This document shows, one piece after another, positions 1 to 64,000 of a stretch of 64,000 nucleotides of DNA. Source of the stretch: Anthoceros angustus. Taxonomy: Eukaryota; Plantae; Anthocerotophyta. A program made the position numbers and the translations under genes. The DNA is taken from positions 1,116,001 to 1,180,000 of the forward strand of contig MU008174.1 of NCBI GenBank assembly GCA_010909165.1, given 5' to 3'. Under the pieces are notes generated by a model. It ran no database searches and had not been told where the DNA came from. It saw only the letters and a list, made by a program, of their open reading frames with translations. Every line of letters begins with the position of its first letter. Position 1 is the stretch's first letter.

Positions 1-141
1 GGTGTGGGAGCGATCTTGGAGTCCCATCCCGATGGGATCGTATTGTAGGTGGACATCGAAAATGCTTTTAACACAATCTATTGGGCGACCATTTTTTACG
101 AGCTCAAGGATGCAGGTGGGCAGCTTGCCACCCTTATCCCT
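1..141 (+). mobile_element. Non-LTR retrotransposon reverse transcriptase fragment (degenerate, CRE/SLACS-like)
   Basis: Frame 1 reads GVGAILESHPDGIVL*VDIENAFNTIYWATIFYELKDAGGQLATLIP. This matches the 'VLQVDxxNAFN...IFxELxxAGGQL' RT segment of non-LTR elements in seed-free plants. One in-frame stop; cut by the window edge. Confidence 0.6.
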
Positions 142-455
142 CCAGAAAACTATACATCTCATGTCCAGCTACCGTGTTCGACACACTATCCATGAAAGGT
201 AAGGGGTGGTGGTCCTTTTTCGTTGCTTCATTGAGCTTTCTGAAATTTTGACACACCCGTACCTTCCCTTGTTGCTTCTTAGGTACAATAACGATGGGGG
301 CAACCCACTCACTGGTAAGCACCGGGTAAATTACCTCAGCCTCCAAGTATTGGTCCAGCTAATCCTTGACGACCATAGAATACTTGGGATTCAATCTATA
401 TTGCTTGATCCTTACAGGAGTGCTGCCCTCCTTCAAATCGATTCGGTGTATCCCC
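140..455 (-). mobile_element. Ty3/gypsy reverse transcriptase N-terminal fragment (pseudogenised)
   Basis: Minus strand reads GIHRIDLKEGSTPVRIKQYRLNPKYSMVVKD*LDQYLEAEVIYPVLTSEWVAPIVIVPKK...NFRKLNEATKKDHHPLPFMD...GHEMYSFLEG. This is the canonical gypsy RT start. It has an internal stop and ends where 'DGFSGYNQI' should follow. Confidence 0.85.
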
Positions 456-1573
456 AATCCTATTGCTTGATCCTTATAGGATTTTCATAATAAAGTCTTC
501 CGACACTACCTTTGGTGTGTGTCGCCATGTAGTGATTTGCACGTAAGAATTTAACCCCCGTTTCGTATTCCACGCGTAAGACAAGAAAATTGCGATGGAT
601 CCGGATTCCGGAATGAAACACTTGGCTGATGAAGGGCTGACTGTCGTCCTAGTCAGAGGTACGGTGGAGGAACGAGTTGGCGACAGCCACGGACCAACGG
701 TCTGACCTGAGTTGCCGCAGAAGCCGTGTTGGGCGATACTGGTAGCGTCTCCAACAGGTCCCCGATGCTTGCGGAATCCTGTGAAATTGCAGCGCGCAAG
801 CACAACCAATTCGAATGCCCTCTCTTGCATGCACGTAGGCGCAAGTGGGCAGTAGTGGATCGACTGCCCATTTTCGCCGGGAGCTCTTCACCCACTCGCT
901 AGGCTGCAGCTGGAGGGGAGGCAAGCTTTTCTGTGGTCTGCAGGCCTTGTGGCTCGCATAACGGGTTGCACTTGTTAGCGGAAAAGCAGGCAGTCGGAGG
1001 AAAGTTCCCCGTTCATGTGACATGAGGAGAAATATTTCCACGCTCACTGTCGATGACACGGTTCAGAATTCTGTAAGGCTGCATCTGGTATCTCCGAGCT
1101 GCCAATTCTGCAGGAAGAACGTACCGGGCTCCAGGTGAGGGAGAGAGTGTCGGGAGGGAGCTGGCTTTAGCTTGAAAGTCGGTACGAGTCATCTGTTTCG
1201 TCAGCTTTTGCTACCGGTGTAGCCGTGCCCTTGCGTGGCCTCTTGCTGGTCCGTTTTTCTCGGCAAGGTTGCGGAGCTGGGTGGGGGAGGCTCCGGGTTT
1301 TAGAAACTGCGGGAGCAATTTCCGCAAACAAGCTCGTGAGATTTCCCGTCCTTTTCTCTGTGGGTTCCGCTGTTGGAAGGCCGTGTAGCAAGCTTGCCGG
1401 TTCCGGCTCTGGAAGCAACTTTGTGTCACTTTCTTTTGATTCGTGCGCGAGTAGGTTGGTGATGTGCTTGGAATTTGAGTGCAGTTATCTCGCTGATGAA
1501 AAGTTCGTTTGCTTGTTGTTTACTCTTGGTGCATTCAGGCCTCGGGATCGTGGGATACCGAGATAGGCATCTG

Positions 1574-1586
1574 TCTATATATATAT
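1574..1586 (+). promoter_or_regulatory. Putative TATA element (CTATATATATATT) upstream of BCKDHA
   Basis: TA-rich run about 75 nt upstream of the ATG at 1658 in an otherwise GC-balanced region; positional inference only. Confidence 0.35.
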
Positions 1587-1657
1587 TGTATGCGTGAGAG
1601 GGATTAGAGGCTTATCGGAAGGGATTGTAGAATTGTAAGGGACGTACGAGGATCAGT

Positions 1658-4017
1658 ATGGCTTCCAGGCGTGCAGTTGTGACCATTCTTGGTCCTATTG
1701 GTAGATCACGGCTTGTTTCCTTGAGATACGCTCTTCCCTCGGCTTGTATTACGCCTGATGGCATCATTCCAGCTCCCTCTACTTCATCTTCATCCGAGGA
1801 TGTCCCCATTCCTTGTCGTGGGAAGGGGGCCTTGAAGGCTGGTGGGCGATTCTGGGACCGTAAGTTGTTGCCTCCGGGTGGGATGAGGCCTGGTAAGGAC
1901 TTGGCCGGGGTTTCTCGTTCTTACGTTTTTGGAAGAGAGTGTGTCTCTCTGTCCTCCTGCCGAGGGTTGGTCTCAAAGCCGCAGAGGAGCAGCGTGGATG
2001 AGGACAGCGACCAGCCAGAGGTTATTAGTAGCAAAGACTACACTTTGAGTTGTTGAATTCCCTATCTGTAGAATTTCTGCAGTGGTGGAGGAGTGTCATT
2101 TTGTTCAACGAGTTGAGCAGTATGTTGGACCAGTGCATAGCTGTCTAACGGGTTACGTGAATGCTGTTGCAGTTCTTGGACTTTCCTGGAATCAATGTTC
2201 ACTACTCGTACGAGATGAAGTTCGTTCCTGAAGTTGCTGATGTGCCAGTTCCTTGCTACCGAGTTCTGAATGAAATTGGTCAGGAGCTCCACACTGTACA
2301 ATCAACTGATGTAAGCTCCGTGTGCCTAGTGATGCTCTTGTCCCTTGAATGACAGCATCATATGCGTTTTGTAATACCTCTGTGTGTCACAGGTAAATTA
2401 TTCTCTAGCGAGAGCGATGTACTCGCATATGGTAACTCTCCAAACAATGGATTCGATTTTCTACGATGCGCAACGTCAAGGAAGATTTAGCTTTTACATG
2501 ACAACTAGAGGGGAGGAAGCAATAAACATTGCGTCAGCTGCAGCCCTACATCATGAAGACTTTATCTTTGCACAGGTGCTCTGTCTCTCCGAGATGCCTT
2601 CAATGTCCCTTCCTCTTCCCTGGTGAAGTTGCAGAACCTCACGCTCTGCTTTCTGTTGCTACAGTATAGAGAGCCAGGATTGCTTTTATGGCGGGGTTTT
2701 ACATTGCAAGACTTTGCGGATCAATGCTTCAGTAATGTATCTGATACGGGGAAAGGACGCCAAATGCCAATCCACTATGGATCTAAGGAATTAAACTATT
2801 CAACAATATCCTCCCCTTTAGCGTACGCAGACTCAAACAAGAAGCCACTCCTTTTTGCTCCTCTACAGTATTTCGTGGGCTGTAGAGGCTTGATTATCCA
2901 CTTTTGGTGTACCTTGCACAGGACACAGCTTCCGCATGCGGTTGGGGCAGCCTATGGGATGAAAATGGCGAAGCAAGCAGCTTGTACTGTTGCATACTTT
3001 GGTGAAGGTGCCACCAGTGAGGTGGGTGTGAACCTGGGTCTGTGACGTTCGTACTTTTCTGTGCTTAAGCATCCAACAGATGCAAAGTAGTACCACTGAC
3101 AGCTGTGCTGTGGATGTAGGGTGATTTCCATGCTGCCATGAATTTTGCAGCAGTACTGGAAGTTCCAGTACTATTCATCTGTCGTAACAATGGGTGGGCT
3201 ATCAGTACTCCATCGACTCAACAGTATAAGGGTAAAGGCTCAGCGCATACAGTCACCTTACTTCATACAGCAATATTTTAGTAGGAGGACCACTCAGTGC
3301 ATCACGCTCCGTGTTTCACATACAGGCGACGGTCTGATTGGTAAAGGACAAGCATATGGAATGAGAAGCATTAGGGTTGATGGCAACGATGCTTTAGCTG
3401 TCTATGGCGCTGTGAAAGAAGCGCGAAGGATGGCTGTAGAAGAATCGAGACCGATCTTCATTGAGGTGAATCCGGAAAACCTAATTGCTTCCTCGTACAG
3501 CACAGTGGTTGTGTATGAAAGCGTTACTTCCTTCTTGGTACTTTCATATAATGGCTCTCTTTACTGGCAGGCATTGACGTATAGGGTTGGTCACCATTCG
3601 ACGTCTGATGACTCATCCAGATACCGTTCAGGCGCTGAAATTGAGCATTGGAGAGATGTCCGCGACCCTGTCCTTCGATTCAGGAGATGGATCGAGGGAA
3701 AAGGCTGGTGGAATTTGGAGGAGGAGCAGAAGATCAGAGCCAAAGCACGTAAAGAGGTTCTGATAATACACAAACTCACCCTGCTTAGTTCCTTGTTCTC
3801 TCCTACTAGTAGAGTATGTAAAACTCAGAAATGCCCTGCCCCTCTGCAGGTCTTGTCGGCCATGACTGTTGCTGAATCCAAGAGGAAACCCCCGTTGTCA
3901 GATCTGTTCACTGAAGTTTATGACAAGGTCCCCAGCAATCTAAGGGAACAAGAAAAAAGCCTGCGAGAAACTGTTGCCAGATATCCCTGGCTGTATCCAA
4001 GCAACATCCCACTGTAA
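1658..4017 (+). CDS. BCKDHA: 2-oxoisovalerate (branched-chain alpha-keto acid) dehydrogenase E1 alpha subunit, mitochondrial; multi-exon
   Basis: Exons give LDFPG...[41 protein letters not shown], the TPP-binding [20 protein letters not shown]...CRNNGWAIS motif, RVDGND and the phosphorylation loop [16 protein letters not shown] introns. Arg/Ser-rich presequence from ATG 1658; TAA at 4015-4017. Confidence 0.95.
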
Positions 4018-4425
4018 ATATGGGTGTGGTAGAGTTTGTAACAACACACGTAGGATGTAAAATACGTAGGTGCCCTTGATTCGAAGGCTTTGATTTCGAG
4101 ATTCCAGATTGTAAAGTAGGTAGGTGAAATAGTTATGAAGGACTTTCTGCTCCCAAAGTCCTGCATTGCATTACACCTGCCAAGCTTGGCACACCTGTTG
4201 CATGTATCGGAACAGCCCATCACTGCAAGTGGGTGGAGGCTTCACATAGTATGAATGATCGTGTCCCGAGGTTGTTGGAAAACCTTGCATTTCGTTGTTG
4301 TTCCTGTTGATGGCCGAGAAGCCTCGTGTTATGGTTTCTCGATTCGCGTTTTAAAACACAGAAAAGGGTTTGCGGTAGTCTTGTGACGCCGAACAAACGG
4401 CGTCATATCAAGAGCGCGACTGGCA

Positions 4426-5325
4426 ATGGCGCCGGCGGCACGGCTGCTGCTGCTTCTGGCCCTGACAGCCATGTGTGTGCCGGCGCTGGCCGCTAAGAAG
4501 GTGACCTCGGCCCGCAAAGAGGATGTGAAGTTCATCAGGTGCGGGGTGTGCGAGCACATAGTGAAGCAGCTGGATGCTCAGGTGAAGTCCCAGAGGGAAG
4601 CAATTGCTCCTAAGAAGCTGACAGAGTTCCAGATCATCGAAATTGCGGAGAACATCTGCAGCTTGAAGAAGGCAGAGGGGGAATGGATGATGCGGATTGA
4701 CATTGTCGAAGCGGGAACGAAGCTGGAGCTTGTGGAACAGGCAGAGGAAGGAGAGTGCAAAACCGAGTGCAAGACCATTGAGCGCGCGTGCCAGGAGGTT
4801 ATGGGAGATCATGACATAGATGTGGCGGAGAGCATATACAACAAGCTTACTCACGGTGAGGCGCTGCATAATTTGCTCTGCAAAGATCTGAGTAAGGCTT
4901 GCAAGTATCCTGCTCCGCCTGTGCCGAAGAACAGAGCTCCAGGCGAGCCGTTCTCTCCGAAGAGCTCCAAGGATGCGGAAATTGAGCGGCTGATGCGCTC
5001 CATGAGCGACATGCCTGGAGCAGGAGGCATGAAGATGTACTCCAAGGATGATCTCCTTTCTTGGCCTGGCGTCGGGGGGGACGATGGCGGCCTGTCCGAG
5101 CACGAGGAAGATGAGGATGATGACTTCGACGATGAAGCGTATGTCTCTCCGGCAAACACTCGAAAACCTGCTGCGAAGACTTCGGGCTGGCGGGCACGGC
5201 GGGATCTCATCCTCAGTGGAATTGGCCATGTTGTGTCATCGGCAACAAGGCAGTTTCAAGATCTGGTAACTAACGCCAAGTCTCTGTTGCGGTCCATAGC
5301 TCCCGTTGCAAACGTTGAGTTGTAA
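4426..5325 (+). CDS. ER-type saposin-B/canopy (DUF3456)-like protein, similar to Arabidopsis SES1 family; single exon
   Basis: 299-aa ORF with signal peptide, 'ARKEDVKFIRCGVCE', six saposin-spaced Cys (CGVC, NIC, ECKTECKTIERAC, LC...AC), 'EIERLMRSM..MPGA.GMKMYS' and an acidic patch. Confidence 0.85.
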   Translation: MAPAARLLLLLALTAMCVPALAAKKVTSARKEDVKFIRCGVCEHIVKQLDAQVKSQREAIAPKKLTEFQIIEIAENICSLKKAEGEWMMRIDIVEAGTKLELVEQAEEGECKTECKTIERACQEVMGDHDIDVAESIYNKLTHGEALHNLLCKDLSKACKYPAPPVPKNRAPGEPFSPKSSKDAEIERLMRSMSDMPGAGGMKMYSKDDLLSWPGVGGDDGGLSEHEEDEDDDFDDEAYVSPANTRKPAAKTSGWRARRDLILSGIGHVVSSATRQFQDLVTNAKSLLRSIAPVANVEL

Positions 5326-5527
5326 TGTAATGCAGTCCTCTTACTTTTTCTTTCTCCTCTTGCGGCTTGCTCCCTTGAAGAAGAGATGAGCAGCACCGTA
5401 GTGAAGCTTGTTTGCAGCTCACCAGACATTCCAAATTGAATGAGGAAAGGGATCATTTCCCTACAGTTTTGATTGCGTTTGAGTCCTTTTTCTGCCTACT
5501 CAAACTGCATTCTTGAGAAATGGTTCT

Positions 5528-5590
5528 ACGAAGATGTCGCAAAGGTTCTATGAAGATGTCGCAAAGTTTCTGTGAAGATGTCGTGGTTCT
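5528..5590. repeat. 22-bp tandem repeat (about 2.5 copies) in the region between the converging SES1-like and GRXS16 stops
   Basis: ctacgaagatgtcgcaaaggtt / ctatgaagatgtcgcaaagttt / ctgtgaagatgtcg read directly. Confidence 0.75.
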
Positions 5591-5709
5591 GCACCAGTTC
5601 TGTACAAGTGGCTCATGTATGACACCAGAGAGTTTCCTGATGCTGCTTTGGACCTTGTACGATGATCTTCACCCTTGAATTGGGGAAAACGATCAGCTTC
5701 CTAAAGGTC

Positions 5710-6726
5710 TCATTTCTTGAAGATGTTCTTGATCTCTCCTGAGCTTACCAGCTCCTCTAAGACATCAGCTCCTCCGACGAACTCCCCCTTGACATAGAGC
5801 TGCGGAATGGTAGGCCACTGGCTGTATGTCTTGATGGCGTCCCTCACGCCTCGGTTGTGCTCCTCATCAAGAACATTGACAGTCTCGTAATCCACACCCT
5901 GCTCGTTCAAGATGGTGAGCACCTTGTGCGAAAATCCGCACTGAGGAGCTGTACGAGGCCCTTTGATGAAGGCAACAACAGAGTGCGACTTCACCACAGT
6001 GTCCAGCAGCTGCTCCAAGGTGATATTCAGCTTGGTGTCAGCCCTCGGCATGAGCTTCAGGTCAGGTTTCACTCGCTTCGCCTTCCTCTCTGTCCAGGTG
6101 GAGTTGCCCTGCACATTCCCCACAGGAACCTTGCCTGTTGCATCGATGTGCTCCTGCATCCAGGCCTGCCATGCTTCCGAGAGCGCTGCCCGATCTGGAG
6201 CATCTATGACATCAACCTGTAGGATTCAGAGAGGGCAGCATCAGCAACGGGACCAGGCCAATCAACCCTAGCCTTGCTACAACCAGGCCATCCAGCAGGG
6301 ACGGGGTAATGGACCAGGCACCTTGACAGAGCCGCAGAGTTCGGGAAGCTCCTGCAGGTGGTACTGGATGCTGGTGGAGACGCGTCTCGACAGCCCGACG
6401 TACTGGAGCTCGCCTTCTTTGTCGTACACAGCGTACACGCCGGGCGAAGCAGGAAATTCATTCGCCTTGCCATCTTCCCCGACGAACGGCGCGGCCTCAA
6501 CCTCCTGAATCTTCCTCACTGCGCGCACAAGGAGCGTTCGCGGCCCAGACGCATCCCTGCTTCTGGAGGAGGAGATGGACAGATGCGGTAGGCCCGGTCT
6601 CTGGATCCGATCCCGGAACGAGATCCTTGTCTGCCAGAAGGGTGCCCCGGAGCAAGAGATGCCTCGCCACGCGCTGGGACGGGCTGGACCAGAGGTGCAG
6701 GCGGTGGATGTGATCGTGGACGCCAT
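5710..6726 (-). CDS. GRXS16: Chloroplast monothiol glutaredoxin with N-terminal GIY-YIG-like domain; 2 exons (6726-6322, 6216-5710)
   Basis: Transit peptide, then 'PGVYAVYDKEGELQYVGLSRRV' (GIY-YIG-like), then a CGFS active site and 'SQWPTIPQLYVKGEFVGGAD'. GT-AG intron 6321-6217. Confidence 0.95.
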
Positions 6727-6915
6727 AGCCAAGGCTTGATCCACTCTTCCTCGGTGCGGAGGATGGGACTGCACAAACGGGGAACCGGATTCTCGTGTGA
6801 AACCAAAGGTGAGGATAATGTTATCTTTTTGCACCGTCTCCACATTTTGGTTGTTGCAGATGACAAGATGTTGCAGGGCCGTTGAGTTGCAGCAAAACAC
6901 ACGTTCTATGAAGCA

Positions 6916-7050
6916 CGATCTCATCTCACCATCACCGGACCTCACTATGATGTCATCCTCAACGTACCCCGCAGTGTATATGCTCGATCTCACCTCATCA
7001 TCATCGGACCTCACTATGATATCATCCTCAGAGTACCCCGCAGTGCATGC
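6916..7050. repeat. 69-bp tandem duplication between the divergent GRXS16 and PPR4 starts
   Basis: Copies begin at 6916 and 6985 (cgatctca..ggacctcactatgat..catcctca..gtaccccgcagtg). Confidence 0.9.
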
Positions 7051-7350
7051 ACTGGGGAGCACAAGCTTCGCCCGTCCTTGTCAAAGATAACTCTCCTTCC
7101 GCCTTAGCTTCTGCGAGCCAGTGTTATTAGGAAGGCAGCCATCCAGCTATTTCACAACCAACAAGAATTCAATTTTATAGACTCGCTGACGAACATTTGA
7201 ACGGACCTCCATTATCGTTTGCAAGCTGCAACTCCGCTTTATGTATTCCCGGCGCTGTGAAGTGAGAAGCCCTAGAAGGTAGGCGAATTCACGACTCGCC
7301 CACGATGGAGATGGCAATTCTGGTGCTGTGGACGACAACGGAATTGTGAA

Positions 7351-10300
7351 ATGCTGACCATGGCTGCCACTTTCGGCAGCGTGTGCGTCTCTGATCACAA
7401 GTGGTATCTGGCCACCAGCCTGGGGGATCAGAATGCTCTTTCTGCCACACCGTGGAGACCCAGATTTCACGGCAATGGAAATGCTGAGGTGCGGAGTCAG
7501 GTCACCTGTTCCACGTCTGAGTGCGCGCACAGGGGCTTGGGGAGCAGCATGAGGGCGACGAGCAAGGGCACGAGGCGGCGGGAAGCAACCGGGGGTGCGG
7601 CGGAGGCTGCAAGTCTGGAGGAGGCTCAAGAGCAAGGGGAAAGGGACGAGGCGGAGTCCCGGTTGAATATTCCCGGGGATCCTGGCAAGGTGTTCGTCTC
7701 CAATTTGCCGCTGCATGTACAAAAGGAGGCTATCAGGAAGTACTTCAGGCAGTTCGGGCAGATTGACAATATTGTGCTCATCAGAAGCTTGGAGGATCCA
7801 GAGAAAAACAGGGGGTACTGTTTTCTGTATTATGGGGGGCTGGATGCGGTTGCTTCTGCGGTGCGGGCCACGGAGATGGACGGAGCCAAGTTCCATGGGA
7901 ACATTATCAGTGTGAGACTCGATGATGGCCGGAGGGCGAGAGCCAAGCGGCAGGAGAGGGACAGGTGGGTGCAGGGGGAGGAGAGGGAGTATCGAACCCC
8001 GTGGCATGAAGAGCGAGAGAAGGCTGCTATTGGGTTCAGGAAATGTGTTGAGCAGGGGAGCAGTTCGTTGCAGCAAGTGGTTTCGGCTTTCCAAAAGATT
8101 GACAAGGTACTGTTTGAGCTGTTTGGCGAGGGATAAGTGTTAGCTGTGTGTCGAAGATATGCCTAGGAGTAGCTGCTGTGGGAGCATTCAGTTGGGAGCG
8201 GCAGGAGGAGGTGGTCCTGTCTTTGGAAGGGTTGTGGGATGACATGTAGAGTTTTGATTTTTTTGTTTTTCAGCCAGATCGACGGGACTATGCATTGTTC
8301 GTAAATTACTATGCAAAACGTGGTGACAAGCATGGTGCTCGTGCAGCATTTGAGAACATGCGGGCGCGGGGAATTGAACCCAATGTACATGTGTATACCA
8401 AGTAAATCCTTCAACTCTGGTGGCCGGGAGTGAGTGAGTGACTGTCACACATGTTCGTTGTATGTAGGTTGGTGGTGATGTGAGATGCCTTAGGCCAGCG
8501 TCGGTTCCGCTTTTTCACCCTTGGTTTCACCTGCAGCCTAGTGCATGCCTATGCTATGAGCAAAGACATGCGCGGAGCAGTGGCATGCGCGGAAGACATG
8601 GAGGCTGAAGGCATTTCAATGAGCGAGGCTACGTACAGTGTCTTGATCTCTGGGTTTGCCAAGTGCTGCAACTCTGAGTACGGTTTCTGCCACTGTCTGC
8701 CTGGGATTTGCCATACTGCAAAGCTGGCTCTGTTATTTTGCTTCGGCACCTGCCCTCATACATATGTCTTCTGGCAGGGATGCAGAGAAATGGTTCCAAA
8801 AAGCTAAGGCATCACATTGTCCTTGTAACGCTGTTATATACAATAACATAATCAATGCATACAGGTGAGCCCTGCCTCGGTGATGGTTACCCACATGTTG
8901 GTGTAGCTTCTGTATGCACTCACGCTTGGGCTCCGGGAGCTGCAGCCTGCTAAGCTTACCGTCCAGGTGACATACACCTTCACAGTGTCTTCTACGGTCA
9001 TGGGCGGCGGGGGATCATGAGGAGCTGTATCCCGGGATGCATTGTGCAGTTCACCGGGGAAGACATTCTGAAGGTGTATCCAAGCTGGACAGGAATCTTC
9101 GCAGGCCGCAGCTCACGGAGCCCGAGGTACAAAGCTTTACAGCTAACGTGCTAGTCATGGTTGCAGCAAAGCAGGAAAGATGTCGAAGGCAGAAGAGTTG
9201 TTGGTAGAATTAGAGGAAGAGGGACTAGATGTGACACTAGGATGCTACAACAGTCTTTTAGATGGATATGCAAATGCGGGGGAAGAGGAGAAGTGCTTAA
9301 ACGTCTTTTCTAGGTTGCAGGTACTGCTCCCCTAGTGTGAGGTTACTGGCAGCACCTGCTTGACAGTTCTCTGTGTTTCACAGACAAGAGCTAGTTCTTA
9401 TCTAGCTTGCTTGAACTGTGTTTCAGGAAGCTGGAATGTCCCCCACTAGTATCACATATGGATGCTTAATCCGTCTGTATACAAAGGTATATCAGAATGG
9501 AAGTGGGTGATCTGAAGTTGGTGTCAAGCTCATTGGTTTCCTCATCTCCAAGTATTGCACATGCTCATCAGTATCATGTGGACGTGCAGGTTGGGAGGAT
9601 TGCAAAGGCACTTGCAATCTGCAACGAGATGAAAGTGCAGGGTATCCCACACAACAAGAAAACGTATGCAATGATTATGGCTGGTTATGTCCAGCTGGGA
9701 GATTTTGCGAATGCTTTCACTATCTTTGAGGAGATGATGGAGCTTGGCCTGAAGCCAGATGTTGTGATTTACAACATCTTGATAAATGCCTTTTGCAAGA
9801 CCTCTCAGATGGACCGCGCATGTGGTCTACTTACACGCATGAGGGAAAATGGGCAGAGTCCCACTGCTCAGACGTATACCACCATCATTGATGGCTTTGC
9901 TCGAGTTGGTGATATCGATCGAGCTCTTTCAACTGTTCGAGATATGAGAAAGGCAGGGTGTTGGCCAAGCGCTGTAACGTACAACGTAATAATGCATGGG
10001 CTTGTGCAAAATCGCCAGGTATGTGTTTGATTCATCTTGGTTGTTGAAGGGTATATTCGGGAATGAAACTGCAGACATGTTTTGCCTCCGTGTCACTCAA
10101 ACCTGGGTTACTGGTTGCTGCAGGTCGGCAGAGCTGCGGCTATTATTGATGAGATGGTTTTGGCTGGAGTTGCGCCAAACCATAGGAGCTATTCCATCCT
10201 CATGGAGGGTTATGGAAACAATGGGGAGATCGGTACTGCCTTTGAGTACTTTAAAAGGATGAAGGCTGAGGGTTTGCAGCTGGATGTAGTATCGTATGGG

Positions 10301-11242
10301 TCTCTCCTCAAAGCCTGTTGCAAGGCAGGCCGGATGCAAAGCGCCCTTGCCGTCACAAATGAGATGACTGCTGCGGGAGTGGAGAGAAACACTTACATCT
10401 ACAATACCCTTCTCGATGGGTGAGTTCTCTGTGCAATAGGATGTTTCGTATAATACATCAGTTTACAAAATGTTGTGCTGGCAGCGCTAAGATATTTACC
10501 TCTATTTTCAGCTGGGCACAAAGAGGAGATATGTGGGAGGCAGCAGATGTCATGCAACAGATGCGCAAAGATGGGCTCGCACCAGACATCCACTCGTATA
10601 CTGCCTTTGTCAATTCCTGTTGCAAAGCAGGAGATATGCAGGTTGGTGTACCCACTGACCTATCTCTGCAGCTCAGGTGCTCCTGTCCGCATGCAGGCGA
10701 CCACTAATGTGCAATTCTTCTCACTGAGGTGCAATTGTTATTTCTCGCAGAGAGCAGTGGATACCTTGCAAGAGATGAAGCGAGTGGGCGTCGAACCCAA
10801 TTTGAAGACTTACACATCCTTGATCCATGGATGGTCAATAGCATCCTACCCTGAGAAGGCCTTAGCATGCTTTGACGAAATGAAGGCTGTGGGCCTCAGA
10901 CCTGACAAAGCTGTCTACCACTGCCTAATGACATCCCTACTGTCAAGGGCAGCAGTAGCAAGGCAAACCGTCTACGATGGCGTGGTCCGCATCAGCGATG
11001 AAATGGCAGCCATGGGTATGTGTGTGGACATACCCACAGCCAAGCACTGGCAGAAGTATCTTTTCAGAGCCGAAAGAATGGCTGGTGACCTCACCAGAGT
11101 TGTGGAAAGAATCTTCCCTCCGGACTGGGATCCAGATTGGCACAGAAAAGCTGTGGAGGGTGAGTTAGACGGATCCGACAGCTCGTGGGATAGTAGTGGA
11201 CACTCGGAAGATGAACATGATTCTGAGTCCGAATCCGAGTAG
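7351..11242 (+). CDS. PPR4: Chloroplast RRM + P-class pentatricopeptide repeat protein (rps12 trans-splicing factor family); multi-exon
   Basis: RRM (GKVFVSNLP...NRGYCFLYY...FHGNIISVRLDDG), then an array of P-type PPR repeats, ending 'PDKAVYHCLMTSLLSRA...HW...FPPDW'. All diagnostic of At5g04810/ZmPPR4. Exons join in frame with GT-AG introns. Confidence 0.95.
8925..9126 (+). ncRNA. Candidate intronic pre-miRNA / long hairpin in PPR4 intron 4 (8865-9166)
   Basis: 8925-9000 pairs with 9126-9051 over about 75 bp in one register, with only symmetric mismatches and G:U pairs, and a ~50-nt loop. No expression evidence is available. Confidence 0.5.
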
Positions 11243-11929
11243 AGCCAGATTAGTGCTACAGAAGTCGTGTATAGATTGTAGAGACACTCACCATTTGGGA
11301 CTGTTCAAGGATACACAGCAAACGGTTCTGGTGGCACGGGGTTTCTCTGAAATTTACCTGGTGGCGAAGGACATCCAAAAAGGAACATGAACAAGTCAGG
11401 AAATCTGTTCGCCGATATCTGTCTTGCCACGTCAAGATCCACGGTGTTGCAGCTCAGTTCCCGAGGATGAATCTTGGAAGGGTGATTTTACCTCGGGGGA
11501 GGAATCCTGGATCTCTGACACAGTGTGGTGGTGAATTTGGAGCCGTGGAGTGTCCTCCGACCTGATCCAAGGGCAGGAAAGAGCCTTGAGGAACCGAGGA
11601 GAGAGACAATGAACCTCGGCCTTGTGCATGGAATGTACATCCTTGTGTGACAAGGATTGAGATTGCCCTCGGGCCTCGAGGCTCGATTTGGTCCGCTGAC
11701 TTGGATTGGGACGCCACATTTCGATTTGGCACTTGGGAGCTGCAGGATTTGTGGGTTGTGCGGCCTTGCACCGGAAATTGGAAGTGTTTTGCGATCGCAA
11801 TCTGAGACCAAGAGGCAGTTGTGGGTCGGGGAATGCGAGGAGGGTGAGGCGCTGGAATCGGGGGTGATCAGGCTTCTTCTGGTTGGAAGCTGGTAGGCAG
11901 GATTTTAGCGCAAGAGTCGGGTGGGCGCA

Positions 11930-13242
11930 ATGGCGGTGGCAGTGTGGGCAGCTGGGCAAGTGGCGGCTGCGGGCTACAATGCTCTCAGTTCTGGGAGGGC
12001 GCAGCCGGGTGTGGGCATAGCGCAGCTCCGGAGCACCTTCCATGGCTGCTCTCCTCCCTTCCTGGGTGCCTCCAGGTCCGGGTTTCAAGGCCAGAGTTGC
12101 GTGGACTCGAGCCTGGTGCGAGAGGCTGGAGCTGAGGACAGGAAGGGACGGCTGACCACCTGCATGGCCTGGGGAGGGGCTTTGGCTGCTGTTCGTCTCA
12201 TCATCCAGGGCAAGAATTTGGAGGTAACGGCTCCCCGGGGAGTGTGAGGTGAAGTCCGAATTGAGGCTCTGCGTGGGCGGGCTTAGCGTTTGCTGACATG
12301 TTGGCTGCAGTTGACGGACTCGATCAAGGCGTATGTCGAGGACAAGGTGGGTAATGCTGTCCAGAATCACGGCAATCTTGTCAGGGAAGTGGATGTGCGA
12401 CTGTCGGTTCGTGGTGGTGAGACTGGCCGTGGCCAAAAGCTTCAGAGATCGGAGGTATGAGTATTGGGTTCACTAGTTATTGTCTTGGGAGGAGTGTCTC
12501 TATCAGTTTGCGAGTTTGTGGTGGGCTCCCATGTTGATAATGTTGATGGTTGCGTTCTGTACAGGTCACGTTGTTCACTAAGAAGCATGGAGTGGTGCGA
12601 GCAGAAGAGGAGTCCGACAGCATGTATGCGAGTATTGATAGGGTATCTGACGTCATATCCAGAAAGCTCCGCAAAATCAAGGAGAAAGATGGTGGACAAG
12701 GCCGCACGTACAAAATGCGACACCAGCAGTCCCGTATCGGAGAACTTCTCTCGGATCAAGTGGTTGACCTGGCACCCATTCTAAGGAAAGAGCCTGATGA
12801 CGAGTTGCCGGATGAGGTATGTGTCAGCTTGTATGCCAAGCACTGCTAGGGGGCGCACGTGCTTGTTGTTTCTGATTCCCGCTGATTACCCCTGTCTGCT
12901 TCCTTCTCAGGTGGTGAGAACCAAGTACTTCGACATGCCACCCATGGGGGTTGAAGAGGCTCTGGAGCAATTGGTGAACGTGGGCCATGACTTCTACGCC
13001 TTTCGCAATTCTGACACAGGTAACGAAGATTTCTCCAGATCGGGCTTGCTCCGGACTTTCACGTCTTCCGAACTCAGTTCCTTCCGCCTTTTACAACCGT
13101 TCCGTCTGGCTGACATCTTGTTCTGTTTCTATCAGGCGAGATTAACATCCTGTACAAACGAACACACGGTGGATATGGAATGATCGTGCCCAGGAATGAG
13201 GGCTCGTGGGAAACCTCGAAGAATGGCGCACCCAAGAAATGA
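11930..13242 (+). CDS. PSRP1: Plastid-specific ribosomal protein 1 / ribosome hibernation factor (HPF/pY family); 5 exons
   Basis: '[21 protein letters not shown]|[14 protein letters not shown]...[13 protein letters not shown]...|[25 protein letters not shown]...RKLRKIKEK...|[11 protein letters not shown]...HDFYAFRN..|[14 protein letters not shown]'. TGA at 13240-13242. Confidence 0.95.
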
Positions 13243-14075
13243 TGGGGAGCTTGTTCCAAAGTGATCTGCGTTGAATTATGTTATCAGGTACTTCTTTCTT
13301 CAGCAGCACTAGATGGCAAAACTGCTACAGAAGGACCTAGGAAGCCATATCGAGTGACAGCGTAGCTGAATGTGGATGTCTATACGTCCAAGACTGCAAC
13401 CACACAGAGTACCTAGATACAACATGATTCATCTTTTCTGGAAGTAGAACTGGGTGCCATCCGCATGTTTCCTGCCATCAGAAACGCCAGAGAGGAGCAC
13501 TGCGTCAGGGGAGCAGAGGGCACCATGCCAATTTAGTGTGAATTTGCTGTTCGTGTCATGGAGAGCTTTTGACCCTCCAAGAGGCTTCGGTTGGTTGGTT
13601 CAAAGAAAATAAATGCACGGAAAGGACGAGGCCCTCTGCAGCTTCCAAACTCTTCCCACGAATTCTTATTTCTACAAAAGAGGGTTTTCTATTTAATCGA
13701 CGTCGTTTGGTACCCACTACTTACTTAGACGTCTTTTCCCTGCAAGTCACACGTTGACGACCCTCTGCAAAGGAACAAAGGTTTTCAGGTGGTCTCAAGA
13801 AGAGGCACCTGTGGAGGGCCCCAGGAAAGGACAAACTTAACTATCCAGCTTGGGAGTTGCCTGGCCATGGAGATGCCTAGTTGCAATTGGAGACCCTGTG
13901 TGAAAGCCACGCTGTGCTTGTGGCGCAAAACAAACCACTAAAACTTGGGACTTCCCGATGAATGTACATACATGCACCCTGGAAAATGGCGGGATGCCAC
14001 TACACCGGGGATATTAAAACTCAAATGCTGAAACTCATAATTAATTCTTGCCGTCTTACTGCAGTTCCGACAGGA

Positions 14076-17000
14076 TCAAGGCTCTACCCGGAGTAGATTG
14101 TTTTGGACACTGGCGTCGCGCATAACCATCTCCCTCCGGTGGTCGATGGTCCAATTGCCATCCACGATGAACTTGATCTCATAAACTCCAGGGTAGAGCA
14201 GCAAGTCCAGACCCCAAAGCATGGGTCCTCGAGAACCGTCAAAATTGGGTATCTCAGACCTGAGATCTGGCTGAAATGCGAAAAAATGTTGCCAACCATT
14301 AAAACTGCCAGCCAGTTCGACTTTGGTGCCTTCCCCCCACCATTCAACAGACACCTTCTTGAGCCGTGACACGGCCACCTCAGCATCCTTCAACTTCCTC
14401 CTCTCCTCTTCCAATTCCACCTTAGCTTGGGCAATATCCGTGGAAACTTTGCCTTGCACAAGCATAAGCTCAGCTTTCATTTCTAGCAGCTCTTGTCTAA
14501 GGCTGAAGACCTCTGCTTCTCGGAGTTGCAGGGCTGATTTCAGGCTATCAATCTCAATCTGTGCCTGTTCCTGGAGCTGGACATCTAGCTCCTTTCGTTT
14601 CTCTGCCAACCGGCCTATTTCTTGCTGCTTGGCCAAAATGCTGAAGATAATCCGGTCTCTATCCTGCTGCTTGGAAGTTGCGTCCAAAGCAGACTCCAGC
14701 TGCAACTTTGCTTGCAGGATGGGACCCATTTGTGCAGCAATAGTCTCCTCCCTCTCTGGGACAACACTATCTGGCTGATCTGCTTCCCAAGAGAGACCAT
14801 CAGAGTGGTAGTCATAGTCTGCAATCCTCTCAGGGCCCTGAACACCATTCACAGCAAAGATTTCCTCCTTCGCTTCTCGAGAGTTCTGCTCGTCATCTGG
14901 CTGCAGGCCAGAGCTTGCAGTATCAAATTCTCCAAATGTTTCCGGCTTGGCAGGGTCATTCAGCGACAAAGTAAGATCGTTGTTAACTTTGTCCTCTAAG
15001 ACACCGGACTTCGTCTCATCCTTGTCTCGCCACTCAGTTCTTGCTCTGAGAGATTCTCGCAAGACTCTCAACCCTTCAGCACCTTTCCTAATCTCCAGCA
15101 GCTTCTGCCTCAACTGATCTCGAGTATCTCTTAGCTGCTTGGAAGATTCTTCTTGTTCTGTGCTAAGCTTACCAATACCGCCAGATAGGGTTTCAAAGCT
15201 TCCAGACTCTTCCACAATGCTCGGCAGACCTGTGCTCAAAAACAACCTTGCTCTTTCCTGGATTGACAAGTCAAAGACAGTCCTCTCATCCGGAACAGCC
15301 TGTGACTGCAGGTCAGATACAACAGGACTGTCACTTTCAGTCACCGAATTCACAGAACCTTGTTCTGAGACTGGAACAGAAGCCTGCTGTCCTAAATTCT
15401 CAGTCTCGAAGAGTTCTCCTTGTCCTGTACTCCTTCCAGACTCTTGCAGAATGCTCGACAGTCCCGTGCTGACAAACAGTCTTGCTCTTTCCTGGATTGA
15501 CAGGTCAAGTACAGACCTCTCATTTGAGACAACCTGAGACTGTAAGTCAGGTACAACTGGACTTACATTTTTTGTTCCCACATTTGTAGAGTCATGTTCT
15601 GTGACTGGAACGGAACTCTGCTCCACTGATCTCTCCTTCTCCGAAAGTTCTCCTTGTCCTGTATTCAGCTTTTTAATACCGCCAGATGTGGTTTCCAAGC
15701 TTGAAAGTCCTGTGCTCACAGACAACCTTGCTCTTTGCTCGATTGACAGGTCAAAGACAGACCCCTCGTCTAAAATAGCCTGACCTTGCAGGTCAGGTAC
15801 AGCAGGACTGGCACTTTCAATCCGCAGATTTGCAGAATCCTGTTCTGTGGCCAAGCCAGATCCCCCCTGCCATAAATTGTCCTGCTCAGAAACTTGTCCT
15901 GATTCTGTATCCAGCTTACCAATATCACACAATGGAGTTTCCGAGCTTCCAAGCTCTGCCGAAAGGCTAGACAGACCTGTGTTCACAAACAGACTTGCTC
16001 TTTCCTCAATTGGCAGGTCCCAGTCAGACCTCTCATCTAAACCAGCCTGAGATTGTAGCTCCTGTACAACAGGACTGTCCCTTTCAGTCCGCATACTTGC
16101 AGACTCTTGCTCTGTGATTGGGACAGAACCCTGCTGTCCTAATTTCTGCCTCTCGGCAAAATCTCCTTCTATTGTACTCAGCTTGCCAATATCACCAGAT
16201 GGGGCTTCAAAACTTCCCGAACTCAGAAACAACCTTGCTCGTTCCTCGATTGACAGGTCCAAGACAGACCTCTCATCTGAACCAGCCTGAGATTGTGGCT
16301 CCTGTACAACAGGTCTGTCATTTGCAGTCCACAGATCTGCAGACTCTTGCTCTGTTGTTGGAACAGAACCCTGCTGTCCTGATTTCTGCATCTCCGTAAA
16401 TTCTCCTCCTGCTGTATTCAGCATGCCGATACCACCAGATGGGGCTTCAAAGCTTTCTGTGCTTGGAAACAACCTTGCTCTATCCTCAATTGATAGGTCA
16501 AAGACAATCCTCTCATCTGAACCAGCCTGCGATTGTAGCTCCTGTACAACAGGACTATCACTTTCAGTCCACAGTTCTGCAGACTCTTGCTTTGTGCTAG
16601 GAACAGAACCCTGCTGGCCTAATTGTTCCTTCTCAGCAAATTCTCCTTCTGCTGTATTCGGCTTGCCGATACCACCAGATGAGGCTTCCAAGCTTCCTGT
16701 GCTCAGAAACAACCTCGCTCTTTCCTCAATAGACAGGTCCAAGACAGACCTCTCATCTGAACCAGCCTGAGATTGTAGCTCCTGTACAACAAGACTGTCA
16801 CTTTCAATCGGCAGATTTGCAGACTCTTGCCCTGTGATTGGAACAAAACCCTGCTGTCCAAATTTCTCCTTTTTGGAAAATTCTCCTTCCGCTGTATTCA
16901 GCTTGCCGATATCACCAGATAGAACTTCAGAGCTGCCCGACTCTTCCAAAGGGCTTGACAGTCCCTTGCTCGCAGACAGCATTTCTCTTTCATACACTAG

Positions 17001-18665
17001 CAGATCAAAGACATAACTCACATCTGAAACAGCCTGAGATTGTGGGTCAGGTGCACCCAGACTGACACTCGCAGTCTCAAAATTTTCAGAATCCTGTTCT
17101 GTGACAGGAGCAAAACCCTGCTGTTCCGAAGCAAGCCCCTCACTGCGGGAAATGTCAGGTTGCTGTACTCCGGTTTCAGAGCTTGCAGACTCTTGTACAC
17201 TGGACTCTTCCAAAAGGCTTGGCAGTCCTGTGCTAGCAAATACCCTTGCTCTTTCCTCCAATGACAGGCTTGAGACAGATTTATCCTCTGCAACAGCCTC
17301 ATATCGAGGGGGTTGCACTACAGGACTGACATCGTCCACGTGCTGCAAATCTCCCGCATCCAAGACTGGGGACACAGAAGCTTCTTGACCGATCGCCAGA
17401 TCCTCGCTTAGTGAAGCCGAAGCAACTGGTTCTGTGGAACTGGAGCTTGGAGTTTGTTCCAGGAGACTGGTCTGTCCTGTAGTCACAAGCAATCTCGCTC
17501 TTTCCTCTAATGACAAGTTTGGCACAGACCTTTCAGTTAAGCCAGCCTCAGGTTGCAGGCGCTGTTCACTAGGACTGACATTTTCTGTATCCTGTTCTGA
17601 TGCTGAGTCAGGGGCATCCTGCCCTAAGAAGGTCCATGCCTCGGTGGGCAAGGAAAAGTCCTCTTCTTGAAGAACTCCAGTTTCAAAGCTTGCCGACTCT
17701 CTTAAACTACTTGACTGTCCTGTGCTCACCCACAAGCTTACTTTTTCCTCTGATGACAAGACCGGGACAGACATCTCTTCTGAATCAACCTGAGGTGGCA
17801 GGCTCGATGCCACAGGACTTGAATCTTCCATTCCATGAAGAGTCAAAAGATCCTGTTGCGAGACTGAGGAGACAGAAGCCTCCTGCTCTGAGGCCAAAGG
17901 AGCCGCAGTCTCTAGCTTTAAAGAAAAACCAACGTCCTCCCCGAATTCTGGAACACCCACACTACTAGATGGCACCACCTGCTCAGCATTATCCTCAGCA
18001 ATCGCCTCACCTGGAGGTGTAGCAGCTCCGGGGTGCTGCCATGTCGCAATATTTGGTACAGAAGGGGAATCCGACCCTGGGGAGCTAAAGCTACTCCCCC
18101 TAACCTTTTCTGCAACCACATCCTCAATCTGCTCTCTCAGTGCTTGCTCTGACACCACCTCGACCTGCACACTCACGTTCACACTCGAAGTTACACTGCT
18201 GGTGAGCTCCCCCCTCCCAGCTCGGCCCCCACTATCAGAATCACTACTGCTCCCGCTGCTCCCTCCTCTCCGAAACCTGGGATTCCCAAGCATGCGGCTC
18301 ACAGCCTGGTACCCCCGACTCCGCACCGCATAAGCAAGATCCGAGCGACCCCTGCTCGTCAGCTCTTTGATAGACGGCAACTGGTTAGCCGGCAGATCTT
18401 GCTGTGCAATAAAGTTCTTCAACTGCTCCACCAGAAGAATGTCCTTCTTGCTGAGTTTTTCGCCCCCTATCTTCCTCCTCGCATGCCGGTTCCCCTGCCC
18501 AGAACTGCCAGAACTGGAGCAAGTTACGCGGCAAAATCCTTGTGTTCCACACCTTTCCCACGGCTGCTGCTGGAGCCGCACCCTGGCCTTCCAGCAGCTT
18601 CCCCGCTCCCCGACTCCCAGCACGAAAACGGGCTTCAAACTCCCAAGCCCGGCTGCCAACGCCAT
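14076..18665 (-). CDS. PROTEIN TARGETING TO STARCH 3-like (PTST2/3 family) CBM48 protein, 1529 aa, single exon, with large internal repeat expansion
   Basis: N-terminal family motif 'QLPSIKELTSRGRSDLAYAVRSRGY', a long coiled coil, and a C-terminal AMPK-beta-type CBM48 'VELAGSFNGW...LYPGVYEIKFIVDGNW...NNLLRV'. First ATG at 18665 (the track's 18698 start is TTG). PTST3 rather than PTST2 is judged from recalled CBM48 sequence. Confidence 0.85.
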   Translation of the reverse strand: MALAAGLGSLKPVFVLGVGERGSCWKARVRLQQQPWERCGTQGFCRVTCSSSGSSGQGNRHARRKIGGEKLSKKDILLVEQLKNFIAQQDLPANQLPSIKELTSRGRSDLAYAVRSRGYQAVSRMLGNPRFRRGGSSGSSSDSDSGGRAGRGELTSSVTSSVNVSVQVEVVSEQALREQIEDVVAEKVRGSSFSSPGSDSPSVPNIATWQHPGAATPPGEAIAEDNAEQVVPSSSVGVPEFGEDVGFSLKLETAAPLASEQEASVSSVSQQDLLTLHGMEDSSPVASSLPPQVDSEEMSVPVLSSEEKVSLWVSTGQSSSLRESASFETGVLQEEDFSLPTEAWTFLGQDAPDSASEQDTENVSPSEQRLQPEAGLTERSVPNLSLEERARLLVTTGQTSLLEQTPSSSSTEPVASASLSEDLAIGQEASVSPVLDAGDLQHVDDVSPVVQPPRYEAVAEDKSVSSLSLEERARVFASTGLPSLLEESSVQESASSETGVQQPDISRSEGLASEQQGFAPVTEQDSENFETASVSLGAPDPQSQAVSDVSYVFDLLVYEREMLSASKGLSSPLEESGSSEVLSGDIGKLNTAEGEFSKKEKFGQQGFVPITGQESANLPIESDSLVVQELQSQAGSDERSVLDLSIEERARLFLSTGSLEASSGGIGKPNTAEGEFAEKEQLGQQGSVPSTKQESAELWTESDSPVVQELQSQAGSDERIVFDLSIEDRARLFPSTESFEAPSGGIGMLNTAGGEFTEMQKSGQQGSVPTTEQESADLWTANDRPVVQEPQSQAGSDERSVLDLSIEERARLFLSSGSFEAPSGDIGKLSTIEGDFAERQKLGQQGSVPITEQESASMRTERDSPVVQELQSQAGLDERSDWDLPIEERASLFVNTGLSSLSAELGSSETPLCDIGKLDTESGQVSEQDNLWQGGSGLATEQDSANLRIESASPAVPDLQGQAILDEGSVFDLSIEQRARLSVSTGLSSLETTSGGIKKLNTGQGELSEKERSVEQSSVPVTEHDSTNVGTKNVSPVVPDLQSQVVSNERSVLDLSIQERARLFVSTGLSSILQESGRSTGQGELFETENLGQQASVPVSEQGSVNSVTESDSPVVSDLQSQAVPDERTVFDLSIQERARLFLSTGLPSIVEESGSFETLSGGIGKLSTEQEESSKQLRDTRDQLRQKLLEIRKGAEGLRVLRESLRARTEWRDKDETKSGVLEDKVNNDLTLSLNDPAKPETFGEFDTASSGLQPDDEQNSREAKEEIFAVNGVQGPERIADYDYHSDGLSWEADQPDSVVPEREETIAAQMGPILQAKLQLESALDATSKQQDRDRIIFSILAKQQEIGRLAEKRKELDVQLQEQAQIEIDSLKSALQLREAEVFSLRQELLEMKAELMLVQGKVSTDIAQAKVELEEERRKLKDAEVAVSRLKKVSVEWWGEGTKVELAGSFNGWQHFFAFQPDLRSEIPNFDGSRGPMLWGLDLLLYPGVYEIKFIVDGNWTIDHRREMVMRDASVQNNLLRVEP
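15170..17900 (-). repeat. 11 in-frame tandem repeats of ~234-267 bp (~78-89 aa) inside the PTST3-like ORF
   Basis: Core motif (D/N/S)LS(I/L)(E/Q)ERARLF(L/V)STG recurs on the + strand near 15246, 15479, 15726, 15993, 16233, 16473, 16713, 16980, 17243, 17493 and 17737. Three central units are exactly 240 bp. Confidence 0.95.
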
Positions 18666-19053
18666 TTTTCCAGTGTTGCGGGCTCTGTGCAGACTCAATC
18701 CATCCTGGCTGGACCGTTATGCGATCCCCGGCTCATGCATGGGCTCCTGTTGCTCGCATCGGGGTGTCCTGCTTATCCTCAAGTCAGACCCTGCTTAGAA
18801 ATTGAATTGCGCGGTAAGATGAGGCCTGACGGAAGTGCTGGCTCACACGATGCAGTGCATAGACAACCAAGGCCACAAATTTCGTCCATAGCAGGGAGAT
18901 CGCGAGCCCGCCAGTAGGGTTGAGGACAACACCGCCGCAGTCTCATCGTCCCGGTTATCGCAACACACCATAACGGCATTGACTTTTTAAGAGCGTCCTT
19001 TCCGGAACTGTCCGGACTCTGGAAAGTGAAGCTCTCTTGTGTCGGACGCCAAA

Positions 19054-20579
19054 ATGGACGACTACCTGCAGAATCTGCGATCACTTCGAATGCACATGAG
19101 CGGTGCGTGCAGAAAATTGTGGAAGTGCTGATATCGCGCGCAGTGACATTCCTGCAGAGAGAGCAGTCTTGCCAAATTGTGGACATCCTCTGGAGCTTGT
19201 CATACGACATGATGGTATTTGTCGTGTAGAGCAGATCGTGAATCGAGGACGGATGAGCTTGCTGCCGAGGAGCACAAGTACAGAGCTGCCATCGCTGCTG
19301 CTGAGGAGGAGTTGGAGCGAGGTATAACATTGATGAAGATGAGTGATAAAATTGATGGCTATCTTCCGTGGCCAGCCTGGCGAGTGTATTGAATTGCTCG
19401 GTTGGAGATTTGCAGCTGATGCGGAGCTGAATGTGAACGCTGCTGAGCTTGACAGCATAAGCAGGGAGAAAGGAAACTTATCTGCTAGGATCTTGAGCTG
19501 TCAGAAGTCGATTCAGGCTCTGGACGCTGAGTATGAGACACTTGAGCAGGCAAGCAGAGAGTAGCTGGTTTAGTCGATTCAGCTCTGGCCAGTGTTATGA
19601 TGCGGCGGTGGTACTGTTTGGCAGGGTTGGCAGCTTCTGGAGCTTGACATACAGAAGCAGGCCGCTACCTTTGCTGAGAAAAGGTGTGGTTAAATTGTGG
19701 TTTCTTCTATCAAGATCGTTGCACTGGTGCAGATTGGAGGTCTCCGATGACTTGATCTGTTTGCAGGTTGTTCTATGATGGACATACTCAGGCCGCAGTC
19801 GCCAAGCAGCAAGAATTGAAGGTAGTTTTCCTTTTCTCGGAGCGATTTTCTGGAAACCAAGAAGCTTGAGCTCCGATTGACTTGTCTTTGATGCAGAACT
19901 GGTACGACTCAAGGCCTCTGGAGCAAGAGATCCACAAGGTAGTTATCGTGGATTGATAGACAATGCATGCCAATGTAAGGAATGGAAGTTTCATTTGTTG
20001 TCTTTGAGGAATTCAAAAGTCACCTAATGAAGGCCCACAGGTCCAGCTGGAAATTGACCAACTTGCTGGACGGCAACATGAGCCCCAAGTACCAGCCCGT
20101 AGTTCACAGGTCTCCATCAACCAGTGAACATCTCTAACACATCAGCGTTACTGTGGTGAGAGACACCTCGGAACTTGGCACCATTATTATTCCGAGTGTT
20201 GCCAGATGCAGGAGGACAGACAAAAGGAGCTCCATGATCTCCGGAATCAGTTGGACGAAGTCACTGCGGAATTGGTGAAGGAACGGCAGTATATGGATTC
20301 ACTGAAATTTCCCGACCAGATAAAGGTGAGTATAGTTCTGTTTCGTCTATTCCGTTGACAGGTTGGACATGATCAGGGCTTTATAATAAAGTGACAGCAA
20401 CCTGGATTTAGAATTCTGCACTGTACACCGACTGACGGTTCCACCTTTCATCTGATCCATGACTACAGGCTCCAAGGCAACTTGTCTGCAGTTCTTGCGG
20501 ACTCAACTTCAAAGTTGACCTCCAGGCAGCTCAGGATAGGAGGGACTCCGACATGCAGACAGATCACTCGCCCAACTGA
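19054..20579 (+). CDS. Uncharacterised coiled-coil protein with C-terminal Cys pair (At1g33500 / 'tropomyosin'-annotated plant family-like); about 9 exons
   Basis: Spliced reading MDDYLQNLRSLRMHMS|DRESRTDELAAEEHKY...|...SARILSCQKSIQALDAEYETLEQ|GWQLLELD...|...ELK|NWYD...|...EVTAELVKERQYMDSLK...|APRQLVCSSCGLNFKVDL resembles recalled 'MEEYLQYMKTLRSQMND...CGCGEEY' proteins. Middle exons are uncertain. Confidence 0.7.
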
Positions 20580-20629
20580 GCTGCGCCGATATATTAGAGG
20601 CATGTGGATTAACCACAAGTCCTGCAGCT

Positions 20630-22494
20630 TTACAAGTCTCTATGGGCATCTGCTTCGACCACCGAGTGTATCCTCTTGTCTTGCCAGGCAGCAGAACCAT
20701 ACAGGCGTGAGAGAAGCAGTCGCACAACATTCTCAGCTGCAACTGCGCTCGTCTCCATAGTGCTGGCAGCATTTTCAAAGGCGTTGACATAGTACAGGTG
20801 TCCATCGTCAAGGAGAAAGGGAGCAAACTTCTCGGGTGCCTGATAGTGAGGATAAGCTGCCCAGTCAATCCTCACTGTACTCGTGCGTTTACTGGACAAG
20901 TGAACAGAAAGGATTTAGACACCATCACTGGATGGCAAGGTGATCATAAGCAGGCAAAAAAGACTGGACCTCTAACCTGAAAAGTTGATCCAAGATCTTG
21001 TCTGTCAACTCCGATCGAGAAAAAACTTTGTAGGCTTTGTCATTTTCACCATAATCACGAAGAACGTTGATGCTTGAGAAGGGCAACGTCGGCTCTTCAA
21101 CAGTGCCGACGAGAATCGGCAAGCTGGACACAGCATCCATGCCAAAGTATCCCTGCCATGAGGCAATCAAAGCTCAAATCTACACGCTCAGAAACCGTTA
21201 ACAGTTAAGTGTATGCTGTTACAAGATGAGGATCTGAGCCAAGCTCCATGACAAGCAGAATGAAACTGTACCGGATTGATGACACCACGAACAAATGTTG
21301 TGAATGTGTGCTGCATTCGCCGTGCTGGGAGCTGGAGAGACGGGCTGAACTTTATGGGCACTTCATCCAATGGAGTCGCCACAACAACCACATCACATTC
21401 CCTTTCCTGGCCGGAGCTGAATCTGAGAATGTATGAGCCGCTGCCACTGGCCGAGACAGCATCCACTGCCTCGTTGAGATGGAGAGATGCATTTGCGAGC
21501 TTGATGATGCCATCTGCCATCTGCCAGTTGCCACCTTCCACTGCCCAGAGATCTCCGCCAGACCCACACAATGACACTGCCCCAGCAAGTCCACTAATAC
21601 TTGCATTCTGACCATAGTTTATCCGCACAATCATCTACAACAGGTCTTAAGCAACTGTCAGCTCGGATCCAATAAGCCCTAGCCCTGGATCTGGAGCCTT
21701 GAGAAACAGAAAATACTACTTCTCACCGTGATAAGCTCATCAATGAGGCGAGATGACAGGCCTTCCTCAATCAGATCATCGAGCATAGCACCCTGTGTGC
21801 TTTCATACAAGCCCACAGATTTGAGGAGTCCTTCAACTGTGTCATATGCTGGCCGACCCTCATCATAAAAATGCATCCACTTTTCCAGCATATCCTGCAC
21901 AGACAAGGGCAAATTGACCTAGACAACATAAGTGCAAGGGAGACAGGAAAGGCAGGAAACGGGTAGCTGTTATTGTCATACCGAGACATAAGTTTGCATC
22001 GTCCACAAGCTCCTCCCGTAGCGCCACAGAATATACAAAGTATTGTATAGCTCGGTAAACTTCCTGGATATGAAAGAGCCACCTGGCTGCAGTGTCTTGA
22101 GGACAAATTTCTGTCCATCCCATATACCGAAGCTATCGCTGTCTGGAGAAGATTCGCGCTTCAGACCCAGCAACTCCACGAATCGGACAGTGTGCAGATT
22201 CTTAGGATGCAGAATTGAGGCCCCGGCCTCGAATGTATCCCCGGCCAGCTCCACCACTGCCATTCGCCCCCCTACCTTGTTGTGTCTTTCAAAGATGTGG
22301 ATGTCTAGCTCCCTTTCTGGTCCAGCATAAGAGCGCAGAAAATGGGCTGTGGATGCCCCTGCGATCCCACTGCCTACAATGCATACCTTCTCCGCCTCAC
22401 ATCTGAAGACAAACAACCCCACCAGAAGTGCCCACAGCCGCCATTGCGGCAGGCCACATGTGGCCTTCATCTCATCAAATTTTGTGACGGACAT
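20630..22494 (-). CDS. FCLY: Farnesylcysteine lyase (prenylcysteine oxidase); multi-exon
   Basis: Signal peptide, FAD motif 'VCIVGSGIAGASTAHFL', 'FEAGASILHPKN', 'RINYGQ..SISGLAGAVSL.GS', 'WAVEGGNWQM', 'WAAYPHY', 'YYVNAFENAASTMETSAVAAENVVRL'. Start is ATG 22494 or 22470. Confidence 0.95.
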
Positions 22495-23322
22495 GAGTGT
22501 CTGCGTTTCCTCTGTAGTCCACAATGCGTGCTGCAGCCGGCACGCTTCCTGGAGAAGTAGAATGCGTTCAGCCTCTGATGCATTCTATTGTATGCCATCC
22601 TATTTCTGCCCAATGGGCAACGTATGTAGTCAAGTCAATTATGCCCTAACACAAGCTGGATGTAGTCAAGCTGTTCACTTGACAGTTGAAACTCATGTAC
22701 AGTGGTCTGCTTATCCTTGAACACAGATTAGGAGGCCATCCTTGTTTTATGAGAAGATAGGCTTTTATTTGCCATACCTTTCCTTCCCGGCTGTCGTGGA
22801 TGGCGGATATGGGTATCAAATGAAGCGGCCGTGGCTGACATGGTCTGAAGAAGATGTCAAGGCAGTTTGCTGGAAAGTGTTCTTTCAAGGAAAAGTTGAA
22901 GTCAGGCATGTCAATTCCATCTTTGGGGGGCAGATAATGTCTGCAATCGTTTCAAGCTCTGGACTCCTCACAGCCGTCCCATTTGCAGATTCTCATGTCT
23001 GTGAAAATACGGTGCGACTCCTGCTCTCAGGGAAACTTCCTCAGACACTTCCTATTCATTCTCGAAGACTTGTGAATGATGTGAAACTAGTGGAAGGTTC
23101 TTCGTGTATGTGGACAGATAATCGATCCCATGCATAATCGCGAATGCTTGCCAGGTTGAAAGAACAAGCAAATTGAATGTACAAAGGACTGTTTGTCTAA
23201 ATGTGATCAATGTGATCTACATGAAACAGCCTGGCCTTCTACCCTACACATCTATCCATTATAGTCTGATGGCACTGATGACTGCAAAGACTGTTTGCAA
23301 GCCATTGAGCACCTCAAAGTTG

Positions 23323-24841
23323 TCAAGATCGGCGGACTAGAATAGCCACGATTGCACACATCCTGATGTTACTGTACTTGTCGTAGTTTTGGGTGGCCTT
23401 GGCCTCCAGCCGCTGGAACAAGAGGTCCGATAGCTCGGGCCCGATGTGGCTGTTGAGCAGCCCCGATGTCACGCTCCTCGTCTTGTTTGCCCAGCTCCTT
23501 CCAAATGCTTCTCGGGTTGGCCACATCCGCTTCTTCTCGTCGGCGGGGATGATGTCGTCCTTCGCCACATTGTCCAGCAAGTGGATATCGAACAGGCTTG
23601 ACTCCTTCACAGCTTTTCTTACTTCTGCCAGACTTCTGCTGTACGCTGAAATGTTGAAAGTATCAAGCTTCTCTTGTTCAATCACGCCCTGTCAATGAAG
23701 ATGTACACATGATTGTGAAAAGAAGGATTTTGGAATAAGCTCAGGCATGCAGCTGCTAGAAGGAAACCAAATTGGAAGTGATTTCAAGGAAGTAGCTGAT
23801 TAGTAGACTACCTCAGAAACGAGCTCCTGGAAGCTTTGTTGTAGCAATTCGCCAGCCTCATTCAAGCCTTGAAACTCTTGTACTCCGTGAGCCAGGTCCC
23901 GTCCATTCCTAACACGGTCTTTCTCCAACCTGCCTCCGAACATCAACACCAAAATCCCGCCGGGCACCAGCTCTTCCGCTCGGAATTGCAGAAACTTCCT
24001 CAAATCTTCCGCGGATTGTCGAGCAATCACATCTCGCACTGGTCCACTGGTTCCATCGAACCAGATGCGGTTTTTGTTGCAGGCCGCAGAACTCCTGTCT
24101 GTAATCTCTGCAGGAACCTGCAAACAAGCCAAGCCAAAATGTCAAAAAAAACTCTACTTTCATCAGACCCTCGCATCCAAGCAATTGAACACAATGCCAA
24201 TCCACTGATCCCGCATTTACAACGCCGGCAACGATCCTGACGGACATGTGCAGCAACAATGCGGATGGAGGAAGCGTGGAAACCGAGAAACTCACCTCGG
24301 AGAGCCAATGCAGGGCAGAGAAAGAGGAGATGACATGCGTGCTCCTGGAAGGGAAGAGCCTCTCCTTGAAGAAAGAGCCGGGGACACCGCCGGCGTAGAA
24401 AATCCTCTTGCTAGCATTGCGCCTGAAATCCTTGAGGGACAGACTAGCACCACGATGGAGAGGAGGCAATTCTTGGAACAAAATGTTGAAATCGTTGGAC
24501 GGCAGATCGGAGAAGAAGACTTCCACCTCCGGCATTTCCACATCCTCAATCTGGTATCTGTATTTCATCACATCCAGAATGCTCTTCACAGCATTCAGCG
24601 TGTTGCTGCCGGTGGCGCATCCCAGATCTGCCACTCTGAGAGCTGGCGCGCCGGGCGTGGGAGCGGGTATGTCCCGCACCTCCCTCAAGGCGGTGTAGAG
24701 AAGGCTTTCACAGAAATTGAAGACATGCGCTTGCGATTGCGAGTTCTTAGCGTAGCTGGCGTCCCCGTTGCCTCCCGACATGCTGGACTTGGCAAGCTGG
24801 ATGGCGTCGCTCTCGCCGCTGTGGAGCGCCTGGATCGTCAT
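23323..24841 (-). CDS. SABATH family SAM-dependent carboxyl methyltransferase; 3 exons
   Basis: 'MSGGNGDASYAKNSQSQ', 'VADLGCATGSNT', 'FFSDLPSNDFN', 'GVPGSFF.ERLFP', 'ALHWLS', 'FLQFRAEELVPGG', 'EKLDTFN'. GT-AG introns. Confidence 0.95.
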
Positions 24842-26555
24842 TTTGCAAAATGAAACAACTGAATGTCGAAATGCAAAGCCGGATTGTTGTGAGACTGGAC
24901 CGTAGGCACCAAAGGATGTGCGAGGACAGGCTCAACAGCGTTCTGCTCTCAGCAATCTATCAAACACAGGGAAGCTTAAGGGAGGTGTAGGAATCTGCAA
25001 TAAAAGTGAACAGGATCTGATGGATGCAAAATAGGCCTGGGCAGCTCCCTTATATGGTTAGTAGACATGGCCGGCCTATATTTGTTCTAGAACAACGCGG
25101 GACGGCACCAGACTACGCGGAGTCATACCCCACTTCGGGAATTACGGTCAAGGTCAAATCCCTTCACTTGGTCGACAACTACTGAAAGACTGTCAATATT
25201 TACTCCCGTTTACAGCCGAAGACTTCTAGTCTTTACTTTTTTTTTTCCCTAGTAAATTTAAACTTTTATATACACTGGAATTTTAGGGCATTGACAACTC
25301 ACAAGTGGCAAGCCGCCTATACTCCGCAACACACTATGGATGCCCTAACAATTGGAACGGGTGGCTCGCACATTGCGAAGATGAGGGTATGATGTTTTTA
25401 ATAGGTGGCCCTTAGCACCATGAAATCTAGGGATGGATAGTATCTCATCCAAACATTGATCTGTTTGAATGATATCAGTAGGAGCCTTGATGGTGGTCAA
25501 GTGAAGACAAGAAGTGACGTCGATGGGTTCATTGGAACTCTTCAATAAAAATGCTCTCTCGAATCGAGCGCAAGCCACGTTGATGATTTTAGAGTCTTCC
25601 TAACTCAAGAATCGGCAATTACTCAAGGAACGTATTTGATTGATGGTGTGTCTTCTTTGTTCATAATATATTTTTTATTACTTCATATCGCCTAATGTAA
25701 TATTTGCATGCTCGCACGTTTGTCATTTTCCTCTTCTTTGGCAGTAAATAGTTGATGGTACAACAATACAAATGGTGGAGAAATCATTACCATGGGGATT
25801 TGGGCAGTAGGAGATGAGAAGGAAGGACGGAATTCTGGGAAGTTCTTCAATATGTGTCGGGCATCAAACTCTAATGATGGATTGGGACTTGTTGATGGAA
25901 ATATTTGTATTAACACAACTATCTCAGTTCCAATTGTTGACCTAATGAATGCGAGCTGGTGATTATCATTTTGCAAACTTAATTATTTTGCAAACTTAAT
26001 TCTTTCTGGGGAGACCTGGAGCTATATCTCTGGAGATAAGAATGATGGAGATGGTCCTAAGACGATGTACATTTATGATTCATGAAAAGCTTAGGTGGAT
26101 GTCTTTTTTGTTTAACTTGAAATGAAATGCCTTCAGACATTTGATAAAAAAAATTTTGATTTTTTGATTTTTGAAAGTATTTTCAGCTTCTAAAGAAATA
26201 ATGTTGAATGTTTCAGTCTTTCATGTTGAGTCTTGATCTCCATCAACTCTAACTTTGCTGCAATCCAAGTTTAAAAGTAGATAGTGAACTGCGGCCGGAA
26301 TCCTTGCGCTCGGTCCTAGCTTTCAGTGGAACCCTTATTGCCCATGGATCCGACCCCCTTGGTCACCCTACACATGAGTTAGTAGCCTATACCCCTTGCA
26401 GCTTCTGGTTTGGCATCTTGCGGCTAGGATAGTTCTCCCCACTTGAACAAGGACACTGTACATATTTTGGCTTTTCATATGAAATACAGTTTCGCTACAA
26501 AAGAAACTTTGCTACAATCTTGAGATCAACTCTAATTTTACTTGAATCCAGATTA

Positions 26556-27015
26556 TGCAAACCATTAGTAGCAAGAAAACTACAGCGAAGGACTTTGGAT
26601 TCTCAGATTTGGTAATGTTAGGCAACACCAAAAAGCACCCACTGTACAGCCATGGTCACGAGCGGATTTGTCAATTGTTGTATTCCCAGCAATCAACACT
26701 ATCGGTATCGCTTCACAGCACATTGATTTCGCCAAGGGCGGGGTGAACCCACCACACCACCACGAGCAGGCTATGGGGACCATCTACAAGGTGGAGGTCA
26801 GCTGGAGGTGGGATTTGTGCCTTCCCAAGCCAAGAAGCTCTACAACACCACTCTCTAGCGGTACCAGGTATACGTGTTTTTAAGGGGATCTTCATTTTCA
26901 TGATGAAAGTGGCGGATGATGTGTCTTGGGTCATCTTTATGATCAACACGCAATGTTCCACAACTCCAACTTCATCCCTATGCTCTGGACTTCGCGCGTC
27001 CCTGTAGATGTTTGT
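26556..27015 (+). pseudogene. Degenerate germin-like pseudogene, inverted relative to the rest of the cluster
   Basis: Frame-shifted remnants 'TTAKDFGFSDLV.LGNTKKHPL', 'AINTIGIASQHIDFAKGGVNPPHHHEQA', 'LEVGFVPSQAKKLY', 'SWVI..INTQ' align to the minus-strand germin copies. No signal peptide region. Confidence 0.8.
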
Positions 27016-27886
27016 GTTTGTTTTTTTTAGTGAACACATCTAATATTTACATTCCACTTACTAGAGGCTCCGTCCGACATGTCTTACAACAGAAGAAATA
27101 CCTAGCTACGAGGTGTTGCAGAGACATACAATAGCAGCCCATATATTACAATTAGCAAAGGTTATTTATGAGGTAGGTCCTAAGGGCTTCACAACAAGCA
27201 GGCCACCAAGGGCCAAGATGCTACTCATTGGCATCCCATCCTCGTAATGATTCAATTGAGGTCTCTTAATTAAGGAGTTCTACTTTACTCATGACTACCA
27301 TGGCATTCCTCAATACACTCAAATATTTTACTCGGGCTATTTGGTTTAAGTTAAATATCCTTGGACATTGTGCGGAAGTGTTCCCTTAAATGAACCACAT
27401 ATTATGCTGGGTTGGGAGGTACCACCTCATCCGGCGTTGCGTTTTTATTCTTGGTAAGTGGTTTATGGATAAATGAAGTCCACAAGTTTGCAAAGGTGAA
27501 AGATGCATTTGTGGGAAGATATCTCAGCTCCGGCAAGGCTAGTCAAACCCAACCCGTTGTCTTTTTGTCCCATGATGTCCTTAGTGTCTTTCATAATTGG
27601 GGAGCATGTTCTTTTTAGAAGCGGAACTAAAATGGTAGAACATTTTTTTGTCTTGAGAAATCTTTTTTGAACTTGTACATTTTAATTGATGCGTATTATT
27701 TTATATTCACAAAAAAACTAAGTTATTATTCCATACCTATGACTACTACTATTAAATTAAAAACTGAATACATATTCTATGACTTATCAATGTGGGTAGA
27801 GGATATCTATTGCCATGACTACTTTACAAAGTCTCCATCTCCCCGTATCAAATGCGGGTGGAGGATATGCATTTCTCCGACTTATA

Positions 27887-28026
27887 TCAATGTGGGTAGA
27901 GAGCTCCTGCTTCTTCTCGAGGTCTTTTGTTTTTACATGCCTGCCGTTGATGCCGAACGTTTGTGATAAAACATCCACATGAATGCCCGAGGTGAAGAGG
28001 GCAGGGGCGAAGTTGGAAGCCGGAGA
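27887..28026 (-). pseudogene. C-terminal piece of the TE-disrupted germin-like gene (copy A1)
   Basis: 'SPASNFAPALFTSGIHVDVLSQTFGINGRHVK...' and a stop-region 'tcaatgtgggtaga' matching the intact copies. Cut at the CACTA TIR. Confidence 0.9.
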
Positions 28027-28569
28027 CACTACAACAATACATGCCCAATTAACACGTATTTATTCACGCCTAATTGACGGATTCGAGGCAGGATTGACGT
28101 GCGCTCTGGTAGTTTCCGGTATCATTTGCACATCTTAGTGAGAACGTGAGACTCGAGGGGAATGACACAAGAACCCTTCCTCGCCCGAACGCCTTAACCC
28201 GTGGTCCGTGCTTTCAATACCCATCCGTATTTGGACGGTGAAATACTTAAAAACCCCAAACGAAACGCTTACCGTCGTGTCGGCCGTCGCGAGGAAGGCG
28301 CCACGTGCGTGGCGGAGAAAAGCCCAGACCACCTGCACACGTTTTCGTCGTGCGCTTCGCTCACCGGAGGAGCCTGGTCAGGGGCGACCCGGCTCAATAC
28401 AAGCTTGGCGTGGGGTTCGTTTTCAATTTCCCACATTCGCCGTACCCTCATGCAACCGGAGCTTGCATAGCACGCTCCGGTCGAGGCGGGTTGGTAAATT
28501 CCAGTGATACTGACAAGAAGCCTTTCACACGGCGGTCAGTGAGCATGGCGGTTGCGTCCACAGGGGATT

Positions 28570-31500
28570 GATTTGAAAGAGCAAAGCCATGGTGGCCCTA
28601 CAATAATGAAGTTTGAGCCTGCATAGCTTGCCAAAATCAGCAAAACAAATGCCCTGTATTCCACACAACCAGGCCCTCAACTTGACTGAAATGGGTCTAA
28701 TGTCGTATCAAAAACTTTGCTCTACTTGTAGCGCACTGGAATGGGGACGTCCCTCTTGCCCGCTTCTCTTTGCGCTTGTTCCACCGCTCCGTGCAGGTGG
28801 CCTCTTCTTCCTTTGTAGTCAACTGCGGGCTCTTGGCTTTGATGATGCAGCTCGCTTGCCATGTTCCTCCGCACCGCGATCCTTAATGCTCGCAACATCC
28901 CCATCAAACACCATGAGAAAATTGTACACCACGCCTGCATGTACATATCATCATCCAATGACTTACCCCCGATTTGACGGTGTATTAAGCTACTAGAAAC
29001 ATGGTGTCCATGTTATGGTGTTTTATAATGGGATTCGGGTTTTGTAACGCCTATGGCGGTTTTGTAACATGCATTAGGCCGTGTCTTGGTAGGATCTGAC
29101 CAGCTTAACATGAAGGTCGTGACAACAAAATTTGTTACACACTTTAGGCCAGTTTTGATTTGAGTCGGAGTTGTTCCAGCCTTAGCCGGAGTTTGTGGCC
29201 TTCGGTCCACGCATTAATTACCCATCGGGTTTTTTTCAAACTTAACACGCTACCGACATCCCCATCCGCTCCCAAATCATTCCACCACAGACGCCTGGCC
29301 CCTTTCGGGCGGGGTGCAACGGCTCATGTCCCGACATACATCGCCGCCTTGACATGTGGCATGTACATCCCACGCCCCATGTACGCCTCTCGAACTCACA
29401 TACGTCCGATCCAGATGTCGATGATGCCTTCATGTCCGCATCATTTCATACATACGTCGTATACAAAGTCGATGCTATATGAAGTCGCGTTATTTGGTCA
29501 AAAATCACAATACACCAGGGGTTACACCAATCGCTAAGCACCATGTCCATGTCATTTCATGGTTTTGTAGTTTCGCGGCCTCGAGATCTAATTATACTCG
29601 CGGCGCGATTTGATCATTGCATCGCCATGACACTTTTGCGGCCTTTGGCTCTTTTCGCATTCCGTGATACATGTGCTCCTTTCCGCTTTGTGCCTTTCCA
29701 TCGTTGGTTCTCTTCGGATGGTTGCAGTGCCCTCCACATTGACGACGCCCATGACCGCCAGCTCGCATGAGAAGAAACATTAGTGTAACCAAGTGCAGCC
29801 CAAACCTCATGAGTCCATCAAGACGTCTCACCGACTTCGCGCCTCCTTCGACGCCGAGGCCTTTGTCTTCACCGCTCGGGCCTCGCCTTCTACGCCGTGA
29901 CGTGGCAACCTATCGCCGCTCGCCGCGCCCGAGAACGAGTATACACTTCCTCGAAATCGTCGTTGTCTGACGCCAATGCCCCTCCACCTAGTGACTCCGA
30001 TGTGCAGATGTGTGACATGCCAACGCTTTTTCCATTCTTCCCGTTGTCTTCATCCCCATTCGCACCCGTCCCTTCCCCCTCTTCTGCATACTCTTCTCCG
30101 TCCCCTCATCCTCCGAGCACCTCGTCCTCGGAATTTGTGTCCTCGTATGTGTCATCCCCATCCGGCTCTTCCCCACCGTCTTCATCCTCATCTCACACCA
30201 ACATCCAAATCGAATTAATTCCTCGCACACTTACTCCGAATTGCGTTTGGCCTGTGGTTTTGGCATCGCTGAGCCCTTATTATGACCCGCAGATCTTTCA
30301 AAAGTCCGCCATGTGGTCCCCGCCCATCACATCCCACGCTCATGCATTTTGCTAGTGGCCGAGTGCACCAAAGTGATTCGGTTTGAAAGAGCAAAGCCAT
30401 GGTCCGCCCCTACAATAATGAAGTTTGGGCACGTGACTTAGCACCACAAAATCGCCCCAAACAAATGCCCTGCAATTCCACACAACCAGGCCCTCCAATA
30501 AATGGGTCCTCGTGGTATCAAAAAACTTTGCTCTACTTGTAGCGCAACGCTGGAATGGGAGGGACGTCCCTCTTTGCCCGCTTCTCTTTGCAGCTTGTTC
30601 CACCGCTCCCGGTACGGGCTGGCCTCTTCTTCCTTTGTGAATCTGGCTGCTGCTGGGCTCTTGGCTTTGATGATGCCTGGCTGCGTTTGCCATGTTCCTC
30701 CGCACCGGCGATCCCGAATGCCTGCAACATCCCCTGCATCAAACACCATGAGAAAATTGTACCTGCCTGCACCACACATGTACATATCATCATCCAACAG
30801 CTTACCCCGCTGATTCTGACTGACGGTGTCACTACTAGAAACATGGTGTCCATGTTATGGTGTTTTATAATGGGATTCGGGGTTTTTGTAACGTCTATGG
30901 CGGTTTTGTAACATGCATTAGGCCGTGTCTGCCGGATCCATTACAAAACACATAACATGAATTTGACAACAAAATTTGTTACACACTTTAGGCCCGGTTT
31001 CGGGTCGGAGTCGAGTTCAGTTCGCCTTGTCGAGTTTGTGGCCTTTTCCGGTCCACGCATTAATTACCATCGGGTTTTTTTCAAACTTAACACGCTGACA
31101 TCCCCATCCGCTCCCAAATCATTCCAGCGCGTCTGGCCCTTCGGTGTGCGGCTCATGTCCATGTGGCCACTTTTGCCGGACATGTGGCATGTACATCCTA
31201 CGGGCCCCATGTCGTCTCTGAACTGGCGACATACGTCCGATCTATGTCGGTATGCCTTCATGTCCGCATCATTTCATACATACGTCGTGCTGATGCTATA
31301 TAGTCGGCGTTATTTGGTCAAAATCACAATACGAGTTACTGCAAGCACCATGTCCATGTCATTTCATGGTTTTGTAGTTTCGGCCTCGACATCTAATTAT
31401 ACTCGCGTCGCGTATTTGGCTTCGCTCATGACACTTTTGCGGCCTTTGGCTCTTTTCGCATTCCGTGATCTGATTTGCTCCTTTCGCTTTGTGCCTTTCC

Positions 31501-32180
31501 ATCGTTGGTTCTCTTGATGGATGGTTGCGGGGCCCTCCACATTGACGTCCATGGCCGGTTGTGCGCATGAGAAGAAACATTAGTGCAGAACTAACAGGCA
31601 GCCCAAACCTCATGAGTCCATCAGTCGTCTCACCACGGACTTTTTCTCTCCTTCCCCTTCGACGCCGAGGCCTTTGTCTTCTTCTTGCATTTTGCTCGGG
31701 CCCTCGTCGATACGCCTTGGTGCCAAGGCGTGGCCACCTATCTGCTTTTTCTGTCGCTCGAGCAGTATACACTTCCTCGAAATCGTCGTTGTCGGCGATG
31801 CCCCTCCACCTAGTGACTCCGATGTGTGATGTGACATGCCAACGCTTTTTCCATTCTTCCGTTGTCTTCATCCCCATTCTTTTAGTCCCTTCCCCTCTTA
31901 CGCATACTCTTCTCCGTCCCTCGTCCTCCGCACCTCGTCCTCGGAATTTGTGTCCTCGTATGTGTCATCCCCATCGGCTCTTCCCCACCGTCTTCATCCT
32001 CATCGAAGCACCAACATCCAAATCGGAATTAATTCCACGCACTTACGAATTGCGTTTGGCCTCAAGGGTTTTGGCATCGCGTTGAGCCCTTATTATGACC
32101 CGATCTTTGAAAGTCGCGGTGGTTCTCCCGCTTCATCACATCCCAGTTCATGCATTTTGCTAGTGGCGAGTGCACCAAAT
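28570..32180. repeat. ~1.8-kb tandem duplication inside the CACTA
   Basis: 'tttgaaagagcaaagccatggt' at ~28572 and ~30382; shared end 'catgcattttgctagtgg' at ~30342 and ~32150. Copies differ mainly by small indels. Confidence 0.9.
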
Positions 32181-33568
32181 TCGCATTTCTTCGGTTGGGG
32201 CTCTCCCATACTTTTCTTGGAACTTGAACTCCCAGCACGTCCACAATGGCCCCATGGGTTTGGCCCTTGTCCATTGGATTTCTCCAATCTCGCCTTTGCT
32301 GCAAGCGATGCCTTGACGGCAAAAGTTCCGTGTTATCAGTTCAACTCGTGCCCATGTGACAATATCCCTCCACACCTTTTCATCCCCCAGTGGAGGTTTC
32401 AAAGCTGCGGCTTTTTTTTCCCTACTCTCTTCTCCGCTAAAGCGTATGCCTTTGCTGCCTCCACATATCTGTTGTTCCGCGTTCGGGTGTACTGACTAAA
32501 CTCCGACCTAATCATGGACTTCACCAGAGATCGGGAACCGTGAAGCCACTTCATAGTTCCTTCCTCCTTACTGCGACAAGTCGCTCCATTTGCCGGAATC
32601 TCGTTTGCGGCTTTCTTTGCGGATGACTTCCATGAACTTCTTGTGCTTGGCACCGAGGCCACCAAATGTCAATGGTGGCGGCCGGCTTGCCACATTCCCT
32701 TCCTCTTGCCCGCCACTTGTTAGCTCCAACGATTGGTCTGGACCCACCGCAATCCCCTTTTCCGTAGTATTGCTCCGACCACTCCTTGTTGTCCATATCG
32801 TCCTAGCAATGCTGGCCCATGTTTGCAACAACATGGTGCCTCCCGTTGACCGCTGCGGTGCAAAATTCCCCGCCCACACTTCGTGGAGGGCTGCTGCCAG
32901 GCGAGCTACGCGGGCACTACCCGGCGTGCCATTAGACTCGGCATCTTGCTGTGCGGAACCTCGTCAGGACATTTTCCTCCAGGCGAGGTCCTCCCCAACA
33001 TCCATGTCCTCCTCCATCTCGCATCCGGATCCCATATGGCATTTCCATGTGCTCCCAATGTCCACCCTTCGAAATTCGCAATGTCAACGACATCGCTGGC
33101 CGCCCGATTGCAGCCGAAGACGCCGATGCCTTCGACGGCAAAAGTTCCCGTGTTGTCCGCTCACCAAAGATGCACAGCGTGACTCAATTCAAGCAGACCG
33201 TATGAACATGTTGAAACTAACTGCTTCCTAAGAAAGGTATAGCACGAAACCATGTCTTCCAAGTGAGTTCTCCGGAACCGGCGAGAATTGCCGGACTCAC
33301 GAATGGGTCTGCAGCCATTTGCAAGCCATTTCGATTTGGTTAGGATAAAGCGCAAGATGTGAAGGCGGTAACGAGATGGCAAACCGCGGAATGGCGCATT
33401 ATAGCCTCCATCTCGACATGGCGGTGCCAAAACCGCCAGACCCTCCCTCGCCTCCGCCCCTGTTTTCAATTCACGGAAATGCCGGAATAGTTTTTGACAT
33501 GGCAATTTATTGCCGCATATCCTTGCGAGCGAGAAACCGATGGACTCGCCCGAATCGGACCGCTGCAC
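32160..33568 (-). pseudogene. Frameshifted remnants of the CACTA second ORF (TnpA/Ptta-like)
   Basis: Fragments such as 'WEFKFQEKYGRAPTEEMRIW' resemble the 'GRxPTxxE' segment of plant En/Spm Ptta proteins. They lie downstream of Tnp2 on the same strand. Weak similarity from memory. Confidence 0.4.
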
Positions 33569-36050
33569 TTCAGCCGTTTTCCATTCTTGTTATCGCGCAT
33601 GCCACCCGTTCTCATTCCAATTGCATGCTTGACGATAGGGTGACAAGTGTTACACGCTTCCTTTACTCTTCATATAACCGCTTTGCGTCAAGGCAAGTTT
33701 CATACATGAATCTCATCGTGAATCGGCCGTGGACGGCCGTCCGGACAGTCGTGGCGCCCATTATGGCCATCGCTCCATTTCCTCCATGGCACACCGTATC
33801 ACGTGCATCTATACGGTGGAATGCCGATGGGGCGAGACGTGACGCATCGATGTGAGCCACGCACTCAAAAAGCGCTGACAGCGGGGCGGAACTCCGGTTC
33901 CCCGACAGCGGCGATCGTGGAGCCCGCGACTTACAAGCACTCTTTAAACCAAGACGAACCTGAATATTGTATTATAAGGGGGCAGCTGCGAAAAGGCGGG
34001 GAGGCGGGTAATGGGAACACAATGCACCCGCCGAAGGAATAGTGTTACATGTCTGTGTGTAACAAATGCAGGCTTGTATGCAAAGCCTGCACGAAGCAAA
34101 CAATGTAACGTCTGAGGGCCGTAATAAGAATCAGGTTAAAAACCCGTAACATGGGCACCATGTTTCTAGTAGTGTGTATTGCGTCTCTTCCCCACTACCT
34201 GACCAGAAGGCTCTACCGTTGGTTCCAGCTGCGAGTAGAGCAAACAATCCACATTGCATAGGCCTGGACTGTCGTTCCCAGTTCCCTCTGTCCCAGGAAC
34301 TCGCGCCACCACATCCTCGGATGCTGCCAAGCCACACATAGTAGGTAAGTGATATCACAAGGCTGCGATTGAAACAATTGTGCCATGTCCAAACATTGTC
34401 CACACGAACAAACAAAAGATTTTCCGCTTGCCTGCATCAACATCTGTCGTGACCTGCACATTCCAAAAATCCTCCATGTCATTTACAGAGTGCGTCACAG
34501 CCCACCGAGCCTCCTCCTTTGATGGCATCCTCGCCCACTTCGCCACAAATGCCATTCGGATGGGCTTCGCGCCTCGGCGCCCGAATGGATTAGTACTGCT
34601 TGCCGGTCCGCATCTGAGCATCTTCTTGCTGGGGCACTGGCCACACCCCTTTCCCTCGAGCTAGCTCTTGCACTCCAGCCTCCACTGCCTTCCTCCACTC
34701 CGAGAAAACCACATTCCTGTGACGCATGTCTCTCGTAATCGCCCTTATTCCTTACTCCGCCTCCTACCGATACCATGTTTCAATCGGAAATGTTGGGAAT
34801 AGTTTTTGACATGGCAATTTATTGCCGGCACATCCTTACATGCGAGCGAGAAAACCGATGGACTCGCTTAATCGATCGACGCGGCACCAGCCGTTTTCCA
34901 TTCTTGTTATCGCGCATGCCACCCGTCTCATTCCAATTGCATGCTTGACGATAGGGTGACAAGTGTTACACGCTTCCTTTACTCTTCATATAACCGGGCA
35001 ACGGGCGTGAAGGCAAGTTTCATACATGAATCTCATCGTGAATCGGCCGCGGGACGGTCCGGACACGTGGCGCCCATTATGGCCATCGCTCCATTTCCTC
35101 CATGGCACACCATGTAACGTGACTTACATGACGCAGATGGAATGCGGGACCCACGACAATGGCGAGCCACGCACTTAAAAACGCTGACAAGCGGGAGCGA
35201 ACTCGGTTCCCTCGACAGCGTGATCGTGGAGCCCGCGACTTCGGCCAGCACTCTTTAAACCAAGATTTAACCCTAATATTGTATTATAAGGGGGCAAATT
35301 ACAAAGACGGGAGGCGGGTAATGGAACACAATGCACCCGCCGGAAGGAATAGTGTTACATGTCTGTGTGTAACAAATGCAGGCTTGTATGCAAAGCCTGC
35401 ACGAAGCAAACAATGTAACGCTAGAGGCCGTAATAAGAATCAGGCATGTCAAAACCCGTAACATGGGCACCACAGCCGGTAGTGTGTATTGCGTCTCTTC
35501 CCACTACACTGTAAGGCTCTACCGTTGGTTCCAGCTGCGAGTAGAGCAAACAATCCACATTGCATAGGCCTGGACTGTCGTTCCCAGTTCCCTCTGTCCC
35601 AGGAACTCGCGCCACCACATCCTCGGATGCTGCCAAGCCACACATAGTAGGTAAGTGATATCACAAGGCTGCGATTGAAACAATTGTGCCATGTCCAAAC
35701 ATTGTCCACACGAACAAACAAAAGATTTTCCGCTTGCCTGCATCAACATCTGCCGTGACCGCATTCCAAAATCCTCCATGTCACAGAGTGCGCCACAGCC
35801 CACCGAGCCTCCTTGATGGCATCCTCGCCACTTCGCCACAAATGCCATTCGGATGGGCTTCTACCGGCGCCCGAATGGATTAGTACTGCATTGCGCCGTG
35901 CGCACGAGCATCCATGCCTTCTTCTGGGGCACCACACCCTTTCCCTCGAGCTAGCTCTTGCACTCCAGCCCACCGCCTTCCTCCACTCCGAGAAAACCAC
36001 ATTCTGTGACGATGTCTCTCGTAATCGCCTTATTCCTTACCGCCTCCGCC
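33470..36050. repeat. ~1.3-kb tandem duplication inside the CACTA
   Basis: 'ggaatagtttttgacatggcaatttattgccg' at ~33483 and ~34795; shared end 'tctctcgtaatcgcc' at ~34729 and ~36015. Confidence 0.9.
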
Positions 36051-36899
36051 TTCACTCGTGTCCTTACGAAATAGTTGCGCGAGCAGCAAGCGGAAAATTT
36101 CTTCCGTATGAAATCCAAGTTCTTGATGTGAGGAAACTCCCCTGCAACCAAGTCCATCAACCGAGTCCGCAATTGTACGTCTTGCGTTTTCCAACTGTGC
36201 CCCATTTTCATCCGTGTGATGACCAACTCATGAACGCTGCTTGTCAACGCATCCTTGTCATCCTCTTCCTCGTCCAAACACCCCCGGCCACCAGACACTG
36301 CGGTGCCCATGACCTCCACCTTCAGCAATTCTGCTGAGACCTCGTCCTTCCATGGAGGAGTGCAAGTGCTTTCAATGCTCGATAACGGAACCTCGCCCAC
36401 CGCTTCAAACCTCATGTTCCCGGGTCCGTGACCGCGCATCGGCATGGCTCCCCCAAGACCATGCATGCGGCCATAATGGGAGAAAACGCCGACTCTCGAG
36501 TCTTCCTCGTGGACTTGCTCCAAGGGAGGCAGCCTGTCCTCGAGTCTTCCTCCAACGGAGGCACTTCTGGCCTCCTCGCCTCCCATATCCGCAGCCATCC
36601 TCCAAATGCACCTCCCCGAGCGTCCCTCCCCGCCTCCACATAGCCATCTTGCTTGTGCTCGCAGTGATGAATTCGAGTTGTAACATCTGCCTTGCGGCTC
36701 GACATCGTTGAAGGCAAAAAAATAATAATGAGGCAAAATCAAGCACCTTTGATGCAAGGTCCGAACTACTACCCTCATTCCCGCCATGGCTTGGATTCCA
36801 CACGATGACACTTCCTCCACGCCTCGATTTGAACAAATGCCGCACCCTCGCCTCACACCATCCGACTTGAGCTTCATCGCCATCTCGATGATCAGAAGA

Positions 36900-38351
36900 A
36901 TGATTCTCGACGGGTTCTCAAGATCAAATATAATGCTCTTGGTACTATAGAACGTTATAAAGCTGTATTGGTTGCCAAAGGCTATTCATGTTGAGGATAT
37001 TGATTATAAGCCGGACTTTTCTCCGTAGTTAAACTACCTTCCGTCGTTCTTCTTGCTCGCTGCTCATTTTGATCTTGAAATGTGTCAAATGGATGTTAAG
37101 ACGCCTTTTTAAATGGTGATCTGGATGAAGAGATCTATATGGAGCAACCTTTACCATTTAATGATTCTATGCAGCGCAGCTTACAACCTGGTTTGGTTTG
37201 CTCTTTACTTCCTTCTCAACATGTGGAGCGATATCAACAGGTTGTTGGTTCTCTTATGTATGCTTCTCTATCTTCACGACCTGATTTAACATCTTCTGTT
37301 AATGTTTTATGTCGACATACTACTCGACCTTCCACACTTCATTGGCAATGGGTTAAGCGTGTTCTACGCTATCTACGGGGCTCTGTTAACTATGGTTTAT
37401 GTTTTGGTGACGCTTCTATCACAACAAATGCTCCTTCATGTCTGGTTGGTTATTGTGATTCTGATTGGGCTGGTGACCGACCATCTCGACGATCTACTTC
37501 TGGATATGTTTTATATGTTTTTAATGCTCTTGTTAGCTGGAGTACTAAGACACAACCTACTGTTGCTCTTTCTTCTATGGAGGCGGAGTATATGTCTGCT
37601 TCTTATGCTACTAAAGAGGCTATTTGGTTGCGTCTTCTATTACACGAGCTTGGCTATCCTCAGATAAAGCCTACTTCTTTGTATACAGATAGTCAAAGTA
37701 GTGTTAAGGTGGCTCATAATCCAGAATTTCATCAACGGATGAAACATATAGATATCCAACATCATTACATCCGTGAGAAAGTTGAAGAGGGTGTCATTGA
37801 TCTTCAATACATTCCTGCCACTTCCATGGTTGCAGATGGGTTCACCAAGATTCTTCCCATTACCAAGTTTCAACAGCTTTTTACGTAGTTCCTGCCAAGT
37901 TCTTAAGTCTCTTCTTCAAGCAGGTGCTAGTTTTTCCAGTGTGGCCTCTAAGCATGGCTTTTCCTCTTGATAGTTGTTTTTCCCTACAGGGTTTTTGCTA
38001 TTCTTGAGGTTTTTACTGCCGCTTAGAGTGCTCCTTAGTTAGTTTAAGGAGGAATGATAGGAATAGTACATATTGTATTAGTATGTAATGTTAGTGGTCA
38101 CTATAAAGCTGAGGTTATGGCAAGTCCTAGGGATGTGTGGTCTACGATGTAGCACTATAATAGTATAGTGGTCACTCCAGGGTATATAAAGGGATCACTC
38201 CGAGACTGTCTAGTATCATTGTTGTTACAGGCTCTCTAGTGTTCTTTGTTGCAACCTCTGTGCTTCCTTTCTTGTGCTATAAAGTCTCTCTTATATTTTC
38301 ATGATCCTGTGGATTCTTATCACTGCCTTCTGGAGCCATACATACAAAACA
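36900..38351 (+). mobile_element. Truncated, internally deleted Ty1/copia remnant (RT start + RNase H + PPT + 3' LTR) nested in the CACTA
   Basis: 'KIKYNALGTIERYKA.LVAKGY', 'QMDVKT.FLNGDLDEEIYMEQP', then a jump to 'YQQVVGSLMY...RPDL', 'YCDSDWAGD', 'KHIDIQHHYIRE', 'ADGFTK'. Purine tract aaggaggaa (38046-54), then a TG..CA-bounded LTR at 38055-38351. Confidence 0.88.
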
Positions 38352-39499
38352 GGGCCATTGTGCGAGTCCACGACCTCAGGCGCGGGGCCGCTATGAGGTT
38401 ACGAAACACGAGATCGAGCGCAATGCAACCGGGAAGGGATGAGGAGTTCAATAGGGGACTCAAAGCTGAAGGCCCGACTGGAGAATGTGAAACAAGACTC
38501 GCCGTTGAGCCGATGAGTTTTTCCTGTAATCGGGATAGGTGGTTGTGGAGTGTAAACTTGTGTCTAGAGACACCATGAGGTCCACATTCACCCTCAATGT
38601 CGTTGTAGGCCTAGGATTCGCTCCCAAGGGAATGGTTTGTGCCAAGAGACACTAACTTCTATCGCTACTGACCTTCACCCAAGTCAAGACTTACCTGCTA
38701 TTACTCCTCTTACCTATCTACTCAACTACTACTACCTCCGTATAGTCCGCAGTCAATGAGGAGTAGTGACCGTGGTCAAAGAAGCTCCTCATTTTCCCGT
38801 GATACCCTGCCACCACAGCCTGACGGATCTTGGACGGCCAGATCTGGTCTCGTGCCTGCTGGCTCTGTGCTAACTGATGTTACTCCAGCTGGTGTGTTGC
38901 GACCCACTTCTGGGGACTCATCAATCATACGCCCATTGACCACAGCGGTCGGTTTTGACTCGGCTTCTTTAAGATGAATCGCCAATGCATTGATCTCAGG
39001 TCATGCGGACCGGGCTTACGAATCGGGCGCCGATGGAAGAGATGAGGAGGTCCCAGCCTCCTCGATGATAAAGACCGAGTTGTTGCCTCAACAACAACAA
39101 GAGGACATTGAGCAAACGCGACTCAAATCGCAACCATGCAGCCCATGACAAATGCTTCACCAGACGCCTTGAGATGGGCGTGGGCGGAGAATGGAAGATG
39201 GGTTCTACATCGCGACACCGTGATCCGCCTCTTCAACTTTTGCATGGATTGTGTGATTTGCTCTATGTTTTTTCGTGCCCCTCGACATCACCAGATGCCC
39301 GAGGCACGAGAAGTTGGTGGCTTAAATGCACCGACTGTGACAACAAATCCGCTTCTTAGTAGCGTTTGGGGTCAGGGGCAAGCCACCGGGGCAAGCCATC
39401 ACCACCTATGATGGAAGGTTTGCACAGCCATCATTCGGCGATTTCTGCTTGCACCTATTGTATGTTATACGATTTTCCAAAATACCTAGTCCCATTCTC

Positions 39500-39973
39500 C
39501 TGTGTATGTTATACGATTTTCCAAATTACCTAATCCCACACGGCTTGACCCGTGATTTCGGTATTGAGTGCATATCATCCACCCCCCGCCATACAGCATG
39601 ATGTCGTGGTGTACAAAACTTGGGCCGACATGTATGGGAAGGTGTATGGGCGATCTTGTGGTCCCGACGATATCGGTATGGTTTCCCAGTGTCAATGTTG
39701 TAGAAGCCACTGAAATCCATCTCCATGGACACTGGCCTCCTAGTCATGCTGCACTCGAACCAATCCACCTCAAAAATGAAGAAGCTAACATCTCCTTCCT
39801 CACACGCAACCTCCAATATATCCCGAATGTGGCCGAAAAATTCCTGGCCTGCCACGTGGCCGTCCATGGCAAAATTGCCGTGAACCCAACTGTCACATGT
39901 GGCTCACGGGTTTCTCACCGACAAAGCGAAGTGGTACCCATGGGCCTCGAGGCCACGATATGACATGACCTTT
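39500..39973 (-). pseudogene. 3' part of the CACTA Tnp2 transposase (DUF4216-like domain)
   Basis: 'KVMSYRGLEAHGYHF' and 'FFGHIRDILEV...FIFEVDWFE...MDFSGFYNID' match the DUF4216 pattern. It continues in sense from the part ending at 46059. Confidence 0.75.
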
Positions 39974-42900
39974 TGTGGGCTACGGACTTCCCTTGGGGGT
40001 TAGGAAATAAGTGGGGTTTTGTTTTTTCAGAGGTCCAAGAATAAAATAAGGCGAAAAGGAGGAATAAGCGCGATGGTCGACTGCGAGTATACTCCGGACC
40101 GAGTGGTAACGGACCGTACCACTACGACGAGCTACGGATCGCGACCGGGTATCGGATAAGTCCGACCCCACTCCGGTCAAAACAGATAAGTACGCCAGGA
40201 AAGTAATTTAGAAGTTGAGTCGTGAGACAGATCGCCACGTGGACGGCCCCGAGTGGAGGTCGCATGCAGCAGCCAGACCGAGCCTTGCCAGGGGCCAGGC
40301 AGGTATTCACGCCTGGATCGGCGGCAACAGGCCGAGGCAGGCACGCGCGCGTAAGGTCGAGTAAGCCATGCACTCGCGCCATAGTGGAAGAGGCACCTCC
40401 CGCCGTTATTTCCAACGGCGCCGACGAGGAGGGTCATTTCGCGGCGACTCGAGACACCGCAGCCTCTGCGCCCGCAACCCGCCTCGCGCTATCTCTTGAA
40501 CGCCAGCATCTGCTCACCGCTAGTTGGAGCAACGAAGAAAGAGGGCGATCGTGCCCGATCTCGCACCGCCAAGAAAGGAGAAGAAGGCGATGGGACCCAA
40601 GAAGGTCATGGAGGTATGGGAGCCATGGAACCCGGTAGAGCGCAACATTGTAACCCGCTATCCGGACTTTGGGCCATGGCCGGAGGAGGCGGAGGATTAG
40701 TCAAGAGTGGCACTTAGACGTGTTCCAGTGTCTGACGCTTGACAAGTCACCGGGTCCGGAGTTCGTCAAGATGTTGGCACGCCAACAAGGAGGTTCGGTC
40801 CAAGAACCTCCGGAGGATCCTGTGAGATGGACCTTGAGGTCCCGAGGCGGCTTACAACCGCCCAACGGAGGAGGTTGGGGCGAGTCCCAGCCCCTCAAGG
40901 CGAGGGAAAGATAGAGGCAGCGAGGGCGGCGATGCTGAAGCCCGGAACGCAGCGAACAACCAACGGTTGATGCCTGACCGGATGACAAGGGTGAGGGCGA
41001 GCCCGGATCATTGTCCACTGGAACTTGCTCACCAAGGTGGATCACCTTGGTGATAATTTATTGGTGTTCCTGCATGCGCTGCAGCGGGGCAAGAGGGCTG
41101 ACTTGGGAAGGATCATCTTCGCCAGTTCAGAGGCCCACAAGCCGAGGAGCGAGAAGCCACCGCTGTCTGACTATCCCCATACCCGATCCATGTATGGGGA
41201 CATTACCTCCAAGGATGGGGAGGTAGAGCGGCGCCCGGAAAGGGTTGGCGGCCCTACGAGCAGGCGGGCAAAGGCGCCCGAGGTAGAGGCCCGACCCCTA
41301 GGGCCAAACGGGTCCGGAGGAGGACGATCGAAGGGATACTGACTCCATACGCGAACGGACCCCTCACCACCTAGGGAAGTGTGGAAGATATCCCCGCCTC
41401 CTCCTCTTGGTGCCTCACGAGCAGCAAAGCAGGAGACCGACCCCAAACACCACCACAACGGCAGAGGAGCCCCGACGAACTCGGCAATCAAGAGGCGGAA
41501 GACGGTGCACCGCCAACGCAAAGACCCTGCGCTCAGGCCGCCGCCACGGAGTGGCAAGAGGTCAAGAGGCGTGAGAAGAGCGTAAAGGGACGCCGCCAAG
41601 GAGGTGGAGGTCACCGCAAGAACCCCACTCGAGCCGCCCCTGCCGCCGACCGGGAGAGGCAAGGCCGCAACCCCCTCACCCTCCGAGCCCTGTGACGTAA
41701 GAGGGCGAATAAGGAATTGGCCAAGAGGGCCAAGGAGGGAAGCTGACAATCGTGACCTAAGGGACCCGATTAGGTCCGAGAACCCACCGACTTGCTCCGA
41801 TCATGTGGAGGTCCTTGGCGACCGTGAGATGCCCGCCTCCCACTACGGACTTTTGGGGCCTCACCGGTGGCGGCCGTGGAAGAGACACGGCGGGTCCTGC
41901 CACATGGACGGGCCTGGGGTCTCGGGACAGAGAAGACCTGTGAAGTAGAAGCCACCAGAGGCGATGGTGCTCCTCCAGAGCAATTGGAGGCGGCCCAGAG
42001 GCGAGGAGGAAGGCGGGCTCGGCCGCATCAAGAAGGGAAACGCCGGAGGCCGAAGGGAAGTCCGTCCATTCGACAGACGACTAAATTCCTTCACCGGGTG
42101 AGCAGTACAGAGGCCCAAGCGCTGGTCAAGACCGCAGCGGAGAGGGGTAGCGCAGCAGAGGAGGCCCGGCGCAAGCGAGAAGGCTCGCGACCGGGAGGCG
42201 GCCTACCGACCAGCCAAGTCGGGCGCCTGTGAAGGCGGCGAGGAGGCGGAAGTCGCTAAGATCGACCGCGATCACTATCGGCGTGATCGAACCGTGGAGG
42301 GAGACGGCAGGATAGCCGCGCTAACTCAAGAAGGAGCAGGAGGCGGCGGAGGTGCGGCCATGCCGAGGAGAAGGAAGCCGCGACAAGGAGATGGAGGATC
42401 TCCTGACTCGATTCTAGGTGGAGCAACGGCGGAGATGGAAGACCGCAAGAGACCACAGGCTGCGGCTCAAGTTACCATTGAGAGGAATGGTAATCTGCGG
42501 GCGTGATCACGGATCACGAGCGAGAGATAAGCGGCTCCGGCTACTTGGCGGACGGAGGAGGTAAGGCGATGGAGCAGGGCGGGGCGTCGCGAAATGGAGA
42601 AGGACTGGCGAAGCAACGCAGAGTTGCCGGCCGTCTGGAGAGGAGATGGAGCTAAGGCCCGGGATGAGCAGGAGGCGAGCCTTTGGGGCCTTGAAAAGAA
42701 TGGTCCATTAAGGAAGGCGGAAGGGAGCGCCGCGCTATGGCGAAATGGAGAAGAGCCTGGAGGAGCAGGAGGCGGCGGGGACCCGTGTTCGTCAGGCGGC
42801 CCTTGTGGCCTCGCGAGATTCGGCCCGGCTCCGGAGCACCAATGGCGAAGGAGATAGGAGGAGGAAGGCGGAAGGGAGCGCCGCGCTAACTCCGGAGCAC

Positions 42901-45900
42901 CAATGGCGAAAGGAGTATCGGGTGCTCCGGGCACATGTGGAAGAGGCAATCCAGCAAATTGACTCGGATTTTGCCTACTACCGAGCTCCTTAAGGCATTG
43001 GAAGCCTCGGCGCCCGCTACACTGGGCCGGACCCCGGAAGGCTCGAGAAGGGATGAAGGGCATGGGGACAAAGACGGACCCTAGTGGCCTGTTTGGAGAC
43101 GAATGGGGAGAAGAGCCTGGAGGAGGTGACGCGCCAATACAACGGATCTCGTGGTAAGTCCACCGCAACCCGCCGGAGGATAGAGGCGGGCCCGAAGGCG
43201 CAAGGAAGCCAACCCACCCAAGACAAGGGTAGGGATGAGGGCCTAGCAAGAAGAGGTCCAGACAAGGGGTCCGGAGCTTGGGACCGGACCAGACAAGTTC
43301 GACCCCGAGGTCCGAACCCCAGAGATGAGACCGACCGGCAGACTGACAGGACTCAAGTTGACCCGGAGTCGAGACCGACCCCGAGGTCCTGACTCAGAAG
43401 CAAGGAGGAGTCCCTCCGACTTACTGGGGAGGCCAATGGTCTACCGGAGGGGACCCACCGGGGCTGGGGAAGACGTTAGGTAACGGGCGGCCGCCGACCG
43501 CCGAGCCCAACCCGGCTGTGATTCCGGAAGAGGAAGGGGTCCCGCCGGATCATCCGATTGGGTGCGCCGCAATCGCCGTGACGGGAGATTGACCACCAAT
43601 ACCGAGACGGAACCTGTGACCTTCCCAGCCCACCGACGAAGGAGATAGGAGGAGGAATAGGATGGTAGGCGGCCGACATGCATCGAGCTGGCCACCACCG
43701 TAATAGGTGTAATAAAGACGCCGACTTGGGCGTAGTATAAGAGGGCCGAGGCCGCAATAAATCATCTTCTCTTGGTGTTGATGCTGCTTGCACCTTGTGT
43801 GTCTTCATGCTAACGTGAGTCCCGAGTCATCGAAAGGTGCACGGCGCCTCCCGGAGAGATCGATCAAGGTCCCGTGACGGACCCCAAGGCCTGTAAGGGA
43901 TGAAGGGCATGGGGACAAAGACGGACCCTAGTGGCCCCTGCTTGGAGACGACGGCAAATGGAGAAGAGCCTCAGGAGTGGACGCCAATACAACGGATCTC
44001 GTGGTAAGTCCACCGCAACCCGCCGGAGGATAGGCGGGCCAAGGAGGAGGAGCCAACCCGACCCAAGACAAGGGCCTGGGTAGGGATGAGGCCTAGCAAG
44101 AAGAGGTCCAGACAAGGGGTCCGGAGCTTGGGACCGGACTAATAAGTTCGACCCCGAGGTCCGAACCCCAGAGATGAGACCGACCCCGAGGTCCGACTCA
44201 GGAATAAGCGCAGACTCCGGTTCGATTCGAGTCGAGACCGACCCCGAGGTCCCGACTCGAAGCAAGGAGGAGTCCCTCCGACTTACGCCTGGGAGCAGGC
44301 CAGCGGCCCTATCGGGGGGACCCACCGGGGCTGGGGAAGACGTTAGGTAACGGGCGGCCGCCGATCACCGCCGAGCCCAACCCGATGTGATTCCGGAAGA
44401 GGAAGGGGTCCCGCCGGATCATCCGATTGCGCCGCAACTGCCGTGACGGAGATTGACCACCAATACCGAGACGGAACCTGTGACCTTCCCAGCCCACCGA
44501 CGAAGGAGATAGGAGGAGGAATAGGATGGTAGGCGGCCGACATGCATCGAGCTGGCCACCACCGTAATAGGTGTAATAAAGACGCCGACTTGGGCGTAGT
44601 ATAAGAGGGCCGAGGCCGCAATAAATCATCTTCTCTTGGTGTTGATGCTGCTTGCACCTTGTGTGTCTTCATGCTAACGTGAGTCCCGAGTCATCGAAAG
44701 GTGCACGGCGCCTCCCGGAGAGATCGATCAAGGTCCCGTGACGGACCCCAAGGCCTGTAAGGGATGAAGGGCATGGGGACAAAGACGGACCCTAGTGGCC
44801 CCTGCTTGGAGACGACGGCAAATGGAGAAGAGCCTCAGGAGTGGACGCCAATACAACGGATCTCGTGGTAAGTCCACCGCAACCCGCCGGAGGATAGGCG
44901 GGCCAAGGAGGAGAGCCAACCCGACCCAAGACAAGGGCCTGGGTAGGGATGAGGCCTAGCAAGAAGAGGTCCAGACAAGGGGTCCGGAGCTTGGGACCGG
45001 ACTGAGATAAGTTCGACCCCGAGGTCCGAACCCTAGAGATGAGACCGACCCCGAGGTCCCGACTCAGGAATAAGCGCAGACTCCGGTTCGATTCGAGTCG
45101 AGACCGACCCCGAGGTCCCGACTCGAAGCAAGGAGGAGTCCCTCCGACTTACGCCTGGGAGCAGGCCAGCGGCCCTATCGGGGGGACCCACCGGGGCTGG
45201 GGAAGACGTTAGGTAACGGGCGGCCGCCGATCACCGCCGAGCCCAACCCGATGTGATTCCGGAAGAGGAAGGGGTCCCGCCGGATCATCCGATGCGCCGC
45301 AACTGCCGTGACGGAGATTGACCACCAATACCGAGACGGAACCTGTGACCTTCCCAGCCCACCGACGAAGGAGATAGGAGGGGAGGAATAGGATGGTAGG
45401 CGGCCGACATGCATCGAGCTGGCCACCACTGCATTAGGGTAATAAAGACGCCGACTTGGGCGTAGTATAAGAGGGCCGAGGTCCCGAATAAATCATCTTC
45501 TTGGTGTTGATGCCGCTGCTTGCACCTCTGTGTCTTCATGCTAACGTGAGTCCCGAGTCATCGAAAGGTGCACGATACCGAGATCGATCAAGGTCCCGTG
45601 ACGACCCTAACGTGGTGGTGGTGTGTGGAAGAGCGATCGGGACCCGTGTTCGTCTGCAGCAGCCGCCCAAAGATCGCCGGACCGAACGTGTGAGCCGGAG
45701 GAACTCCGGAGGTGCAGAGAGCCCGAGAGGCCCGCTGAGCAACGGAGGAGGTCCGGATCGTAACCACTCATGCTCTTTCCAAGGTTGATGAGCGAGAGAG
45801 ATGAGAGGAACGGACTAAAGGAACGAGTGACGGCGGAACGATACGGACGCAAACGGGTCCTTAAACGCTTGGCCACACCGGCCTCGCTCGTGAACGTTAT

Positions 45901-46058
45901 GAGTAGTTAGACGAAACGACGATTGCGTGTTAAAGTTGAGCGACGCAGTAAGGTGAGAATCGTCGAAACGCTGCAAACGGAGCTTATCATTCTCTGAACG
46001 GACTCCTTACTACAACGACACGGATTGTGCTACCACGGTCACCGAAAGTCCCACCACA
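39974..46058. mobile_element. 6085-bp TG..CA-bounded insertion with 5-bp TSD (solo-LTR-like), no paired LTR or pol detected
   Basis: Starts TGTGGGCTAC and ends CCCACCACA. CCTTT is duplicated at 39969-73 and 46059-63. Excision restores transposase 'GPRTK|VMSYRG'. Confidence 0.85.
43030..45605. repeat. ~865-bp unit in three tandem copies inside the TG..CA insertion
   Basis: 'agggatgaaggg(g)catggggacaaagacggaccctagtgg' at ~43049, ~43897 and ~44760. Internal 'gaccccgaggtcc' subrepeats. Confidence 0.9.
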
Positions 46059-48800
46059 CCTTTGTACGCGGACCGTATGCCAAGGCCCTTATGACATGGG
46101 CGTGATCCAGCCCATCGAACCTCACCACATCACTGGTTGCGGCCTGTCATGTCATGAAGTCACGGGTATGTGGACCGGTCGTAGTGTACATTTGTCGGGC
46201 TGGCTCCATTGTTGCTGAATAAGACAATAAATACCAATGAAGGCGTGTCCTGTTGTCTGCACTAAGCCCTTTTTTGGTACCCTTGCCAATAGGCCGCTCT
46301 CCTCCGTCGGTAATTTCACCCCAAACAAGTGTGCTCGACTTGGGTGCATAGCGCTCATATACTCAAGCATAGTGCATGGCCTCCATAGCCAAATAACCTG
46401 TTGCCATGCTCCCTTCCGGACGAGCTCTTTGCCGCACATGATTTTTCAAGACTTGCATATATCGCTCGATTGGATACATCCACCGACAATGTACTGTACC
46501 ATGTGTCTCTACTTCGTCAATTAGATGTATTATGATATGTTGCATGATATTCCAGAACAATGATGGCATATGGCATTCCAGGTCCACAACCGCATCAATG
46601 GCTTCCTGTTTTTTCATTGGTATGTCAGCTGGGTTAATCTCCTTACTACATATCCATCGATAGAGAGCACTTAGCTTCACAACGGCCTTATACTCGGAGC
46701 CATCCAACCATCCTCTAAGGGCAATGGGCAAATAAAACTGAAGAAGGCAGTGCCAATCATGGCTTTTCATGCCCGTCACCTTATCCCCGCTAAAACAACG
46801 GCGCATAGATGCTCCAAAGCCTGTTGGGGGCTTTATGTTAGCGATTTCTTGCTTCACTGTCGATCTCTGGATAAGACATAAGCTGCATCGGGGAGATGCG
46901 TTTCTCCATTATCATGTACGGGCCAGTACCACGGTTTGGAGTCATATTCTTCCATGTCAATTCTTGCATTGAGGGTGTCCCACTGCCCGCTGAGTACATG
47001 CCAAAGGGCCTGGCAGTTATTGGCCTCTACATGCATGACATCCTTGGTCCACAGTTTCTCAATTCCCTGCATTCGGCAAGGGTAGGGTTATTGGTTGCGA
47101 TAAATAGTGTCACCTTGTGCGCAAACAAGGTATCCAAAGTGATAGCTTACCGGAGATATGGAAGAGCTTGAGCAACCGACAAGCCGCCTTATACCATGCC
47201 TCATCACGTCAGCTTGAGGCGGCCCACCTAGCCATTTCCTGCACCACGTCTTGCACAGATCGCGGTTGGGGTCGGGCTCTCCTTTCCGGTGCGCTGTCAA
47301 AGAAATCTGCTCGCTCCCAGCGCCAAGAATCCCCTTGGGCACACCAACGGCGGTGGCCAACATACACAATTTTGGTCAGAATGGGGCTCCAACGAGGCAT
47401 AAGTTCTTGCCCACAATCAAGACACGCCATGTATCCTCTGACCTGAATGCCAAACAAATGTCCGAGCCCCGGATAGTCGCATGTCGCAGTGACAATTGCT
47501 GCCCGCAGACAAAAGTGGCGTGAAGCATCTCCCTCAGGCCGCGACCGTCCAGTACGGGAATGCCTTGGAACAAAGTGCAAGTTCTTCCACCAGGGGCTGT
47601 AAGAAGTTGTCCAGATTTTGGACTTGTTGAGGGCCAGGTACAATCAAGGGCATCAGGATGTGATTTTTCTTGGAGGAGAGCCAAGGAGGTAGATTATGAA
47701 TCTGGAGAACAACCGGCCATATGGAATATGTGCTTGACCTATGCCCTCCCGGGTTTATGCCGTCTGTTGAAATTCCGAACCTGATGTTCCTCACTTCTTG
47801 GCCGAATTCGGCCTGCCTGTCAAGGGCCTCCCATGCCGGAGTGTCCGCCAAGATGCGGATGTGACCATCCCGGCTGCGATTCCTGGAATACCAGGTCATG
47901 AGCTCTGCCAATCTGGGGCACATGAAGATTCGTTTCAGGCGGTCCACAATTGGAAAGTAGAAGAGGGCTTTCCGGGGGATGGGCGCACTGCGGGGAGCAC
48001 CCGGCATGTGACGCGCCTCCCCACACCGTCCGCACACCAAATCCTGCGATGTTGCGCCCCAGAAAATGCCACATCCTCGGACACAAGCGTCAATCCGCTG
48101 GACAGTGTGCCCGATCTTCAACATAGTAGCTTGGGCACCTTTCTTGGTGTCGGGAAGACAGTTGCCAGGCGGGAGGGTGTTGGCCAAGAGCTGGAAAAGC
48201 GCAGTCATGCTGGAATCTGACCAGGAGAACCGGTCCTGAATGCTGAGGAGAGCCAAGATCGCAGTGAGCCGGGACGCCTTGCTGGTGGAAGGCGATTGAA
48301 TATCCCACAATGGGGTGTTGGCTTCTATCGCCAAAGCCTCTTGCCATCGATTATCGACACCTGCCAGGAAGACTTCGGTTGCCTCACCTGGGTCCTCCTC
48401 ACTACTCGTGTCACTAGCGCTTCCGTGGTGCCCTGTGCCAGGGCCTGCTTCCATATGAGGGTCTTCCCCGTCGTCGTCCGCAAGAGGGGGGTGGAGGCGA
48501 GACCGGAATTACTTCGAGTGGAGGACGCGCTCGGATGAGGACCTCCTGGCGGGTGAGCCCCTGCACATGCACAGACGGACCTTGGTCAATTTCTGCACCA
48601 TGTATTGGGGAAACGGATAACTAGCATAGATGCACATGCTGAAGGGTGGATGTAGCAATCACAGCCAGACCCGCGCTTGGAGGAATGCATCCCACTCCTG
48701 GACATGGCGCAGTGAAATATCTCCTCTGACACGGGTTCGGAAGGGAGCACACTGGGCAGAATCGATGGAATCGCTTATCGCGACATAGGCCGCCATCGCC
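46059..48800 (-). pseudogene. 5' part of the CACTA Tnp2 transposase (Transposase_21 + DUF4218-like), frameshifted
   Basis: 'FSWSDSSMTALFQLL..TLPPGNCLP', 'IDACVRGC', 'YFPIVDRLKRIF', 'RNIRFGISTDGINP', 'YSIWPV...NLPPW', 'TCDYPG', 'MKSHDWHCLLQ', 'RWMYPIERYMQVLKNHVRQRARPEGSMATGY'. Confidence 0.93.
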
Positions 48801-49209
48801 GGGCTGCAATTCTCACGCTAGCGGAGGCGAAGGAGAGGGATTTACGCATAACCTCCCTAAAGATGAGGAACTAGTTGTGTTGTGGGCACGCCGGGCGTGA
48901 CCGCGGACTGTGCCTTGCCAAATCTGCACCAGACGAATCGCCCAACGCGCCCATTCTGGCCGACACAAAATCTCTAGGCAGCCCGAGCTTAAATGGTCCG
49001 GGGCCCCACGACGCAGCAAGGGCGCAACCGGCCGGCAAAGGCCGGATGCCACCATCTGGGACGGACATCCGGACGCCCCGCTTGTTATAATTTATGGTTG
49101 CACACCGAAATGGTCGCGATAAGCGTACTGAAAGCGTCCGGAAGTACTTTGGCATGGATATGACGCAAAGGTTGCGTGTTTCCTAGGTCCGCTGGCGTGC
49201 CCCGCGCTC

Positions 49210-50610
49210 GATCCGTGGTGGCACGCCATTCTTGTTCGGATGTTATAATCGAAACTATACGGGCCGACGTCAATGCCGGCGCCTTATTGCCAGCTGCATT
49301 GTTGTAGTGAGAGTACGTGATGAGTGCCGAGATGACCCAGTGATGCACCATCCGCCACATTCTTCATGAAGATCGTGGATCCCTGAACACGAACACTCAC
49401 TGCTTCGCATGCTATAGAGCTTGTAGGCTTGGGACAGCACGAACCCCACTCCAGCCGCCTTCCACCGTGTAGATGATCTCCGTGGTCCCGGCAGGTGCGC
49501 GTTGAGCCCACCGCGAAGTCGATCCGGCGCGAAGGCCCAGAGTGTTGAGCCCGGAATACGCTCATGAATCAAGCAGTGGCGTGGCGCCACGGATCAGCTA
49601 GGCACGTAGTTTGATTAGATCGGGCTCATACCTTTATGAAGTTGACAGGTAATAACCGAAAGAAAAAACAATTGCATACGGTAAACCACACGCACTTGAT
49701 TGTGTACTTAAGCTCATCTTGTTCACTAATAAAATACTTTTTTCTCTCGTGATCGCTCCGCTTTATGGTATCGTGAGCCGGCTGCCTTCCCGCTCTTCTA
49801 AGATCGCCTACTCCGCGCTGCCGCTGGTCCGTGATCGATCCGCGGATGGAGCCCTGACGAACCGACCGCAACGGAGTCAACGATCCCGAGGATTGCGCGA
49901 TGCCCCTGCGTTTCCGATCCGTGGTGGCACGCCATTCTTGTTACGGATGTTATCCCAAACTATACTGGTAGGACGTCAATGCCGGCGCCTTATTGCCAGC
50001 ATTGTTGTAGTGAGAGTACGCGATGAGTGCCGAGATGACCCAGTGATGCACCATCCGCCACATTCTTCATGAAGATCGTGATCCCTGAACACGAACACTC
50101 ACTGCTTTGAGCAGTGCTATAGAGCTTGTAGGCTTGGGACAGCACGAACCCCACCCCCGCCTTCCACCGGTGTAGATGATCTCCGTGGTCCCGGGCGCGT
50201 GGTGCGCGGGTTGAGCCCACCGCGAAATCCACCGTGCGGCGTGCCCGTGTTGAGCCCGGAATACGCTCATGAATCCTGTTGAGCGAGTGGCACGGGCGCC
50301 ACGGATCTTAGGCACGGTTCGTAGTTTGATTAGATCGGGCTCATACCATTAGTTGATGGTAGCGCATGTAACCGTAGCAAAGCAGTTGCATAGCTGCAAC
50401 TACACGCACTTGATTGTGTACTTAAGCTCATCTTGTTCACTAATAAAATACTCTCTTTTTCTGCATCGCGCTCCGCTTTATGGTATCGGGCGGCGGCCTT
50501 CCCGCTCTTCTAAGATCGCCGGCTCCGCGTGGTCCGCATCGATCTCGCGGATGGAGCTCTGACGAACCGACCGCAACGGAGTCAACGATCCCGAGGATTG
50601 CGCGACGCCT
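49210..50610. repeat. ~0.7-kb tandem duplication spanning the CACTA right TIR, a germin fragment and the copia 5' LTR
   Basis: 'gatccgtggtggcacgccattcttgtt' at 49210 and 49916. Second TIR+AGA at 50001-50015. Second LTR/PBS at 50277-50490. Confidence 0.9.
49313..49570 (-). pseudogene. Middle piece of the disrupted germin gene A1 (first of two duplicated copies; second at 50016-50276)
   Basis: 'GLNT', 'IDFA.GG', 'GTTEIIY', 'VGFVLSQAYKLYS', 'TIFMKNVADGASLVISAL' remnants lie between the CACTA TSD and the copia LTR. Confidence 0.85.
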
Positions 50611-53600
50611 CCGCTGGCGCTCACGCGGGCCGAGCAACGCGACGCCCAAGATCGCAACTGCAGAAAGTGCGAGATGACTCGAAAGCCTCGCTCTGAAGGT
50701 CTCAGACGCCAATGAGCCCAAGAATACCTAGCAAGAACTGCATCCTCAAGATGCCCCAACATCGGAGCGACCCAAGACGGACCAACCTTCACCCCGGATT
50801 CCACCAAGCATTCTTTGAAGAGGACTACGAAGCAACCACCACACCACGACCATCGGCCCACTTTACTTCTCGTGCACAACTCAAGAAGATAGAATCTCAA
50901 GTTGAAGCCTTGCATTTGTCGCTAGCTCTCCTTGAGCAAAGAATCGATGTCCGTAGATTGAGGCCCTCCTTCATGGCATGCCGATCCTCTCCTCCGCATC
51001 ACCGCAAGAATAAAACGCTAGAGCAGCATGGCTAACCCCACGAATCAACACCACTAAGATAGATTTCGAGATGAGATCGCAACGGAGTCAACGATCCCGA
51101 GGATTGCGCGATGCCCGCTGCCGACCGGCGGCTCACGCGCCGAGCAACGCGACGCCTAAGATCAGCAATCGTAGTGCAGACAAGATAGTTCGAGCATCGT
51201 TGAAGGTCTCAGACGCCAATGAGCCCAGCAATACCTAGCAAGAACTGATCCTCGATGCCCCAACATCGGAGCGACATCAGCAAGACGGACCAACCTTCAC
51301 CTGGATTCCACCAAGCATTCTTTGAAGAGGACTACGAAGCAACCACCACACCACGACCATCGGCCCACTTTACTTCTCGTGCACAACTCAAGAAGATAGA
51401 ATCTCAAGTTGAAGCCTTGCATTTGTCGCTAGCTCTCCTTGAGCAAAGAATCGATGTCCGTAGATTGAGGCCCTCCTTCATGGCATGCCGATCCTCTCCT
51501 CCGCAGGCACCGCAGAATAAAACGCTAGAGCAGCATGGCTAACCCCACGAATCAACACCACTAAGATAGATTTCGAGATGAGATCGCAACGGAGTCAACG
51601 ATCCCGAGGATTGCGCGATGCCTCGGCGCCAGACCGGCGGCTCACGCGCCGAGCAACGCGACGCCTAAGATCAGCAATCGTAGTGCAGACAAGATAGTTC
51701 GAGCATCGTTGAAGGTCTCAGACGCCAATGAGCCCAGCAATACCTAGCAAGAACTGATCCTCGATGCCCCAACATCGGAGCGACATCAGCAAGACGGACC
51801 AACCTTCACCTGGATTCCACCAAGCATTCTTTGAAGAGGACTACGAAGCAACCACCACACACCGACATCGCCATCACGACTTCGTGCACAACTCCGCAGC
51901 ATAGAATCTCAAGTTGAAGCCTTGCATTTGTCGCTAAGGCTCTCCTTGAGCAAGAATCGATGTCTCAGATTGAGGCCCTCATGGCATGCCCCTCGATCCT
52001 CCGCAGGCACCGCAGCAATAAAACGCTAGAGCAGCCATGGCTAACCCCACGAATCAACACCACTAAGATAGATTTTGAGATGACAGATCGCCTAACTAAG
52101 CGACTTTGACATATGGGAGATGCGAGTCACCGCACTCCTAGAAGAACACGATCTAATGTCAATAATCGATTGCAGACTACCTTCGCCACCACAAATCCTC
52201 CTGACACCCGACTGACGTACCGCGAAGAAGAATTGTAGAGCACGAGCATATCGATCTCACCATAGACAAGAGCATGCTCCAAAGATACCTGTGGTCAAAG
52301 ACCGCCACGATATCCTGAAAACCTTCAAGGACATGTTCCAAGCGCAGAGCTCAATGTCACCGATCAACGCCACAAGGCAATTCTACTCATCAAGATGAAA
52401 GACACAGAGCGCCGAAAAGACATAAACGTTTTCCGGTCCTTACGGGCCAAGCTCGCCTCAAGCGGACGAGCATTATGTGCGCACCGTTGCATTATGACCT
52501 CCAGCATACCTGTGGTCAAAGACCGCTCACGATATCTCGAAAACCTTCAAGGACATGTTCCAAGCGCAGAGCTCAATGTCACCGATCAACGCCACAAGGC
52601 AATTCTACTCATCAAGATGAAAGACAGAGAGCGCCGAGCAAGACATAAACGCTTTTCCGGTCCTTACGGGCCAAGCTCGCCTGCCGGGACGAGCATTACA
52701 GTAACTCAGCGCATCATTTTGCTCGCATCTTACAGACTTTCGCCTCACAAAACTCGTGAGGCAAGCAGTCCAATCAACTACAGCAGGAACACCACCAGCC
52801 TACACTCTCGCTGAAGTCGTAGGAGCACTCCTGGAGGAGGAGTCCAGCCGCAGCAGCAACCCCCGGTCCAACACTAGACCCAACCAAGCACTTTTCGCGT
52901 CCCGCGGACGAGGCGGGAGAAGAGGCGGTGGACGCGGTGGTTTCTCATCCAGGAGAAGCCCCAACTCTCAAGGCCAATCTGCACACTATCAAGGAAACTA
53001 TCAGTCTTCCTCAAGCAATCGACCCTTTGAGCGACGGACATCGAAGGGATCTTGCAAGTGGTGCAGAATACCAGGCCACTATGAGAGTGAGTGTAGGAAA
53101 AAGATGGCAGGCGAGCCAAGGAGGGAGGCTGCCAGAAATGAGTCTCACATGACGACGTCATCAAAGATTCCAGCAGCCAACTTGATCCTTTCTGTCTGCC
53201 TCACTCTTACAAGAATGACATGCCCTGTTCTCGGATTCCGAGCCACAACTCACATCTGCAGCTGTAAGGACATGTTTACCTCATATCACAGTATCCTACA
53301 AGACCAAAGACGTTCTCCTTGAGATGAACAGCACTCGCCGAGGGAATCGAGAGTCCTTACTGTCAACCGGAGAGACCTCACTATCAACGGCATTACACGC
53401 CCCGCCATGACCAAGAACCTGCTCTCATCCGAAAACTCGCCACTGAACACGATCTGGTCATTATCTTCCAAGGTAATCACTGCACCATCAGCCACTCCAA
53501 AGACCCTCACCAAACAGCCCTTGCACACGGCTTACCCTTCAACGACCTTTATCTCCTCAATATTCAGTCCTCATCTGCCTTCCTCGTTGATAGCACTCCT

Positions 53601-56600
53601 CCTACTTCAGGAAATGAGTCGTTTCTTTGGCACTGTAGAGTAGGACACATGAACCCAAGATACCTCAACATGCTAGCAAACCCCAGTATGTACCCAGACC
53701 CAGTCAAAGTTAGGGTCCCTAAAGACTTCTTCTGTGAAATTTGCCAATACACCAAATTACATCAGTCACCCTTCAAAGACCCATCACCTACCCGTGCCTG
53801 CTGCCTTCCTGAGACCGCTCACTTGAGCGGGCCCCATGAGCACCACCTCCCTCGGCGGTCACTCTTACTTCATCACCTTCTTAGATGAGTGGAGCAGATA
53901 TTGCCACATCTATTTCCTACGACATAAGGACGAAGCACTCACCTGCTTCCAAGAGTTCATCCTCACAGCCGAGCGCCAAACAGGATTCCAGGTCACAACC
54001 CTGCGCACCGACAACGGGGGTGAGTATACAAGCAACGCCTTCCTGGCCTTCTGTAAATCCAAAGGTATTTCAAGACAACTTACTGTACCTTACATCCCCT
54101 CTCAGAATCCTTTTGCTGAACGCCTTAATCGTTCCCTGCTGGAAATTGCACGTTCCTTGCTCAAGCTAGCCGGCCTCTCTAAGGGCTACTGGGCAGAAGC
54201 CGTCTCTACTTCTAACTACTTGAAAAATAGACTCCCCACAAAAGACTTGCCCAACACTACTCCTTTTGAGAGATGGAGCGGGAACAAGCCTAGAGTCTCT
54301 CATCTTCGCATTTTTGGGAGCCCATTTGCCACATAGCGGATGAAACTCGCAAGAAGTGGGACGACAAAGGCCGCAAGCTGCTCTTCATCGGATACTCCGA
54401 TCAGGTCAAAGCCTATAAACTCTTCGACCCAGCTTCCCGAGAGGTCATTTTTTCCCGCAGTGTCCATTTTAATGAATCCCACCTTCTTCACACATACCTC
54501 CATTCCTCTCTCACATCTAATCCTCTCCCTATGCCTAGCATCCAAGGTTATCCATCCCTTGCTGAGTCCCCTCTTGACCTTGAGGGGGCCACAGACTATG
54601 CCACTGACAACCTAGTATCAGATTTTTTCCAAGTTCAAGATGCAACTCAGCAACAACCAGCACCTGTTCCCCACAGAGCACCTCCTCAACAACTAGTGCA
54701 GCCCATTCCCCCTCAGGTACTCTATCCAGAACCTCCAGACATCATCCTTCCCGAGGTAAACCCAGCACTGGCTCCTCCAGAGGTACCTGCAACAATTCAT
54801 GAGGTACCCCCTACATTGAGGCGCTCCACACGTCACCGGCCACCGAGCCATGAGTGGAGACACCCACCTCATGTCCCACGAGAGTCTTTTGCTCGCCAAG
54901 CACCAGCTCCTCCAGAGGTACCTGCCAATGCTCAACCTCATACAGATCAGCTTGAGCATGCCCTCCACCAGGCACTTTCAGCAATGGAGATGCAAGGCGT
55001 TCCCCTCTCAATAGACAAGCCTGTGAGTGGACAGCGTCATCCGAGTACGACTCACTCATATCCAACAAGACATGGAAGCTGACTGACCTACCCGCTGGGA
55101 GGAAGCCGATCTCATGCAAGTGGAAATTCAGAAGAAAACTCAACCCTGATGGAAGTGTGGCACAGTTCAAGGCCCGACTAGTTGCCCGGGGCTTCACCCA
55201 GGTGCCCGGCTTCGACTATGAGGAGAATTGGCTTTTCAGCCCAGTGGTAAAATCGACCTCCATAAGAATTCTATTAGCATTCGCAGAGACAAAGATCGCT
55301 GCGGATACATCAAGTCGACGCCAAGACAAGATTCCTCTACGGCACTCTTCATGAAGAAATATACATGTCACAACCACTGTGATTCGTGAAAGATCCGAGG
55401 AAGGTGTGCAAGCTCCTCAAGTCCTCAGACGGTTTGAAACAATCAGACAAGTCCGGAATGAGACCACACGACCTCTATCTCAAGAAGTGTGGTTTCACTC
55501 CACTCACCTCGCATACAAGTGTGTACATTCTCGTGATAAAACCAGTTCATCATCGTTACCTTGTATGTCGATAACTTCATTTTCGTAATGATCATCCTCC
55601 ATTCAAGATGTAAAGGACCCGCTTTCCAAAGAGTAATGGGTAGTGGACATGGGACCCCTTCGCTTTGCCCTAGGTGTGCGGTTTGAGCATAACCCCGCAG
55701 ATCAATCATACTTCATACATCAAGAGCACTACGTGGATCAACTCTTGAGAGATTTAATTTGAAGGACGCAAAACTGTGTCGACTCCTATCGCCACGGAGA
55801 GAAAGTCAGAAGATCGCCCAACATCACCAAGAAGTCAAGGAGATGCAAGTACCTTATAATGAAGCGGCAGCCTGTTGTATCTTTCAATATGGACAAGGCC
55901 CGACATAGCTCAAGCTGTGAACATTGCCTCCAGATACTTGTCCAATCCTGGACGAGCCCATGGGACCTGCGTGAAGCGAGTGCTTCGTTACTTGAAGGGG
56001 ACCAAGTCTCTGGGACTCGCATACAAAGTCGACCCCACAAGCAAACTCAAGTTAACATCTTACTCGGACGCAGACTGGGCAGGAGATCCCGATGCAAGGA
56101 AGTCCACAGCAGCATATTGCATGATGATCAACCCGTCGATCTCCGAGCGCAAGAAGATGCAAACAATTTGCTGCCGAGCACCAAGCGGAGTATGCTGCCA
56201 CATCACTAGCAGCAAAGGAAATATTGTGGATCAGGCAATTCCTGCGAGACATCAACGAGGATCAGTCAGAACCAACCAAGCTGCTATGTGACAATTAATC
56301 AGCGATTGCCATGACTCACAATCCGATCCTTCATGCGAGAACAAAGCACGTGGAGATTCAGCATCACTTCATTCGGCAGGTAGTGGCAAGCAAGCAGGTT
56401 CTGCTGGAATATGTGAATACAAGCGACAACATCTCCGACCTCCTCACCAAAGGTCTTCCCAAGCCCCTGCACGAGAAGCACGTTGTCGGCATCGGACTCA
56501 CAACTCGTATCGGACAATAGGCTCACAACCACCTACAGCTGGGATTGACGCTATTGGTTTCAAGTCAAGACACAGTGATCCCGAGCGAGGGGAGTGTTGA

Positions 56601-56804
56601 GCAGTGGCGGCTGGCGCTCACGGATCGGCTAGGGCACGGTTCGAGTTTGATTAGATCGGGCTCATACCCCCGGTAGTTGATGGTAGCAGTAACCCAGAAA
56701 GGAAACAGTGACAGTTGCAACTACACGCACTTGATTGTGTACTTAAGCTCATCTTGTTCACTAATAAAATACTCTCTTTTTTCTCTGCATCGCGCTCCGC
56801 TTTA
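50277..56804 (+). mobile_element. Ty1/copia LTR retrotransposon (~6.5 kb, frameshifted), inserted in germin gene A1
   Basis: ~205-210-bp LTRs (50277-50480; 56595-56804). PBS 'tggtatc' at 50481; PPT 'gagcgaggggag' at 56583-94. Gag zinc knuckle CKWCRIPGHYESEC (~53053), integrase 'FLDEWSRY...TDNGGEY...AERLNRSL', RT 'FKARLVARGFTQ', RNase H 'YSDADWAGD...KHVEIQHHFIR'. Confidence 0.93.
50572..52085. repeat. ~510-bp unit in three tandem copies in the copia 5'UTR/gag
   Basis: 'cgcaacggagtcaacgatcccgaggattgcgcga' at ~50572, ~51078 and ~51585. 'HQAFFEEDYEATTTP' recurs in the ORF track. Confidence 0.92.
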
Positions 56805-57091
56805 TCCGCTGGTAACCACTGCTCCAAGAGATTGCTTGCTTGTGTCGCCGGGTGTAACCAGGCCGGAGAACTTGAAGTCCTCGGCAATCGTGTCAGCCAC
56901 GGACTTGCACGGGAATTCGTTGACGTGGGGGTTGGGGTTGCTAGTGTCCTGGGCGACGCAGAAATCCTGCAACGGGTCGGCGTCGTTCACCAGGATGAAG
57001 CCCGGCGCAGAAGCAAGGAAGAAGAACACAGCAGCTGCCGCCTAAGCTGCACCCCTAGGCCTGCTGTTGATTGCCTCGTGTGCGCCGCCGT
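56805..57091 (-). pseudogene. N-terminal piece of the disrupted germin gene A1; start codon reads ACG
   Basis: 'FFLASAPGFILVNDADPLQDFCVAQDTSNPNPHVNEFPCKSVADTIAEDFKFSGLVTPGDTSKQSLGAVVTSG' is cut by the copia 3' LTR. The position homologous to the ATG of copy A2 is ACG (57091-57089). Confidence 0.92.
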
Positions 57092-57273
57092 CTCCAAAGG
57101 CTTAGGTTAGACAACCTTCCACAAAACTGGTGTTGAGCACTATATGCAGCTATCTGACGGAGAGCCCAGCAAATGATCGCTGAAAGGCCTTCAACCTGAG
57201 TTCGGCTGCACTTTGATTGATCTTGCAATTGTTGCCCTTGTAACTTGAAAGACAGATGTTGTAGCAAGCCTGG

Positions 57274-57545
57274 GAGAATGTTGTGAAAAAGCTCTAGCGG
57301 ACATACTCGGTTCTGGGGAGAATGTTGTGAAACAGCTCTGGCTGACATACTCGGTTCTGGAGAGAATGTTGTGAAACAGCTCCGGCTGACATACTCGGTT
57401 CTGGGGAGAATGTTGTGAAACAGCTATGGCTGACATACTCGGTTCTGGGGAGAATGTTGTGAAACAGCTCTGGCTGATATACTCGGTACTGGGGAGAATG
57501 TTGTGAAACAGCTCTGGCTGACATACTCGGTTCTAGCTCTGGCTG
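57274..57545. repeat. 44-bp minisatellite, 6 copies plus partial, in the leader of germin A1
   Basis: gagaatgttgtgaaacagctctggctgacatactcggttctggg begins at 57274, 57318, 57362, 57406, 57450 and 57494. Confidence 0.97.
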
Positions 57546-57899
57546 ACATATTCGGTTCTTGCTCTGGCTCTGGCTCTTTTATAGTAGTCAAATGTCGGAA
57601 AGATGGCGTGTCAACCTTGACTAGATACGAGCTGGGGCAAGGCTTGTCGGATATGAATTCTCTAGTGAGGCACCTGGAGGCTGGGGTGTTGGACGGCAAC
57701 TGCAGACGCGCCTTCGAGCAAATGGCCCCACAGATAGAGTCGCCACCTTTGGACTATTGTAAAATATTATATAAATAAAAGGACCAAAGTCAGCATTCCA
57801 CTGACGGCCTGACAGGACATGAAGAACGCGAATCCCGTATCTGCAAGTGTTTATCAGAGACTAGCAGAGTAATAATCATGCTGGCAACATCATATCCAC

Positions 57900-58770
57900 G
57901 TACGTACGGGCTCCGAGCCATCCTTGAATACATGTTTCAGGTAACCAATAAGGTGGCAAGCTCACCTCTTGGCAATCTCGATTCAGGGATGAGAGGAAGC
58001 TATAGAGAATGCTAATCAAAGATTCTTATTACGAGTGTGAAGTTGATTCAGAACCAATTCATACGATTTGCGCACCGGGTGCTGAAATGCCGATCAGATG
58101 CGGTATACTCATCAAATGCTCTATCTAGCTAGATTCCTTGTGTGATCAGTGGTGCATTGAAGGTGGCTTAGTCCCATCCGCATCCACTCGACTCATACGA
58201 ACTTTGCGGCTACAGGCTACAGCTGGCTGCAGGAAGCATCCCTGATAGACATGGGTGGCTTGGGGTCATACGAAGGTGTGCAGGAAACTCCTCGATTATA
58301 GTTCGGCAACGCATGTCTTGTCCTCGCATTATTTTGCACAATTTGATCGGGCAAGTATGCTGTAAACACGTACATATCTCCGGTAAGCCATAACAACCAA
58401 CATGGCCTGTGGTAACGGGTGTGGATAGTGTTTCTCTCTTTTTTACAATTTTGATGTTCTTTCATATCTGGGTCTTGTTTCACATATTTTGGCTGCTATG
58501 CCTGGTCTTTGCTGTTATGCTTGTTGCCCACATATTGTCCGTGGAAGGAATGGGGTACGCTTGTTGTGAGAATCCGTCCCCGAATTCAGATCATGCAATG
58601 CTTGGTGAATACAACTTGCCATGGAGGACATGTTTTGCCCAAATTAAAGACGAAAGGTGTGGGCCCAAACAAGGTACGTAGTTTTAGTACATACATGAAA
58701 CAACCAGATGTGCAAAGACGGTGGACATGCACGGGTAGGTTGACAATTGGAGAGGCAATTGACATGTGAA
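57900..58770. repeat. Inter-germin spacer, paralogous to 60790-61560
   Basis: Collinear blocks in both places: 'gtgtgaagttga..ttcatacgat..ggtgctgaaat.ccga.cagatgcggtat', 'catcccgcatccactcga', 'gcaggaagcatcc', 'atgcttggtg.ata', 'gcacgggtaggttgacaa'. Confidence 0.85.
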
Positions 58771-58794
58771 AACACACATTTGAACACAGCTTCT

Positions 58795-58856
58795 CACAAG
58801 GAAGAAGAGCACAGCGGCGGCCGCCACTAGCGTGACCTGGTCAGCTTTTCGCCATC
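58795..58856 (-). pseudogene. Signal-peptide-only remnant of a germin gene (copy B1)
   Basis: ATG followed by (frameshifted) 'QVTLVAAAAVLFFL', then an abrupt switch to spacer sequence. Its upstream 58860-59040 aligns to the leader of copy B2 (62410-62570). Confidence 0.7.
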
Positions 58857-59300
58857 TCCAAGTCTTCTTGTAGAGAAATCTCAAATTCCAAGTCTGAACT
58901 TGGCCACTTGCCCTGGAAAGTTCACCGTCTGAAATTTGAGCTGGTGCTAGCGATACATATATGTATGCAATCAGACAACTCACACCCGCCAATTCCTCGA
59001 AGAAAATGGCTGCCGATCGGCGCTAGTACTGACTCAGGCCTACACCAGAGGCAGTTGGCTGCAAGTGCTGTAGAAAATAGGCGGATGCTGCTCAGCAGGA
59101 TTGAAAGACAATGTACGCTTTCTTAGAACAGGACTGGTGAGGTACGGAGATGAGAAGGATGCCTCCAGCTTCCAATGAGAAGGAGGCAGGTCACATGACA
59201 GGACATCTATTCCTATGACCTATCAATGTGGGTAGAGGATATCTATGAGCATGACTTATCATCGCGGGTAGAGATATCATCTACATATTCCAAAGACTTA

Positions 59301-60007
59301 TCAATGTGGGTAGAAGGCCTCCTGCTTCTTCTCGAGGGCCTTTACATGCTTGGCATTGATGCCAAACGTTTGTGACAAAACATCCACAGGAATGCCTGAG
59401 GTGAAGAGGGCAGGGCGAAGTTGGAAGCCGGAGAGTACTGCGTGTTGAGAGCTGAGATGACCCAGGATGCACCATCTGCTAAATTCTTCATGAAGATCAA
59501 GGATCCCTCGGGAACACGAACACTTCACCCTGCTTCAGAACAGTGCTGTAGAGCTTGTTGGCTTGGGACGGCACGAATCCCACCTCCAGCTCGCCTTCCA
59601 CCAGGTAGATGATCTCGGTGGCCCTGGCGTGGTGGTGCGGCGGGTTGAGCCCACCCTTAGCGAAGTCGATCCTCTGCAAAGCGATGCCGAGGGTGTTCAG
59701 CCCAGGGAACACGTTCACGAATCCGCTGGTGACCACTGCTCCAAGAGGGTGCTTGCTGGTGTCGCCGGTGTAACCAGGCCGGAGAACTTGAAGTCCTCGG
59801 CAGTCGTGTCGGCCACGGACTTGCAAGGAATCCATTGATGTGGGGGTTTGGATTGCTAGTGTCCTTGGCGACGCAGAAATCCTGCAACGGGTCGGCGTCG
59901 TTCGCCAAGATGAAGCCCGGCGCAGACGCAAGGAACAAGAGCACAGCGGCTGCCACCATCACCGTGACCTGCACCCCTGTTCCTGATTGCTTCGTGTGTG
60001 CCGCCAT
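59301..60007 (-). CDS. Germin-like (cupin) protein, copy A2; intronless, two single-base homopolymer deletions in the assembly
   Basis: Signal peptide, 'DADPLQDFCVA...NGFPCK', box 1 'GGLNPPHHHARATEIIY', 'VFVFPRGSLIFMKN', ending 'QEAFYPH*'. Apparent -1 shifts at ~59828 and ~59506. Confidence 0.85.
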
Positions 60008-61716
60008 CTCCAAAGGCCTTAGAACCTTCCACAGCTGCCTTGCAAAACGGGTATACGCAATAGGCTGACGAAGAGCCCAACAAATGAGCTGTGGAGAGGT
60101 CTGACAGGCCTTCAACGTGATTGAGCACTACTCCACTTCGATTGAAAGTGCGATTGCTGTTGCTGATGAGACCGCAAAGACAGAAGTTGTGAGCAAGCCT
60201 GAATGTGTGAAGCAGCTAAAGCTTGTTGACATGCTCGGCTCTGGCTACCTGCTTTATAGTGGCCCCATTTGCTCAAAGACGCGTCTGCAGTTGCCGTCAA
60301 CGTCCCAGCCTCCAGGTGCTTCACTAAAGAACTCATATCTTCAACGACTTGCGCCAGTTGCGATCAAGTCAAGCTGGACACGCCATCTTTCCGACATTTG
60401 ACTCCTCCAGGATGCATGCTACTCCCAGGCCCAACGGGCCCACAGTCCCCACCTGGGGCCTACTATGCAAGCAACGAAGGACTGGTGTCAGCATCCCACG
60501 GAGAGCCTGACAGGACATACAGCACACGAATCCGGTAACTGCAATTGTTTAGTAGAGACTAGAGTCGTAATCATGTTGGCAACATCATATCCACATAGCT
60601 ACAGGCTACAACCCGTCGTTGAGAATAGAGACTTTATTATGAAAAACAGATTGGAAAAACCCATCCACATGTGACAAAGGAAACAACCCCCAGGAGAGTA
60701 CAAGACCATAGCACTAACCCCCGTTGTGGCCGATCTTGTAGCTACCGACCGCGCCAAGAATATCAAAATCGGGGATAGGAATCTTCAAGATGTACATGTT
60801 TCAGCTTCATTGTGCAAGCTTGCCTCTCATTGGCAACGATATCGCATGCATTCAGCTATTGGAAGCAGCCAATTGAAGACCCTTGTTACATGTGTGAAGT
60901 TGACCCATTTCATACGATATCTGCATCCGGTGCTGAAATTCCGACCAGATGCGGTATCCTCGTCGAATGCCCCAGATTCTACTAATATGATGACTTTTGC
61001 ATTGAAGGTGGATTGGCTCCATCCCGCATCCACTCGACCCAGAGAAGGTTTGTGGCTACAGCTGCCCGCAGGAAGCATCCTTGGTGTTACAACGCGAAGG
61101 TGTGCAGGAAGCTGCCTGAGGTCACGAATGTCGTGTATTTGACTCCTTGCATTACTTTGCATGATTTTGAAAGTCTGCTGCCAATGCGTACCCGACCATA
61201 ACCGACAACAAACAAGGTGGCCTCTGCTAACGTGTGTGGAGAGTGTCTTTCCTTTCTTAAGAATCGGCTGTGCTTGCACCTCTTGGTCATGTGATCACAT
61301 GTGAACCATTCCTAGATTGTTTGGCTACTATGCCTAGTTTTGTTTGTAGTGGAACTTTACGGAAGGATCTGAGTACGGTTGTGATGAGAAGCCGTTCCAG
61401 AATACCAAATCATGAGATGCTTGGTGTATACTGCTTGCTTCCAGGAGGCCATGTGCAAGGTAGTTATAGTACATGGAAAGAACATGATGTGCAAAAAGCG
61501 CTGGAATTGCAGTACTGCACGGGTAGGTTGACAACTGGTACATTTGCGCTGAGAGAGTCCTGTACCGGTGGAGACCGAACGAGGCTTTAGATGCGTGTGC
61601 CATCGACGCAACTTGATACACCAAATTGAAGAATTGGAAATCATATTTGTATTGGAACGATGAGCCACAACGACATCCATACAGAGTATCGAAAAAACAT
61701 GTTACAGATAGCTATA

Positions 61717-62404
61717 TCAATGTGGGTAGAAGGCCTCCTGTGTCTTCTCGAGGGACTTCACGTACTTGGCACCCACGCCAAACGTTTGTGACAGAACATC
61801 CACAGGGATGCCTGAGGTGAAGAGGGCCGGGGCGAAGTTGGAAGCCGGAGAGTACTGCGTGTTGAGAGCTGAGATGACCCAGGACGCACCATCTGCCACA
61901 TTCTTCATGAAGATCAAGGAACCCCTTGGGAACACAAACACCTCACCCTTCTTCAGCACGGTGGTGTAGAGCTTGTAGGCTTGGGACGGCACGAACCCCA
62001 CCTCCAGCTCGCCTTCCACCAGGTAGATGATCTCCGTGGCCCTGGCGTGGTGGTGCGGTGGGTTGAGCCCACCCTTAGCGAAGTCGATCCGCTGTAAAGC
62101 GATGCCGAGCGTGTTGAGCCCCGGAATACGTTCACGAATCCGCTGGTGACAACTGCTCCAAGAGGGTGCTTGCTGGTGTCGCCGGGTGTAACCAGGCCGG
62201 AGAACTTGAAGTCCTCGGCAGTCGTGTCGGCCACGGACTTGCACGGGAATCCATTGATGTGGGGTTGGGGTTGCTGGTGTCCTTGGCGACGCAGAAATCC
62301 TGCAACGGGTCGGCGTCGTTCGCCAGGATGAAACCCGGCGTAGAAGCAAGGAAGCAGAGCACAGCAGCTGCCGCCACCACCGTGATCTGGACCCTCGTTG
62401 CCAT
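61717..62404 (-). CDS. Germin-like (cupin) protein, copy B2; intronless, two single-base homopolymer deletions in the assembly
   Basis: Same motifs as A2. ATG at 62404, TGA at 61717-19. Apparent -1 shifts at G4 62261-64 (G5 in the paralog at 56926) and at 62123. Confidence 0.85.
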
Positions 62405-64000
62405 CTCCAACCTTGCTGGTGGAGAAACAAGTTCCAACTCTGCAAGTTCACGTCCGAATTCTAAGCTGGTGCTAGCGATGTGTGCAATCCACACCACTCA
62501 CACCCACCAATTCCTCCGACTAAATGAAAGCCGATGGGCACTTCTACTGATGCAGGCCGTCAGCCTTGGCAGTGAAGATGTGAACTGCAACCTTCTGGTG
62601 TCGATCAAAGGCAGATGTTGCCCAGCTCGATTGAAAGAAAGAAGAATATTTGCTGAGAACTGCTGAGAACTCCTGATGAGATAGATGAGATATGGAGATC
62701 AGGAGGCAGCCTGCAGCTATATATGTGATCATGGCCCTCAGGAGCGTTTGGGGCGTTTGAACTTTGCAGACTCTGCACATCAGGTCAACTGAGTGCGGAA
62801 GGCACTCACTGCATCGTCATCGTTGCGCCGGCCTCTGTCAACGACTGGAGTCAAGCCTGACATGTCTTCAAGACTGACTAGTTTAATAAAACCACAGGCG
62901 GCGCAAGGCAGAGCCCACCTCCACCATGACCGACAAGAAGAGCCATAAAAATTCATCAGAGGAGTATGAACAGTACTGTACACTGCGTATACGTCAGCAT
63001 CCTACTGATCTGACATAGATCTGCATTCCATTACCGTAACGAATTCATAACCAAGTGATCAGATCCGCTTTGAGGCATTAGAAGATCCATCCATGAATCT
63101 ACTTGAAAGCACGCAATCACCGACTGCAAGTGGCTGCATTTGTCTACTTATAGCCCGAATCATACGACATCAAGAGGCTAGAGCCTGCCTGTAGTAAATT
63201 ATGATTTCTGGTCTCATGAGATTTCAGGCAGCTCGGGATCGATCATGATTCTCCTGACCAGATCTACTGGGTATACCCATGATGCATACAATGTAATGTA
63301 TGTAAGCTTTCAAATGTAATACATGAAGCTGTGGAGGAAGCAGCGCCGTTGAATTGACGCTATTGGGGGTCATTCCTGGTCGCGCACATCACCTGCTCAT
63401 GCATTAGAATACGATGAAGAGCTACGTGGCTGCCGTGGCAGGTTCCACAAAGAGCAAGCAATTTGCAAAGGTGCCGGCTGTGCCGTCCATCGGTCCTGAG
63501 CTCGTCCCATAGATCTTTCCATGGGCTTTGTGTACATTTGCTCCAATTATGATTTTTCTCTGAAAAGGCCATCTTCAAAACCAGTTTAAAAATTCATGGT
63601 AGTGGATACATCACAACGACATGAGATTCGAATACATGAATATTAGGAGGTACTTGTCATGGATATCCTCCAGTGGGTGCTTAGTCATATTGATGGTCCT
63701 CTTCAAGTACTTCCGGATCTTGGTGGTGGATGGTAACCAAGGTTTGTAATCACCACACCAGCACCTAATCGTATGCTCTCCAATCCCTCCTTTTATCCAA
63801 TGCTTGAGATGCCTTCCACAAACCTTTTCAGGTTTGCTATTCCACTATAGCTGCAAATCTCTCTCTTGCCGACCACTCTGCCTGTGAAGTTGGACTTCGA
63901 GATCAAGTTAACGCTACCCATAATTCACTCTCATCAGCCTAAGGACTCATCGCATGTTGTTCATAGGTATCATGAAGAGAACGAGATTGTTAGCGACACG

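What the first reader, a model, noticed from the sequence alone, without database searches (positions are those of the whole stretch)
14076..18665. PTST3-like starch-binding protein with 11 evenly spaced sticker-spacer repeats: candidate multivalent plastid scaffold / starch tether
Seen: one 1529-aa ORF with a plastid-type N-terminus, the PTST2/3 N-terminal motif, about 900 aa made of 11 repeats (~80 aa), a coiled coil and a CBM48. Each repeat has a conserved predicted amphipathic helix (DLSIEERARLFLSTG) in an S/E/Q/G/P-rich low-complexity spacer. All repeat length variants preserve frame. Known: angiosperm PTST2/3 are roughly a third this size and act in starch granule initiation. Algal pyrenoid linkers (EPYC1, CsLinker, PYCO1) are disordered proteins with regularly spaced helical stickers, and Chlamydomonas SAGA1 joins a starch-binding domain, coiled coil and Rubisco-binding motif. 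Inference: this could be a land-plant multivalent tether linking starch to a condensate or enzyme array, e.g. Rubisco if the host is a pyrenoid-bearing hornwort, or starch synthase/initiation complexes. The species is not established from the sequence.
Basis: partly seen in the sequence, partly recalled or inferred. Interest (0 to 1): 0.85.

Follow-up and report, generated by a model that had tools for sequence, protein, structure and literature searches.

The report
Hornwort PTST3 with amplified helix motif
This is a hornwort's version of the plastid starch-granule-initiation protein PTST3, in which one short, very old helix found once in other plants' PTST3 has been copied 11 times in a row; this points to a many-handed starch scaffold, and nothing found here links it to Rubisco or the pyrenoid.

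Summary
Window 14076-18665 (minus strand) is one intact 1529-aa ORF. It has a basic N-terminus, the conserved PTST2/3 N-terminal domain, 11 units of 78-89 aa, coiled coil and a C-terminal CBM48. RNA-run contigs tile 13901-18894 with no joint, so the repeats are not spliced out.

The new point is that the "sticker" (LSIEERARLF-STG) is not a hornwort invention. The same motif occurs once in 75 of 95 PTST3-clade proteins, from the alga Chlorokybus through ferns and conifers to angiosperms, and in 0 of 32 PTST2-like proteins. The array is therefore a tandem amplification of an ancient PTST3-specific helix. There are 11 copies here and 4 in the one syntenic relative found; the organism is probably Anthoceros angustus, which I did not verify.

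AlphaFold predicts only that helix as ordered. Among copies the helix shows dN/dS about 0.19, against 0.6-0.8 for the spacers.

The Rubisco/pyrenoid reading is not supported:
- The array is strongly acidic (pI about 4.1), whereas known linkers are basic.
- It has no Chlamydomonas-type Rubisco-binding motif.
- The sticker is conserved in plants without pyrenoids.
- Published work reports no starch sheath in A. agrestis and gives the linker role to RbcS-STAR.

Best reading: a valency-amplified PTST3 scaffold on glucan or starch. It is a new variant of a known kind.

The parts
13901..18894 (-). Unspliced transcript of about 5 kb (5' UTR about 229 nt, 3' UTR about 175 nt)
   Evidence: RNA-run X1 contigs tile this span with 0 differences and no joint. 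Depth is 0 just outside it, while the DNA run X2 is covered there.
14076..18665 (-). Single-exon CDS of 1529 aa plus stop: PTST3 orthologue
   Evidence: tree.
18456..18665 (-). aa 1-70: basic, Ser/Gly/Arg-rich N-terminus (pI 10.9, net +9), like a plastid transit peptide
   Evidence: Composition only. Seed-plant orthologues are named 'chloroplastic' by NCBI. No targeting predictor was run.
18285..18449 (-). aa 73-127: conserved PTST2/3 N-terminal helical domain (LP..LPSIKELTSRGRSDLAYAVRSRGY)
   Evidence: BLASTP to more than 60 PTST3 proteins. 85-sequence alignment A3. AlphaFold2 gives 4 helices at pLDDT about 72. There is a weak likeness to HNH_repeat.
15165..17894 (-). aa 258-1167: array of 11 units of 78-89 aa, acidic (array aa 290-1165: pI 4.08, net -99)
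17718..17759 (-). Sticker 1 (aa 303-316, LSSEEKVSLWVSTG), the copy closest to the angiosperm consensus
17475..17516 (-). Sticker 2 (aa 384-397)
17226..17267 (-). Sticker 3 (aa 467-480)
16962..17003 (-). Sticker 4 (aa 555-568), degenerate
16695..16736 (-). Sticker 5 (aa 644-657)
16455..16496 (-). Sticker 6 (aa 724-737)
16215..16256 (-). Sticker 7 (aa 804-817)
15975..16016 (-). Sticker 8 (aa 884-897)
15708..15749 (-). Sticker 9 (aa 973-986)
15462..15503 (-). Sticker 10 (aa 1055-1068)
15228..15269 (-). Sticker 11 (aa 1133-1146). AlphaFold2 places the helix at IQERARLFLST, with a Ser N-cap and a Gly C-cap.
15030..15152 (-). aa 1172-1212: short charged stretch with heptad pattern just after the array
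   Evidence: Heptad and proline-free heuristic only.
14343..14657 (-). aa 1337-1441: conserved PTST coiled-coil region next to the CBM48
   Evidence: Heuristic. This region aligns to all PTST2/3 homologues.
14082..14354 (-). aa 1438-1528: CBM48 (AMPK1_CBM) glucan-binding module
   Evidence: Pfam E 2.9e-12.

Best explanation
What it is (about 0.9): the PTST3 orthologue (PROTEIN TARGETING TO STARCH 3 clade) of a hornwort, expressed from one 4.6-kb exon. PTST3 proteins carry, between the N-terminal domain and the coiled coil, one short helix (consensus LS-L-x-E-K/R-A/V-A-x-F-V/I-x-T/N-G) followed by acidic sequence. Here that helix and its flanking linker have been tandemly duplicated to 11 copies, against 4 in the only other syntenic relative found and 1 everywhere else. 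How it most likely works (about 0.45, inferred): the C-terminal CBM48 holds the protein on malto-oligosaccharides or the starch surface, and the coiled coil pairs it with itself or with other coiled-coil initiation proteins. Each helix is a docking site for the same conserved, still unidentified PTST3 partner. PTST2 is the published PTST3 interactor; SS4, MRC, MFP1, SS5 and ISA1 are other candidates. One chain could thus gather up to about ten partners on a long, acidic, flexible arm, concentrating granule-initiation machinery at glucan sites, possibly as a condensate like the one reported for rice FLO6/PTST2. Shown here: domain anatomy, clade, unspliced transcript, motif antiquity, constraint on the helix. 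Inferred: plastid location, binding by the helix, identity of the partner, the effect of valency.
For: CBM48 by Pfam. N-domain shared with PTST3 proteins. IQ-TREE places the protein and P0001 as sisters (100/98) inside the PTST3 clade, split from the PTST2-like clade at 100/100. Microsynteny with the PSRP1-like neighbour in L001. The motif occurs once in 75/95 PTST3-clade proteins of at least 400 aa and in 0/32 PTST2-like proteins, including Chlorokybus (LSLQERAALFVRTG), Cryptomeria, Taxus, ferns, Nymphaea, Olea, Eruca and Glycine. An exhaustive phmmer search of 1.84 billion representatives found, among the 150 best hits listed (of 333), array matches only in P0001. AlphaFold2 orders only the helix. 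Among copies dN/dS is 0.19 in the motif and 0.6-0.8 in the spacer. In R5-R11, 5 of 14 variable motif codon columns vary only synonymously, against 2 of 52 elsewhere, Fisher p 0.004. Length differences in congeners are all in frame. Literature: PTST2/3 act in granule initiation (PMC5996153, PMC10801857), and FLO6 forms starch-surface condensates that recruit clients (PMC13475482).
Against: No binding partner of the PTST3 helix is known, and none could be tested here because no multimer prediction was available. Liverwort and moss PTST3 lack a clear motif, so it can be dispensed with. Gene conversion or recent duplication could inflate the apparent conservation of the helix among R5-R8. The dN/dS estimates rest on 15 codons and on pairs that are not independent. 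Plastid targeting was not predicted with a dedicated tool. Species identity comes from earlier agents' notes, not from a test of mine.
Confidence: 0.55

Rival explanations
1. Self-associating scaffold: the helices bind a domain of PTST3 itself (the N-terminal helical domain or the coiled coil) in trans. The 11-copy chain would then cross-link PTST3 molecules into a homotypic network or condensate on starch, without an outside client.
For: FLO6/PTST2 phase-separates by itself in vitro (PMC13475482). The sticker and helix 1 of the N-domain share a loose pattern (L-x-x-E-x-x-x-x-F-I/L-x-x-x-G/D-L-P), by eye. The motif and the N-domain co-occur across PTST3 proteins.
Against: No contact information could be obtained. 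The pattern likeness is weak (5 of 16 identities). PTST2-like proteins keep the N-domain without the motif.
Confidence: 0.15
2. Mostly neutral expansion: replication slippage or unequal crossing-over enlarged a disordered linker. The copies add length (an entropic spacer or bristle) but no useful valency, and only one or a few helices matter.
For: Unit number and length differ between relatives: 11 units of about 80 aa here against 4 of about 118 aa in P0001, and in-frame gains and losses among congeners. R5-R8 are young, at 84% nucleotide identity. Copy 4 has decayed. Spacer dN/dS is 0.6-0.8.
Against: Ten of 11 copies keep the helix. Motif dN/dS is 0.19 with an excess of synonymous-only columns. 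P0001's array keeps two clean copies of the motif (ELSFHDRAKMYVETG, ELSIQERARMFMETG) and two diverged ones after deep divergence.
Confidence: 0.15
3. One reading: a pyrenoid-related tether or linker whose stickers bind Rubisco (or a pyrenoid component), joining starch to the Rubisco matrix as SAGA1/2 do, or condensing Rubisco as EPYC1 does.
For: The host is probably a pyrenoid-bearing Anthoceros (earlier notes). The arrays were found only in the two probable hornwort sequences. The regular sticker-spacer anatomy resembles known linkers. The published A. agrestis linker screen required pI above 8 and would have missed this protein (10.1101/2024.06.26.600872).
Against: The sticker is an ancient PTST3 motif kept in pyrenoid-less plants. 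The array is acidic, with 153 D+E against 54 K+R, unlike basic linkers. No [DN]W[RK]xx[LIVA] motif is present. A. agrestis pyrenoids have no starch sheath, and Rubisco co-IP found no linker (10.1101/2024.06.26.600872). RbcS-STAR is reported to induce Rubisco matrix formation (PMC13655443). RNA depth is modest, 11-25 against about 225 for the neighbouring gene.
Confidence: 0.07

Closest known systems
PTST3 (Arabidopsis At5g03420 and orthologues), PROTEIN TARGETING TO STARCH family
   Same: Same clade. Same order of parts: N-terminal helical domain, PTST3-specific helix motif, acidic linker, coiled coil, C-terminal CBM48.
   Different: 1529 aa against about 400-650 aa. The helix plus linker is present 11 times instead of once. 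It is encoded without introns. The function of the helix is undescribed even in Arabidopsis, as far as the 36 held papers that mention PTST3 show; I opened only a few of them.
PTST2 / FLO6 / BGC1
   Same: CBM48 plus coiled-coil scaffold of granule initiation. FLO6 forms condensates on the starch surface and recruits clients (PMC13475482). It shares the N-terminal domain.
   Different: A separate clade that already includes Chara and Selaginella. It lacks the sticker motif (0/32) and has no repeat array.
Pyrenoid linkers EPYC1, CsLinker, PYCO1
   Same: A disordered chain with short helices at regular intervals of about 50-90 aa.
   Different: Those are basic, lineage-specific and bind Rubisco, and they have no folded starch-binding or coiled-coil part. 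This array is acidic and its sticker is a conserved PTST3 motif. In hornworts the linker role is reported for RbcS-STAR (PMC13655443).
SAGA1 / SAGA2 of Chlamydomonas
   Same: A long plastid protein combining a starch-binding module, coiled coil and repeated short motifs.
   Different: By my own recollection, not checked here, SAGA proteins use CBM20. They carry Rubisco-binding motifs and serve a starch sheath (PMC13167743). This protein has CBM48 and no such motif, and A. agrestis has no sheath.

Membership tests
PTST3 clade of the PTST family | C-terminal CBM48 | tested here: met
   Pfam AMPK1_CBM, aa 1438-1528, E 2.9e-12.
PTST3 clade of the PTST family | Coiled coil directly before the CBM48 | tested here: met
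   Heptad and proline-free stretches at aa 1337-1441. This region aligns with all homologues. No dedicated coiled-coil predictor was run.
PTST3 clade of the PTST family | Conserved N-terminal domain (LP..VPS.KEL...GR.DLAN.VRRRGYK) | tested here: met
   BLASTP E 1e-9 to 1e-22 against PTST3 proteins; alignment A3.
PTST3 clade of the PTST family | Groups with named PTST3 proteins rather than PTST2-like ones | tested here: met
   IQ-TREE LG+C20, split 100/100; names.
PTST3 clade of the PTST family | PTST3-specific helix motif between N-domain and coiled coil (a feature defined here, not in the literature) | tested here: met
   Found in 75/95 PTST3-clade and 0/32 PTST2-like proteins; the query has 9 copies below iE 0.01 and 11 by eye.
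PTST3 clade of the PTST family | Plastid location, and action in starch granule initiation with PTST2 | not testable with these tools
   Only the N-terminal composition and the orthologues' names support it.
Rubisco linker of pyrenoids (EPYC1-type) | Disordered chain with regularly spaced helical stickers | tested here: met
Rubisco linker of pyrenoids (EPYC1-type) | High isoelectric point (screens use pI above 8) | tested here: not met
   pI 4.43 overall and 4.08 for the array; the criterion is from 10.1101/2024.06.26.600872.
Rubisco linker of pyrenoids (EPYC1-type) | Sticker binds Rubisco | not testable with these tools
   A Chlamydomonas-type motif is absent. No multimer prediction was available.
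Rubisco linker of pyrenoids (EPYC1-type) | Sticker confined to pyrenoid-bearing lineages | tested here: not met
   The motif is present in ferns, conifers and angiosperms.
SAGA1/2-type starch-pyrenoid tether | Starch-binding module plus Rubisco-binding motifs, in a host whose pyrenoid has a starch sheath | tested here: not met
   CBM48 is present, but there is no Rubisco-binding motif. A. agrestis is reported to have no starch sheath (10.1101/2024.06.26.600872).

The most novel reading that the evidence does not exclude
The amplified helix array turns hornwort PTST3 into a high-valency condensate scaffold. It would fix where the many starch granules of the single giant hornwort chloroplast are started, for example in the stromal spaces between pyrenoid subunits, by binding a thylakoid or pyrenoid-periphery partner rather than Rubisco itself. 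Copy number would then tune granule number or position.
Probability: 0.1. Interest if true: 0.8.

Novelty: new variant of a known kind. Interest (0 to 1): 0.55.

Why it matters
[quoted passage not shown] Only 36 of the held papers mention it, and none names it in the title. This locus does two things:
- It singles out a short helix that has been kept in the PTST3 clade since before land plants and is absent from PTST2-like proteins. That makes it a concrete, mutable candidate interaction site in Arabidopsis and in crops.
- It offers a natural valency series of 1, 4 and 10-11 copies for asking whether the number of docking sites sets how much initiation machinery gathers on glucan. The question is timely now that the paralogue FLO6/PTST2 is reported to act through condensates.

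For pyrenoid work the result is mostly negative: this is not a good Rubisco-linker candidate.

Tried and rejected
- **Full-length word-indexed search.** It returned only P0001 and three Brassica gene models that fuse E2F/DP with PTST3. No Anthoceros orthologue is in the protein collections, so copy number in congeners could only be glimpsed through read laying.
- **Species of P0001.** The run accession SRR33208241 is in no held paper, and organisms in the read tools are coded. I could not say whether the 4-copy relative, or organisms B-D, have pyrenoids.
- **Pfam WHIM1 hit.** No single stretch passes the threshold, and the best one falls on a sticker. It looks like weak matches summed over the repeats, so I rejected it.
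- **N-domain fold.** There is no PDB sequence match and no Foldseek PDB match with E below 1. An ESM Atlas shape search and Pfam at E up to 1 give only a weak HNH_repeat-like signal.
- **ESM Atlas feature search on four units.** It returned only generic low-complexity proteins, with scores of 0.65 or less.
- **My first strict regular expressions.** They missed both the N-motif and the single-copy sticker in other plants. BLASTP and a motif HMM found them.
- **Amino-acid invariance across all 11 copies.** It does not separate motif from spacer (p 0.47); only R5-R11 and dN/dS do.
- **Seung et al. 2017 (PMC5559754).** The paper is not held.
- **Unused or exhausted tools.** I did not use the third homologous-protein search, because searches showed the collections lack hornwort fragments.
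Full report
**1. The observation**

Window 14076-18698 on the minus strand is one open frame. From the first ATG (18665) it encodes 1529 aa, with the stop codon at 14076-14078. Pfam finds a CBM48 (AMPK1_CBM) at aa 1438-1528 with E 2.9e-12.

Tandem Repeats Finder reports 234/240-nt periods with 77-84% matches. A motif scan places 11 copies of an LS-I-E-E-R-A-R-L-F-x-S-T-G element at aa 303, 384, 467, 555, 644, 724, 804, 884, 973, 1055 and 1133, spaced 78-89 aa apart. Copy 4 is decayed and copy 1 is divergent. The whole unit aligns between copies, not only the sticker.

The composition is as follows:
- The whole protein has pI 4.43 and net charge -120.
- The array has pI 4.08 and net charge -99.
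- The first 70 residues are basic (pI 10.9), as expected of a transit peptide. I ran no targeting predictor.

Proline-free stretches with a heptad pattern lie at aa 1172-1212 and 1337-1441.

**2. Transcript**

One run labelled RNA, from the same sample as the best DNA run, holds 98% of the sampled words. Its contigs tile 13901-18894 with no difference and no joint. Their depth falls to 0 at 13681-13900 and beyond 18916, where the DNA run is still covered.

The 4.6-kb exon is therefore transcribed unspliced, and the repeats are not removed. The contigs are unitigs that break at shared words, so no single molecule was seen end to end.

Two related organisms at 90-95% identity differ in the array only by in-frame changes:
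- a 177-nt skip at 15167-15345, which removes about one unit;
- a net 84-nt skip at 16646-16738;
- a 6-nt insertion;
- a possible 447-nt duplication.

**3. Family**

The C-terminal 350 aa find bryophyte, lycophyte, fern and seed-plant proteins of about 400-600 aa. The named ones are all PTST3.

An exhaustive phmmer search of aa 330-1529 against 1.84 billion representatives gave 333 hits, of which the best 150 were listed. Among those, only P0001 (1064 aa, from a Logan assembly) matches the array. All the others match only the coiled coil and CBM48, and none is longer than 766 aa.

P0001 has the same N-terminus and four units of about 118 aa. Two of them carry clean copies of the motif (ELSFHDRAKMYVETG, ELSIQERARMFMETG) and two are diverged. 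It lies next to the same PSRP1-like gene as here, so it is an orthologue in a more distant relative. Both genes are intronless.

A careful IQ-TREE (LG+C20) splits the family at 100/100 support into two clades (names):
- A PTST2-like clade: Chara, Selaginella, a Picea-containing cluster and angiosperm proteins of about 530 aa.
- A PTST3 clade: Spirogloea, liverworts, mosses, Diphasiastrum, ferns, Cryptomeria PTST3 and angiosperm PTST3.

The query and P0001 are sisters (100/98) inside the PTST3 clade.

**4. The key result: what the sticker is**

A profile of the sticker found the same motif once per protein in other PTST3 sequences. A wider scan and a second profile showed it in 75 of 95 PTST3-clade proteins of at least 400 aa, and in 0 of 32 PTST2-like proteins. 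It always lies between the N-domain and the coiled coil, and acidic residues usually follow it.

Examples:

| Organism | Motif |
|---|---|
| Chlorokybus atmophyticus | LSLQERAALFVRTG |
| Cryptomeria | SLRERAAYFVRTG |
| Adiantum | ELRRKAAEFVRTG |
| Nymphaea | ISLHEKAARFVMTG |
| Olea | LSLQEKVAQFIQNG |
| Eruca | SSIEEKTTRFIQNG |

Liverworts and mosses have at best a diverged version. The sticker is thus a PTST3-specific element older than land plants, and the hornwort array is its tandem amplification.

**5. Is the sticker constrained?**

AlphaFold2 on one unit, with the 15 repeat copies as its alignment, predicts only IQERARLFLST as a helix (pLDDT 70-80). The rest scores below 55.

Between copies, dN/dS is 0.19 for the motif and 0.6-0.8 for the spacers. 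In R5-R11, 5 of 14 variable codon columns in the motif change only synonymously, against 2 of 52 elsewhere (Fisher p 0.004).

These figures rest on few sites and on pairs that are not independent, and gene conversion cannot be excluded.

**6. Organism and the pyrenoid idea**

Earlier agents of this scan called the genome Anthoceros angustus or an Anthoceros-type hornwort. That fits the 2019 runs, but I did not verify it.

The following points weigh against the Rubisco or pyrenoid reading:
- A. agrestis pyrenoids are reported to lack a starch sheath. A Rubisco co-IP and a proteome scan that required pI above 8 found no linker (10.1101/2024.06.26.600872).
- Rubisco condensation is attributed to RbcS-STAR, which also works in pyrenoid-less A. 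fusiformis and in Arabidopsis (review PMC13655443).
- The array here is acidic and has no [DN]W[RK]xx[LIVA] motif.
- The sticker is kept in plants without pyrenoids.

The Rubisco-tether reading is therefore unlikely, at about 0.07. It is not excluded, because no binding test was possible and I could not learn which relatives have pyrenoids.

**7. Mechanism**

PTST2 and PTST3 promote starch granule initiation. PTST2 binds long malto-oligosaccharides and SS4, and is placed by MFP1 (PMC5996153, PMC10801857). By my own recollection of Seung et al. 2017, which is not held in the library, PTST3 interacts with PTST2. Rice FLO6/PTST2 forms condensates on the starch surface that recruit GBSS1 (PMC13475482).

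The best-supported reading is a valency-amplified PTST3:
- The CBM48 sits on glucan.
- The coiled coil mediates pairing.
- About ten equivalent helices on a flexible acidic arm each dock the conserved partner of the PTST3 helix.

The partner is unknown.

**8. Verdict**

This is a new variant of a known kind. Its value is that it exposes an uncharacterised, ancient PTST3 motif and a natural series of 1, 4 and 10-11 copies with which to test it.

Noticed in passing
window 18285-18449 (-), aa 73-127; alignment A3: The conserved N-terminal domain of PTST2/3 is predicted as a small 4-helix module. In the ESM Atlas its shape recurs in plant and algal COQ10/Polyketide_cyc-domain proteins and in bacterial and phage HNH_repeat proteins. 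36 of 85 PTST3 N-domains weakly hit Pfam HNH_repeat (best E 2.8e-4), though this window's own copy does not. No PDB match was found.
   Followed up: partly
window 12622-13180 (+); L001 7472-8051: A PSRP1-like gene (Ribosom_S30AE_C) lies tail to tail with the PTST3 gene both in this genome and in the relative's contig. Its RNA contig depth is about 225, against 11-25 for PTST3.
   Followed up: partly
window 5713-6726 (-); L001 1776-2885: A glutaredoxin gene and its neighbour (82% and 57% aa identity to L001 genes) lie on the other side of PSRP1 here, but upstream of PTST3 in L001. This is a local rearrangement between the two relatives.
   Followed up: no
P0001 aa 330-700 (L001 3802-6996): The relative's units of about 118 aa carry a second conserved element, G-W-A/S-R-x-D, about 20 aa after each sticker. 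This window has G-G-I-G-K-L at that position. Its meaning is unknown.
   Followed up: no
P0002-P0004 (Brassica gene models): Three Brassica proteins of about 950 aa join E2F/DP domains to a PTST3 body. They are probably fusions of two adjacent genes in the annotation, not a real architecture.
   Followed up: no
window 18380-18440 and each sticker: Helix 1 of the N-domain (LLVEQLKNFIAQQDLP) and the sticker (LSIEERARLFLSTGLP) share a loose pattern, 5 of 16 identities. It may be chance, or the sticker may derive from or mimic that helix.
   Followed up: no
window 40001-46000: A block with 60-62% G+C and AT skew of 0.24-0.31, unlike the rest of the window (about 50% G+C). An earlier first-reader note (s1-278191) flags an insertion there.
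   Followed up: no
P0145 (Rhamnella rubrinervis, 582 aa): This is the only non-hornwort PTST3 seen with two sticker-like motifs (aa 191 and 360), so small duplications of the element also occur in angiosperms.
   Followed up: no
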